Assembly: GCA_043819095.1 (NCBI GenBank)
Contig: JBDRFF010000020.1
Coordinates: 101,890-161,755 of the forward strand
Direction: 5' to 3'
Origin: Candidatus Omnitrophota bacterium
GTDB lineage: Bacteria > Omnitrophota > Gorgyraeia > VGKH01
DNA length: 59,866 bases
Position numbers and translations under genes: made by a program. The notes under the pieces are model-generated. The model saw nothing but the letters and a program-made list of their open reading frames with translations. It had not been told where the DNA came from and did not search any database. Of the stretch, positions 1 through 59,866 are shown in pieces (within the stretch, counting starts at the first letter, position 1; each line of letters starts with the position of its first letter).

Positions 1-7727: not shown

Positions 7728-9331
7728 ATTTTTTCCTTTGTCCCGTTTTTAGATCCTTTGCCCGCTTTTTTCAAATGCTTTCTTGCTGACTGTAATCTTT
7801 GGGAAAATGGATCTTTTTCAAATGCTCTAGACCATTTCTTCATAGTAATCCATCCGCCAAAACGAACCAAGGCATTGCGCCAGGGCTGATACCATCTCTT
7901 CCACTCTGATTTGATATTATACAAAAAGAACAATAAAGCCGGAAACCATAAAATGTGTAAACCGATTATAAACATATATTTAAACTGATAAAACTTACCC
8001 ATAATTTTTCTAATCGCATCCTGCATCTGCTCTGCAGTTAAGGGCTCATCAGGCTCAAACAGCGGAAAATTTCCGTCGTAATACTGCCAGCCCACGTCAT
8101 CAAGCGGATAAATCCTGTTCTGCTCCTTTAACCTTTGCCTTAATCTTGTCCCGGGAAGCGGCCCTGCCAATAAAACCTGTATTGTATCAATCTTGGCTTT
8201 TTTGATAAATTCCTTAAAGCGCTTTATACGCTGGGCTACCGGCATACTGAATTTCACATCTTCTTTCATGGGATAGCCGAAGATAAACATACCGTGGACC
8301 AAAAACCTAAATTTATGGAATATCTTTGCATTGGCGATCATGTCTTCTGGGCTTAAGTGTTTGTTCATCGCCTCTAATTCTTCTTGGATAGGCGACTCAA
8401 AACCAATGGCTACTGAGTCAATACCTGCCTGGCGCATAGCAAAAAGTAATTGGGGATCTTTAGCCTTATCCAATCTTATCTGGACAGTTATATCCAGTCT
8501 TCTACCAGTACTTTTTTGATAATCCCTAAGCATATTACAGAACCTTATTGTCTCATCCCTTTGTTGTCCAAAAAGGTCATCAACGATAAAAAAATGTCTG
8601 GCATCCTTAGTTTCTGAAAGATTACTCATTAGTTCAAGCAACCGTTCAGGTGGGGCATATCTGGGTTTGCCTTTAACAGCGCAGAACTCGCAATCCATAC
8701 CGCAACCTCGTATTCTTTCAACAGGATAAATTTTAATCTTGGCGTAGCGCACTAAGGAAAAATCCGGGAGGGGAAATTTATCAAAATCTGTTATTGGGTT
8801 TCTGTCAGAGGTACGGATAATTTTTCCGTTCTCTAAATAGGCTATGCCTTTGACATCGCGCAAATTCTTTTTGCCTTCTATTGCCTCCAGGAGCTCTTTG
8901 ATGGTCTCTTCTGCCTCTCCCATAACCAGATAATCTATGCCGCAAGTTAGGCCTTCGGCAATATTATCTTCGAGGAAATGCTGGCCTCCGGCAATAGTTG
9001 TGGCTCCTTTGGATTTGTAAAACCGGGCTAATTGATAAAGCCGCGGGATAGTACTGGTGAGTCCGCCGTAGAATCCTACGACATCTGTAGGTCTTATGTT
9101 TTGTAAGAATTCGTGGTCAGCGCCGCCAGAATCAGATTTGGGCCCATATCGACGAAGATTATTTTCATCAATAACCTCAACATCCCAGTTCTCCATTTTA
9201 TTGACCACGCTAGCCACGCATACCGGACCTAAGGCCGTAGTCTTACTGGCAATAAAAGAATAAACATTAAATGCCGGATAAGCCGGCACGATAATCCTTA
9301 ATCTGTGTCTTTTTTTGGATAAGTCTAACAT
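7724..9331 (-). CDS. B12-binding-domain radical SAM protein
   Basis: RGCGMDCEFC (CxxxCxxC), N-terminal AGGQH/GEAE B12-like domain, GFES, PGT. Confidence 0.88.
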   Translation of the reverse strand: MLDLSKKRHRLRIIVPAYPAFNVYSFIASKTTALGPVCVASVVNKMENWDVEVIDENNLRRYGPKSDSGGADHEFLQNIRPTDVVGFYGGLTSTIPRLYQLARFYKSKGATTIAGGQHFLEDNIAEGLTCGIDYLVMGEAEETIKELLEAIEGKKNLRDVKGIAYLENGKIIRTSDRNPITDFDKFPLPDFSLVRYAKIKIYPVERIRGCGMDCEFCAVKGKPRYAPPERLLELMSNLSETKDARHFFIVDDLFGQQRDETIRFCNMLRDYQKSTGRRLDITVQIRLDKAKDPQLLFAMRQAGIDSVAIGFESPIQEELEAMNKHLSPEDMIANAKIFHKFRFLVHGMFIFGYPMKEDVKFSMPVAQRIKRFKEFIKKAKIDTIQVLLAGPLPGTRLRQRLKEQNRIYPLDDVGWQYYDGNFPLFEPDEPLTAEQMQDAIRKIMGKFYQFKYMFIIGLHILWFPALLFFLYNIKSEWKRWYQPWRNALVRFGGWITMKKWSRAFEKDPFSQRLQSARKHLKKAGKGSKNGTKEKI

Positions 9332-9379
9332 TCGATTATTTAGTTCTTAAGGATGTTTCCCGGTCCGTTCCCCGAATTC

Positions 9380-9584
9380 AATGAGCGCACGATTTATGGA
9401 GCGAAACGACATAAATCGTTTGCGCGAATTGATCCCCCCTTCTTGCTTTCGCCCCGAGAAATGCGAAGCATTTCCGGGACTCAGTCCTTGAAATCGCATT
9501 CGCGATTTCTAAGGGCAAGAAAGCAGGGGGGATAATTCCGACAGCAACTTATGTTCACTTTATTCCATAAGTTGCGTCGTCATT
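9380..9584. repeat. Three-hairpin element, copy B (with nested extra hairpins)
   Basis: Right arm nearly identical to copy A; central stem like copy F with a ~60 bp insert; overlaps the acr3 stop codon. Confidence 0.88.
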
Positions 9585-10665
9585 ATGCTCGAAACAGATG
9601 TTTAGTCCTCAAGCAGACCCTTACCAGCAAAAGCATAACCGGTACCTCGATTAATACGCCCACCACAGTAGCCAAGGATGCTCCTGACGAGAGCCCGAAA
9701 AGCATTGTAGAAGTAGCGATTGCCACTTCAAAATGATTGCTTGCGCCAATAAGCGCAGAAGGCGCTGCATCTCTATAGGGCAGCTTTAACCACTTCGCCA
9801 TTGCATAGGTTAAAGCAAAAATAATGCAAGTCTGGATAAAAAGCGGCACAGCGATTAAAAAAATTACCTGCGGCTGATTGATAATCAGCTCGCCTTTAAA
9901 AGAAAATAATAAAACAAGCGTAACCAGCAGCGCAGCGATAGAAACCGGAGTCAAATTATGGAGAAACCGCTCTTGGAACCATTCAAAACCTTTCTTGGCA
10001 ATAATCCATTTCCGCGTATGGTATCCTAAAAAAAGCGGCAATCCTACATAGATTACGACGGATAAAACAATCGTCTGCCAGGGAATAGGCATTCTATTGA
10101 CTCCCAACAGCCAGCTGCCTAAAGGAGCATAGAGAAATAGCATCGTAAGTGAATTAATCGCTACCATAACAAGGGTGTGCCCGTCGTTGCCTTTGGATAG
10201 ATGTCCCCAGATAAGCACCATTGCAGTGCAGGGCGCGATCCCTAATAAAATGCAGCCGGAAATATAAGACCTGTATAATTCTACCTGCTGGCCCCCTTTG
10301 ACAATCTCAAGGCCGGGAAGCCAGCCTTTAAAAAATACTCCCAAAAACAGACTCGCAATAACCAGCATAGTAAAAGGCTTGATGCACCAATTGATAATTA
10401 ATGTAAGGATAACCGGTTTGGGTGTCTTGCCTGCTTTTATGACTTCGGCGAAGTCGATCTTCACCATAATAGGATACATCATGAAAAAAAGACATATCGC
10501 TATGGGGATTGACACCTGGTAGATTGATATCTTATCTAAAGTGAGGGCTACCTGGGGAAGGAGTTTTCCCAGCAGAATACCGAAACCAATGCAACCTATA
10601 ACCCAAAGCGTCAGGTATTTTTCAAAACAACTTAATCTTAGTTCCTCGTGAATAACTTTTTCCAT
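9583..10665 (-). CDS. acr3: Acr3 family arsenite efflux transporter
   Basis: [40 protein letters not shown]; likely start ATG 10665 (alternative TTG 10689). Confidence 0.93.
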
Positions 10666-10703
10666 TGCCTCTTTTGGCGCGGGTTTCAATGACGAGATAA
10701 TTT
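10656..10703. repeat. Direct repeat: aroE 3'-end fragment plus element half-arm, copy 3
   Basis: 47/48 nt identical to 12486-12533; encodes [10 protein letters not shown]. Confidence 0.92.
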
Positions 10704-10714
10704 ACGGAGTCTAT

Positions 10715-12403
10715 TTACCCCAACGAATCTGCTTGTTTTTGTAATTCTAAAACTTTGGTGTATATAACTATGTTAAATTTCTTTTTTTCTATAAAGCCCT
10801 CTAGCTTATCGTCTTCTTTAACTACTGGTAAGTATTCAATATGATATCTATCCAATAACTCTCTGGCTTCGGAAGCTGAAACACTAGATGAAGTCTTAGC
10901 TATTACAGGTTCCATCAAATCGTGAGCTAAAATTAATCCGCTTAAATCCATTTGAAGGACCATCTGTTTTATACCTTCAACAGTTATAATGCCTTTTAAT
11001 TTCTTCTCTTTATTTACTACGGGATAATTTAAATTATCATTTTCGCTAAATATTCTTAAAATATCATCTAATCTCATGTTCTCATATATCAGGGGGGGAT
11101 TTTTATCCATAAAGTCTCTTACCCTACTTTGTTGGACAACATCTTCTTCTGTTATATTTAATCCTACTTCACCTGCTTTAGTGACTGCTAGTTTAACAAA
11201 AGCGGGCCCAACCATTTCAAGTATAAAAGCTGTGGCAGTAATAATTAAAACAATTGCATTTCCAATAGGCCCTGGGAAATAGTGACTGGCCAAGATAGAC
11301 AAGCCAATAGCAACGCCTGCCTGACTTAAAAGACATAAAGGAAGATATTTTCTAACCGAATTTGGTGCTTTAGAAATTCGTGCACCAATATTTGCACCTA
11401 TCGTCTTACCTGCCGTCCTTCCGATAAGATATACACAACCCAATAAAGCTATAGGTAAAGTTATATGGCTAATATTAAGTTTTGCTCCCACTAAAACGAA
11501 GAAAAGAACATATATGGGCGGTGTAAACCCCTCCACCAATTTAAACAACTCTTTGCTCTTTCTTGGCGCAAGATTAGTAACAAAAACCCCTAATGTCATA
11601 GCAGTCAGCAACATATCAATGTGTAAGGCTATAGATAATCCTGAAGCAAGAAGAACCATTCCAATTGAAAACGTTAGAAGCCGTGCTGCTTCTGAATATT
11701 TTTTTAAGAGTTTATTGAGAATTAGACCGGCTATAACACCTATTGCGATAGAGCCGCCGATTTCATATAAGGGATTAATAAAAGTCCTCAAGACACTTTC
11801 GTGGATATTTCCGGTAAGGCTGCCAGCGATACTAGCAGCTATTGCGAAAAGAAAAAGTGCTAATCCGTCATCCAGCGCAACTATACCTAATACGGTTCTA
11901 GTTAATGGGCCACGAGTCTTAAATTCCCGCAAAACCTCTGTGGTGGCTGCAGGGGCAGTAGCTGACGCAATAGCACCTAATAATAAACCGAGAGCCCAAG
12001 AAAGCCTCCAATCTTTAAATAATAATCCTCCTATAAAGCCTACAGAAATTGAAACTAGTAAAAATGCCGTAATACCTTCAAACAACAAAATATTTATGAA
12101 TTGCTTGCCGTATTTAACTAGAACATCCTTCTTTAACTCTCCTCCAATCATAAAACCGATTAATCCCAAAGCAAAATAACTCAAAGGTTGCAACGTATTT
12201 ATAATATCTTGATTTACAATTTTTAACCCCGATTCACCAATCAGGATTCCTATAGCAATATACCCTACCACTTGAGGAATCTTTAGTTTTTGAAACAAAC
12301 GACCACCTATGGTTCCGCCGAATAGCGCTATTCCCAGAAGAAATAATATATTCAAATGCGGAATTGAAATTTTAGCTACAACATAATTTAATTGTTCAAA
12401 CAT
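10715..12403 (-). CDS. Cation/proton antiporter (CPA2/Kef-like) with C-terminal CBS pair
   Basis: ~12 TM segments, ATAPAAT, ALDD, SQAGVAIGL; two CBS-like repeats. Confidence 0.88.
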   Translation of the reverse strand: MFEQLNYVVAKISIPHLNILFLLGIALFGGTIGGRLFQKLKIPQVVGYIAIGILIGESGLKIVNQDIINTLQPLSYFALGLIGFMIGGELKKDVLVKYGKQFINILLFEGITAFLLVSISVGFIGGLLFKDWRLSWALGLLLGAIASATAPAATTEVLREFKTRGPLTRTVLGIVALDDGLALFLFAIAASIAGSLTGNIHESVLRTFINPLYEIGGSIAIGVIAGLILNKLLKKYSEAARLLTFSIGMVLLASGLSIALHIDMLLTAMTLGVFVTNLAPRKSKELFKLVEGFTPPIYVLFFVLVGAKLNISHITLPIALLGCVYLIGRTAGKTIGANIGARISKAPNSVRKYLPLCLLSQAGVAIGLSILASHYFPGPIGNAIVLIITATAFILEMVGPAFVKLAVTKAGEVGLNITEEDVVQQSRVRDFMDKNPPLIYENMRLDDILRIFSENDNLNYPVVNKEKKLKGIITVEGIKQMVLQMDLSGLILAHDLMEPVIAKTSSSVSASEARELLDRYHIEYLPVVKEDDKLEGFIEKKKFNIVIYTKVLELQKQADSLG

Positions 12404-12462
12404 ATATGCTCTCCAGTATTCTCACTGACTTTTTCCTTTCCCCTGGGCCGTGTTCAGATATA

Positions 12463-12533
12463 TTATTTGAGCGCTTCGAGCAAGGCTTTTTCCATTGCCT
12501 CTTTTGGCGCGGGTTTCAATGACGATATAATTT
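12463..12533 (-). repeat. Displaced/recoded copy of the aroE 3' end plus element half-arm, copy 2
   Basis: Encodes [17 protein letters not shown] versus aro[18 protein letters not shown] (13102-13155). Confidence 0.92.
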
Positions 12534-12534
12534 G

Positions 12535-13059
12535 CTAGCCTAAAAACTTAAACAATCCGAAAGAAAAAACCAACAACGCTAATAATATAATAACCGCGCT
12601 TCTAATGATAGGGTTATAGACTATATGTTCGCTTATAATGTAAAAGAAACGGGTAACTGCCATCTTTTTATCATTCATATGTGCAACTTTATGAAATCTT
12701 TCCAATCCTTCTTCCAGCGCAATTCCCAGCATATTTCGCATTTGTATAGACGCGTATCTTCCTGCGTATCTTCTTCTCCATTCATATTTGCCGCTACAAA
12801 CAAAAGAATCTAACTCATCAATTTTTTCGTTAAGAATATTTATAGCGTATTCGATATCCGTAGGAGAACGATATATATTGTTGAATAAATCAATATACAA
12901 TTGGCGAGCATAAAGTGATCTTGAATGGATCTCATGCAATATGACCGCTGAATCATCTAAATTGTACTTTCGTTTATTAGAAGAAGTATCTTCGCAGCCT
13001 AAAGAACAAAAGAGTAAAAAAATTAAAAGTATCCCTAAACTTTTTCTCAACATCATCAT
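12535..13059 (-). CDS. Hypothetical lipoprotein with C-terminal TM helix
   Basis: Lipobox SLGC; hydrophobic C-terminus; AAGGGG RBS. Confidence 0.65.
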   Translation of the reverse strand: MMMLRKSLGILLIFLLFCSLGCEDTSSNKRKYNLDDSAVILHEIHSRSLYARQLYIDLFNNIYRSPTDIEYAINILNEKIDELDSFVCSGKYEWRRRYAGRYASIQMRNMLGIALEEGLERFHKVAHMNDKKMAVTRFFYIISEHIVYNPIIRSAVIILLALLVFSFGLFKFLG

Positions 13060-13101
13060 TTCCCCTTAGCGGCGTTGGCCGCTGTCGTTTTTTTATTTAT
13101 A

Positions 13102-14007
13102 CTACTTAATCGCCTCGAGAAGTGCTTTCCCCATCGCCTCTTTTGGCGCGGGTTTGTTCGTCCAAATCTCAAATGACGCCATGCCTTGATAAGTGAGCAT
13201 GCCTAATCCATTTGCAGTCTTGGCTCCAATATTTTTGGCAAGTTTTAATAACTTTGTTTCGGCTGGATTATAAATCAAATCATAAACAAATAAGTCCTTA
13301 TGAAGATGATTTTCTTCTATAGGAAGCGGATCGTCAGCTTTTAATCCCACGGGCGTGGCATTGATTAACAAGTCACATTTTTTTATAATTTGGGGTATCT
13401 CTTCAGTCGAAATGAATTGTAATTTATCTTCTAATAATTTTCTGAAATAATCCGAAATTTGCGAAAAATACTCTTTCGCCGAATTAATAGCTTCTGCTCG
13501 GATATCATTTACATATATTTTTTTAACTCCTAACTCTTTCCAGCTCAAACTGGCAATAACAGCTCTTCCAGCGCCTCCACATCCAATAAGAAGAACCTTT
13601 TTATTCTTTGGATCAAATTCTTCCTCTAAAGATTTTAGAAAGCCTGCAGCATCAGTATTCCAATATTCTAATTTATCGCCTTCTCTCTTTACGGTATTTA
13701 TGGCTCCAGATATTTTAACGTAATGCAACTCTGGAGACATTTGTACTGTATATTTATCATAAGGGAATTTATTTTCTAATATTTCTCTCACTTTTATCTT
13801 GTGCGGCACAGTGACATTTAATCCAAAGATTCCTTCGTTCTTTAGATTATTTAGGAAATCTGATAATCCTTCGGTCTTTACTTCAAATAATTTATATTCT
13901 GCATCGATTCCCAGCGCCTTAAACGCAGCATTATGCATACAAGGAGATAAACTATGCTTAACCGGAAATCCGATTACGCCGTAAATTTTCTTAGCCTTTT
14001 TACTCAT
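13102..14007 (-). CDS. aroE: Shikimate dehydrogenase
   Basis: HSLSP, NVTVPHK, GAINT, NTD, GCGGAGRA, NATPVG, DLIYNP, GLGML. Confidence 0.95.
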   Translation of the reverse strand: MSKKAKKIYGVIGFPVKHSLSPCMHNAAFKALGIDAEYKLFEVKTEGLSDFLNNLKNEGIFGLNVTVPHKIKVREILENKFPYDKYTVQMSPELHYVKISGAINTVKREGDKLEYWNTDAAGFLKSLEEEFDPKNKKVLLIGCGGAGRAVIASLSWKELGVKKIYVNDIRAEAINSAKEYFSQISDYFRKLLEDKLQFISTEEIPQIIKKCDLLINATPVGLKADDPLPIEENHLHKDLFVYDLIYNPAETKLLKLAKNIGAKTANGLGMLTYQGMASFEIWTNKPAPKEAMGKALLEAIK

Positions 14008-14008
14008 A

Positions 14009-15541
14009 TTATAAACTTAACAATTTGGAGTTTGCAGACTTTGAAAGGACTTTGTTGATGGCGTTTAGATAGGCCTTGGCTGATGCCTCAATAATATCAG
14101 TGCTTGCGCCCCGGCCTATGACCTCTTGCTTATTGGCCCTAATCTTGATACTTACTTCACCGAGTGCGTCTTTACCGCGGGTAACCGATTGGATAGAATA
14201 ATCCAGAAGCTCGCCTTTGACTTTTGTGATTTTATCGATTGCCTTGTAAAGCGCATCGACCGGACCGTCGCCGGATGAAGACTTTACGAAGAATTTTCCT
14301 TTTGACTTTAGTTTTACTGTCGCAGACGGAGCCGTGTGCGTGCCGCTAGCAATTTGTAAAGATGAAAGTTGCCAGATTTCCGTAACCTTGCTGAATTCAT
14401 CCTCTACGATTGAAATCAAGTCATCGTCGTAGACAGTTTTCTTCTTATCAGCCAGGTTCTTAAAATGTTTAAAGGCAGCCTGGAGTTCTTTTTCTTTTAA
14501 TTTTATGCCAAGTGAGTTTAATCTGTCTTTGAAAGCGTGGCGGCCGGAATGTTTTCCTAGGACAAGGCCTTTTCCGGTAAATCCAACATCAGACGGTTTT
14601 ATAATCTCATAGGTTGCGCGCTTCTTTAATACTCCGTCCTGATGGATTCCAGCTTCATGCCTGAATGCATTTCCGCCCACAATTGCTTTATTCGGCGCGA
14701 CCACAAAACCGGTCAGCTTACTAACCAGACGGCTGGTCTTATAAATCTCTTTTGTGTTTATGGAAGTTGAGACATCGCTAAAGATATCTTTTCTAGTTCT
14801 AATTGCCATGACAATTTCTTCCATTGATGCGTTTCCTGCGCGCTCACCGATTCCGTTTATGGTGCACTCAACTTGACGTGCGCCATTTCGTACCGCAGCG
14901 AGAGAATTTGCAACCGCGAGTCCCAAATCATTGTGACAATGCACAGAGATTATCGCCTTATCTACGCTGGGAACAACTTCCAATAATTCGTGGATTAATT
15001 CGCCAAATTCACCCGGTTCAGCGTATCCCACGGTATCAGGAATATTTATCGTGGTTGCGCCTGCTTTGATTGCAGTATCAACTACCCTAAAAAGAAAATT
15101 CTTATCTGTGCGCGATGCATCTTCCGGAGAAAACTCAATATCCTTAATCTTTTTTCTAGCATATGCGACCATTTCGCGAGTCAGACGGATAATCTCATCC
15201 TCCGCCTTCTTTAATTTATATTTCATATGTATTTTGGATGTGGCTAGAAATACGTGGATGCGGCCAGACCTCGATGGTCTAATCGCCTGATAAGCGCAAT
15301 CAATATCTTTTTTCGTGGCGCGTGCTAGGCCACAGATAGTTGCGCCTTTTATATTTGAAGCGATCTGTTTTACCGAATCAAAATCCCCTTTTGATGAAAT
15401 AGGAAATCCTGCCTCGATTACATCAACGCCAACGCGGACAAGCGCTTCAGCGATTTCAAGCTTTTCCTTTTTATTTAGGCTTGCGCCCGGAGCTTGTTCT
15501 CCGTCACGCAGAGTTGTATCGAAAATAATTATTTTACTCAT
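14009..15541 (-). CDS. leuA: 2-isopropylmalate synthase
   Basis: DTTLRDGEQ, HCHND, GERAGN, HQDG, regulatory domain GPVDA. Confidence 0.96.
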   Translation of the reverse strand: MSKIIIFDTTLRDGEQAPGASLNKKEKLEIAEALVRVGVDVIEAGFPISSKGDFDSVKQIASNIKGATICGLARATKKDIDCAYQAIRPSRSGRIHVFLATSKIHMKYKLKKAEDEIIRLTREMVAYARKKIKDIEFSPEDASRTDKNFLFRVVDTAIKAGATTINIPDTVGYAEPGEFGELIHELLEVVPSVDKAIISVHCHNDLGLAVANSLAAVRNGARQVECTINGIGERAGNASMEEIVMAIRTRKDIFSDVSTSINTKEIYKTSRLVSKLTGFVVAPNKAIVGGNAFRHEAGIHQDGVLKKRATYEIIKPSDVGFTGKGLVLGKHSGRHAFKDRLNSLGIKLKEKELQAAFKHFKNLADKKKTVYDDDLISIVEDEFSKVTEIWQLSSLQIASGTHTAPSATVKLKSKGKFFVKSSSGDGPVDALYKAIDKITKVKGELLDYSIQSVTRGKDALGEVSIKIRANKQEVIGRGASTDIIEASAKAYLNAINKVLSKSANSKLLSL

Positions 15542-15542
15542 A

Positions 15543-15566
15543 TTATTTGCGCATCCAAGGCATCAT
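15543..15566 (-). repeat. Recoded duplicate of the last 8 codons of ilvC (MMPWMRK*)
   Basis: 20/24 nt identical to 15674-15697; all four differences synonymous, including the stop. Confidence 0.85.
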
Positions 15567-15567
15567 A

Positions 15568-15678
15568 AATGAGGCCACAACTTATGGAACGATAGTGAAC
15601 ATAAGTTGTTTGACCGAATTTATCCCGAGTCCCAACATAAGCTTTTATGGGACGAGGGATCTTATTTTTTTCCTCACT
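15568..15678. repeat. Three-hairpin element, copy C (right arm degenerate)
   Basis: AATGAGGCCACAACTTATG-GAACGATAGTGAA-CATAAGTTG-TT-TGACCGAA; central CCC..GGG stem; ends CTCACT over the ilvC stop. Confidence 0.82.
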
Positions 15679-16666
15679 TACGCATCCACGGCATCATTTC
15701 GCGAAGCTGCTTTCCTACCTTTTCTATCTGATGCTCGTCGCCTTCCTTTAATAATTTATCAAAATTGGGCCTGCCGGCTTCATTTTCCTTAATCCATTCG
15801 CGGGCAAATTTGCCGGATTTAACATCTTTAAGCATCTTCTTCATAATTTTTCGAGTCTTTTCAGTAATAACCTTTGGTCCGCGAGTTAAATCTCCGTAAC
15901 AGGCAGTGTTAGAAACTCTTCGACGCATACCTGAAATTCCTGTCTCTTGAATTAAATCTGTGATAAGCTTTAGTTCGTGCAAACATTCAAAATATGCAAT
16001 CTCCGGTTGATATCCTGCTTCAATCAAAGTATCAAATCCTGCTTTGATTAGCTCGGTTACTCCGCCGCAAAGAACTGCCTGCTCGCCGAAAAGATCAGTT
16101 TCTGTCTCTTCATCAAACGTAGTTTCAATCACGCCTGCGCGAGTTGCGCGAATTGCCTTTGCATAAGCTAATGCAAATTTAAGCGCATTTCCTGATGCAT
16201 CCTGAAATACCGCAACTAGTGATGGCACGCCTTTGCCTTCTTCATACATTTTTCTTACCAAAGCACCCGGACCTTTTGGCGCGACCATAAATACATCGAC
16301 TTTCTTCGGCGGCTTTATCTGTTTAAAACGGATATTAAATCCATGAGAAAAACAAAGTGCCTTACCTTTTTTTAAATACGGCTTTATGCTTTCTTTGTAA
16401 ACCTTGGCTTGAACATGATCCTGTGTCAGAATCTGAATAATATCGGCAAGTCTGGCTGCTTCATCTGCGGCAACGGGTGAAAATCCATCTTCCTTTGCCT
16501 GTTGGTAATTTTTCGTGCCTTCAAGCTCTGAGACAACTACGTTTATGCCGCTTTCTTTCAAACACAGGCTCTGGCCGCGACCTTGAATTCCATAACCGAT
16601 TATGGCTACGGTCTTATCCTTTAATAAATCCAAATCCGCATCATTATCATAATAAATTTTTGCCAT
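15674..16666 (-). CDS. ilvC: Ketol-acid reductoisomerase
   Basis: [32 protein letters not shown]. Confidence 0.97.
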
Positions 16667-16677
16667 ATCAACCTCAC

Positions 16678-17151
16678 TTACCTTTCTATTGCGATTCTTC
16701 CAGTTCTGACTAATTCCTTTATTCCAAAAGGCTTTAACGCCTTAAGAAACTCATTTATCTGTTCGACTTCTAACGATGCTTCAACAACAATAGAATTCTC
16801 TTTCTTTTCATCAACTGTTGCGTGATATTTTTCCAAAAGTTTCTTAATTTTCGTTCGGTCTTCTTTTTTGCAAGCTACTTTTACTAATATCAGTTCGCGG
16901 CCGAGATAATCTTTATTGGTCAAATCTACAACGCTTACCGTATCGATAAGCCGATGTAGTTGCTTAATAATCTGTTCTAAAATTTTCTCATCTTCCGCAT
17001 CAACTACGATAGTCATACGAGAAATTGAAGGATCATCAGTCTCGCCAACTGCCAAAGAAGTAATGTTATATCCTCTGGCACTAAATAGACCGGAAATTCT
17101 TGCTAATACACCGAATTTGTTTTCAACTAAAATAGAAACTGTATGCTGCAT
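16678..17151 (-). CDS. ilvN: Acetolactate synthase small subunit
   Basis: [25 protein letters not shown] domain; ELVRTG. Confidence 0.95.
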
Positions 17152-17164
17152 CTTATTTCCTTTT

Positions 17165-18835
17165 TTACGCCATGCCGCCGATCATCCTATTGATGGCTTC
17201 GCCCGCCGGAACCATAGGATAAACATTTTCCTCCGGCTCGATATGAAAATCTAACAAAACTAGGTTATCTGTAGCAATGGCCTTCTCGATCGCAGGCCTT
17301 ACTTCTTTATTTTTGGTTACGCGGATGCCCACGGCGCCATAACTTTCGGCTAATTTCACAAAATCAGGATTATTCAACGTTGTATATGAATATCTCTTTT
17401 TGTAAAACAGCTCCTGCCACTGACGCACCATCCCCAGATAACCATTATTTAAAACCGCTAATTTCACAGGAATCTTATAAGTTACTGCTGTTGCTAATTC
17501 TTGGATATTCATCTGTATCGATCCGTCGCCGGCAATATCAACAACTGTCTTTTTAGGCGCGCCTAATTTCGCACCGATTGCAGCAGGAAAACCATATCCC
17601 ATTGTACCTAATCCGCCGGAAGAAAGAAAAGTCCTTGGCTTACTATATTTATACCACTGCGCAGCCCACATCTGGTTTTGGCCTACTTCGGTCACGACAA
17701 TCGCATCTCCCTTGGTTGCTTCATAAATCTGCTCGATAACATATTGCGGCCTTAATTTATCGTCCTTTTTATAAGTTAAAGGATATTTCTTTTTCCATCC
17801 CTCTATTTTCTTAAGCCAATTTTTCGTGTCAGGCTTGGTTTTTATGTACTTGATTAATTTCTTTAGAGAATCCTTAGCGTCTCCTACGATAGGAATATCC
17901 ACGTGCACGTTTTTACTGATTGAGGTCGGGTCTAAATCGATATGGATTACTTTAGCATCTGGTGCGAAATTATCTAATCTTCCGGTTACGCGGTCATCGA
18001 AACGGGCTCCCACGGCGATTATAAGATCGGATTCCATCGTGGCATGATTCGCATAGGCAGTTCCATGCATTCCCAACATTCCTAAACTTAAAGGATGATC
18101 CGTAGGAAATGCGCCCAAACCCAATAATGTCGTAGTTACTGGAACTGCAAGTTTTTCAGCAAGCTGTCTTAATTCTTCGCTAGCGCCGGAAATTATTACA
18201 CCGCCGCCCACATACAGAATCGGTTTCTTGCTTGCGGAAATTGTTTTTGCTGCTTTCTTTATCTGTCCTGGATGACCAGTCAGCGTCGGCTTGTAGCCTC
18301 GGATATCTGCTTTTTCAGGATATTTAAATTCCGTCTCATTAAGTTGCACATCCACCGGCAAATCAATAACAACCGGACCTGGCCTTCCGGTTCCGGCGAT
18401 ATGGAATGCTTCTTTGATTGTCCTGGCTAAATCTTTGACATCCTTAACCAAAAAATTATATTTGGTTATGGGACGAGTTATCCCAGTAACATCTGCTTCT
18501 TGGAATGCGTCGTTTCCGATTAGATGTGTCTTTACCTGTCCGGTAAAAGCTACCATCGGGATAGAATCCATATAGGCATTAGCAATACCTGTAGTTAAAT
18601 TCGTTGCGCCCGGACCACTGGTAGCAACACAGACTCCGACCTTGCCGGTTGTGCGGGCATATCCGTCGGCAGCGTGCGCTGCTGCCTGCTCATGACGCGT
18701 TAAGATGAATTTAATCGGCGCATCGTAGAGCTTATCGAAAATAGGCAGAACCGATCCGCCAGGATAGCCGAACATCACATCCACTTTTTCCTTTTTTAGA
18801 CTTTCCACAAAAATCTGCGCACCTGTCATTTTCAT
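17165..18835 (-). CDS. ilvB: Acetolactate synthase large subunit
   Basis: [28 protein letters not shown] motif. Confidence 0.97.
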
Positions 18836-18873
18836 TATTATCTCTTTCTTTTTTTAATTAACAGGTATTATTC

Positions 18874-19089
18874 TTAAACCTGATCCTGTTCTGATTTCAG
18901 TACCTTCGAAATAAAAGAATAAACCATAATCAAACAGCCACCACCAATATAAGACGCCCCCATCAAAACTAAACGACCTTGATCTTTACAAGCATAAAAC
19001 ACAGCACCCCAAACTAATAATGCAGAAAATAAGCAACAATTTTTCGTACTTTTTAAGATTTTTTTATTTACTTCTTTCATCTTATTCAC
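18874..19089 (-). CDS. Small two-TM hypothetical protein
   Basis: 71-aa ORF with two hydrophobic segments between ilvD and ilvB. Confidence 0.55.
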   Translation of the reverse strand: MNKMKEVNKKILKSTKNCCLFSALLVWGAVFYACKDQGRLVLMGASYIGGGCLIMVYSFISKVLKSEQDQV

Positions 19090-19092
19090 CCC

Positions 19093-20751
19093 CTATCTTA
19101 AAATCGCTCCTTGAGAAGCTGACTGAACCATTTTAGCATATCTTGCCAAATAGCCAACTTTTATCCTGGGACTCCTGGGCTTTAACCTAGTTAATCTTTT
19201 TGATAATTCATTTTTGCTGATATTTAAATTCAATTTCCTTTTAGGAATATCAATCGAGATTGAATCTCCGTTTCTGATTACTGCAATTGCTCCGCCAACG
19301 GCTGCTTCCGGAGAAATATGTCCTATGCAAGGCCCACGGGTGCCACCGGAGAATCTTCCGTCGGTAATTAATGCAACGCTATTAGATAGACCCATGCCTG
19401 CGATAGCAGATGTGGGTGATAACATCTCCCTCATTCCAGGTCCGCCTTTGGGGCCTTCGTAACGGATGACCACAACCGTGCCTTCTTTGATTTTTCCAGA
19501 AGTAATCGCCTTCATTGCTGCCTCTTCAGATTCAAAAACTAAGGCAGAGCCGGTAAACCGCAAAGCACATTCATCAATTGCAGTCTGTTTTACCACTGCG
19601 CCTTGACGCGCTAAATTTCCGTATAGAATCGCAATGCCGCCTTCTTTATGGGCAGGACTGCTCAACGGTCTTATTACATCGCTATTACGAATCTTTGCTT
19701 TATTGGCAATCTCAAAGATAGTTTTTCCATTTACTGTGGGATTATTTTTTAATTTTATTTTTAATCTCTTTATCACTGCCGGAATTCCGCCAGCGCTATC
19801 TAAATCTTCCATAAAGTAATCTCCGCCAGGGCGAAGATCAGTCAAATGTGGCGTAGTTTTGCTTAACTGATCAAATTTCTTTAACGGAACTTTGATCCCG
19901 CATTCATTGGCAATAGCTGTAAGATGCAAAACTGTATTTGTTGAGCCACCTAAAGCCATATCCATACGAATTGCATTTTCAATTGCTTTCTTGGTTAAGA
20001 TCTTTCGGATCTTGATATTTTTCTGGATAAGTTCAACAATCTTTTTTCCGCTTTCAAATGCGATTTTTTCTTTCTTTTTAGAGAGTGCCAAAGCAGTGCC
20101 ACAACCTGTTAGCGATAACCCAAGAGTCTCAGTCAAACAAGACATTGTGTTTGCAGTATACAGACCCTGGCATGAACCAGCGCCAGGACAGGCGCAGGCT
20201 TCAATTTTACTTGCTTCGGCAGGTGAAATCTCACCTTGTTTTAATTTTCCTACGAGCTCAAATGTATCACGCACAAGCGATAATCTTTTACCTTTATATT
20301 TTCCGGAATGCATCGGGCCTGCTGTCACAACAATCGTCGGGATATTAATTCTAGCAGCACCCATAATCATTCCAGGAGTAATCTTATCACAGTTAGTAAG
20401 AAGCACTAATCCGTCAAGACAATGCGCCTGGGAAATGGATTCGATTTCATCAGCGATTAACTCACGGGAAGACAATGAAAAGTTCATTCCACTATGGCCC
20501 ATTGCTATACCATCGCAAATTCCCGGAACTCCAAAAATAAACGGCACACCTCCAGCCTTACGGATGCCATCCTTAATATATTTCTCTAATTCGCGCATAT
20601 TTATATGTCCCGGGATCAAATCGGTAAATGCGGAAGCAATTCCGATAAATGGTTTATCAAAATCACCCTTTTTTAATCCCGTAGCATAAAGCAATGCCCG
20701 ATGCGGCGTCCGCTCAATACCTTTTTTTACTTCATCTGAACGCATTTTCAT
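19093..20751 (-). CDS. ilvD: Dihydroxy-acid dehydratase
   Basis: [39 protein letters not shown]. Confidence 0.97.
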
Positions 20752-20756
20752 TCCTA

Positions 20757-22082
20757 TTAGTCATCCCCTTCTGTATCGCGTACTTTTTCTTCAATAGCTT
20801 TCTTTTTACGAATAATTCCGCGCTTTAAGGTGATATTTTTATCTATTAATTCTCTGTTGTTGATATTGTTTAATTTCTTAAACAGAAAATCAAATTTTTC
20901 CTCGACTTCCTTGGCGATTTGGTTCCTAACTTCCTGTGATAAACCCATTATCTCTTTCTTAAACGGCCCGAGCGCTTTCTTTCTTGTCTTGTAAAAGAAT
21001 TGCTCTTCAGTCTCGCCTTCTTTTTTCTCAGAAGTCAAGTTTTCATTAAGATAAGCGTACATCTTCTGCTTTAATTCTGTTGGAAAATGCTTGCTTTCAT
21101 AAACCATATTCTGAAATTGCGTTGCAAGATGAACTTCTGCAGTTTCAACTTCAGGAAATTTATGAAACATATCTTCCGGCAAGGTTGATGCGCCGTGCTG
21201 AACTGCTCCGGCCATTCCATAATCTTTTCTGGCAATTTCAGATAAAGTCTTTAATGTATCAAAATCCAATTTCACCTCTGCAATTGAACCGTCAGCTAAA
21301 ACAACTCCGCCGTGGCTTGTTCCGGTCTGGACGCTAACCTTACTAATGCCCTGATAATTTTTTCTTAACTTTCTTCTGTAGCCTTTCATATAGGCATGCA
21401 GTTCTTCGGGCTTACTATTTTCATGACCGACTTCACCGATTTCTCCACCGACAGATACCATTATGCCGCGCGGCTGCGATTTCCTGATAAAGGTGGTCAG
21501 CTCAGCACAAACTTTAAAATTATCCTCTTGTTGCTGTAGAGTAGTTCTTCTGTCTAAATCAACCAGTGTTGAGCTATCAATATCGATATTATAAAAACCA
21601 CTGTGAATGGATTCTTCGATTAATTCTTTTAAGCCGTTGACTTCTTTTTCAGGATTTTCTTTATATGCTTTGGCCTTTACCTGAAAATGATCTCCTTGAA
21701 TAAATACAGGACCTTTATAACCTTCCTTCATAGCTGCGGCTAAACATACGCCGGCGTATTCAATCGGAGGCTGGTCAGTATAACCGATTTCACTTTTTGC
21801 GATTTCGAATATGAAGTTTGCGGTATTATTTTTTTTGGCCACGCGGAAAATCGCTTTTGCCAAATCATAAGTCAATGTTCTTAGGTTTATTGCCGGAACT
21901 GTAAAACCGCTACACTCGCCGCGTCCTCTTGCCAAATATAAATCATTTATTGAAGACGGATAAATGCCGTTTTTATAAGCAATTTTAAAAATCTTTTTTC
22001 CGATTTTGTGCTTTGTTGCTAAATCTTGCGTTAAAATTAAATCTAAAACTATCTTGTCCGTATCAAGCTTGCGTCTTCCCAT
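20757..22082 (-). CDS. Class II fructose-bisphosphate aldolase-like protein
   Basis: QGDH, GEIG, GTSHGG, VQHGAS metal-binding motifs; follows pfkA. Confidence 0.82.
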
Positions 22083-22106
22083 GATGCCCTAATCTCTCCT
22101 TTCTTT

Positions 22107-22293
22107 AATGAGCACATAAGTTACGGAGTTTAAAAACGACGTAACTTATAAGTGCGAATTAAACCCCACAACTTTTTAGTATTCAAATTTATTTTTTAGT
22201 AAACCCCGCACCTTTTAATATATAAAAGGTGTGGGGTAAGTTCGGACGCATAACTTATGTCGCTCTCTTAGCTCCATAAGTTATGTCCTCACC
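22107..22293. repeat. Three-hairpin element, copy D
   Basis: AATGAGCAC-ATAAGTTACG..CGTAACTTAT-AA-GTGCGAA; CCCCGCACCTTTT..AAAAGGTGTGGGG; inverted arm ending CTCACC at the pfkA stop. Confidence 0.86.
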
Positions 22294-23258
22294 TATGTTA
22301 AGATTTTTATTAAATTGTAAAGTTCCTCTAACGCCAATTCTCTTTTTTTGCAGGCCTCTTTAAAGGTGACAACATTGAGCTTATCAGCAACAATACCCAC
22401 AGCCTTGTCTGATTCTCCCTTCATCAATAAATCCACTGCTGCAGCACCTAAGCGAGTGGCCAAAATCCTATCATCAGCAGTAGGCACGCCACCTCTTTGG
22501 ATATGGCCTAAGACAACTTCGCGTGTCTCTAAATCTGTTTTTTCTGTTATTGCTTTGGCGATATCAACAGCTTTTCCTGCGCCTTCGGCAACAACAATAA
22601 TCCAGCTAATTTTTCCCTTCTTGTTTCCTTCTACGATATCACTGCAAATTTGTTCTATATCGAATTTTCTTTCTGGAAGCAATGCATCTTCCGCGCCACC
22701 TCCGATAGCAACATTTAGTGCAATGTATCCAGAAGAACGGCCCATGACCTCCACGACAAAAATCCTTTCCATGCTAGTGGCTGTATCGCGAATTTTATCA
22801 ATGGCATCAAGCGCAGTATGCACCGCTGTATCTGAGCCGATTGTATAATCTGTGCCGCATAAATCATTATCGATTGTCCCAGGCACTCCAATACAAGGGA
22901 TTCTAAATTCTGAAACTAATGCTTGGACTCCGCGATAAGTGCCGTCTCCGCCGATTATGATTAGTCCATCAATATTATTCTTCTTTAATACATCGGCAGC
23001 TTTTTTTCTACCCTCTTTAGTTTTAAATTCTTCACATCGGCCTGTCTTAAGAATTGTACCTCCGCGACCGATTATATTTGAAACCGAGCGATGATTAAGA
23101 AGTTCTATCTCTTCATTAATCAGACCGGTGTATCCGCGATAAATACCCATTACTTCTAACTTATTATATATGGCATAACGCACGCAAGAACGTATCGCTG
23201 CATTCATTCCCGACGCATCTCCGCCAGAGGTTAATATTCCGATTCTCTTCGTCGCCAT
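22293..23258 (-). CDS. pfkA: ATP-dependent 6-phosphofructokinase
   Basis: TSGGD, GGDGT, GTIDND, EVMGR, GHIQRGG; likely ATG overlaps the ahcY stop. Confidence 0.96.
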   Translation of the reverse strand: MATKRIGILTSGGDASGMNAAIRSCVRYAIYNKLEVMGIYRGYTGLINEEIELLNHRSVSNIIGRGGTILKTGRCEEFKTKEGRKKAADVLKKNNIDGLIIIGGDGTYRGVQALVSEFRIPCIGVPGTIDNDLCGTDYTIGSDTAVHTALDAIDKIRDTATSMERIFVVEVMGRSSGYIALNVAIGGGAEDALLPERKFDIEQICSDIVEGNKKGKISWIIVVAEGAGKAVDIAKAITEKTDLETREVVLGHIQRGGVPTADDRILATRLGAAAVDLLMKGESDKAVGIVADKLNVVTFKEACKKRELALEELYNLIKILT

Positions 23259-24514
23259 TATGTCCCCATCTCCCAACTTGAAAGATATTTCTGCTGCTTT
23301 TTTGTTAATGTATCGATTTTAATTCCTAAGGCTTTTAATTTTAAAAACGCGATTCTTTCATCGATTTCCTTAGGAACATTGTAAACTTTTCTTTCTAATC
23401 TTTTATGATTCTTCGCAACGTGCTCGGCTGCTAATGCCTGATTGGCAAAGCTCATATCCATAACTGACGCAGGATGGCCTTCGGCAGCGGATAAATTAAT
23501 TAAACGTCCTTCGCCTAAAAGATAAATATTTTTTCCGTTCTTTAGTTTATACTCTTTTACAAACTCGCGGATCTGTCGAGTAGATTTACTCAATTTCTTC
23601 AAAGCCGGGATATCTATCTCTACGTTAAAATGTCCTGCGTTTGCCAATATCGCGCCGTCTGTCATCTTTACAAAATGCTCTTTTCTTAATAAGCTGACAT
23701 CTCCGGAAACTGTCACAAAGATATCTCCGATTCGGGAAGCCTTCGCTATCGGCATTACCTGATATCCATCCATTGCTGCTTCAAGCGCACGTAAGGGGTC
23801 AATTTCTGTGATGATTACTTTTGCGCCCATGCCTTCTGCGCGCATTGCCACGCCCCGTCCGCACCAACCATAGCCTAAAACAACAACGTTGCTTCCGGCG
23901 ATTAATTTATTTGTCGCGCGGATTATCCCGTCGATTGTAGATTGGCCTGTTCCATAACGATTATCAAAAAAATGCTTTGTCTGCGCATCATTTACCGCAA
24001 TAATCGGATACAATAATTTTCCTTTTTTTTCCAAAGCCTTTAGACGAATGACTCCAGTCGTGGTCTCTTCGGTTCCGGCAAATAAATCTTTTAGCAAATT
24101 CTTTCTTTTACTGTGAATCGCTGAAACCAAATCTGCACCATCGTCCATAGTGATGTGTGGCTTTATATCCAACGCAGAATTAAGATGACGATAATACGTT
24201 TTTGTATCTTCGCCTTTGATAGAAAAAACACTGATTCCGTAATCCTTGACTAAAGATGCCGCAACATCATCCTGGGTTGATAAAGGATTTGATGCGCATA
24301 GTGTTGCTTCGGCCCCGCCGGCTTTTAGGGCAAGCATAAGATTTGCAGTTTCAGTCGTAACATGAAGACAACAAGACATTCTTATGCCCTTAAGCGGTTT
24401 TTGTTTGCTGAATCTTTTCTCGATCAACTGCAAAACAGGCATGCTCTGGCGCGCCCATTCAATGCGAAGCTTTCCTTTTTTAGCTAATTTTATATTCTTG
24501 ATATCGTGTTTCAT
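23258..24514 (-). CDS. ahcY: Adenosylhomocysteinase
   Basis: LHVTTET, SCNPLSTQD-like (ASNPLSTQD), [25 protein letters not shown]. Confidence 0.97.
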
Positions 24515-25671
24515 TTTGCGTCCTTCTTTAAGATTTCTGCCTTATCAGTTCTTTCCCAGGTAAAATCTTTGTCTTCTCTTCCGAAATGGCCATGGCATGC
24601 AGTTTTTCTGTAGATTGGTCTTAACAAATCCAACTCTTTAATTATTCCTTGAGGAGTCAAAGAGAAATGTTTTCTAATAAGTTCGACTATTTTTTCGTCT
24701 GTTATCTTTCCTGTCCCAAAGGTATCAACCATAACGCTAACCGGATCGGCTTGGCCAATAACATAGCTTAACTGAATCCAACATTTCTCGGCTAATCCTG
24801 CGGCGACAACGTTTTTTGCCACGTATCTTGCCATATAAGTTGCTGAGCGGTCAACCTTTGTAGGGTCTTTTCCGGAAAATGCACCGCCGCCGTGAGAAAC
24901 AATTCCGCCGTATGTATCTACGACGATTTTTCTTCCGGTCATCCCTGTATCTGACTGCGGCCCGCCGATAACAAACTTCCCTGTCTCATTGACATAATAT
25001 TTTGTATTACTATCTACCAAATCACCTAATATAGGCATAGCGATATTATCAATTATTTCCTGCCTTGCTTCTTTTGTTATTCTTTCACCCGTAGAATCTA
25101 AAATATCCTCAGTATGCTGACAGGCAAGTACGACTGCATCAACTCTTTTTGGTTTATCGTCCTGGTATTCTACTGTGACCTGACTTTTTCCGTCAGGACC
25201 GAGGTAATCAAGAATATTTTGCTTCCTTACATCAGACATACGTTTTACTAATTTATGAGCCAGAATTATAGGAAGCGGCATAAGCTCCGGAGTCTCACTG
25301 CAGGCATAACCGATCATTATTCCCTGATCACCTGCTCCTCCCCTATTTACGCCTTGAGCGATATCTGGTGACTGAGTATGAATCACGTTCATTATCGCGC
25401 AGGTATCAGCGCAAAAACCATATTTATGGTGCGTATAACCTATTTCTCTTAAAACTTTTCGCACTAAATTATCTATGTCGACGTAGCCTTTTGTAGTAAT
25501 CTCACCGCCGACGATAAGCATTCCCAATGTAACGTAAGTCTCGCAGGCGACCCTACCTTTTGCATCTTGCCTCAAAATATCATCTAAAATCGCATCCGAA
25601 ACTTGATCGCATACTTTATCCGGATGACCTTCTGATACAGACTCTGATGTAACAAAATATTTACCTTTCAA
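24511..25671 (-). CDS. metK: S-adenosylmethionine synthetase
   Basis: [33 protein letters not shown]. Confidence 0.98.
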
Positions 25672-26437
25672 CTTTTTCCTCCTTTATGAATTTTTTATAA
25701 TCTTCCTCTAACTTACACAAAGAATCAATGTGGCCGATGTCTTCCCACATTCCATCAAAAACATACCCGTAAACAGCTATTTTTTTATAAAGCCAGCTGA
25801 TATATCCTCCCGTTGTATCATTATTGCCGGTATCTTTAATATATTCTTTAAACAAACTAAAGGTCTGTTTGGGAAAATAATAAAGACATGTCGCAATTAA
25901 GCTTGACCTAGGGTCTTTGGGTTTTTCCTCGAAAGAAATAATCTTGTTGTCTTGATTAATCGCCAAAACTCCGAATCTTGTCGCCTCTTTTTTATTCTTA
26001 ATATCATAAAGTCCTATTGTGGCTCCGGGCGAATTTTTTCTAGCTGTTTTAATAAAACTGTCCAATCCAAAATCAAACAGATTGTCTCCGCCGATGACCA
26101 ATATATCCTTATTGCCTAAAGCGCCATTTTCTATGACAAAATTTATATCACCTATTGCGCCAAGCCTATCTTCCGGAGATTTCGTCCCGTCGTTAATTAT
26201 CGTTAAGTTGATATTTTTAAAATTCCCATGCAGCTTATCCGCCCAATCCTTAAACTTTGCATAGAATTTATTATTAGTAACGATTAAGACCTCATCCAGA
26301 TTCTCAACCGGATCTAACTTCTCCAAGATATAATTAATTATCGGCTTATTACTGACCTCGATCAAAGGCTTGGGAATCCTTTCGGTCAAAGGATAAAGCC
26401 TTGTGCCGTATCCGGCAGCTAAGATTAATGCTTTCAT
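25661..26437 (-). CDS. Sugar-phosphate nucleotidyltransferase
   Basis: [30 protein letters not shown]. Confidence 0.9.
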
Positions 26438-26446
26438 ATCTATTCT

Positions 26447-27223
26447 TTATGCTTTCCTGAATGCGTCGCTATAATCAAATTCTTCAGGATAATTCAAAAA
26501 CCTCAATCTCTCAGGGCTATTTATTAACGGATATATCGGCTTGCCGCTTTCTAATCCGAACCTTTCAATTTTTGCACCAGGAACTACCTTGCGAATCGCT
26601 ACAACCTCAGTAAAGAATTTATTTTTTTCTATTTTTAATTTTCCGGTCTCTTCAATAAATAAATAGGCTGCGCCCTGACCTTCTTTATAAAGCGAATAAT
26701 CTGAACTAAATTTCGTTCCCACCCAGTTAGACGTAATTAAGGATTCTGTCTTAGAGGGATTAATCAAAATGTGCCCATATCCGGGTAAACAGATAATTTT
26801 GTCGCCGGTCTTAGCTTTTACCCAAATTACATCTTCGATTTTTTTATAATCATCTTTTGAAGGCTTTTGCTGAATGCACCAGGCCTCACCCGATATAACT
26901 TCATATAATTCCGGATAATTTCCCGGATGATAGTGCCCTGCTGTTTTCATCAGCTCTTTTCCCAACATATCAGGCTTTATAATCGTGATATCGTATCGTA
27001 ATTGATTCTTTTTTTCCGCGTCTCTATCCTTATCAAAAGCCACATCGCGATACATATAATATAATTCCTTTGGCTCTTTTAATGACTTATCCAACAAAAC
27101 GTCCTTCATCTGCTCGATAGTCCTTACGGCTGCTTCGACCTTAGGAAGTCCATCTTGGAAAACTAAATGAAACTGATCATCTTTTTTAATCGGTAGTCCG
27201 CTCATTGTGCTTAAATCAATCAT
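26447..27223 (-). CDS. Cupin-type glucose-6-phosphate isomerase-like protein
   Basis: LYYMYR, LRYDIT, KTAGHYH, ELYEV, PGYGH cupin metal ligands. Confidence 0.78.
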   Translation of the reverse strand: MIDLSTMSGLPIKKDDQFHLVFQDGLPKVEAAVRTIEQMKDVLLDKSLKEPKELYYMYRDVAFDKDRDAEKKNQLRYDITIIKPDMLGKELMKTAGHYHPGNYPELYEVISGEAWCIQQKPSKDDYKKIEDVIWVKAKTGDKIICLPGYGHILINPSKTESLITSNWVGTKFSSDYSLYKEGQGAAYLFIEETGKLKIEKNKFFTEVVAIRKVVPGAKIERFGLESGKPIYPLINSPERLRFLNYPEEFDYSDAFRKA

Positions 27224-28989
27224 TTTCCATTTACTCCTTCATCAAGAATTTCCGGTACTAATCTTTTAAGTTCTCTTTTACTATATTCCTCTACCTCTCT
27301 GCCGGTTGACAGAGTTAGCGCATGCTGGGCTACTTTTTTGGCTTCTTCATAAGTTACCGAACGCAACAATTGCTTTATCTGCGGGATAACCGAAGGCGGC
27401 ATACTAAATTCATCTAGGCCTAAACCCAAAAGCACTAATGCTAATTGCGGGTCGCCGGTCATCTCGCCGCACATCCCCACCCATATTTTATATTTGTGTC
27501 CCGCATCAACTATAGTTTTAACCAGCTTTAAAACTGCCGGATGCGCTGGTTCATAAAGATAGGCTATTTTCTCATTAGTCCTATCAATGGCTAGGGAATA
27601 TTGTATTAAATCATTTGTGCCTATGCTAAAGAAAGCTGATTCTCTAGCAAGTATTTCTGCAGTGATTGCTGCAGAAGGAACTTCTATCATTACCCCGACC
27701 TCCAGATGCTCATCAAAAGTAATTTTGTTTTTCCTTAATTCTTTTTTTGATTCTTCAAGTATGGCATTTGCCTGGCGCAATTCCTCAACTCCTGAGATCA
27801 TCGGATACATAAGCCTTAATTTTCCGTGAACCGAGGCGCGCAGTATCGCCCGAAGCTGAATCTTAAAGATATCCGGACGCGCCAAACAGAAACGAATTGC
27901 CCGCCAACCTAAAAACGGATGCATATCTCGAGGTACATGCAGCTGCGAAATAAATTTATCACCGCCTAAATCCAAAGTCCTTATTATTACTGCGTGCGGA
28001 GAAATGGCCTGGGCAACATGCCGATATGCCTGATATTGTTCTTCTTCTGAAGGCAGATCGATCCTGTTCATATAAAAATATTCGGTTCTGTAAAGCCCGA
28101 TTCCTGTTGCGCCATGTTCAATTACCGAAGGAATTTCTTCCGGTAATTCGATATTTGCGCCTATTTCAACTTTTCTTCCGTCCTTTGTCTCAGCTGCCAG
28201 ATCTTTCGTGCTTAAAAATCTCTCTAGTTGTACGCTGATTTTCTTTTTTTCAACTTCATATTTCTCTAATGACGATTCCTTAGGATTAATAATTATTGTG
28301 CCGGTTTTTCCGTCTACAATAACTATGTCGCCATTTTTTATCTTCTGTGTGGCAACCTCAACACCTACGACCGCTGGAATTTCTAAGGATTTTGCCATAA
28401 TCGCAGTATGGGAGGTGCGCGATCCAATATCAGTGACAAACGCAACGACATTTTTATTATGCATAGCTGCGGTATCGGACGGCGAAATATCATGCGCAAC
28501 AATAATCGACTTCTCAGCAATATCACTAAAACCAACTTGTACTTTCTTTCCGAGTAGATTTCTCAAAATTCGCTTTCCTACATCGTTAATATCACTTATT
28601 CTCTCCCTGAGATATTCATCTTCGATTTTTGAGAAAACACCGATATACTTCTTAAGCACTTCAGAGAATATATATTCCACGCAGTAAAGCTGCTTTTTTA
28701 TCCGAGAAATAACATCTTCTATTAAGGTCCTGTCTTCCAATACCAAAAGATGAGCATCAAAAATCTCTGCATGTTCCGTTCCCATCTCCTCGGCAATATG
28801 CTTTTGAATCTCTAATATTTCGTGTCGGGTCTTAATTAGGGCCTCTTCAAACCGGGCGATTTCCTGAGCTGTTTTATCCTCAGGGATTTTCTTAGGCGCT
28901 ACTGCAAAATCCTCTTTGCCGAAAAGATAGGCCGGCCCAGAAGCTACGCCGCTTGAAGCTGGTATGCCTTTTAAGATTATCTCATTCAT
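27220..28989 (-). CDS. ptsI: PTS enzyme I
   Basis: SRTSHTAI phospho-His, GLYRTE, RTLDLGGDK, IGTNDL, MCGE. Confidence 0.96.
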   Translation of the reverse strand: MNEIILKGIPASSGVASGPAYLFGKEDFAVAPKKIPEDKTAQEIARFEEALIKTRHEILEIQKHIAEEMGTEHAEIFDAHLLVLEDRTLIEDVISRIKKQLYCVEYIFSEVLKKYIGVFSKIEDEYLRERISDINDVGKRILRNLLGKKVQVGFSDIAEKSIIVAHDISPSDTAAMHNKNVVAFVTDIGSRTSHTAIMAKSLEIPAVVGVEVATQKIKNGDIVIVDGKTGTIIINPKESSLEKYEVEKKKISVQLERFLSTKDLAAETKDGRKVEIGANIELPEEIPSVIEHGATGIGLYRTEYFYMNRIDLPSEEEQYQAYRHVAQAISPHAVIIRTLDLGGDKFISQLHVPRDMHPFLGWRAIRFCLARPDIFKIQLRAILRASVHGKLRLMYPMISGVEELRQANAILEESKKELRKNKITFDEHLEVGVMIEVPSAAITAEILARESAFFSIGTNDLIQYSLAIDRTNEKIAYLYEPAHPAVLKLVKTIVDAGHKYKIWVGMCGEMTGDPQLALVLLGLGLDEFSMPPSVIPQIKQLLRSVTYEEAKKVAQHALTLSTGREVEEYSKRELKRLVPEILDEGVNGK

Positions 28990-29245
28990 CTTTACTTACC
29001 AAAGCCTCCAAATCTGAAAGTGCCTCTTGGGCATCATCTCCGCTTGCCTCAATAATAACCTTACTTCCCTTATTCGCCGCAAGCATCAAAATTCCCATAA
29101 TCGATTTTCCGTTTACCGTTTCTTTACCTTTTCTGACGGTAATATTTGAATCGAATTTATTGGCAAGCTGTACAAACAAGGCTGCTGGCCTTGCATGCAA
29201 GCCCTGTTTATTTTTGATTGTGACTTTCTTTTTTAATGAAACCAT
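28982..29245 (-). CDS. ptsH: Phosphocarrier HPr
   Basis: GLHARP (His15) and GKSIMG (Ser46). Confidence 0.96.
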   Translation of the reverse strand: MVSLKKKVTIKNKQGLHARPAALFVQLANKFDSNITVRKGKETVNGKSIMGILMLAANKGSKVIIEASGDDAQEALSDLEALVSKDE

Positions 29246-29250
29246 TTTTA

Positions 29251-30486
29251 CTATCTTTTTCTTAAGATCAAACTAATAATTATCTTGGTTAACTTTTCGG
29301 AATTATGACGCAGGTAATCGGCTGTACTAATCAGGTTTCCTTCGACAACCGTACAACCTAGCTCCTTTATATTTTTACTATCAGCAACTACAGGAAAAGA
29401 CTTCTGTTGTTCATACTTCGATAATAATTCCTTTGGTACCTTGGCGGCTGTATTAACAACGCAGAAATTTACTATATCTTTTTTACCGGAATGAGAAATC
29501 AATGCCCGGATATGGTCAGATGCCTTGTATCCGTCTGTCTCTCCTGACTGGGTCATCACGTTACAGATATAAATTTTCATTGCCGAAGAATTAGCAATGG
29601 CATCTGTTATCCCTTTAATAAGTAAATTAGGAATTATGCTTGTATAAAGGCTTCCGGGTCCTAAAATAATTACTTCTGCTTCCTCGATTGCTTTAAGAGC
29701 CTCTTCTGCTGCAGGAACATCTTGAGGCGTCAGCGTTACCTTTCTTATAGGTAAATTTTTCTTTGGGATTTTGTCTTCACCTTTAATGCTAGAACCATCA
29801 GTGTATTCAGCGACTAATGTAACTCTTTCCAGTGTCGAAGGAATAACTTGTCCGCGAATCGCCAATACTTTGCTAGATTCCTTAACCGCTTCCTCAAAAT
29901 CACCGGTTACCTTCGTCATTGCCGTGATAAACAAATTACCAAAATTATGGCCCTCCAGCTCTCCGCCCTCTTTAAATCTAAATTGAAAAAGTTTCTGCAT
30001 TAGCGGCTCGGCATCAGCCAATGCGACCAAGCAGTTACGGATATCTCCCGGAGGCAAAACATCAAACTGTTCCCGAAGCCGGCCAGAACTTCCTCCGCTG
30101 TCGGCCACAGTAACGATTGCTCTAATGTTACTGGTAAATTCTTTGATACCGTGTAAGAGTACTGAAAGTCCTGTTCCACCGCCAACCACAACTATTTTAG
30201 GACCACGCTCAAGATGCCTTTTCTCATATAAAATGGTTGCTAAATCCTTATTGCCCGGCGGCAAGATTACTTTTATAAACGAACTGAATATTTTATATAT
30301 ACTAACAAAGATAAGAGCAATCCCTAAGATTACGGTTGTTAAATCGACGATCTTTCCCAAAATAAAAACCTCTGATATATATACGGCCGAACCTACGCCG
30401 ATCATTATTATGCCCAAAATAGCCAAGATAATCCATCTCTTGACTCCCATTCCAGGATAAAACCACTTAAAAAAAGAAATCTTCAT
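29251..30486 (-). CDS. yvcK: YvcK/GlmR (CofD-related) protein with N-terminal TM segments
   Basis: GGGTGLS, DSGGSSG, PPGDIRNC, GPGSLYTS, LRH. Confidence 0.9.
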   Translation of the reverse strand: MKISFFKWFYPGMGVKRWIILAILGIIMIGVGSAVYISEVFILGKIVDLTTVILGIALIFVSIYKIFSSFIKVILPPGNKDLATILYEKRHLERGPKIVVVGGGTGLSVLLHGIKEFTSNIRAIVTVADSGGSSGRLREQFDVLPPGDIRNCLVALADAEPLMQKLFQFRFKEGGELEGHNFGNLFITAMTKVTGDFEEAVKESSKVLAIRGQVIPSTLERVTLVAEYTDGSSIKGEDKIPKKNLPIRKVTLTPQDVPAAEEALKAIEEAEVIILGPGSLYTSIIPNLLIKGITDAIANSSAMKIYICNVMTQSGETDGYKASDHIRALISHSGKKDIVNFCVVNTAAKVPKELLSKYEQQKSFPVVADSKNIKELGCTVVEGNLISTADYLRHNSEKLTKIIISLILRKR

Positions 30487-30490
30487 ATTG

Positions 30491-30961
30491 TTAAACTTTC
30501 CTCTCGTCTTCCTGATTTATGATCCGGATAACACTTCTTTCATCTTTGGCGGCTTTTAAGTTTTCTCTGAAGTATTTGTCTTTCAGTAAGCGGGAGATTC
30601 TTGCCAGCGCTTTTAGATGCGGTCCGGCTGAATTCTGCGGAGCGACTAATAAAAAGAAAATATATACGGGTTCTCCGTCTAAAGAATCAAAATTAACGCC
30701 TTTCCTTGAAATTCCAAAGGCGGCAATAAGTTTTTTTACGCAATCGCTTTTACCGTGAGGTATTCCCACGCCTTGACCAATTGCGGTGGAGCCTAATGCC
30801 TCACGCGCCATAAGGATATCTATTAATTTATTTTTGTCGCGGCGCTCGATTTCGCCTGCGCCTATCAATAATTCTACTAGTTCTTTGATGACGCCTGGCT
30901 TGTCGGTTGATTTTAAATCTGTGCTGATTGCTTTCTTGGACAGAAAATCCATTGTCTTCAT
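30491..30961 (-). CDS. PTS EIIA (Fru/Ntr-type)
   Basis: RE..GSTAIG.GVGIPH, FDSLDG, HLKALA. Confidence 0.92.
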   Translation of the reverse strand: MKTMDFLSKKAISTDLKSTDKPGVIKELVELLIGAGEIERRDKNKLIDILMAREALGSTAIGQGVGIPHGKSDCVKKLIAAFGISRKGVNFDSLDGEPVYIFFLLVAPQNSAGPHLKALARISRLLKDKYFRENLKAAKDERSVIRIINQEDERKV

Positions 30962-31000
30962 ATTGTATCCTCCCTAAAAATATTTTAGAATAATAACATT

Positions 31001-31076
31001 TGGAGCGGGAGACGGGGCTCGAACCCGCGCCATCAACGTTGGCAACGTTGCACTCTACCAACTGAGTTACTCCCGC
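31001..31076 (-). tRNA. tRNA-Gly(GCC)
   Basis: GCGGGAG acceptor, CAACG-TTGCCAA-CGTTG anticodon arm, TTCGA loop, CCA encoded. Confidence 0.96.
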
Positions 31077-31098
31077 GTTAAATCCTTTTTCAAATTTA

Positions 31099-31180
31099 TG
31101 GGCGAGAGAGGAGTTGAACCTCCATGCCTTACGGCACATGGTCCTAAGCCATGCGCGTCTGCCAATTCCGCCACCCGCCC
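31099..31180 (-). tRNA. tRNA-Leu(TAG)
   Basis: CATGG-CTTAGGA-CCATG anticodon arm, long variable arm TGCC-GTAA-GGCA; CCA not encoded. Confidence 0.95.
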
Positions 31181-31189
31181 GAGCATAAC

Positions 31190-31265
31190 TGGTGAGCCAC
31201 CCGAGACTCGAACTCGGCACACCCGCCTTAAAAGGGCGGTGCTCTACCGGATGAGCTAGTGGCTC
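31190..31265 (-). tRNA. tRNA-Lys(TTT)
   Basis: CCGCC-CTTTTAA-GGCGG anticodon arm, TTCGA loop, CCA encoded. Confidence 0.95.
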
Positions 31266-31325
31266 GAAATCATAATTTGATAGAATGTTTTTCCGAACTA
31301 AATTCTGAGGGCTGACCCCTGATGA

Positions 31326-31889
31326 TTAACTAAACTGTGTTAATTCTTTTTCTTTATCTTCTAGGATTTGATCAATATTCTTGATGTATCTATCGATAAG
31401 CTTCTGAATTGCGTCTTGTCCTTTAAATCGGTCATCTTCAGCAATAACTTTATCGCTCTCTAATTTTTTTATAGAATCATTGGCCTCGCGGCGAATAGTA
31501 CGTAGTGAAATCCTACCTTCTTCAGCCATATTTTTGACGACTTTTGCTAATTCATCGCGTCTTTCTGTAGATAGCTGAGGGATCGAGAGACGGACGACCT
31601 TACCGTCGTTCATAGGAGTAATGCCTAAATTAGATTTTAATATTGCCTTCTCAATTTCTTTAAGCGCATTCAGATCCCAGGGCTGTATAACAATTAACCT
31701 GGCATCGGGAATTGATATCGAAGCAATCTGTTTCAAAAGCGTCGGCGTTCCGTAATAATCAATCCTTAATCCTTCAACTAAAGAAGGACTTGCGCGTCCG
31801 GTGCGAATCTCAGAAAATTCTCTTTTTGTTGCCTCGATTGCCTTCTTTATTCTTTCTTCAGTATTGTGGACTATCTCTTTTACTTTCAT
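31326..31889 (-). CDS. frr: Ribosome recycling factor
   Basis: IRTGRA, DYYG, QPWD, NDG, IRR. Confidence 0.97.
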
Positions 31890-32605
31890 GTCACCACCGT
31901 TCCAATCTTTTCACCTTGAATAACTCTTTTTATATTTCCGGATTTTGTAAAATTAAAAATTATTATTGGTAGATTGTTATCCATGCAAAGGCTGACAGCT
32001 GTGGCGTCCATTACCTTTAATCTTTTTTTCAACAAGTCGATATATTTAAGTTTTGAAAATTTCTTTGCGCCCTTTATCTTGTTAGGATCGGCCGAATACA
32101 CTCCGTCAACTTTAGTTGCCTTTAAGATTACATCTGCGTTAATCTCTTTCGCCCGTAGCGCTGCTGTGGTATCCGTTGTGAAATAAGGATTACCTGTTCC
32201 TGCTACGAAAATAATGACTCTTCCCTTTTCTAAATGTCTGACTGCTCTTCGACGGATATAAGGCTCTGCAACTGCCTGCATCTGTATCGCAGTCAGAACG
32301 CGAGTGGGTACTCCGATTTTCTCCAATGCGTCCTGAAGCGCCAGCCCGTTTATCACGGTTGCAAGCATTCCCATATAATCGGCGACCGAACGATCAATGC
32401 CAAAACTATTGGATTGAAACTCGCCGCGAAAGATATTTCCTCCGCCGACCACTAGCGCAACCTGCACGCCTAAAGATTTTATCTCTTTAATCTGATTAGC
32501 AAAGGAATTACAGACCTTCAGATCGATCCCGTGTTTTTTAGCTCCCTGCAGAGCCTCGCCGCTTAATTTAAGGACAACTCTTTTGAATGCTGATTTTTTT
32601 GTCAT
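31886..32605 (-). CDS. pyrH: UMP kinase
   Basis: [32 protein letters not shown]. Confidence 0.98.
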
Positions 32606-33129
32606 TCCGCGCCGAGCTTATATCTTACAAACCTACGGATAATAATATTCTCGCCGATCTTGGCAACAATAGAAGATAAATAATCTTTAATAGTTAGATT
32701 CTGATCTTTTATGAATGCCTGCTCCATTAAACAATTCTGTTTATAAAATTCTTCCTTGTCCTTGACGCCCTTTAATTCTTCCTTTGGCACGTCTTCTCTT
32801 TTCAAAAACTGCGGCCGGGCCGCGGCAATCTGCATTGCGATATCTTTTGCGAATTTAGAGAAATCCTCATTCCTGGCCACAAAATCAGTCTCGCAATTTA
32901 CCTCAACTAAAACTCCGATTTTATTTCCTAAATGCACGTAAGATTCGATCTTTCCCTCGTTGGCGCTGCGGCCAGATTTCTTCGCGGCAATCTCTAGGCC
33001 TCGTCTTAGAAGCGCCTTTTTTGCTTTTTGGATATCTCCTTTTGTCTCAAGAAGCGCCTTTCTGCAATCCATTACTCCGCAGGAAGTCTCCTGTCTTAAT
33101 TGCTGTATCTGGTCTTTGGATATCTTCAT
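32602..33129 (-). CDS. tsf: Elongation factor Ts (short form)
   Basis: [26 protein letters not shown]. Confidence 0.96.
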
Positions 33130-33132
33130 AGT

Positions 33133-34008
33133 CTATTTTTTCTCCTTTGCTAGTGGGCTTCTGCGTTTTCTGGGAGGGTTAGAAAGGGTTTTCTTTTCTG
33201 CTTCCTTCGGCTTCTCTTCTTCGATTGCCTCACTTACCTCAATTACGGTTTTATCTTCTTCCGGAGCTACCTTAGCTTCCTCTTCTTCCTTAGGTTTTTC
33301 AATCGGCTTTTCCATTCTATCTAAGAATTTTTTTCTGCCCTCAACAATACTATCAGCCACGTAGGTTGTGATAAAACGGATCGAGCGCATCGCATCGTCA
33401 TTTCCCGGAATAGGATAATCGATATAATCTGGATCACAGTTTGTATCGATCAGACCAACCACGGGTATATTAAGTTTCTTTGCCTCCTTTACCGCAGTAA
33501 GTTCATCGTTGGAATCAATCACAAACACAGCCCCGGGCAGCTTCTCCATTTCTTTTACGCCGGAGAGGTTCTTGTATAATTTTTCCATTTGTTTAGTGAG
33601 TTTCGAAACCTCTTTTTTAGATAAACTCTCAAATGTTCCGTCGTCTCTCATGCGCTCTAAGTCTTTGAAATGTTTAACGGATTTTTTTATTGTCATGAAA
33701 TTAGTCATCAGCCCACCCAACCAGCGCCGGTCAACATAATACATTCCGCAACGTTTGGATTCCTGTCTTACTGTCTCCTGGGCCTGTTTCTTAGTTCCCA
33801 CAAAAAGAAACGTCTCACCTTTTGAAGCAAGATCAACTAAAAATTCCCTTGCTTCTTTCATTGCCTTAGCGGTCTTTTCTAGATCAATGATATAGATGCT
33901 GTTTCTTTCGCCAAAGATAAATTTTTTCATCTTGGGATTCCAGCGCTTAGACTGGTGCCCAAAATGCACCCCTGCTTCCAAAAGTTGCCTAACTAATTCG
34001 TCTACCAT
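33133..34008 (-). CDS. rpsB: 30S ribosomal protein S2
   Basis: AGVHFGH, WNPKM, RWLGG, PGNDD; charged C-terminal tail. Confidence 0.98.
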   Translation of the reverse strand: MVDELVRQLLEAGVHFGHQSKRWNPKMKKFIFGERNSIYIIDLEKTAKAMKEAREFLVDLASKGETFLFVGTKKQAQETVRQESKRCGMYYVDRRWLGGLMTNFMTIKKSVKHFKDLERMRDDGTFESLSKKEVSKLTKQMEKLYKNLSGVKEMEKLPGAVFVIDSNDELTAVKEAKKLNIPVVGLIDTNCDPDYIDYPIPGNDDAMRSIRFITTYVADSIVEGRKKFLDRMEKPIEKPKEEEEAKVAPEEDKTVIEVSEAIEEEKPKEAEKKTLSNPPRKRRSPLAKEKK

Positions 34009-34106
34009 AATTTAGCACACACTCCTTTTTATTTTTGCAAAAAAGTCCTTAACGATTAAAAATCTCAAAAATTAATGACTTTTAACGGGTTAGAATTGTG
34101 AAAATA

Positions 34107-34135
34107 AGTATAGCGAAAATTCGCATTTATTGCAA
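34107..34135 (-). promoter_or_regulatory. sigma70 promoter of the rpsB-tsf operon
   Basis: TTGCAA-17 nt-TATACT. Confidence 0.7.
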
Positions 34136-34288
34136 GAAATTTTATTAAATTTGTTTTAATGGCGAATTTTCGCCCTGAAAGCAATTTTTCATAAAAAAAG
34201 TGCCTTTTTTTCGGCACTTTTTGAGGGTTTTTAATGGGCTGACGTTTTGCGGATACTTGGCCACTAACAGACAAACGTCGGGATGTCT

Positions 34289-36082
34289 TTATTTTTGAAA
34301 CTGAGTATCGTGTAGTTTTTTATATAATCCAGCTCTGGAAAGGAGTTGTTCGTGGGTGCCGACATCAACTATCTTGCCTTTATCCAGAACGACAATTTTT
34401 TCTGCTCGCCTTATCGTGGATAATCTATGGGCGATGCAGAAGACCGTACGGTCTTCAATCAATTTATTTAGGGCTTCCTGAACCAGACGCTCTGATTCAG
34501 AATCTAACTGCGAGGTTGCCTCATCTAAAATTAGAATCGGCGGGTTCTTTAAAATGGCGCGGGCGATTGCTAATCGCTGTTTCTCTCCGCCGGATAACTT
34601 AAATCCCCTGTCTCCGATTACGGTGTCATAGCCTTGAGGCATCTTCTTTACAAAATCGTGGGCAAAGGCCTTTTTGGCTGCTGCCTCTATTTTATCCTGA
34701 GCTGACTCCGGCCTGCCGTAGGCAATATTTGCTGCGACCGTATCATTAAAAAGTATTGTCTCTTGGGTGACCATCCCGATTTGCTGACGTAAAGATTCCA
34801 ACGTTACATCTTTTATATCAGTTCCGTCAATGGTAATCCTGCCCTCTTGCGGATCATAGAATCTGCCAATGAGATTGGTTAAGGTGCTTTTTCCTGCACC
34901 CGTAGGCCCGACAAAGGCAATCATCTCGCCGTTTTTTACGTCGAGATTAATATCTTTCAATACATCCGGCGTATCGGGTTCATATCTAAAGCGGATATTT
35001 TCAAATTGGATACTATTCTTTAGAGTCGGCAATGCCGATGCACCTTGCTTTTCTTGCAGCGTGGGCACAGTATCTACGATATCGTTAATCCTGGCATTGG
35101 CGGCCAGGGCGCGCTGGGTTAAGGCATTTACTTGAGATAATTTCTTAAACGGACGGATTAAAGATAATAAAGCCCCTAAAAACAGCCCAAAAACTCCGAA
35201 GGAAAGCTTACCTGCTATGACCTCTTTTCCAGCTAAAAAGAATACTGAGATTCCGCAGAAAGCGCCGATAAATTCGGTAATGGGATTAAGCATGAGATTT
35301 CGCTTAATCGTCTTCATCTCAAGCTTGTAGTTTTCTTTGTTGTGGCTGGAAAATTTATCTATTTCGTAATTTTCCATATTAAAGGCCTTGACGATTCTCA
35401 CGCCTGAGATTGTCTCGGCTAAAAGCGAATTGATATCAGCCATGCGCTCCTGCTGTCGCTTGGTGAGCTGTCGTAATCTCCTGCCAAATTTTACCGTGGG
35501 GATTGCTACTAACGGAAATAATACAAGCGCGATTAGAGCCATCTTCCAGTGAATCGCAAAAATAATAAGGGTAAATAACATTATCTGGAATGACTGATAG
35601 AAAAGGTCGGTTACTCCGTAGCTGACGGCGTTTTCGATTGTCTTTACGTCGTTGGTGATGCGCGAGATTAGTTCACCGGTGCGTTTCTGGCTGTAGAAAT
35701 CCAAAGATAAATCCTGCAGTTTTCTATAAAGGATAAGCCGTACATCTCGGATAACACGTTGACCGATGTCAGACATAAGATATCCCTGCAGGAAGCTAAA
35801 CAAGCCTTTAAATAAAAACAACGCCAGCACCGACCAGGCCATTATGGTAAGCAGGTTAATCGGCTCAATGGCATTGATCTTATCGATGAAATTCATTACA
35901 AACTGCGGCATTTCGTTAGCAACTACTATCTTTTTGTTAGTCAATACCTTATCCGCCAAAGGCACGATCATGGAAAGCTGCGCTCCGTCGAAAATAGCAG
36001 TGAAAAACATACAAACTACTGCGAAAATCAGTATGCTTATGTGGGGCCTGATATACTTTATTAGTCGAAGATATTCTTTCAT
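34289..36082 (-). CDS. msbA: MsbA-like ABC exporter
   Basis: 6-TM ABC membrane domain + GPTGAGKST, LSGGEKQR, LDEATS; adjacent to lpxB. Confidence 0.82.
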   Translation of the reverse strand: MKEYLRLIKYIRPHISILIFAVVCMFFTAIFDGAQLSMIVPLADKVLTNKKIVVANEMPQFVMNFIDKINAIEPINLLTIMAWSVLALFLFKGLFSFLQGYLMSDIGQRVIRDVRLILYRKLQDLSLDFYSQKRTGELISRITNDVKTIENAVSYGVTDLFYQSFQIMLFTLIIFAIHWKMALIALVLFPLVAIPTVKFGRRLRQLTKRQQERMADINSLLAETISGVRIVKAFNMENYEIDKFSSHNKENYKLEMKTIKRNLMLNPITEFIGAFCGISVFFLAGKEVIAGKLSFGVFGLFLGALLSLIRPFKKLSQVNALTQRALAANARINDIVDTVPTLQEKQGASALPTLKNSIQFENIRFRYEPDTPDVLKDINLDVKNGEMIAFVGPTGAGKSTLTNLIGRFYDPQEGRITIDGTDIKDVTLESLRQQIGMVTQETILFNDTVAANIAYGRPESAQDKIEAAAKKAFAHDFVKKMPQGYDTVIGDRGFKLSGGEKQRLAIARAILKNPPILILDEATSQLDSESERLVQEALNKLIEDRTVFCIAHRLSTIRRAEKIVVLDKGKIVDVGTHEQLLSRAGLYKKLHDTQFQK

Positions 36083-36091
36083 GTGGGTGAA

Positions 36092-36135
36092 ATGATAGCA
36101 TAATATTTGACATCTGTCGAGACTTTTGTTATCAT
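36092..36135. promoter_or_regulatory. Overlapping divergent promoters (msbA / oxidoreductase-lpxB)
   Basis: + strand TTGACA(36107)-17-TATCAT(36130); - strand TCGACA(36120)-17-TATCAT(36097) with TG extension. Confidence 0.6.
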
Positions 36136-36144
36136 AGTGGAGCT

Positions 36145-37065
36145 ATGAATAAGCTTAATGTTGCAGTAATCGGATTGGGTCACTTAGGTTCAAAACATGC
36201 CAGAATTTATGCTGCTTCAAAGCAAGTAAATCTGATAGCTGTCTGCGATACCGACGAGCAAAAACTCCAAAACATAGCCGCAGACTTCAAAACAAAACCC
36301 TATTCAGATTTTAAAAAACTTCTATCGGATGAAAAAGTTGATGCGGTAAGCATCTGCGTTCCCACCGAACTGCATTTTGAAATCGCCCGGGATTGCCTTC
36401 AAAAAAACCTTCACTTATTAGTAGAGAAACCAATCACCACTACGGTAAAAGAAGCCAACAACTTACTGGCATTAGCAAAAAGGAGAAGATTGGTCTTCCA
36501 GGTCGGCCATGTTGAAAGATTCAACTCTGCCTTTCAGGCAATTAGGCGAATCGCAAAAAAACCTTTGTTTATTGAGTGCCACCGCTTAAGCCCTTTCCCG
36601 GGTAGGTCGCTGGATATCGGTGTGGTGCTGGATTTGATGATCCATGACATTGATATTGTCTTAGGTTTAGTCAGATCCAAACCAAAGAATATTGATGCGG
36701 TGGGCGTAAATGTATTAACCGAACATGAAGATATCGCTAATGTAAGAATTACCTTCGCAAACGGCTGCGTGTGCAACCTTACGGCTAGCAGGATATCCAA
36801 TGAAACTATGCGGAAAATCAGAATCTTTATAAAAGATACTTATATTTCCTTAGATTATGTAAACCAGGAAGCATTTATCTATAGAAAAGAAAACGAAAAG
36901 ATCAACTGCCAGCCGATGAAAATCGAAAAAGAAGAACCTCTTGTAAAAGAATTAGGGCACTTCCTGCACTGTATCATTAATAAGAGAAGACCAATCGTAT
37001 CCGGCCAGGAAGGCCGAGATGCATTGGATCTGGCAATCAAAATCAAAAACAAAATCTGGAAATGA
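36145..37065 (+). CDS. Gfo/Idh/MocA oxidoreductase, GnnA-like
   Basis: GLGHLG, VEKP, GHVERFN, DLMIHD; overlaps the lpxB start. Confidence 0.85.
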   Translation: MNKLNVAVIGLGHLGSKHARIYAASKQVNLIAVCDTDEQKLQNIAADFKTKPYSDFKKLLSDEKVDAVSICVPTELHFEIARDCLQKNLHLLVEKPITTTVKEANNLLALAKRRRLVFQVGHVERFNSAFQAIRRIAKKPLFIECHRLSPFPGRSLDIGVVLDLMIHDIDIVLGLVRSKPKNIDAVGVNVLTEHEDIANVRITFANGCVCNLTASRISNETMRKIRIFIKDTYISLDYVNQEAFIYRKENEKINCQPMKIEKEEPLVKELGHFLHCIINKRRPIVSGQEGRDALDLAIKIKNKIWK

Positions 37066-38201
37066 ACCAAAAAAAAATATTTATAATTGCGGGCGAAGTT
37101 TCCGGCGATATGCATGGTGCACATCTGGCCGAAGCTATTAAGTCTATAGATGGAAGTGTACAGATGTTCGGCATTGGTGGCGAAAAGATGCAAGATGCTG
37201 GGGTGAATATCCTCTATAACATCGTTGATTTAGCCGTAGTTGGTTTCGTTGAAGTAATAAAACACTATAACAAATTCAAAGAGATTTTTGATAACTTACT
37301 AAGAAAAATAGAAACCGAGCATCCTGACGCAGTAGTCTTAATAGACTATCCCGGTTTTAATTTAAGGTTGGCTAAAAAATTAAAAGAAAGAAATATCAAG
37401 GTCGTCTACTACATCAGCCCGCAGGTCTGGGCCTGGGGAAAGGGCCGCATAAGGCTTATCAAGAAAATTATCAATAAGATGATTGTGGTCTTGAAATTTG
37501 AAGAGAATATTTATAAAAAATACGGCGTGGATGTCGCTTTTATCGGCCATCCATTGATCGATGTGGTAAAGCCGCATACATCTAGAAAGGATTTTTTAAA
37601 GAGTTGTCATTTATCCGGCGATTTAAAAACTATCGCTCTTCTTCCCGGTTCAAGAGAAAAAGAGGTTGAGCGCATATTACCGGTTTCAATCAAGGCTGCC
37701 GAGATTATAAATGAAAAACTAAAAAATGTTCAGTTTATAATCTTAAGGGCTCCCACGATAAAACAAAAAATATTTGATGAATGCCTCAAAAAAACAAAAC
37801 TTCATATAAAGATCGTTAAAGATAAAAGTTATGACGGAATAAATGCATCGGACTTAGTCATTGCAGCATCCGGAACAGTAACTTTAGAAACTGCGATTTT
37901 AAATAAACCTGTTTTAATTTTATACAAACTCTCCTTCCCCACCTGGCTGATTATCAGGTGCCTTTTAAGAATCCGCAATGTTGGACTAGTTAATATCGTG
38001 GCAAGAAAACTTATAATGCCGGAGTTCATTCAGTTTAAGGCGCGCCCGCGAAGAATCGCACATCATGCGATCGATATCTTAACTAATAAAGAAAGAATCG
38101 AGAAAATGAATAAAGATTTAGCTGATTTGAAAGAATTACTGGGGGCTCCCGGAGCCAGCAGGCGGGCGGCAAAGATAGTGCTTGATACGATTAGGTCCTA
38201 A
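37062..38201 (+). CDS. lpxB: Lipid-A-disaccharide synthase
   Basis: AGEVSGD, IDYPGFN, SPQVWAW, GHP, LPGSR, SGT. Confidence 0.96.
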   Translation: MNQKKIFIIAGEVSGDMHGAHLAEAIKSIDGSVQMFGIGGEKMQDAGVNILYNIVDLAVVGFVEVIKHYNKFKEIFDNLLRKIETEHPDAVVLIDYPGFNLRLAKKLKERNIKVVYYISPQVWAWGKGRIRLIKKIINKMIVVLKFEENIYKKYGVDVAFIGHPLIDVVKPHTSRKDFLKSCHLSGDLKTIALLPGSREKEVERILPVSIKAAEIINEKLKNVQFIILRAPTIKQKIFDECLKKTKLHIKIVKDKSYDGINASDLVIAASGTVTLETAILNKPVLILYKLSFPTWLIIRCLLRIRNVGLVNIVARKLIMPEFIQFKARPRRIAHHAIDILTNKERIEKMNKDLADLKELLGAPGASRRAAKIVLDTIRS

Positions 38202-38971
38202 TAGGGCGACTTCTCTTCTCTAAATAAGTTATAAAATCCCGAAAGTTTTCCCCACATTCGAAAGACATTCGTATCGGAATTAGTCATCTTTATTCTTTTT
38301 AGGGCAAAGATATTTTTATTGAAGCGGCCCTCACCTCTATTAGTAGTGAAAGCGCCCCCATATCCAGCAGCTCTGACATGCTGGATTATCTTATCGCTAA
38401 AGCCACCGATGGGATAACAAAAATATTTGGCTTCTTTTTTCAGTCTTGCCTGGATATCAAGCTTGCTTCCTAAAATCTCATCATATAATTGGCTATCTTT
38501 TATCTCCGGAAGATATGCATGCGTACGCGTATGGGCACCGAAAGCGATATTATTCTGGCTCATCTCTAGAATCTGATCCCAAGAAAGATAACCTTCCTTT
38601 TCCAGCCACTTAGTAATGATAAAAATTGTCGCGGGAAAATTATATTTTTTGAAAAACGGATAAGCATAAATGTAATTATCATCGTAGCCGTCATCGATTG
38701 TAATGACAACGCTATTGCGCGGCAATTTGATATCTTTATTAATTGAATTAATTAATTCATCTACAGTTATTACATTGTAGCCCCTATCGTAGATATATTT
38801 CATCTGCATTTGGAAGTTTTCTGCCAGAACCGTCGGTGAGTCTTTATGGATTTCTTTGTCAATATGATGGTAAGCTAAAATGGGGACGACGTAAATATGC
38901 TCAGTACAAACAAGCCATCCCGCAAACATTAATGCGCCGATAAGAAAAGATATAATGAGGATTTTTTTCAT
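38198..38971 (-). CDS. Polysaccharide deacetylase (CE4)
   Basis: PILAYH, TIDDGY, HTRTH, YPIG. Confidence 0.9.
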   Translation of the reverse strand: MKKILIISFLIGALMFAGWLVCTEHIYVVPILAYHHIDKEIHKDSPTVLAENFQMQMKYIYDRGYNVITVDELINSINKDIKLPRNSVVITIDDGYDDNYIYAYPFFKKYNFPATIFIITKWLEKEGYLSWDQILEMSQNNIAFGAHTRTHAYLPEIKDSQLYDEILGSKLDIQARLKKEAKYFCYPIGGFSDKIIQHVRAAGYGGAFTTNRGEGRFNKNIFALKRIKMTNSDTNVFRMWGKLSGFYNLFREEKSPY

Positions 38972-39435
38972 TACTTTTGCTCTTCTTTTGGAGGCGCGAG
39001 CTTTTCTTTTACGAGGCTGCTGACCATTTTCCCGTCAGCGCTGTCCCCCACTTTAGCCATAACCTCTTTCATAACCTGGCCCATTTGTTTCATGTCTGTG
39101 GCGCCAAGGGACGAGACAACCTCATCGATTACTTTCTTAAGCTCATCATCAGAAAGTTGCTTAGGCAGATATAATTTTAGAATTTCGAGTTCTTTAGCTT
39201 CTTTATCAACCAGGTCCTGCCTATTTCCTTTTTTGAACTGCTCGATAGAATCCTGATGCCTTTTGACCTCTTGTTTGATTACACTAATTACGTCTTTATC
39301 TTCCAGTTTGTCTTTTTTCTTCTCCTTAGCAAGATTTTGCATCTGTGCCCTTAAGAAACTTAAAATCGATGATTTGGCCGTATCTTTAGCCAGCATTGCC
39401 GCTTTATAATCTTTTAGAATTTTTTCTTCTAACAT
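38971..39435 (-). CDS. GatB/YqeY domain protein
   Basis: DSIEQF..GNRQDL, YLPKQLS, MGQVM, ADG; ATG 39435 preceded by GAGGAGG. Confidence 0.92.
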   Translation of the reverse strand: MLEEKILKDYKAAMLAKDTAKSSILSFLRAQMQNLAKEKKKDKLEDKDVISVIKQEVKRHQDSIEQFKKGNRQDLVDKEAKELEILKLYLPKQLSDDELKKVIDEVVSSLGATDMKQMGQVMKEVMAKVGDSADGKMVSSLVKEKLAPPKEEQK

Positions 39436-39449
39436 CTCGATCCTCCTCA

Positions 39450-39632
39450 AATGAGCAGACGACTTACGGAAGTGCCAACGACGTAAGTCGTAGGCCTTTT
39501 AGGCCGTCTGCGAATTTGACCCCCCACCACTTTTAAGAATTCTAAGTTCAAAAAAGTGGTGGGGGGTAAGCTCAGACAAACAACTTATGTTCCTCCGACG
39601 TTTCGTCGGAGTCCATAAGTTGTGTCTTCGCT
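39450..39632. repeat. Three-hairpin element, copy E
   Basis: AATGAGCAGAC..GTCTGCGAA; CCCCCCACCACTTTT..AAAAGTGGTGGGGGG; right arm loop carries CTCCGACG-TTT-CGTCGGAG. Confidence 0.86.
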
Positions 39633-39652
39633 TATTATATCTGAATTTTTTC

Positions 39653-40819
39653 TCAATACAAAGACAAAAAATGATTCAATTGATAAGCCGCGCTCAGACT
39701 AAGAAACACAATATATGCACCAAGCACAAGTTTAAACAATATCGGATTTATTTTATTCAACAAATAAATCCCATTAATTATCGCAAGTAATACAAACGGT
39801 GCGAAAAATAAAGTTATGCGTCCGCCGGTAAATGGATAAATCTTTAAAATTCCCAACAACATCAATTCAGCGAACAAAACAAGGCTTAAACTATTAACCG
39901 ATTGAATCTTAAATTTTACTTTTTTAAAAGATGTGATAAAGTAATACAAAATCGAATATAAACCAAATACTGCAAAAAAACGGGCGATTCGTTTTATGAT
40001 TTTCACTTCTGAAAACCAACAGCTCATTAGATTATTGATACCCTCAGTTAAGCTTTTAAAAAATCCTGCGACTGAATCAAGCGAAATAAAATAATCCTGC
40101 CAATATCCGTGGTCCGCACCTTTATAGAAACGTATATCAAAATAATAGACTAAGAAACCAAACAAAATAATTGATACTGTATAAAGAATAGCCAAATTTA
40201 GATTTTTCTTATTATCTTTAATCGAAACTATGAAATTATATAGCGGAATCCAAACAAAGAAAAATCCGATATATGAAAACAAAAGCGAGATCGGCAATAA
40301 TATCGAGAGCTTCTCGCAAGGAGCAATCTGTCTTTCTTCGGCGCATTGACCTTGTTTATACAAGAACAGCGTAAACATCGCCGCAATAAAAACATCGCAG
40401 GAATATTGTTTTAATTCTGCTGCATAATATATCAAATAATATGAAGCAGCCCATGAGAAAACTATTAGTAGGTGTTGTAATCTTGGAAATTTTTCCTGTT
40501 GAAAGATTTTAAGCCAGAAAATAAAGCCTGCAATCATAAATATAAACGGCAAGATTCTTAAGCTAATCAGATTATAATCGAAACTTGCTGCGATTTTTTG
40601 GATGGAAAATAAATATAATCTGGGGAAAACCTGTCCTTCTAAAAGCGGGCCGAAAATCTCTTTGCCGGATAATTCCTTAAGATTATATTCTATGCGGGCC
40701 TCGTCGTGCCAGAGCAACCTTTGAGAAAAAAGATGAATCGTGCAGACTGCAATAAACCAAATCGAGGCAAGAAGAATTAATTTTTTTATGAAATTTTCTT
40801 TAGATAAAAATAAAATCAC
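39653..40819 (-). CDS. Polytopic membrane protein, probable GT-C glycosyltransferase
   Basis: LWHDEA acidic motif after TM1, AELKQYS, ~10 TM; coupled to a GT2 gene. Confidence 0.65.
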   Translation of the reverse strand: MILFLSKENFIKKLILLASIWFIAVCTIHLFSQRLLWHDEARIEYNLKELSGKEIFGPLLEGQVFPRLYLFSIQKIAASFDYNLISLRILPFIFMIAGFIFWLKIFQQEKFPRLQHLLIVFSWAASYYLIYYAAELKQYSCDVFIAAMFTLFLYKQGQCAEERQIAPCEKLSILLPISLLFSYIGFFFVWIPLYNFIVSIKDNKKNLNLAILYTVSIILFGFLVYYFDIRFYKGADHGYWQDYFISLDSVAGFFKSLTEGINNLMSCWFSEVKIIKRIARFFAVFGLYSILYYFITSFKKVKFKIQSVNSLSLVLFAELMLLGILKIYPFTGGRITLFFAPFVLLAIINGIYLLNKINPILFKLVLGAYIVFLSLSAAYQLNHFLSLY

Positions 40820-41511
40820 TATCTTGAAAATAAATTATATTTGATGATACACCAAAGTGCGATAAATCCGTCTTTCCACTTGATTTTTTTGCCTTCGGTG
40901 TAAGTCCTTCCCCTGTAAGATATGCCTACTTCGTAAATTCTGCATTTTAGTTTGGCGACTTTGGCGGTAATCTCCGGTTCAAAGCCAAATCGATTCTCTT
41001 TTATATCTATCTTTTTTACTATTTCGGAGCGAAACACTTTATAACATGTCTCCATGTCAGTAAGGTTCAGGTCGGTCAAGATGTTTGAGAAAAAAGTAAG
41101 GAACGCGTTTCCTAATCTGTGCCAGAAAAATACCACCCTTTGCGGCTCATCTCCTTTAAAACGTGAACCATAGACCACATCTGCGCTTCCATCCTGGATA
41201 GGAGCTAATAATTTCGGATATTCTGCTGGATTATATTCTAAATCTGCATCCTGGATGATAATTACATCACCAGTCGCGGCTTTCATCCCGGTTCTAATCG
41301 CAGCGCCTTTGCCCATATTTTTTTTGTGGTAGAGAACCTTATCCACCTGGCCTTCTATTTTATCCTTTATAATTTGGCGGGTACCGTCTGTGGATAAATC
41401 GTCGATAAGGATAATTTCTTTATTCTCTAGGACAGATGCCTTAACCGCTTGAATGAGCTTCTCTATCGTGTTTTTTTCGTTATAACAGGCAATAATTATA
41501 GAAACTTTCAT
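40819..41511 (-). CDS. GT2 polyprenyl-phosphate glycosyltransferase
   Basis: [31 protein letters not shown]. Confidence 0.92.
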
Positions 41512-41600
41512 CTTAAACCTCTATTATATTATATTGTTTTGGCGAGGGTTGTAAAGGCAAAAATGTGAGGATTAGAAGACTGTTTCTGTCACTGACTATG

Positions 41601-43610
41601 TTAAAAAATCAAAGTCACGCCTGCCTGAAATGCTCTCTTTGCCGACGGATAAAATGCTTTTCCTCTGAAGCCTATTATTCCGTACTCTGAGTAGTCTTTA
41701 TCGAATAAATTCTTGATCGAAAGCCAAAATTCAGCATTCTTCATTGTGTAATTCAATACTGTATCAAATATAATATGTGACTTAAGCTCTGAGTACTCAT
41801 TATTCAAATCGTTTACTGCATATCTTGAACCTGTATAACTACAAGATATGGTCCAGTCTAAATTTTTTATCGGCGAAACTGTAATGCCTCCTGAAGCATA
41901 GACATTAGGAACAAACGGTACTTCATACTTGGCATACGGCCCACCCTTAAAGAATGATTCCTGAACCGTTAGGGACACGAAAGGCTTAAACCTGGACTCT
42001 AATAAATCGAACTTTGATTCGAGCTCTAAGCCATAATGGCGCGTTTTCGGCTTATAATTCGAATTGGTAAATGCAATACTGTCATAGTAGATTTCATTCT
42101 TAATATCCATAAGAAAAACATCGGCATTTAAATTCACCCAGCCTAAAGAATTATGGCGTATTCCCAATTCGTAGTTATGAGATTGCTGATGTTTAAGACT
42201 GGTGTTAAGTCCTCCGTATTCAGTGACTCCCACGAGATATTTATTCGAATAATACTCCTCAGTGGCGGGCAACCTATATGACCTGGCGTAGTTGAAATAT
42301 ACTTGAGATTCTTTATCGTATTTATAACCGATCCCAAATTCGCCAGCCCCATCTTTTATCGATTTAGAATCATAATTGGCAACAAGGCCTTTTTGGTCGA
42401 ATGTATAATCTGCATATTCTAATCTGCCGCCTGCATTTATTAAATATTTACCCCAGGTCTCAGCCAAATCATACACGTAAAACCCGAATGTATCTTTATA
42501 AATATCTGCTTCGTCCTGCCGATTACCAATTCGATTGCCGCTGAGTATATTATCCTTGGCATGAAAATAATCAAAACCTACAACAAATTTATTATCAACT
42601 TCGCTAATAGATGAATTAATTTCTAATTTCGGCCTCAACTCATGCGAAAGAATGTAATGCACTGTCTCATACTCAGATACATCTTGCGTGTATACCGAAA
42701 GACCTTTACTACGTCGCTCTCTATATGAAGTAAAAAATGATAAATTAATATCGTGTTCTCCGATAGAAAATGATAGCTTAGGTACCGGCGTAATAAAGTA
42801 ATCAGAGGTAAATCCTCCATCGTATCGCTTTACCGTTCCGCTCCTTTCAACCGACTCAATCTCTGATGGATAAAGCGCACCTGGCAGGCCGTAGCGGTCG
42901 CGATGATAGCCGGCCGAAAGATCCAATTCAAAATCATCCGTGGGATGTATTGTGGCCTTACCGAAGAAATTATTATCCCAATACTCACTATTCGCACGAT
43001 AGCCGTCTGATTCTTGATGCGAGTAATTCAAAAAATAATCAACGACCTCTGTGCTGCCGCTGATACTGGCAAATCCTTTTTTGAACTGATGACTCCCCAA
43101 GCTGCCGCCAATTTTAATTTCCGGCTTCTCACTTACTCCTTTTTTGGTAATAATGTTAATCAAGCCGCCGAAAGCATTATCACCATATAATACCGTAGAG
43201 GAACCTCTTACTATCTCAATTCTTTCTATTGAATCTAAGCTGATCTGGCCCCAATCCACACCGGAAAGATCTATTTGATTAGTTCTTCTACCGTCTATTA
43301 ATACAAGTACGTTAGAAAGGCTGGAATCGCCAAAACCTCTCATATCGACCTTTACGCCTTTAGGATTACCTATCTGATCTGTCACAACAATCCCGGCTTT
43401 TTCTTTAATGAGTTCTGGCAGGGAATTTGCCTTTGACAACTCTATATCCTCCTCAGTAATTACGGTTATGCCTTTGGTAACTTCAGATATTGGCACCTCA
43501 ACTTTAAATGGAGTAACTACGATCCTGTCTAATTCCACTTCAGCAAATACTAATCGATTACTAAAAAACAACAACAAAAAAATTAATAAGATATACGACG
43601 TCTTCTTCAT
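41601..43610 (-). CDS. TonB-dependent receptor, probable cobalamin (BtuB-like)
   Basis: Signal peptide, plug motifs (MRGFG, VLIDGR, IERIEIVRG..LYG), terminal F; downstream of a B12 riboswitch. Confidence 0.85.
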   Translation of the reverse strand: MKKTSYILLIFLLLFFSNRLVFAEVELDRIVVTPFKVEVPISEVTKGITVITEEDIELSKANSLPELIKEKAGIVVTDQIGNPKGVKVDMRGFGDSSLSNVLVLIDGRRTNQIDLSGVDWGQISLDSIERIEIVRGSSTVLYGDNAFGGLINIITKKGVSEKPEIKIGGSLGSHQFKKGFASISGSTEVVDYFLNYSHQESDGYRANSEYWDNNFFGKATIHPTDDFELDLSAGYHRDRYGLPGALYPSEIESVERSGTVKRYDGGFTSDYFITPVPKLSFSIGEHDINLSFFTSYRERRSKGLSVYTQDVSEYETVHYILSHELRPKLEINSSISEVDNKFVVGFDYFHAKDNILSGNRIGNRQDEADIYKDTFGFYVYDLAETWGKYLINAGGRLEYADYTFDQKGLVANYDSKSIKDGAGEFGIGYKYDKESQVYFNYARSYRLPATEEYYSNKYLVGVTEYGGLNTSLKHQQSHNYELGIRHNSLGWVNLNADVFLMDIKNEIYYDSIAFTNSNYKPKTRHYGLELESKFDLLESRFKPFVSLTVQESFFKGGPYAKYEVPFVPNVYASGGITVSPIKNLDWTISCSYTGSRYAVNDLNNEYSELKSHIIFDTVLNYTMKNAEFWLSIKNLFDKDYSEYGIIGFRGKAFYPSAKRAFQAGVTLIF

Positions 43611-43626
43611 GATTTTTCCTCCTGTT

Positions 43627-43664
43627 AAAATAAAACCCCCTCCGACGATACGTCGGAGGGGGTT
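43627..43664 (-). terminator. Riboswitch expression-platform terminator
   Basis: AACCCCCTCCGACG-TAT-CGTCGGAGGGGGTT then TTATTTT, just upstream of the receptor RBS. Confidence 0.75.
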
Positions 43665-43734
43665 GCACCCTGATTTTCTTTACCCCTGATTTATGCGTCT
43701 TGATACTGTAGACCGCAGTATCCAAAACTTTAAT

Positions 43735-43900
43735 ATATAGGCAGGTCTTCTGGCTCTTGGATCAATCTACTCTCCGCGCCTTCTCGGTCCATTTGGACCA
43801 ATGGCCTCCTGCGGATTTCGTCCCCAATCACAGCGGCGGGACCGCGTCTGCTTCAAACAACAGACTTCCCTGTCAGGCTAAAACTATATAGCACCTATAT
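43735..43900 (-). ncRNA. Cobalamin riboswitch
   Basis: AGGTGC..AGGGAAGTCTG..GCGGTCCCGCCGCTGTGA..GCCATTGG..GAGAAGGC..GAGCCAGAAGACCTGCCT (B12 box). Confidence 0.93.
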
Positions 43901-43904
43901 AGGA

Positions 43905-44411
43905 CTAATTTTTTAAAAGAACAGTGGCAAGACGAGTATTCTTAACTCGTTTTGCAATCAACTCATATGCTCCGAATAATACCGTTGAATAAACAAGCGT
44001 CGATAGAACCATATGTCGGAAAAATGGAATCGCCATCACATAACAATTTATGAGTCCTTCGAAAGTATGGGTATACCAACCAACCAGCCATACGCCGAAA
44101 TTAGTAATCAAAAAGAATAAAACTGCCGAAAGCAAAGACGATCCTGCAACAGTCAAAGCAGATTTTCGTTTCTTTTGGGTTATTCCTAAAACAGTAATCA
44201 AAATAACGCTGCCCCAGGTAAAAGCAACTACCCCGTGAAGTCCTAAAAATAAATCAGTGATAATCATTAGAGATAAAGGAATCAGTATAGCATATTTTTT
44301 ATTTAAATAAAAACCGCTAAATAAAGCAATTGCCACAACTGGCGTGAAATTCGGGACATGCGGAATGAATCTCATTGCTATTCCTAATAATATTAATGCG
44401 ATTGCTAACAT
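43905..44411 (-). CDS. DUF6580/ECF S-component-like membrane protein (possible B12 transporter)
   Basis: RFIPHVPNFTP, FFLITNFGVW, AIPFF; ATG 44411 with AAGGAGG; context. Confidence 0.72.
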   Translation of the reverse strand: MLAIALILLGIAMRFIPHVPNFTPVVAIALFSGFYLNKKYAILIPLSLMIITDLFLGLHGVVAFTWGSVILITVLGITQKKRKSALTVAGSSLLSAVLFFLITNFGVWLVGWYTHTFEGLINCYVMAIPFFRHMVLSTLVYSTVLFGAYELIAKRVKNTRLATVLLKN

Positions 44412-44424
44412 ATTTTCCTCCTTC

Positions 44425-44569
44425 AATGAGCGCACAATTTACGGAACGATAGTAAACGTAAATTGTCTGCGCGAAATGGTCCCCCCTTCTTGCTTTCGCA
44501 AGAAAGCAGGGGGGACAAATTCAGCCAACAAACTTATGTTCACTGCGTTCCATAAGTTTGGGCTTTATT
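44425..44569. repeat. Three-hairpin element, copy F
   Basis: AATGAGCGCA-CAATTTACG..CGTAAATTG-TC-TGCGCGAA; CCCCCC..GGGGGG stem; inverted arm. Confidence 0.88.
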
Positions 44570-44572
44570 TGA

Positions 44573-44601
44573 ATTCTATTAGAATTAACCGATATTGTCA
44601 A
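44573..44601 (-). promoter_or_regulatory. sigma70 promoter reading into element F and DUF6580
   Basis: TTGACA-17 nt-TAGAAT. Confidence 0.7.
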
Positions 44602-44602
44602 G

Positions 44603-45106
44603 TTAAAATTCAATTCCTTTGCGGCCAGTGACTTTTTTTTTGAAAGGATGCTTGATTTCCCTCATCTGGGTGACGTAATCTGCAAGTTTAATAAGCATAG
44701 GATGAGCGTATCTGCCGGTTAGAATCAATTCAATTCTCACCGGCGCCTTCTTGAGAACATCAAGGACCTCAGCAATTTTTAATAACTTTAAATTTATTGC
44801 GATATTTGCCTCATCCAAAATCACAACATCAAATTTCTTAGATTTGATAATATTTTTAATCCGATCTAGTCCTTTTTTTGCTAAAGCAATATCTTTTGGC
44901 TTGGGTTTTTTTCCGATAAAACAAGTTGTGCCAAATTGTTCTATTCTGATATTCTTTATTTTCTTAAAAGATTTTAATTCGCTATATTTTTTACCTTTAA
45001 GGAATTGGCCGATAAATACTTTCTTGCCTGCGCCAGCCGCCCGCATTGCCAGGCCTAGCGCGGCTGTAGTTTTTCCTTTTCCTCCCCCAGTATAGATATG
45101 AATCAT
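44603..45106 (-). CDS. cobO: Cob(I)alamin adenosyltransferase (CobA/CobO/BtuR type)
   Basis: YTGGGKGKTTAALG, QFLKG, ILDE, LTGR, KHP, GIEF. Confidence 0.93.
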   Translation of the reverse strand: MIHIYTGGGKGKTTAALGLAMRAAGAGKKVFIGQFLKGKKYSELKSFKKIKNIRIEQFGTTCFIGKKPKPKDIALAKKGLDRIKNIIKSKKFDVVILDEANIAINLKLLKIAEVLDVLKKAPVRIELILTGRYAHPMLIKLADYVTQMREIKHPFKKKVTGRKGIEF

Positions 45107-45111
45107 TCTTT

Positions 45112-45588
45112 TTAAGATTTAATAAATATCGGAGCGTTGATTACGCCCAGACTTACCAAGGTTACGATTATCCCTGCGATAATCATTCCTGCGGTTATGG
45201 CTAAAACTGCATAACGAAATCTAACTTTAAATAGCGTAGCTGCGACAGCTCCGGTCCAGACGCCTGTTATAGGAAGTGGTATTGCAACAAATAACATAAG
45301 CCCAAGCGCTTCGTATTTCTCTACAAGCGTAGCTTTTCTCCTGGTCCTTTCGAAAAACCAATCGAAGAATTTCCGCCAGATAAAAAATCTTCTTAATTTA
45401 TTTGAAACCGGTCCCAATAGCAAAAGCAATGGGATTATGGGCAAGAAATTACCTAAAATCGCTAAGAGAAAAATCTTTATGTAATGTTCGCTTCCCAGAA
45501 GATACATCCCTAAAGGAACAGCTCCTCTTAATTCCACAACCGGTGCAGCTGCTATTAAGATAATATAAAGTTCATTTATTATATCCAT
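45112..45588 (-). CDS. COG2426 small multidrug export-like membrane protein
   Basis: PVVELRGAVP, FVAIPLPITGVWTG. Confidence 0.85.
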   Translation of the reverse strand: MDIINELYIILIAAAPVVELRGAVPLGMYLLGSEHYIKIFLLAILGNFLPIIPLLLLLGPVSNKLRRFFIWRKFFDWFFERTRRKATLVEKYEALGLMLFVAIPLPITGVWTGAVAATLFKVRFRYAVLAITAGMIIAGIIVTLVSLGVINAPIFIKS

Positions 45589-46213
45589 ATTTACCTATTA
45601 GCGGAACAAAAACACAGCCGCAGATATTCTTGGTTATAATTTTTCCTTTTATTTTCTCGACTAGAACCAACGTCTGTCCGAACCCGCCCCCGACTGGCAT
45701 AACCAGTCTGCCCTTTTCAGCCAGCTGATTGATTAAAGCTTCGGGTATCTCCGGCGAAGCCGCAGTAACGATAATTGCATCAAAAGGTGAAGATTCCTCC
45801 CAACCTAAAGAACCATCATCAACCTTTATTTTAACATTTTTGTATCCGAGTTCTTTTATAACTTTTTCTGCTATCTCTGCTAAAGAAGAAATTCGCTCAA
45901 CCGAATAAACCTCTTTGGCTAATTCTGCCAATATCGCTGCCTGATATCCTGAGCCAGTACCAATTTCTAAAACTCTATCTTCCGGCTTTAAATTCAGAAG
46001 CTGTGTCATCAACGCTACCATATAAGGCTGGGAAATCGTCTGGTCTGCACCTATGGGCAGAGGATGATCAGCGTAAGCGCTTAATTGCATATCTTCAGAG
46101 ACGAATTTATGACGCTGGACTTTTCGGAAAACCTCCAGAACTTTTTTATCCTGGATATCGCGCGCAACTAATTGGCTCTGAACCATATCTTCTCTTAAGA
46201 TTTTGGGGTCCAT
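45572..46213 (-). CDS. pcm: Protein-L-isoaspartate O-methyltransferase
   Basis: QTISQPYMVA, LEIGTGSGYQAA, FVPL. Confidence 0.96.
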   Translation of the reverse strand: MDPKILREDMVQSQLVARDIQDKKVLEVFRKVQRHKFVSEDMQLSAYADHPLPIGADQTISQPYMVALMTQLLNLKPEDRVLEIGTGSGYQAAILAELAKEVYSVERISSLAEIAEKVIKELGYKNVKIKVDDGSLGWEESSPFDAIIVTAASPEIPEALINQLAEKGRLVMPVGGGFGQTLVLVEKIKGKIITKNICGCVFVPLIGKYGYNK

Positions 46214-46866
46214 TTTTTCCTAAAGATAAATCCAAAAAATCTTATCGTGTCTAAAAAAGGATTGATTCTGCTTTTTTGGTCCTGATAGATAGTCTTTATG
46301 GGAACAAAATAAATTCTGAACCCTTTTTTTCTTGCCTCGATTAATACTTCGGTTTCTATCTCAAAATTTGAGGTTGAAAGCTCAAAAGATTTTAGAGCTT
46401 CTGTATTTATATATCTAAATCCACACTGCGTATCTGGTATATATTGCCTGCAGATTGCAGATATAAAAGAAGACATTATCTTATTGGTGCACCACCTTAT
46501 AAATGGCATATTGCGCGTCCTAAACATCCTATTTCCGATTATTACTTTAGCATCTGATTGATTTATCTTTTCGATAAATCGAGGTAAATCTTCTGGATCG
46601 TGTTGACCGTCTCCATCAATAGTTATAATACCATCATAATTTTCCTGGACGATAAAATCAAAACCCTTTCGCAGAGAAGCCCCTTTGCCAACGGTCTTCT
46701 CATTTCTTAAAACCATAGCGCCTTTTTCTTTGGCGATTCTTCCAGTTGAGTCGCTTGACCCGTCATCGATAACCAAAACATGAAACCCTTTGTTCTTCGT
46801 TTCCTCAACGAGGTAACCTATTGTTTTTGCTTCGTTATAAGCCGGAATGACTGCGCAAATATTCAT
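46195..46866 (-). CDS. GT2 glycosyltransferase
   Basis: IPAYNE, DDGSSD, DGDGQH, DTQCGFR; likely start MNICAV. Confidence 0.9.
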   Translation of the reverse strand: MNICAVIPAYNEAKTIGYLVEETKNKGFHVLVIDDGSSDSTGRIAKEKGAMVLRNEKTVGKGASLRKGFDFIVQENYDGIITIDGDGQHDPEDLPRFIEKINQSDAKVIIGNRMFRTRNMPFIRWCTNKIMSSFISAICRQYIPDTQCGFRYINTEALKSFELSTSNFEIETEVLIEARKKGFRIYFVPIKTIYQDQKSRINPFLDTIRFFGFIFRKKWTPKS

Positions 46867-46867
46867 T

Positions 46868-47716
46868 TTATATCCAGAATTTTCTAAACATAAGCCACTG
46901 GTCAGGATACTTTCTGATATAACGTTCAATCACTTCCAAATATTTTCTCGTAAGATCATGTATATCTTTTTCCTTATCGCCGGTTGAAACGGGTTCAATC
47001 GGCTTCTCCCAAATGAATTTAAAATTATTATCTTTCCCTCGTATCACAAGCCCCATAATAATAGGCGCGCCCGTTAATAAAGATAATGTAGCCAAACCCT
47101 TAGGGATAAGCGTCTTTTTTCCGAAGAAATCAATAACCATGCCGTGTTCGGTAAATTCTCTATCACCGACCAAGCCTATGATTTCATTATTTTTAAAACT
47201 CTCTATGCATTTTCTGGCAGCCTTTCCTACAGGAATCACTCCAACTCCTTTTGACTGCCTCTGGTAGTTAAAATAATCATTTATTCTTTTATTTCTGTGG
47301 GGAAAAGCAACGACAGATACAGGGTAACCTAAAAGTCCCATAATCAACCCACCTAGCTCCCAATTGCATAAATGGGCGCTGCCTGCGATAATGCCCTTAC
47401 CTTTCTTTAGGGCCTCGTCAACGTATTCCAACCCGACTACATCGACTTTATCTTTAAGCATCGCTTTATCAAACTTAGGGGTGCGGAAAAAATCCACTAA
47501 ATATATGCTGAAATTTCTAAAAACATTTATTGCGATACCGAGGTGATTCTTCCTATTGGGGAGGATTACTCTTAAATTATTTAGAACCGCTACCCTATCG
47601 GCCTTTGAATATATAAAATGTATATCCGATATAAATCTTGCCAAGGCATAGGCGCCTTTTAAAGGAAGCTTATTTGCCAAAAAAATACCGATTTTGTAAT
47701 AAATATAATTAAACAT
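46868..47716 (-). CDS. Lipid A/glycolipid acyltransferase (LpxL/PatA-like)
   Basis: HLCNWE catalytic motif, FFG, PDQW. Confidence 0.85.
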   Translation of the reverse strand: MFNYIYYKIGIFLANKLPLKGAYALARFISDIHFIYSKADRVAVLNNLRVILPNRKNHLGIAINVFRNFSIYLVDFFRTPKFDKAMLKDKVDVVGLEYVDEALKKGKGIIAGSAHLCNWELGGLIMGLLGYPVSVVAFPHRNKRINDYFNYQRQSKGVGVIPVGKAARKCIESFKNNEIIGLVGDREFTEHGMVIDFFGKKTLIPKGLATLSLLTGAPIIMGLVIRGKDNNFKFIWEKPIEPVSTGDKEKDIHDLTRKYLEVIERYIRKYPDQWLMFRKFWI

Positions 47717-48827
47717 TATTGCCTAAAATTAATCTTGCAATATTTAATGAAGCATCGGGAAAACTTACTGCTTTTGCGCAACGGCTCATATTTTCAAGTG
47801 CAACTTTATTACGTAGAAGTTCGTTGAGTTTTCTATCCAATTGCTCGAGGGTATCAACCTTGACTGCTGCATCCTGCCTTAATAAGTATTGAGTATTATT
47901 TGCCTCCTGTCCGGGGATGGGATGCATAATAATCATTGGTAAGCCCTTTGACAATGCCTCTGCTGAAGTTATCCCGCCAGGCTTAGTTATTAAAAGAGTA
48001 GAAATTGACATAAGCTCATCTATGTTATCGTAATAACCTAAAGCAACTAATTTTTTATCTTTAAGTCTGTATTTCTTTATCCAACTCAATAATCTTCTAT
48101 TGGTCCCGCATATTACGATAACTTGAAAATAGGCCTTAATCTTATTGAACGATTTAATCATCTTCTTAACCGGCCCCAGACCCTGACCGCCACCCATAAC
48201 TAGAATTATCGGTAAGGACAAATCCAGTCCTAATCCTGCGGCTATCTTTTCTTTGTTCACGTCTTTGGCAAATTTCCTATCGATAGGAATTCCCAATATT
48301 TTTATACGCTCTTGCTTTATGCCTTCGCGAATAAGTCTTTGTCTGGACTCCTGATTGGCGACGATAAAATAATCGATTTCATCGTATATCCAGTAGGCGT
48401 GCGGAGCATAATCGGTTACAACCGCCACTAGCGGAACATTTAAGTTATGAGTCTTCTTATAATCTGCAATCATGCCGCAAGGAAAAGCCTGGGAGCAGAC
48501 TACGCAATCGGGTTTGAATTCCTCAAGCAAGGCCTGCAATTTCTTTTGATTGGATTTATGGATAATCTCTTTAATGCGCCTGGTCCTTTTTACAACCTTG
48601 GGATTATCGTATAGATATTCCCAAACCTCTGGCCTTCTTTTAATCACACCGTGGTATGCCTTATTGATTATCTTCTCTAAGATAGGATTTGTATAATTAA
48701 ATCCATTTATATTTTTAATCGTAATATCCGGTTTTAAACTCTTTAAGGCATTTTCAATAGCGATAGTGGCGCTATGATGGCCGGATACTTCCGAGATATA
48801 CATTAACAAGACTTTTCTTACTGACAT
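47709..48827 (-). CDS. MGDG synthase/UgtP-like glycosyltransferase (GT28)
   Basis: SGHH, VTDY, GIPI, MGGGQG, TKPGGIT.AE, PGQE. Confidence 0.88.
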   Translation of the reverse strand: MSVRKVLLMYISEVSGHHSATIAIENALKSLKPDITIKNINGFNYTNPILEKIINKAYHGVIKRRPEVWEYLYDNPKVVKRTRRIKEIIHKSNQKKLQALLEEFKPDCVVCSQAFPCGMIADYKKTHNLNVPLVAVVTDYAPHAYWIYDEIDYFIVANQESRQRLIREGIKQERIKILGIPIDRKFAKDVNKEKIAAGLGLDLSLPIILVMGGGQGLGPVKKMIKSFNKIKAYFQVIVICGTNRRLLSWIKKYRLKDKKLVALGYYDNIDELMSISTLLITKPGGITSAEALSKGLPMIIMHPIPGQEANNTQYLLRQDAAVKVDTLEQLDRKLNELLRNKVALENMSRCAKAVSFPDASLNIARLILGNNV

Positions 48828-48835
48828 GATAATTT

Positions 48836-49072
48836 TTATTTTTCCTCTATTACCGCCAATGCCTCTCCGACGTTAACATCATCACCTTCGCTTTTCAATA
48901 TCTCTTTTAAGATTCCAGAGAAGGGTGCGGGTAAATTAAATGTTGCCTTATCGGTTGCAAGTTCCACAAGGTCATCTTTCTCTTTGACTTCTTGACCTAT
49001 TTCAAAAAGCCATGCAGTAACACAGGCCTTTAAAATACCTTCACCTAACTCAGGCAGTAAAACTTTCTTCAT
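48836..49072 (-). CDS. Stand-alone lipoyl domain protein
   Basis: LPELGEG, ATDKAT (lipoyl-Lys), VNVG. Confidence 0.88.
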   Translation of the reverse strand: MKKVLLPELGEGILKACVTAWLFEIGQEVKEKDDLVELATDKATFNLPAPFSGILKEILKSEGDDVNVGEALAVIEEK

Positions 49073-49787
49073 TGCATCCTCCTTTGATAATATCTATCGG
49101 GAATATTTCTTCGAATTTATTTAACAAATTCTGCTTTAATTTTTTGTCAATTTCGACTTCTTTGTTCAGAATTTTCGAGACTGAAGTCATTTCGACATCC
49201 AATCCACAAGGCCTGATAAAAGAAAAATATTTCAGATCCGAATTTATATTTATTGCTAAGCCGTGATAGGTAATCCATTTTTTAACAGCTATTCCGATGG
49301 ATGCAATTTTCTCGTCGCCCGCCCAGACGCCGGTAAGCCCAAGTTTTCTTCCTGTATCGATATTATAGAGCCTTAAGAATTTAATTATAACTTCTTCTAA
49401 ACTTCTTAAGAAATACCGTAAGTCTTTTTTAAATCGGCTTAAATCAAATATCGGATAAACAACCAGTTGACCCGGTCCGTGATACGTGATATCTCCGCCT
49501 CTATCGACTTTGTAAAAATCGGTCCTAAATTGTTGCATCTCATTTTGTGAAATAAGAATATTGTTATATTTTGAAGATCTTCCCTGAGTAAATGTGTTTG
49601 GATGCTGACAAAGGATTAGCGTATCAGGGCCGCTTGAATATCTAATCTTATCTAAAGTTTGCTTTTGATACTCATAGGCATAAGAATAATCAACAACACC
49701 TAAATCAACTAATTGACATAGATTAGATACCTCTTGCCGCCTCGCCGATAGCTTCTGATAAGGTGGGATGAGCAAAGATTGTGTCAT
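49050..49787 (-). CDS. lipB: Octanoyltransferase (start uncertain)
   Basis: HPNTFTQG, RGGDITYHGPGQ, KIASIG, HG.A.N, PCG. Confidence 0.92.
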   Translation of the reverse strand: MTQSLLIPPYQKLSARRQEVSNLCQLVDLGVVDYSYAYEYQKQTLDKIRYSSGPDTLILCQHPNTFTQGRSSKYNNILISQNEMQQFRTDFYKVDRGGDITYHGPGQLVVYPIFDLSRFKKDLRYFLRSLEEVIIKFLRLYNIDTGRKLGLTGVWAGDEKIASIGIAVKKWITYHGLAININSDLKYFSFIRPCGLDVEMTSVSKILNKEVEIDKKLKQNLLNKFEEIFPIDIIKGGCNEESFTA

Positions 49788-51018
49788 GAATCTGAGAGAT
49801 TGTTAGTTTTGATTTTATTGCCAAAGAAAAAACCGAAATCAGCTCTGTTGCCTTTGGCCCGATTATACTTGCGCCGATTACTTCTTTAGAATTGCTATCA
49901 ACAATAATCTTAACAAAGCCTTCTGTCTCATCCAGAATATGTGCCATGCTGGAAGCTAAAAAGTCAAATTTACTGACCTGATATGATATTCCTTTTATAT
50001 TAGCTTGCTCTTCTGTTGAACCTACGCTTGCGACTTCAGGACTAGTAAAAATACAATTCGGAACGGAAGAATAATCAACTTGAATCTTTTTTCCGGAAAT
50101 ATTCTCAACAGCTGTCTCTCCTTCGTAAGCTGCAACATGGGCTAATTGATGTCCGCCGATACAGTCACCAACAGCATAAATATTCGCAATATTGGTCTGT
50201 AGATTCTCACTGACCGAGATTCCTTTTTTATCTTTATTGATTCCTACGCCTTCCAAGCCATCAAGATCGGTATTTGCGATTCTTCCCACGCAAACAAGAA
50301 TTTTTTCGAATTTATCTAAATCAACGCTCTTTACATCCGTCTTAGCCAAAACCTTAATGCCTTTTTTCTTAAAAGCAACCTCTAATTTCTTGGCGATATC
50401 CTTATCTTCGTTCGGCAAAATATGCTCCAAAATCTCAACTATGGTAACTTTTGAGCCCAGCGAAGAAAAAATACTGGCAAATTCACAGCCGATTACTCCT
50501 CCTCCGACAATCAGAAGGCTTTCAGGAATAAATTTTATATCTAAAATTTCATCACTTGAGACAATCTTTTTCTGATCGAATTTCAAAAATGGCAACTCCG
50601 TTGGTTTTGAGCCAATAGAAATAATTATATTTTTTGCTTTTATGCTTTTGGAATCGACCGATATCTCATCAGCGCTAACTATCTTGGCCTTGCCTTGAAC
50701 GAAATCAATACCTTTTGTTTTTAGCTGAAGCTGCATTCCTTTATTTAATTTATCTACTATTGCATTTTTACGGCTCTGAATCTTTTCGAAATTAATTTTC
50801 GCACCGCTCAGTTCCACACCGAAATTAGGAAGTTTTTTTGTCTGGGAGAACGACTTTGCTGAATTAACCATAACTTTTGTAGGGATGCAGCCACGATTTA
50901 AACAGGTGCCGCCAACTGCGGATTGTTCCACTAAACAGACAGATAGTCCCAGCTGTTTAGCCCGCATTGCAGCGCTATATCCCGCCCAGCCAGCTCCGAT
51001 TATGCAGATATCGTGCAT
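49723..51018 (-). CDS. lpdA: Dihydrolipoamide dehydrogenase
   Basis: GGTCLNRGCIP, GGGVIG, GD, HPTLSE. Confidence 0.93.
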   Translation of the reverse strand: MHDICIIGAGWAGYSAAMRAKQLGLSVCLVEQSAVGGTCLNRGCIPTKVMVNSAKSFSQTKKLPNFGVELSGAKINFEKIQSRKNAIVDKLNKGMQLQLKTKGIDFVQGKAKIVSADEISVDSKSIKAKNIIISIGSKPTELPFLKFDQKKIVSSDEILDIKFIPESLLIVGGGVIGCEFASIFSSLGSKVTIVEILEHILPNEDKDIAKKLEVAFKKKGIKVLAKTDVKSVDLDKFEKILVCVGRIANTDLDGLEGVGINKDKKGISVSENLQTNIANIYAVGDCIGGHQLAHVAAYEGETAVENISGKKIQVDYSSVPNCIFTSPEVASVGSTEEQANIKGISYQVSKFDFLASSMAHILDETEGFVKIIVDSNSKEVIGASIIGPKATELISVFSLAIKSKLTISQIHDTIFAHPTLSEAIGEAARGI

Positions 51019-51917
51019 TCCCTTAACTCCTGTGCGGCTTTTAAAAGTGAATCTTTTTCCTTTTGATTTAAATCCAATTCAATAATTTCTTTTATGCCAG
51101 ATTTTCCTAATTTTATCGGAACACCAATAAAAATACCTTCTAATCCGTATTGGCCATCTAAATAAACTGACGCAACTGTCTCAGCATTCTCATCTTTTAA
51201 AATAGATTTGACCATATTAAATATTGCTGCGGAAGGTGCAAAATACGCGCTGCCTGAGCCTAAATGTGATACTATAGTGGCTCCTCGCCTGACCGTAGCA
51301 TCGATCAAATCATCGATTTTCTTCTCATCGAATGTCTCCGAAAGCGGCTTTCCGTTTACTTTCGTAAAACGCGCTAAGGGCAACATGCCTTTTCCGTGAA
51401 CACCGATAACCAAAGCATCAATTTTAGAAACAGGCACTTTTGTCTCCTGAAAAATCAAATTAGCGAAACGCGCAGAATCAAGACTTACGCCGAAACCGAT
51501 CAATTTCTCTGCATTGAAATTGGTAATTTCATAAAAAAGCTTCGTCATCATATCGACGGGGTTTGTCAAAATAATAACTACTGCTTTTGAATTTAAATCT
51601 TTAATTTTTGAAGCAATATCTTTAACTATCTGGACATTTTTCTTTAATAAATTTTCCCTGCTCATTCCTGGCTTTCGTGGAAAACCTGCGGTAATAACAA
51701 TAACATCAGCATCTTTAACTTGATTGAAATCTTCCGTAGAATTTATGGAGAGATCTATATTTAATGCGGAAAGAGAATCTTCTAAATCGAGAGATTTTCC
51801 TTTGGCAATATCTTTAGCAATATCGATCAAAACAACATCAGCTAATCCAGCATCGAGAATCCGCATTGCTGCCAGGCTTCCAACATTACCGGCTCCGATT
51901 ATCGCAACTTTTGGCAT
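51000..51917 (-). CDS. mdh: Malate dehydrogenase (LDH-like)
   Basis: GAGNVG, PRKPGMSR, NP, LDSARF, GSAYFAP. Confidence 0.9.
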   Translation of the reverse strand: MPKVAIIGAGNVGSLAAMRILDAGLADVVLIDIAKDIAKGKSLDLEDSLSALNIDLSINSTEDFNQVKDADVIVITAGFPRKPGMSRENLLKKNVQIVKDIASKIKDLNSKAVVIILTNPVDMMTKLFYEITNFNAEKLIGFGVSLDSARFANLIFQETKVPVSKIDALVIGVHGKGMLPLARFTKVNGKPLSETFDEKKIDDLIDATVRRGATIVSHLGSGSAYFAPSAAIFNMVKSILKDENAETVASVYLDGQYGLEGIFIGVPIKLGKSGIKEIIELDLNQKEKDSLLKAAQELRECTISA

Positions 51918-52978
51918 ATTGCCTCCGCCATCTCTTTTGTGCCGACTGCTGTGGGATCGTTTCTATCTTTCTTTAAATCGTAAGTAACAGATTTTCCTTC
52001 TCTAAGGACCTCTTTGATTGCTTTTTCTAATCTATCTGCTGCCTTAGTTTCACCAATATGTCTTAACATTAACACACCAGAAAGAATTGTTGCGGTAGGA
52101 TTTACTTTATTCTGACCCGTATATTTTGGGGCAGCACCATGCACTGGCTCAAAAAGCGCAACTTCATCTCCGAAATTTGCTCCAGGAGCAACACCCAGAC
52201 CACCGACCAGACCAGCGCAAAGATCAGATATTATATCGCCGTAAAGATTCGGCAAAACTAAAACGTCAAAATTATTCGGCTTTTGGACCAACTGCATAGA
52301 CATATTATCAACTATGGCTTCTTCAAACTGAATTTGGCTATATTTTTTGGCAACTTCTCTAGCTACCTTAAGAAATAAACCATCGGAATATTTTAAAATA
52401 TTTGCTTTGTGCACAACAGTGATTTTCTTTCGATTATTCTTTATCGCATACTCAAAAGCAAAGCGAACTATACGCTCAGAAGCAAATTTAGATATTGGTT
52501 TCAGGGAGATACCTGAATCGTCTCTAATCTTACATTTTGTAAGTGATTCGATATTTTTGATTATCTTTTTAGTCTCAGGTTTTCCTTCCTCAAACTCTAT
52601 ACCTACATATAAACCTTCGGTGTTTTCTCTAATCACAACAATATCTATATCTTTTAATATTGATTTTGTGCCTTCGTATGACTTTGCCGGCCTGACGCAG
52701 GCATATAAATCCAAAGACTGCCTCATTGCCACGTTTACTGAGCGAAAACCACCGGCAATCGGAGTAATAATCGGGCCTTTTATCGCGACCTTGTTTTTCT
52801 TAATTAGATTTAAAGTCTCCTGCGGTAAGGGAGTGCCGAATTTTTCTATTGCTGTTTCTCCAGCGATAGCCTCGTGCCAATCGATTTTTACTCCTGTAGC
52901 CTCTATGCATAATTTTGCTGCCTCTGCAACTTCAGGGCCAATTCCATCACCGGGAATAAAAGTGATTTTATAGCTCAT
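51899..52978 (-). CDS. Isocitrate/isopropylmalate dehydrogenase family protein
   Basis: GDGIGPE, KGP, RENTE, HKANI, NLYGDIISD, EPVHG. Confidence 0.9.
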   Translation of the reverse strand: MSYKITFIPGDGIGPEVAEAAKLCIEATGVKIDWHEAIAGETAIEKFGTPLPQETLNLIKKNKVAIKGPIITPIAGGFRSVNVAMRQSLDLYACVRPAKSYEGTKSILKDIDIVVIRENTEGLYVGIEFEEGKPETKKIIKNIESLTKCKIRDDSGISLKPISKFASERIVRFAFEYAIKNNRKKITVVHKANILKYSDGLFLKVAREVAKKYSQIQFEEAIVDNMSMQLVQKPNNFDVLVLPNLYGDIISDLCAGLVGGLGVAPGANFGDEVALFEPVHGAAPKYTGQNKVNPTATILSGVLMLRHIGETKAADRLEKAIKEVLREGKSVTYDLKKDRNDPTAVGTKEMAEAICQKLR

Positions 52979-53475
52979 ATTTTCAACCTACCGTATTTTT
53001 TGACATGCGCCACAGCTCCTCCGTCGGAAAGCAAGTTCATCATTATCTTTGGGAGAGGGCGTATTTTATAAGTTTTCTTTTTGGTTAAATTCTTTATTAT
53101 GCCTTTTCCTAAATCTATCTCGAGCTCGTCATGTTCTTTAATGCTTCCAGTGTCTGCTTCTACCAAAGGTAAGCCGATGTTAAAACTGTTTCGATAAAAG
53201 ATACGAGCAAAACTTTTTGCAACAACCGCAACTATGCCCGCATACTTTATCACCAGAGGTGCCTGCTCACGGGAAGAACCCATTCCAAAATTTTCTCCGG
53301 CAACAATAATAGATTTTCCAGGTTTTAGCCTTTTATAAAAATTGGGCTTTATATCTTCCATTAAGTGCTTGGCCAATTCTTTCATATTGGTTACTGAAAA
53401 TTTATATCTGCCGGAGATAATCCAATCGGTATTTATGTTATCAGAAAATTTATAGCAGAGCCCTTTGAGCTTCAT
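52975..53475 (-). CDS. leuD: Isopropylmalate/homoaconitate dehydratase small subunit
   Basis: [30 protein letters not shown]. Confidence 0.85.
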
Positions 53476-53477
53476 TA

Positions 53478-54524
53478 TTAAAGATGTTTAAATTCTTCGG
53501 GATTCTTTAGCTTACTTTTTGCAACTTCCTGACTGATAATGCCAGCCTGGTAGAGATCCTTTAGAGACTTATCCATAGTCTTCATCCCATGTTGGCTACC
53601 AGTCTGAATCATGGTAGGAATCTGTTCGATTTCTTGCTCACGAATCAAATTTCTGATGCCGGGCGTAGCAATTAATACCTCTGTGGACAAAACTCTTCCC
53701 TGCCCGCTAATGCGAGGAAGAAGAATCTGTGAGACAACCCCTTGGAGACAATCAGCTAACTGTAATTTAACCTGCTGTTGCTGATGAGGCGGAAACACAT
53801 CGATAATCCTCTCTATTGTCTGAGGAGCATCCGGAGTATGCAAAGTTGCCAGAACTAAATGACCTGTCTCTGCCGCTGTCAGAGTAGTCGATATTGTTTC
53901 CAAGTCACGCATTTCTCCGACGACAATAACATCCGGATCTTGTCTTAGGCAGTGTCGTAATGCCTGAGCAAAAGAAAGAGTGTCAGAATGAACCTCACGT
54001 TGTTTTATAATGCTCTTTTTGTTTGTGTGAACGAATTCAATCGGGTCTTCGATACAGATAACTATTTCCTCGCGTTCGTTATTGATAAGTTCGATCATGG
54101 AAGCAAGCGTTGTTGTCTTTCCTACGCCGGTCGGTCCGGTAATCAAGACTAATCCATTAGGCCTTCTTGCCAAATTAACAACAACTTTAGGCAATCCCAG
54201 TTCTTCCGTAGTAGGAACATAATTTGGAATTCTTCTAAACGCTGCTTCGATTGAACCCCTTTGGATATGAACATTGACCCTGAAACGGTCCATATCGGGA
54301 AGTGCTAAAGAAAAATCAAGCTCCTTGTCCCTTTCAAACATCTCTTTTTGCAGATTGGTCAACATGCTATAAATTAAACGCTTGGTATCATCTCTTTCAA
54401 GAGCAGAAAATTTCGTCAACATCAGTTTTCCGTCGACACGCAGTATTGGAGGAGAATTCTCGGTAAGATGCAAATCCGACGCCTTTTTCTCAATTGTTAA
54501 CATTAATAAATCTTTTAATTCCAC
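53478..54524 (-). CDS. pilT: Type IV pilus retraction ATPase
   Basis: ASDLHL, GPTGVGKTT, EDPIE, LRQDPD, GEMRD, TGH..TLH, IRNLIRE. Confidence 0.93.
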   Translation of the reverse strand: MELKDLLMLTIEKKASDLHLTENSPPILRVDGKLMLTKFSALERDDTKRLIYSMLTNLQKEMFERDKELDFSLALPDMDRFRVNVHIQRGSIEAAFRRIPNYVPTTEELGLPKVVVNLARRPNGLVLITGPTGVGKTTTLASMIELINNEREEIVICIEDPIEFVHTNKKSIIKQREVHSDTLSFAQALRHCLRQDPDVIVVGEMRDLETISTTLTAAETGHLVLATLHTPDAPQTIERIIDVFPPHQQQQVKLQLADCLQGVVSQILLPRISGQGRVLSTEVLIATPGIRNLIREQEIEQIPTMIQTGSQHGMKTMDKSLKDLYQAGIISQEVAKSKLKNPEEFKHL

Positions 54525-54543
54525 TAGAAACCTCCTTTATTAT

Positions 54544-55797
54544 CTAAAGATATTTTCTTGGATCTATAATTTTTCCTTCTATCGCCGAAGCAGCTACAGT
54601 AGCAGGGGATGATAAATAAATAAATGCCTTGGGATTTCCCATCCTGCCTTTAAAATTTCTGTTTGCCGTTGAAATAACTATTTCTCCGTCAGCGGGCACA
54701 CCATGATGGGTGCCTACACAAGGGCCACATCCAGGATTAACAACAACAGCTCCTGCCTGCAGAAACGTCTGGATAATACCTCTTTTCATTGCCTCGAGAA
54801 AAATTTTGGAAGATGCGGGAGCTACAATAAACTTTACACCATCTTTTATTCTATTTCCATCTAAAATTTCTGCCGCTATCTTTAAATCTTCAAGCCTTCC
54901 GTTGGTACAGGTTCCCAAATATGCTTCATCAATTTTTCGACCTTTGACTTTACTTACAGAAGAAACATTATCTACCGAATGTGGCTTTGCAACCTGAGGC
55001 TCTAATTTAGATATATCGAACATTAATGTTTTCGAATAATTGGCGGTTTTATCGGATTCTAAAGAATGGAATCTTTTTCTAACATTGTGATTCTTTAACC
55101 ATGTCCTTGTTTTTTTATCTGCATGGAAAAAAGCGCATTTTGCACCCATTTCAATAACCATATTACTTATGGTAAAGCGGCTATCCATGCTTAAATTATC
55201 AATTGTTGATCCGCTAAACTCGATTGCTTTATAAGTACAGCCGTTTGAGCCGATCTTTCCTATAATATATAAAATTATATCTTTGGCAAAAACGCCTTTG
55301 GGCATTTTGCCTTTAACAATAATTTTAACTGTCTCTGGGACCCGGAACCAATTCTTGCCAGTAGCTAAACTTATAGCTAAGTCTGTCGAACCCATACCTG
55401 TGGCAAATGCATTCAAGGCTCCATATGTACAAGTGTGAGAATCTGCTCCTACGATAAGATCTCCAGGAGCAATATATCCAGCCTCAGGAATAACCTGATG
55501 ACATACACCGCAGCCAACATCAAAAAGATTAACATCCTGTTCTCTAGCAAATTTACGCATTTGCTGATGCACGCGAGATACGCCTAAAGAAGGACTCGGT
55601 GCGCTATGGTCAATAACCATACAGAAATTTCTGCTTTTCACTTTCTTTATTCCAAGCTCCTTGATTCTATCCATGATAATACTGCTGGTACCATCTTGGC
55701 CAAAACAGAAATCAACTTTGCATATTGCATAATCCCCGGCATAAAGATTCTTTCCTGAATGGGCACTTAATATTTTCTCGACTATTGTCTTACCCAT
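54544..55797 (-). CDS. leuC: Isopropylmalate/homoaconitate dehydratase large subunit (short HacA/DmdA-type)
   Basis: DSHTCT, GTCTNGR, GCGPC, NRNFKGRMG; 417 aa. Confidence 0.85.
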   Translation of the reverse strand: MGKTIVEKILSAHSGKNLYAGDYAICKVDFCFGQDGTSSIIMDRIKELGIKKVKSRNFCMVIDHSAPSPSLGVSRVHQQMRKFAREQDVNLFDVGCGVCHQVIPEAGYIAPGDLIVGADSHTCTYGALNAFATGMGSTDLAISLATGKNWFRVPETVKIIVKGKMPKGVFAKDIILYIIGKIGSNGCTYKAIEFSGSTIDNLSMDSRFTISNMVIEMGAKCAFFHADKKTRTWLKNHNVRKRFHSLESDKTANYSKTLMFDISKLEPQVAKPHSVDNVSSVSKVKGRKIDEAYLGTCTNGRLEDLKIAAEILDGNRIKDGVKFIVAPASSKIFLEAMKRGIIQTFLQAGAVVVNPGCGPCVGTHHGVPADGEIVISTANRNFKGRMGNPKAFIYLSSPATVAASAIEGKIIDPRKYL

Positions 55798-56942
55798 TTC
55801 TCGATTCTGTCCATGCCCTTCTTGATACTTTCTAAATCGGTAGCGAAGCTTAAACGAACAAAATCATCGCGACCAAAGCCCCTTCCCGGAATCACTGCGA
55901 CTTTTGTATCATCTAATAGTTTTTGCGCAAAAGTATCGGAATTCATATTCGTTGCTGAGATGTCGCAAAATATATAAAATGCGCCTTGTGGCTTTATATA
56001 GCTTAATTTATTAATCTTATCTAATCTTTGTATCATGTAATCACGTCTTTTCTGAAATTCATCTCGCATCCTTACAATTTCGTTCTCGGACATATTTAGC
56101 GCTGCTAAGGCTGCTGCTTGGCTGATGGAAGTCGGATTCGATGTCGAATGGCTTTGTATCTTCTTAATAGCTCCAGCTATCTCCCTTGACGCCCCGATAT
56201 AGCCGATGCGCCAGCCCGTCATAGAAAAAGCCTTAGAGACACCGTTAACCGTAATTGTCAGATCAAAAATATCCTTTCCCAAAGCTGCTATTGAGATATG
56301 CCTCTGGTCGTCGTAAATCAATTTTTCATAAATCTCATCGCTAATAACAAAAATTTTCTTTGATACGCATATCTTTGCGATCTCTTCTAATTCTTCTGCT
56401 GTATAGACTACTCCCGTGGGATTGGAGGGTGAATTCAGAATAAGTGCTTTTGTCTTTTTAGTAATGATTTTTCCTAATTTCTTTGGATCAATTTTGAAAT
56501 TCTCCGAAGCTTTAGTCTCTAGAATAACAGGTTCTGCTTCAGCAAGTCTGACCATCTCGGGATAGCTGACCCAGTATGGCGCTTGAATTATTATCTCATC
56601 ACCTGCATCTGCTATTGCCTGGATAACGTTATAAAGAGAATGTTTTGCTCCGCAGGAAACCACTATTTGTTCGGATAAGTAATTTAGTGAATTATCTTTT
56701 TTAAATTTATCAGATACGGCTTGTCTTAATTCTAATGTGCCTGCGGTAGGGGTGTATTTGGTGAAACCGTCGTTTATGGCTTTGATTGCAGCTTGTTTGA
56801 TTTGTTGAGGAGTGTCAAAATCAGGCTCGCCAGCGGCAAAATTGACAATATCAGAACCTTGTTTTTTTAGTTGCTTTACTCGGGAGGTGATTGCTAATGT
56901 AGGTGATTCTGAAACCGCTTTAGCTCTTTTTGAAAGATTCAT
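55782..56942 (-). CDS. Class I PLP aminotransferase (aspartate aminotransferase-like)
   Basis: GEPDF, NPTG, DEIY, SKAFSMTGWRIG. Confidence 0.92.
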   Translation of the reverse strand: MNLSKRAKAVSESPTLAITSRVKQLKKQGSDIVNFAAGEPDFDTPQQIKQAAIKAINDGFTKYTPTAGTLELRQAVSDKFKKDNSLNYLSEQIVVSCGAKHSLYNVIQAIADAGDEIIIQAPYWVSYPEMVRLAEAEPVILETKASENFKIDPKKLGKIITKKTKALILNSPSNPTGVVYTAEELEEIAKICVSKKIFVISDEIYEKLIYDDQRHISIAALGKDIFDLTITVNGVSKAFSMTGWRIGYIGASREIAGAIKKIQSHSTSNPTSISQAAALAALNMSENEIVRMRDEFQKRRDYMIQRLDKINKLSYIKPQGAFYIFCDISATNMNSDTFAQKLLDDTKVAVIPGRGFGRDDFVRLSFATDLESIKKGMDRIEKWVRQ

Positions 56943-56954
56943 TTTATTTGAGGG

Positions 56955-57554
56955 TTATAACGAATCTCTTTCTTTTTTGAAAAACTTCCTTAATCCTCCG
57001 ATAAATTTTTTAGGTGGCTTGGCTTCTTTAATCTTTTGCTTTTCTTTTACATGTTCTTTTGGCTTAGGTTCGACCTTCTCTTTTTCTTTAGGCTCTTCTT
57101 GCTTAGGAGATAAAACCTTTCCTCTGGGAGCAGCTTTCTTCTCTGCTTTTTCAGGTTTCTCTTCCTTAGCTTTCGTCTTTTTTGCCTTTTCTTCTTTCTT
57201 TATCTCAGTAAGTTCCAGAACTACGACTTGAGCGTTGTCTCCTTTTCTTCTGACCCAATTGATAATTCTGGTATAGCCTCCGTTTCTGTCTTTAAAACGT
57301 GGGGCGATTTCTTTAAACAATAAACTTACAAGATTATGATCGCTTAATTGGGAATAGGCCCGGCGTCGGGAACTCAAATCACCCCGTTTGCCCAAAGTAA
57401 TTAAACGCTCGACCAACCTTCTTGCTTCTTTTGCCTTTGCTTTAGTGGTTTTAATAGATTGGTGCAAGATTACAGACCGAGCAATATCTCTAAGCGTTGC
57501 TTTTCTTAGAGCTCTGTTTCGGCCTAATCTTTTACTTGCTTTTCTATGACGCAT
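56955..57554 (-). CDS. rplQ: 50S ribosomal protein L17 with long C-terminal extension
   Basis: MRHRK, TTKAKAKE, GGYTRI, RKGDNA. Confidence 0.97.
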   Translation of the reverse strand: MRHRKASKRLGRNRALRKATLRDIARSVILHQSIKTTKAKAKEARRLVERLITLGKRGDLSSRRRAYSQLSDHNLVSLLFKEIAPRFKDRNGGYTRIINWVRRKGDNAQVVVLELTEIKKEEKAKKTKAKEEKPEKAEKKAAPRGKVLSPKQEEPKEKEKVEPKPKEHVKEKQKIKEAKPPKKFIGGLRKFFKKERDSL

Positions 57555-57555
57555 C

Positions 57556-58548
57556 CTATTCTTTCTTTCTCAATTTCTTTAAATCTATTTTCATTCCTAA
57601 AGTTATACCCATTCCTTTAAGGAGAGCGCTTATCTCGCTTAGAGATTTCTTACCGAAGTTACGGAATCCTAAAAGTTCTGATTCTGACTTTCTGACCAAA
57701 TCTCCGATCAACTTAATATTTGCGTCTCTTAGACAGTTGGCACTTCTTACTGACAATTCCAGTTCTAAAATAGGCAACCTCAGTTTTTCGTATAATAACT
57801 TATCTTCTACTGAAATTTCTTCTTCTTCCTCTTCTTCTTCGGGAAGCTGGCCGAAATTTACAAACACATCCAAGTGTCTCTGTAAAATATTAGCTGCGTA
57901 TAAAAGCGCATCTTTGGGAGCGAGGCCGCCGTTTGTCCATATCTCTAATATTAACTTATCGTAATCAGTTCTTTGGCCAACGCGCGTATTTTCAGTAAAG
58001 AAATTTACTTTCTTAACAGGAGTAAAAACTGAATCTACCGCTATAGCTCCTAGGGGTTGGTCTTCTTTCTTATTCGATTCTGCTGTAACATAACCTCTGC
58101 CGCGGGAAACCTGCAATTCCATATTGATTTTAGTATCTTTGGTTAGAGTAGCTATGTGCAGATCGGGATTTAATATCTCTATTGTCTCGTCGGTAATTAT
58201 ATCTTTGGCTTTTATCTCACCCTTCTTTTCTTTTTTGATAAAAATCGATTTTGGTGCCTTGGAATGTGACCTTAGAACTAAATTCTTTATGTTTAGAATA
58301 ATATCTGTCACATCCTCTAATACTCCGGGAATCGTGGAGAATTCATGAGAGATACCGTCAAATTTTACAGTTGTTACGGCACTTCCTTCTATCGAAGATA
58401 GAAGGACACGCCTTAAAGAATTTCCCAAGGTAACACCATAGCCCCTTTCGAAAGGCTCAGCTACAAATTTGCCATAAGTGTTAGTATAGCTGGAATCATC
58501 ACATTCCAACCTCTTGGGCATTTGGAAATCTTTCCATTTTATTCCCAT
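57556..58548 (-). CDS. rpoA: RNA polymerase alpha subunit
   Basis: EPFERGYGVTLGNSLRR, HEFS, LSVRSANCL, NFGKKS. Confidence 0.98.
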   Translation of the reverse strand: MGIKWKDFQMPKRLECDDSSYTNTYGKFVAEPFERGYGVTLGNSLRRVLLSSIEGSAVTTVKFDGISHEFSTIPGVLEDVTDIILNIKNLVLRSHSKAPKSIFIKKEKKGEIKAKDIITDETIEILNPDLHIATLTKDTKINMELQVSRGRGYVTAESNKKEDQPLGAIAVDSVFTPVKKVNFFTENTRVGQRTDYDKLILEIWTNGGLAPKDALLYAANILQRHLDVFVNFGQLPEEEEEEEEISVEDKLLYEKLRLPILELELSVRSANCLRDANIKLIGDLVRKSESELLGFRNFGKKSLSEISALLKGMGITLGMKIDLKKLRKKE

Positions 58549-58575
58549 TCTAACCTCCTAAAAATTATCGAAAAA

Positions 58576-59205
58576 TTATTTAGAATATAACTCTACGATT
58601 AACTGTTCACTAATTGGTAACTGAATGTCTTCTCTGTCCGGCAATTTTAAAATTTTGCCCTTTAAATTGTTTGTATCAGCCTCGATCCACGAAGGCATGC
58701 CGCGTTCTTTTGATATCTCAATATTGTCCTGGATCTTTTTACGGAATTTCTCTTTCGCTTTTATTTCGACTATATCATCTGCCTTAACCAAATAAGAAGG
58801 AATATTTACTTTTCGATTATTTACGTAGACGTGATTGTGTCTTACGAATTGCCTTCCCTCAGAACGAGAAGTAGCAAAATGCAAATGAAAAATTACGTTA
58901 TCTAATCTACGCTCTAGATATTGAAGCAGCGTTTTTCCGGTTACGCCTTTTGTTTTAGCTGCCTTATGAAAATAAGTACGGAACTGTTTCTCAAGGATTC
59001 CATAAATCCTTTTTACTTTCTGCTTTTCTCTTAGCTGCTGGGCGTAATTTGAGAGTTTGCCCCTTCTCTTTTGTCCATGGTCTCCGGGAGCATATTGTCT
59101 CTTTACAAAAGCACATCTCTCGGAACCACACTTTTTGCCCTTTAAGAATAGCTTCATCCCTTCTCTTCGACAAAGCCTACAACTTGCACCAATGTATCTT
59201 GCCAT
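58576..59205 (-). CDS. rpsD: 30S ribosomal protein S4 (Cys/zinc type)
   Basis: CRLCRREG, QLREKQK, LERRLDN, IVELYSK. Confidence 0.98.
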   Translation of the reverse strand: MARYIGASCRLCRREGMKLFLKGKKCGSERCAFVKRQYAPGDHGQKRRGKLSNYAQQLREKQKVKRIYGILEKQFRTYFHKAAKTKGVTGKTLLQYLERRLDNVIFHLHFATSRSEGRQFVRHNHVYVNNRKVNIPSYLVKADDIVEIKAKEKFRKKIQDNIEISKERGMPSWIEADTNNLKGKILKLPDREDIQLPISEQLIVELYSK

Positions 59206-59222
59206 TTAAAACCTTTCTAAAA

Positions 59223-59612
59223 TTAGACCCTTCTTCTTTTTCTAGGACGACAACCATTATGAGGCTGGGGCGTTAAATCTTTAACGCTCACAACCTTCAA
59301 TCCAGATGCTTTTAAAGCTCTGACGGCAGATTCTCTTCCAGAACCAGGACCTTTCACACGAACCTCAACTTCTACCACACCTATCTCTTTTGCTTTTTTT
59401 GCTGCATCTGAAGCCGCAACCTGCGCTGCGAATGGTGTGGATTTCTTTGAACCGCTAAAACCTACTATCCCTGGCGATGACCATACCAAGACATTACCCT
59501 CCTGATCTGCAACTGTGATTATGGTATTATTGAAAGTGGCCCTAATAGAAACTACGCCACTAGTGACTCTTTTGATTACCTTTTTCTTTTTCGCCTTACT
59601 TTTTTCAGCCAT
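59223..59612 (-). CDS. rpsK: 30S ribosomal protein S11
   Basis: [27 protein letters not shown]. Confidence 0.98.
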
Positions 59613-59623
59613 AAATTACCTTT

Positions 59624-59866
59624 CTATGCTTCCTTCTTTGGTGCCGCCGCAGCCTTCATAGCTCCTACAACCTTGCGAGGGCCTTTGCGCGTACGGGCAT
59701 TTGTACGCGTTCTTTGACCTCTCGCAGGCAGACTTCGCTTGTGTCTCATACCTCTATATGAACCTATATCAATTAGGCGTTTGATATTCGCAGACAAAAG
59801 TCTTTTTAAATCACCTTCTACTCTATAATTCTTCTGAATTATAGCTGTGATGTTAGAAATTTCTTC
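59624..59866 (-). CDS. rpsM: 30S ribosomal protein S13 (5'-truncated by window edge)
   Basis: Hand translation: [34 protein letters not shown]. Confidence 0.96.

Follow-up and report, generated by a model that had tools for sequence, protein, structure and literature searches.

Three copies of the aroE 3' end with single genes between them in a genome of Candidatus Omnitrophota

Serial insertion of small DNA segments at one spot is a known route of bacterial gene gain. Elements of the ICESt1 type in Streptococcus thermophilus have fda as their target, and the REP/BIME/REPIN, ERIC and Correia-type sequences are palindromic intergenic repeats. Cis-mobilizable elements and their tandem accretion at the 3' end of a gene are treated in parts of a published review (PMC5704250). 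In the passages of PMC3146451 that deal with the ssrA islands of Dehalococcoides, the 3' end of the target gene is found again downstream as a 20-nt direct repeat. Beside each repeat stands a short motif that is conserved and does not align with the target gene, and the islands are arranged in tandem within a synteny-breaking region, some of them without an integration module. The Omnitrophota are an uncultured phylum with small genomes, and their mobile elements have hardly been described.

The window, by which we mean the whole stretch of DNA that was analysed, comprises 59,866 nt of a Candidatus Omnitrophota bacterium (GCA_043819095.1, contig JBDRFF010000020.1, positions 101,890–161,755 of the forward strand). 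The source is a metagenome-assembled genome (MAG) of 1.06 Mb in 56 contigs, which is 75% complete and for which contamination is given as 0.23%. Coordinates are window positions unless prefixed C20:, which denotes the contig. All genes of the aroE region are on the minus strand, and the array has the order aroE body, core, tail 1, ORFan, arm, core, tail 2, Na+/H+ exchanger, arm, core, truncated tail and ACR3. The aroE gene (13102–14007) encodes an intact shikimate dehydrogenase of 301 residues with the Pfam domains Shikimate_dh_N and SDH_C. It contains the first copy of an exact 20-mer core (13136–13155, codons KPAPKEA) and bears tail 1, its final 34 nt including the stop codon (13102–13135), which differs from tail 2 at 11 positions. 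The cargo of segment 1 is an ORFan of 174 residues (12535–13059); half-arm 2 (12517–12533), 17 nt of a hairpin-module end, begins 1 nt past its stop codon. Tail copy 2 (12463–12516) consists of the core (12497–12516) and a complete, recoded tail 2 with its stop codon. In segment 2 the cargo is a CPA-type Na+/H+ exchanger of 562 residues with two CBS domains, identified with Pfam (10715–12403). Half-arm 3 (10687–10711), about 25 nt of a hairpin-module end made up of the outer flank, one stem half and the start of the loop, begins 3 nt past the exchanger stop codon. Tail copy 3 (10656–10686) contains the core (10667–10686) and the first 11 nt of a tail of the tail-2 type. One gene thus lies between successive copies, as the sequence-only reading had claimed. 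These single-gene segments measure 0.64 and 1.83 kb, far below the usual size of an island, which counts against accretion.

The same reading held that the 3' end of aroE is present three times, and our search bears this out: the core is found at 10667, 12497 and 13136 with 0 mismatches. There is no fourth match with up to three mismatches, and 100 shuffles gave 0 matches (0 expected). Copy 2 differs from the end of aroE at 11 of 54 nt and at two of 17 residues, also as reported earlier. All 11 differences fall in the 34 nt that follow the core, whose own 20 nt are free of them (Fisher p = 0.004). Copy 2 is a full aroE tail, mostly synonymously recoded, and since the nucleotide differences alter so few residues both tails evolved as working aroE ends. 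We do note that GCGCCAAAAGA, which belongs to the core, has been kept at the nucleotide level in the sister genus too, so that the perfect identity of the core argues less strongly for a crossover region than the Fisher test would imply. Tail 2 is nearer to the sister-genus tails than tail 1 is (39 versus 33 and 40 versus 35 of 54 nt), as would be expected if the tail now on aroE came last. The aroE gene itself is whole, and its C-terminal motif is kept in relatives.

Between copies 2 and 3, 47 of 48 nt are identical (97.9%; 10656–10703 against 12486–12533); the outer flanks differ, and the exact repeat is 40 nt. The third copy repeats coding sequence of the aroE end, as had been described, and then passes into the ACR3 arsenite efflux gene (9583–10659; TIGR00832, 404 bits), the start codon of which is the ATG in this copy. 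It has no complete tail, so the most distal 'original' end that simple accretion would lead one to expect is missing, which argues against accretion. Where the 14.4-kb block downstream of aroE ends, a candidate for a degenerate fourth core was rejected, its match of 8–11 nt being no better than that of 22% of random windows. On contig C6, the sequence upstream of those genes that come after aroE in the sister genus yielded no remnant of an aroE tail. The triple aroE tail with interposed genes is confirmed as a real feature.

Both extra copies abut AATGACGA(G/T)ATAATTT, at 10688 and 12518, in agreement with the earlier description. The continuation ACGGAGTC is present at copy 3 only; at copy 2 the sequence departs from it and runs into the stop codon of the ORF before it, which leaves an arm of 17 nt common to both junctions with one mismatch and about 25 nt at copy 3. 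The same arm–core junction is therefore seen twice, with differing cargo that meets the arm at different points, leaving 17 nt of it in one case and about 25 nt in the other. Related elements with an attP arm in common show such a pattern. The 26 nt beside copy 3 agree with the ends of complete hairpin elements from other parts of the contig at 25/26, 24/25 and 25/27 nt, reach 32.1 bits with a weight matrix derived from 33 module ends and terminate precisely at the repeat-element terminus (AATGA...). A 16-mer of the arm alone, with up to three mismatches, was found four times against 3.2 expected, which is not above chance; what counts is therefore the exact, core-adjacent copies. To judge by its sequence, the arm is derived from the end of a hairpin repeat. 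An origin of the half-arm from aroE itself was discarded, as it shares 7 nt (CGTCATT) with aroE against 25/26 nt with the repeat ends.

The hairpin repeats form a palindromic family of about 70 loci in the MAG. In each element a variable, GC-rich centre is enclosed by two hairpin modules in inverted orientation, and the whole folds as one long hairpin (−64 kcal/mol, z = −7.8). Two full elements, A (7023–7163) and B (9375–9590; nhmmer 147 bits), flank nuclease and radical SAM genes. Their right arms are identical at 59 of 60 nt, which we do not regard as special because 77 element pairs, many of them across different contigs, are at least 90% identical over at least 40 nt. Full elements lie mostly between a stop codon and the next ribosome-binding site, with 19 of 34 ends having CTCC or CCTC within 14 nt and CAT within 30 nt. 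The terminal motif occurs in 29 of 40 relatives, across families. The element has no Rfam match at gathering thresholds, with only two sub-threshold miRNA matches at E ≤ 1, and a full-text literature search on Omnitrophota repeats found nothing relevant among the papers listed.

It had further been proposed that the hairpin sites mediate the insertions, and our data do not support this part. Of 99 module ends scoring at least 10 bits in the genome, 94 belong to complete elements, and the one at aroE is the sole strong exception. Nowhere else in the genome did we find a truncated repeat end attached to non-repeat sequence, or another gene tail on a repeat end. The aroE core is absent from the full hairpin elements; both segments end in truncated half-arms without a partner strand, and the junction shows no RNA or DNA structure beyond that of shuffles (z = 0.02). 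No recombinase, transposase or PF00589 match is present in the aroE region. A search of C20:100001–116000 for an integrase or its remnant was likewise negative (best tblastn E = 1.2). The arm–core junction was seen in 0 of 400 other genomes of the class, and the exact 26-nt junction had 0 matches in metagenome contigs. The absence of an integrase in cis and of the junction in these collections, together with the lack of a second tail in the loci of relatives, also weighs against accretion.

The only recombinases found in the 75%-complete genome are three tyrosine recombinases elsewhere, none of them linked to the core: two Xer-like genes and a 365-residue integrase on a 4.5-kb contig without the aroE core. 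The nearest PF00589 match is an Xer-like gene about 20 kb away at C20:94067, the position of which is conserved in relatives. Searches of the same genome gave no match to Y1 (including PF01797, RAYT, Y1/HUH), serine recombinase, DDE (PF01609, rve), IS110 or TnpB-type families.

Comparison with relatives indicates that ilvBN–ilvC–leuA–aroE is conserved and that synteny breaks exactly at the aroE 3' end. A prepilin peptidase gene directly follows aroE in five other Omnitrophota genomes (G033, G018, G029, G401 and G402), with aroC after it. Here, 14.4 kb (C20:100563–114990, of which window positions 1–13101 on the minus strand are part) separate aroE from the prepilin peptidase gene and aroC. The sister genus (G001 and G002) has a different 6.5-kb set of genes at the same spot, and two G001 variants of the locus differ right past aroE without any repeat. 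A second aroE tail was found neither in 42 relative or metagenome loci, where second matches all had E ≥ 0.41, nor in five further loci. The metagenome set contained 17 aroE loci; as the best of these is only 59% identical, and the nearest aroE overall about 60%, none is close enough to show turnover.

The 174-residue ORFan has a lipoprotein-like signal and a C-terminal hydrophobic stretch; it gave no Pfam or NCBIfam match, found only itself among 5.8 billion proteins and had no usable atlas match. The exchanger is an accessory gene. It was not found in four of five relatives searched (G001, G002, G033 and G018), both same-family genomes included, and has homologues of 53–78% identity in 21 loci, mostly titled Omnitrophota. 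A fluoride riboswitch lies just upstream of the homologue in four of eight scanned loci; there is none in the entire window, and the exchanger sits 57 nt downstream of tail 2 without the usual leader, that is, without the promoter and riboswitch found upstream of those homologues. ACR3 is 87.5% identical to the ACR3 beside an exchanger homologue in locus L063, and this L063 ACR3 gene also starts with ATGGAA. The inserted genes are all co-oriented with the operon.

In our view, the best reading of these data, to which we tentatively give a little less than an even chance, is tandem accretion of two small integrase-less segments of the cis-mobilizable type by recombination within the aroE core. 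The part of the sequence-only reading that spoke of repeated insertions at the aroE 3' end fits the observed core direct repeats, the diverged but protein-conserving tail, the shared and conserved arm, the intact aroE and the synteny break. Each segment would have consisted of a core with a replacement aroE tail, one gene and a short arm from the end of an Omnitrophota hairpin repeat, and the two may have been inserted successively or together as a pre-formed tandem. At each insertion a circular or otherwise incoming DNA would recombine within the approximately 20-nt core that it shares with aroE, probably by way of a circular intermediate and with a recombinase acting in trans. Because the segment would bring a replacement tail, integration would leave aroE intact; the earlier tail would be pushed downstream, where it would now be preceded by the arm in an attR-type junction. 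The ORFan segment presumably came last, and something that happened later at the ATGGAA with which ACR3 begins may have truncated the third tail.

An alternative that we consider unlikely, if less so than those that follow, is a one-off illegitimate or homology-facilitated recombination without a dedicated site-specific system. DNA of related Omnitrophota strains would have entered by homologous recombination on the conserved ilv–leu–aroE side, and its other end would have been attached to a broken hairpin repeat through microhomology; the arm–core junction would have formed once, its second copy arising in a later local event that used the 48-nt identity. The uniqueness of the truncated arm and the lack of a recombinase in cis fit this account, as do the G001 variants that diverge after aroE without a repeat. 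The arms are cut in or near the hairpin loop with 2–3 nt of possible microhomology at the arm–core junction, and the end of copy 3 at ATGGAAAAAG, given the ATGGAA with which the L063 ACR3 also begins, suggests a microhomology join. However, a random break would not be expected to end the arm at the exact repeat terminus, the same junction occurs twice with different neighbours, and the core has 0 differences against 11 in the tail. An assembly artefact, in which strain variants or a small circular molecule were threaded through the 40-nt exact repeat to give a tandem order that no single chromosome has, seems to us more improbable still. The fragmented, incomplete MAG leaves room for it: the exact repeat is shorter than many assembly k-mers, a repeat on both sides of the exchanger segment has the shape of a graph loop, and the aroE flank varies among strains of the sister genus G001. 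Nevertheless, no gene of window positions 9000–14500 has a second copy or an alternative contig in the MAG, a single base and the outer flanks tell the two 48-nt repeats apart, the stated contamination is low, and misjoining cannot create the arm–core junction itself.

The strong form of the earlier proposal treats the hairpin repeats as recombination sites of a cassette system, comparable to attC, in which single genes without a promoter are spliced into aroE, and in between repeats, by an enzyme that acts on the terminus of the repeat. We regard this as highly improbable. The match of the arm to full-element ends up to the exact terminus, the 77 similar pairs that make the elements look recently active or homogenised, the shared arm of A and B around the nuclease and radical SAM genes and the common orientation of the inserted genes are all in its favour. 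It is opposed by the absence of the Y1, serine, DDE, IS110 and TnpB-type families from the 75%-complete genome and of an integron-type integrase nearby, by the position of most full elements ahead of a ribosome-binding site and by the lack of any other gene tail joined to a repeat end; the motif in relatives fits a REP-like structural or regulatory repeat equally well. We hold in equally low regard the notion that the terminus of about 25 nt of a class-wide hairpin repeat is a recombination site used with the aroE core by some enzyme, possibly a host Xer-type one or one that the MAG lacks, and that single genes without promoters are thereby spliced into the ilv–leu–aro operon. This would be an integron-like capture platform without an integron integrase, its target restored by a recoded tail each time.

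If tandem accretion is correct, the locus would show that Omnitrophota gain genes through serial, site-specific insertion next to a housekeeping gene, with units down to one gene; as an assembly artefact or a one-off illegitimate event, it would be of local interest only. The aroE case ties a dispersed hairpin repeat found widely among relatives to at least one DNA rearrangement, and this makes the role of such repeats testable with population metagenomes.

The locus has several traits of integrative elements, namely direct repeats of a gene 3' end, a replacement end, an arm beside the displaced repeats and interrupted synteny. With the Dehalococcoides ssrA islands, as far as the passages in PMC3146451 describe them, it shares the 20-nt repeat, the motif beside the repeats, the tandem arrangement, the synteny break and, with some of the islands, the absence of an integration module. 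It differs in having as its target a protein-coding gene with a recoded tail rather than a tmRNA and in comprising no more than two segments; the whole aroE array is devoid of a serine integrase module, and a single genome is concerned, not several strains. It resembles the cis-mobilizable elements, as treated in the relevant parts of PMC5704250, in tandem stacking and an intact target gene; in contrast to them, the segments here carry single genes, the array has no functional partner element or integrase and the element-side arm comes from a dispersed hairpin repeat. Integron cassette arrays likewise have single, co-oriented and apparently promoterless genes in series downstream of a transcribed gene. 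Here, however, there is no IntI next to the array and no complete attC hairpin after each segment, and the separators consist of an arm and a repeat of the target gene's own sequence; the repeated core points to an identity of the attP × attB type rather than attI × attC. The hairpin element itself is dispersed, built of inverted hairpin modules and intergenic within transcribed units like the REP/BIME/REPIN, ERIC and Correia-type repeats. It is set apart from the REP/REPIN class by the lack of a RAYT/Y1 transposase in the 75%-complete genome and by a terminal motif conserved across the whole class, and from REP-type repeats by its unusual place directly before a ribosome-binding site, as well as having no Rfam match.

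The sequence-only reading had proposed that the 3' end of aroE is present three times, and this proved correct: the 20-nt core occurs exactly at 13136 (copy 1, inside aroE), 12497 (copy 2) and 10667 (copy 3), with no other occurrence even at up to three mismatches and none in shuffled sequences. The triple aroE end is genuine and stands out clearly in statistical terms. Copy 2 (12463–12516) comprises an entire aroE end. Compared with the real end it differs at 11 positions, all within the 34 nt after the core (0/20 in the core versus 11/34 in the tail; Fisher p = 0.004), and these differences alter just two of the 17 residues, in agreement with the earlier description of this copy as recoded but protein-conserving. 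Hence the present tail of aroE (tail 1) and that of copy 2 (tail 2) each evolved as a functional aroE end in a separate lineage. Copy 3 consists of the core and the following 11 nt and leads directly into an ACR3 gene, the start ATG of which falls inside the repeat copy. Copies 2 and 3 sit in a 48-nt repeat with 47 matching positions, and the upstream 17 nt of this repeat are not aroE sequence. Since conservation of 11 nt of the core extends to the sister genus, the identity of the core is only in part a signature of recombination.

The window belongs to contig C20 of a MAG that comprises 1.06 Mb in 56 contigs and is 75% complete. Nearly all genes of the window are carried on the minus strand, and the region begins, in transcription order, with ilvB, ilvN, ilvC, leuA and aroE (14007–13102). 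These are followed on the same strand by a 174-aa ORF (13059–12535), a CPA-type Na+/H+ exchanger with CBS domains (12403–10715) and the ACR3 arsenite pump (10659–9583). Hairpin element B (9375–9590) comes after ACR3, and downstream of it lie a B12/radical SAM gene, a staphylococcal-type nuclease, hairpin element A and a diadenylate cyclase, in that order. Elsewhere in the window we note a cobalamin riboswitch on the minus strand (43723–43913; 110 bits) and a cluster of tRNA-Gly, tRNA-Leu and tRNA-Lys genes (31001–31265).

Both extra copies abut half of a hairpin-element arm, as had been claimed. At copy 3 the adjoining 26 nt are identical at 25 positions to the outer ends of full hairpin elements elsewhere on the contig, and the arm spans the terminus, half of the module stem and the beginning of the loop, the partner strand being absent. 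At copy 2 just 17 nt of the arm are left. The arm starts 1–3 nt past the stop codon of the preceding gene at both copies.

The hairpin elements themselves are palindromic, 100–220 nt in length and present in six copies in the window (7023–7163, 9375–9590, 15564–15665, 22103–22296, 39446–39644 and 44418–44575); a profile built from these six copies identifies 70 loci in the genome. Each element has a variable GC-rich centre between two inverted hairpin modules and is computed to fold as one long hairpin (−64 kcal/mol, z = −7.8). The terminal motif was found in 30 of the 41 genomes searched (29 of 40 relatives), at up to 73 per genome, with 0 in the reversed control. The usual position is between the stop codon of one gene and the ribosome-binding site of the next, and 19 of 34 module ends in this genome have complements of a Shine–Dalgarno sequence and of a start codon within 14 nt and 30 nt, respectively; the other terminus can overlap the stop codon of the upstream gene, ACR3 and element B being an example. 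Numerous copies located on different contigs share at least 90% identity over 60–147 nt, and identity of at least 90% is common among the elements (77 pairs). The right arms of elements A (7101–7160) and B (9527–9586) are identical at 59 of 60 nt, a level not exceptional among the element pairs, and form direct repeats flanking the nuclease and radical SAM genes. The family, which is without an Rfam family, resembles REP/REPIN or ERIC-type repeats, but the RAYT gene of REP/REPIN systems was not found in the 75%-complete genome. The elements may act at the DNA level in recombination, as structures in RNA, or in both ways.

Two further observations concern the placement of these elements. On contig C50 (12493–15634) four solo hairpin modules lie about 1–2 kb apart, and exact repeats of 26 and 18 nt recur at the same 1996-nt spacing, which may represent a duplicated unit. 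A hairpin module is also found between ilvC and leuA both in the source genome (15564–15665) and in G033, an Omnitrophota genome of a different family (L026, 3472–3550). The shared position may reflect conservation, a hint that some of the copies are old or have a function.

For the 174-aa ORF no homologue was found. The exchanger has homologues at 21 loci (53–78% identity), none of which adjoins aroE. A fluoride riboswitch lies just upstream of the exchanger homologue in four of the eight Omnitrophota loci scanned (L050, 3623–3689; L065, 5905–5970; L066, 5883–5947; L067, 5903–5969), and several loci have, as judged by eye, a promoter-like TTGACTTA...TAATAT stretch upstream of it. The exchanger of the window, which begins 57 nt after tail 2, has neither, and the gene was not found in the two sister-genus genomes (G001 and G002) or in G033 and G018. 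This marks it as an accessory gene, one that was acquired or relocated without bringing its own regulatory region. The riboswitches suggest that the exchanger family is probably fluoride-responsive elsewhere and that this control has been lost in the window's copy. Exchanger homologues in other Omnitrophota (L063, L049, L052 and L047) have ACR3, the radical SAM gene and the nuclease among their neighbours. What lies beyond copy 3 may for this reason represent a block of greater age and not a series of separate cassettes.

We detected aroE in 40 of the 41 genomes searched, but even in the closest relatives it is merely 54–61% identical (59% for the best metagenome locus). The ilvBN-ilvC-leuA-aroE order is kept in relatives. 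In five other Omnitrophota (G033, G018, G029, G401 and G402) a prepilin peptidase gene directly follows aroE and is itself followed by aroC, while in the source genome the prepilin peptidase gene is 14.4 kb from aroE. The intervening lineage-specific block (C20:100563–114990, i.e. positions 1–13101 of the window and the 1.3 kb before it) contains, besides the two repeat-flanked genes, ACR3, the B12/radical SAM gene, the nuclease, the diadenylate cyclase, DUF3465, an ABC-F protein, a weak HEPN/AbiU2-like ORF and a long GTPase that has an EF-Tu domain and is extended by about 340 aa at its N-terminus. Both sister-genus genomes have a different 6.5-kb gene set at this flank. G001 has two variants of the locus, L005 (contig C92) and L025 (contig C49), whose nucleotide identity is 84% in aroE and 90% in the gene after it. 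They differ by about 220 nt with an ORF of about 50 aa right after aroE, a case of strain-level variation at the aroE flank without any aroE-tail repeat. On these comparisons, gene content at the aroE 3' flank changes within this family. A second aroE tail was found at none of the 42 loci of relatives and at none of five further loci.

Our best reading, which we hold tentatively, is that two small integrase-less segments, the ORF unit (0.64 kb) and the exchanger unit (1.83 kb), accreted at the 3' end of aroE. The aroE core would have recombined with a site (arm, core and tail) on an incoming circular DNA, giving the order aroE body, core and new tail, then cargo, then arm, core and old tail; two rounds would yield the observed order, with the newest segment adjoining aroE. 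The present aroE end matches those of the sister genus at 33 of 54 nt, compared with 39 for tail 2, and at 35 compared with 40, and this lesser likeness of tail 1 is consistent with the newest segment lying next to aroE. A common arm with different cargo at different joining points has the look of related elements sharing an attachment region. The third tail would have been truncated when it was later joined to the ATGGAA start of ACR3, a start also present in the ACR3 homologue of L063. No integrase or remnant was found in the 16 kb around the array. The recombinases found in the genome are two Xer-like proteins and one phage-type integrase, a 365-aa tyrosine integrase with a 69-aa helix-turn-helix ORF beside it (L023, 233–1536) on the 4.5-kb contig C51, from which the aroE core is absent; Y1, serine, DDE, IS110 and TnpB-type families were not found in the 75%-complete genome.

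The arm–core junction occurs in none of 400 other genomes of the class and on no metagenome contig. The array might have arisen by a one-off illegitimate event, which we consider unlikely. An assembly artefact is improbable. Assembly of short reads could go astray at an exact 40-nt repeat, but the MAG contains no alternative copy of these genes and the junction itself cannot come from a misjoin. A cassette system based on the hairpins seems very improbable. Nowhere but at the aroE junction is a hairpin element seen spliced to something else. With a module-end weight matrix, scanned against this genome alone, 94 of the 99 matches of at least 10 bits lie within complete elements; the aroE arm is the only strong outlier (32.1 bits, the other four scoring 10.8–12.2 bits), so the truncated arm is a feature of one place and no general habit of the hairpin repeats.

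The proposed accretion of segments at the aroE end has a close parallel in the ssrA islands of Dehalococcoides, for which PMC3146451 describes a 20-bp repeat with a conserved neighbouring motif and tandem islands, some without integration genes. The concept of decayed elements that retain att sites and are then joined by newcomers is set out in PMC5704250. The kind of event is already known; new in detail are the small size of the units, the origin of the arm in a dispersed repeat, and the phylum of the host.
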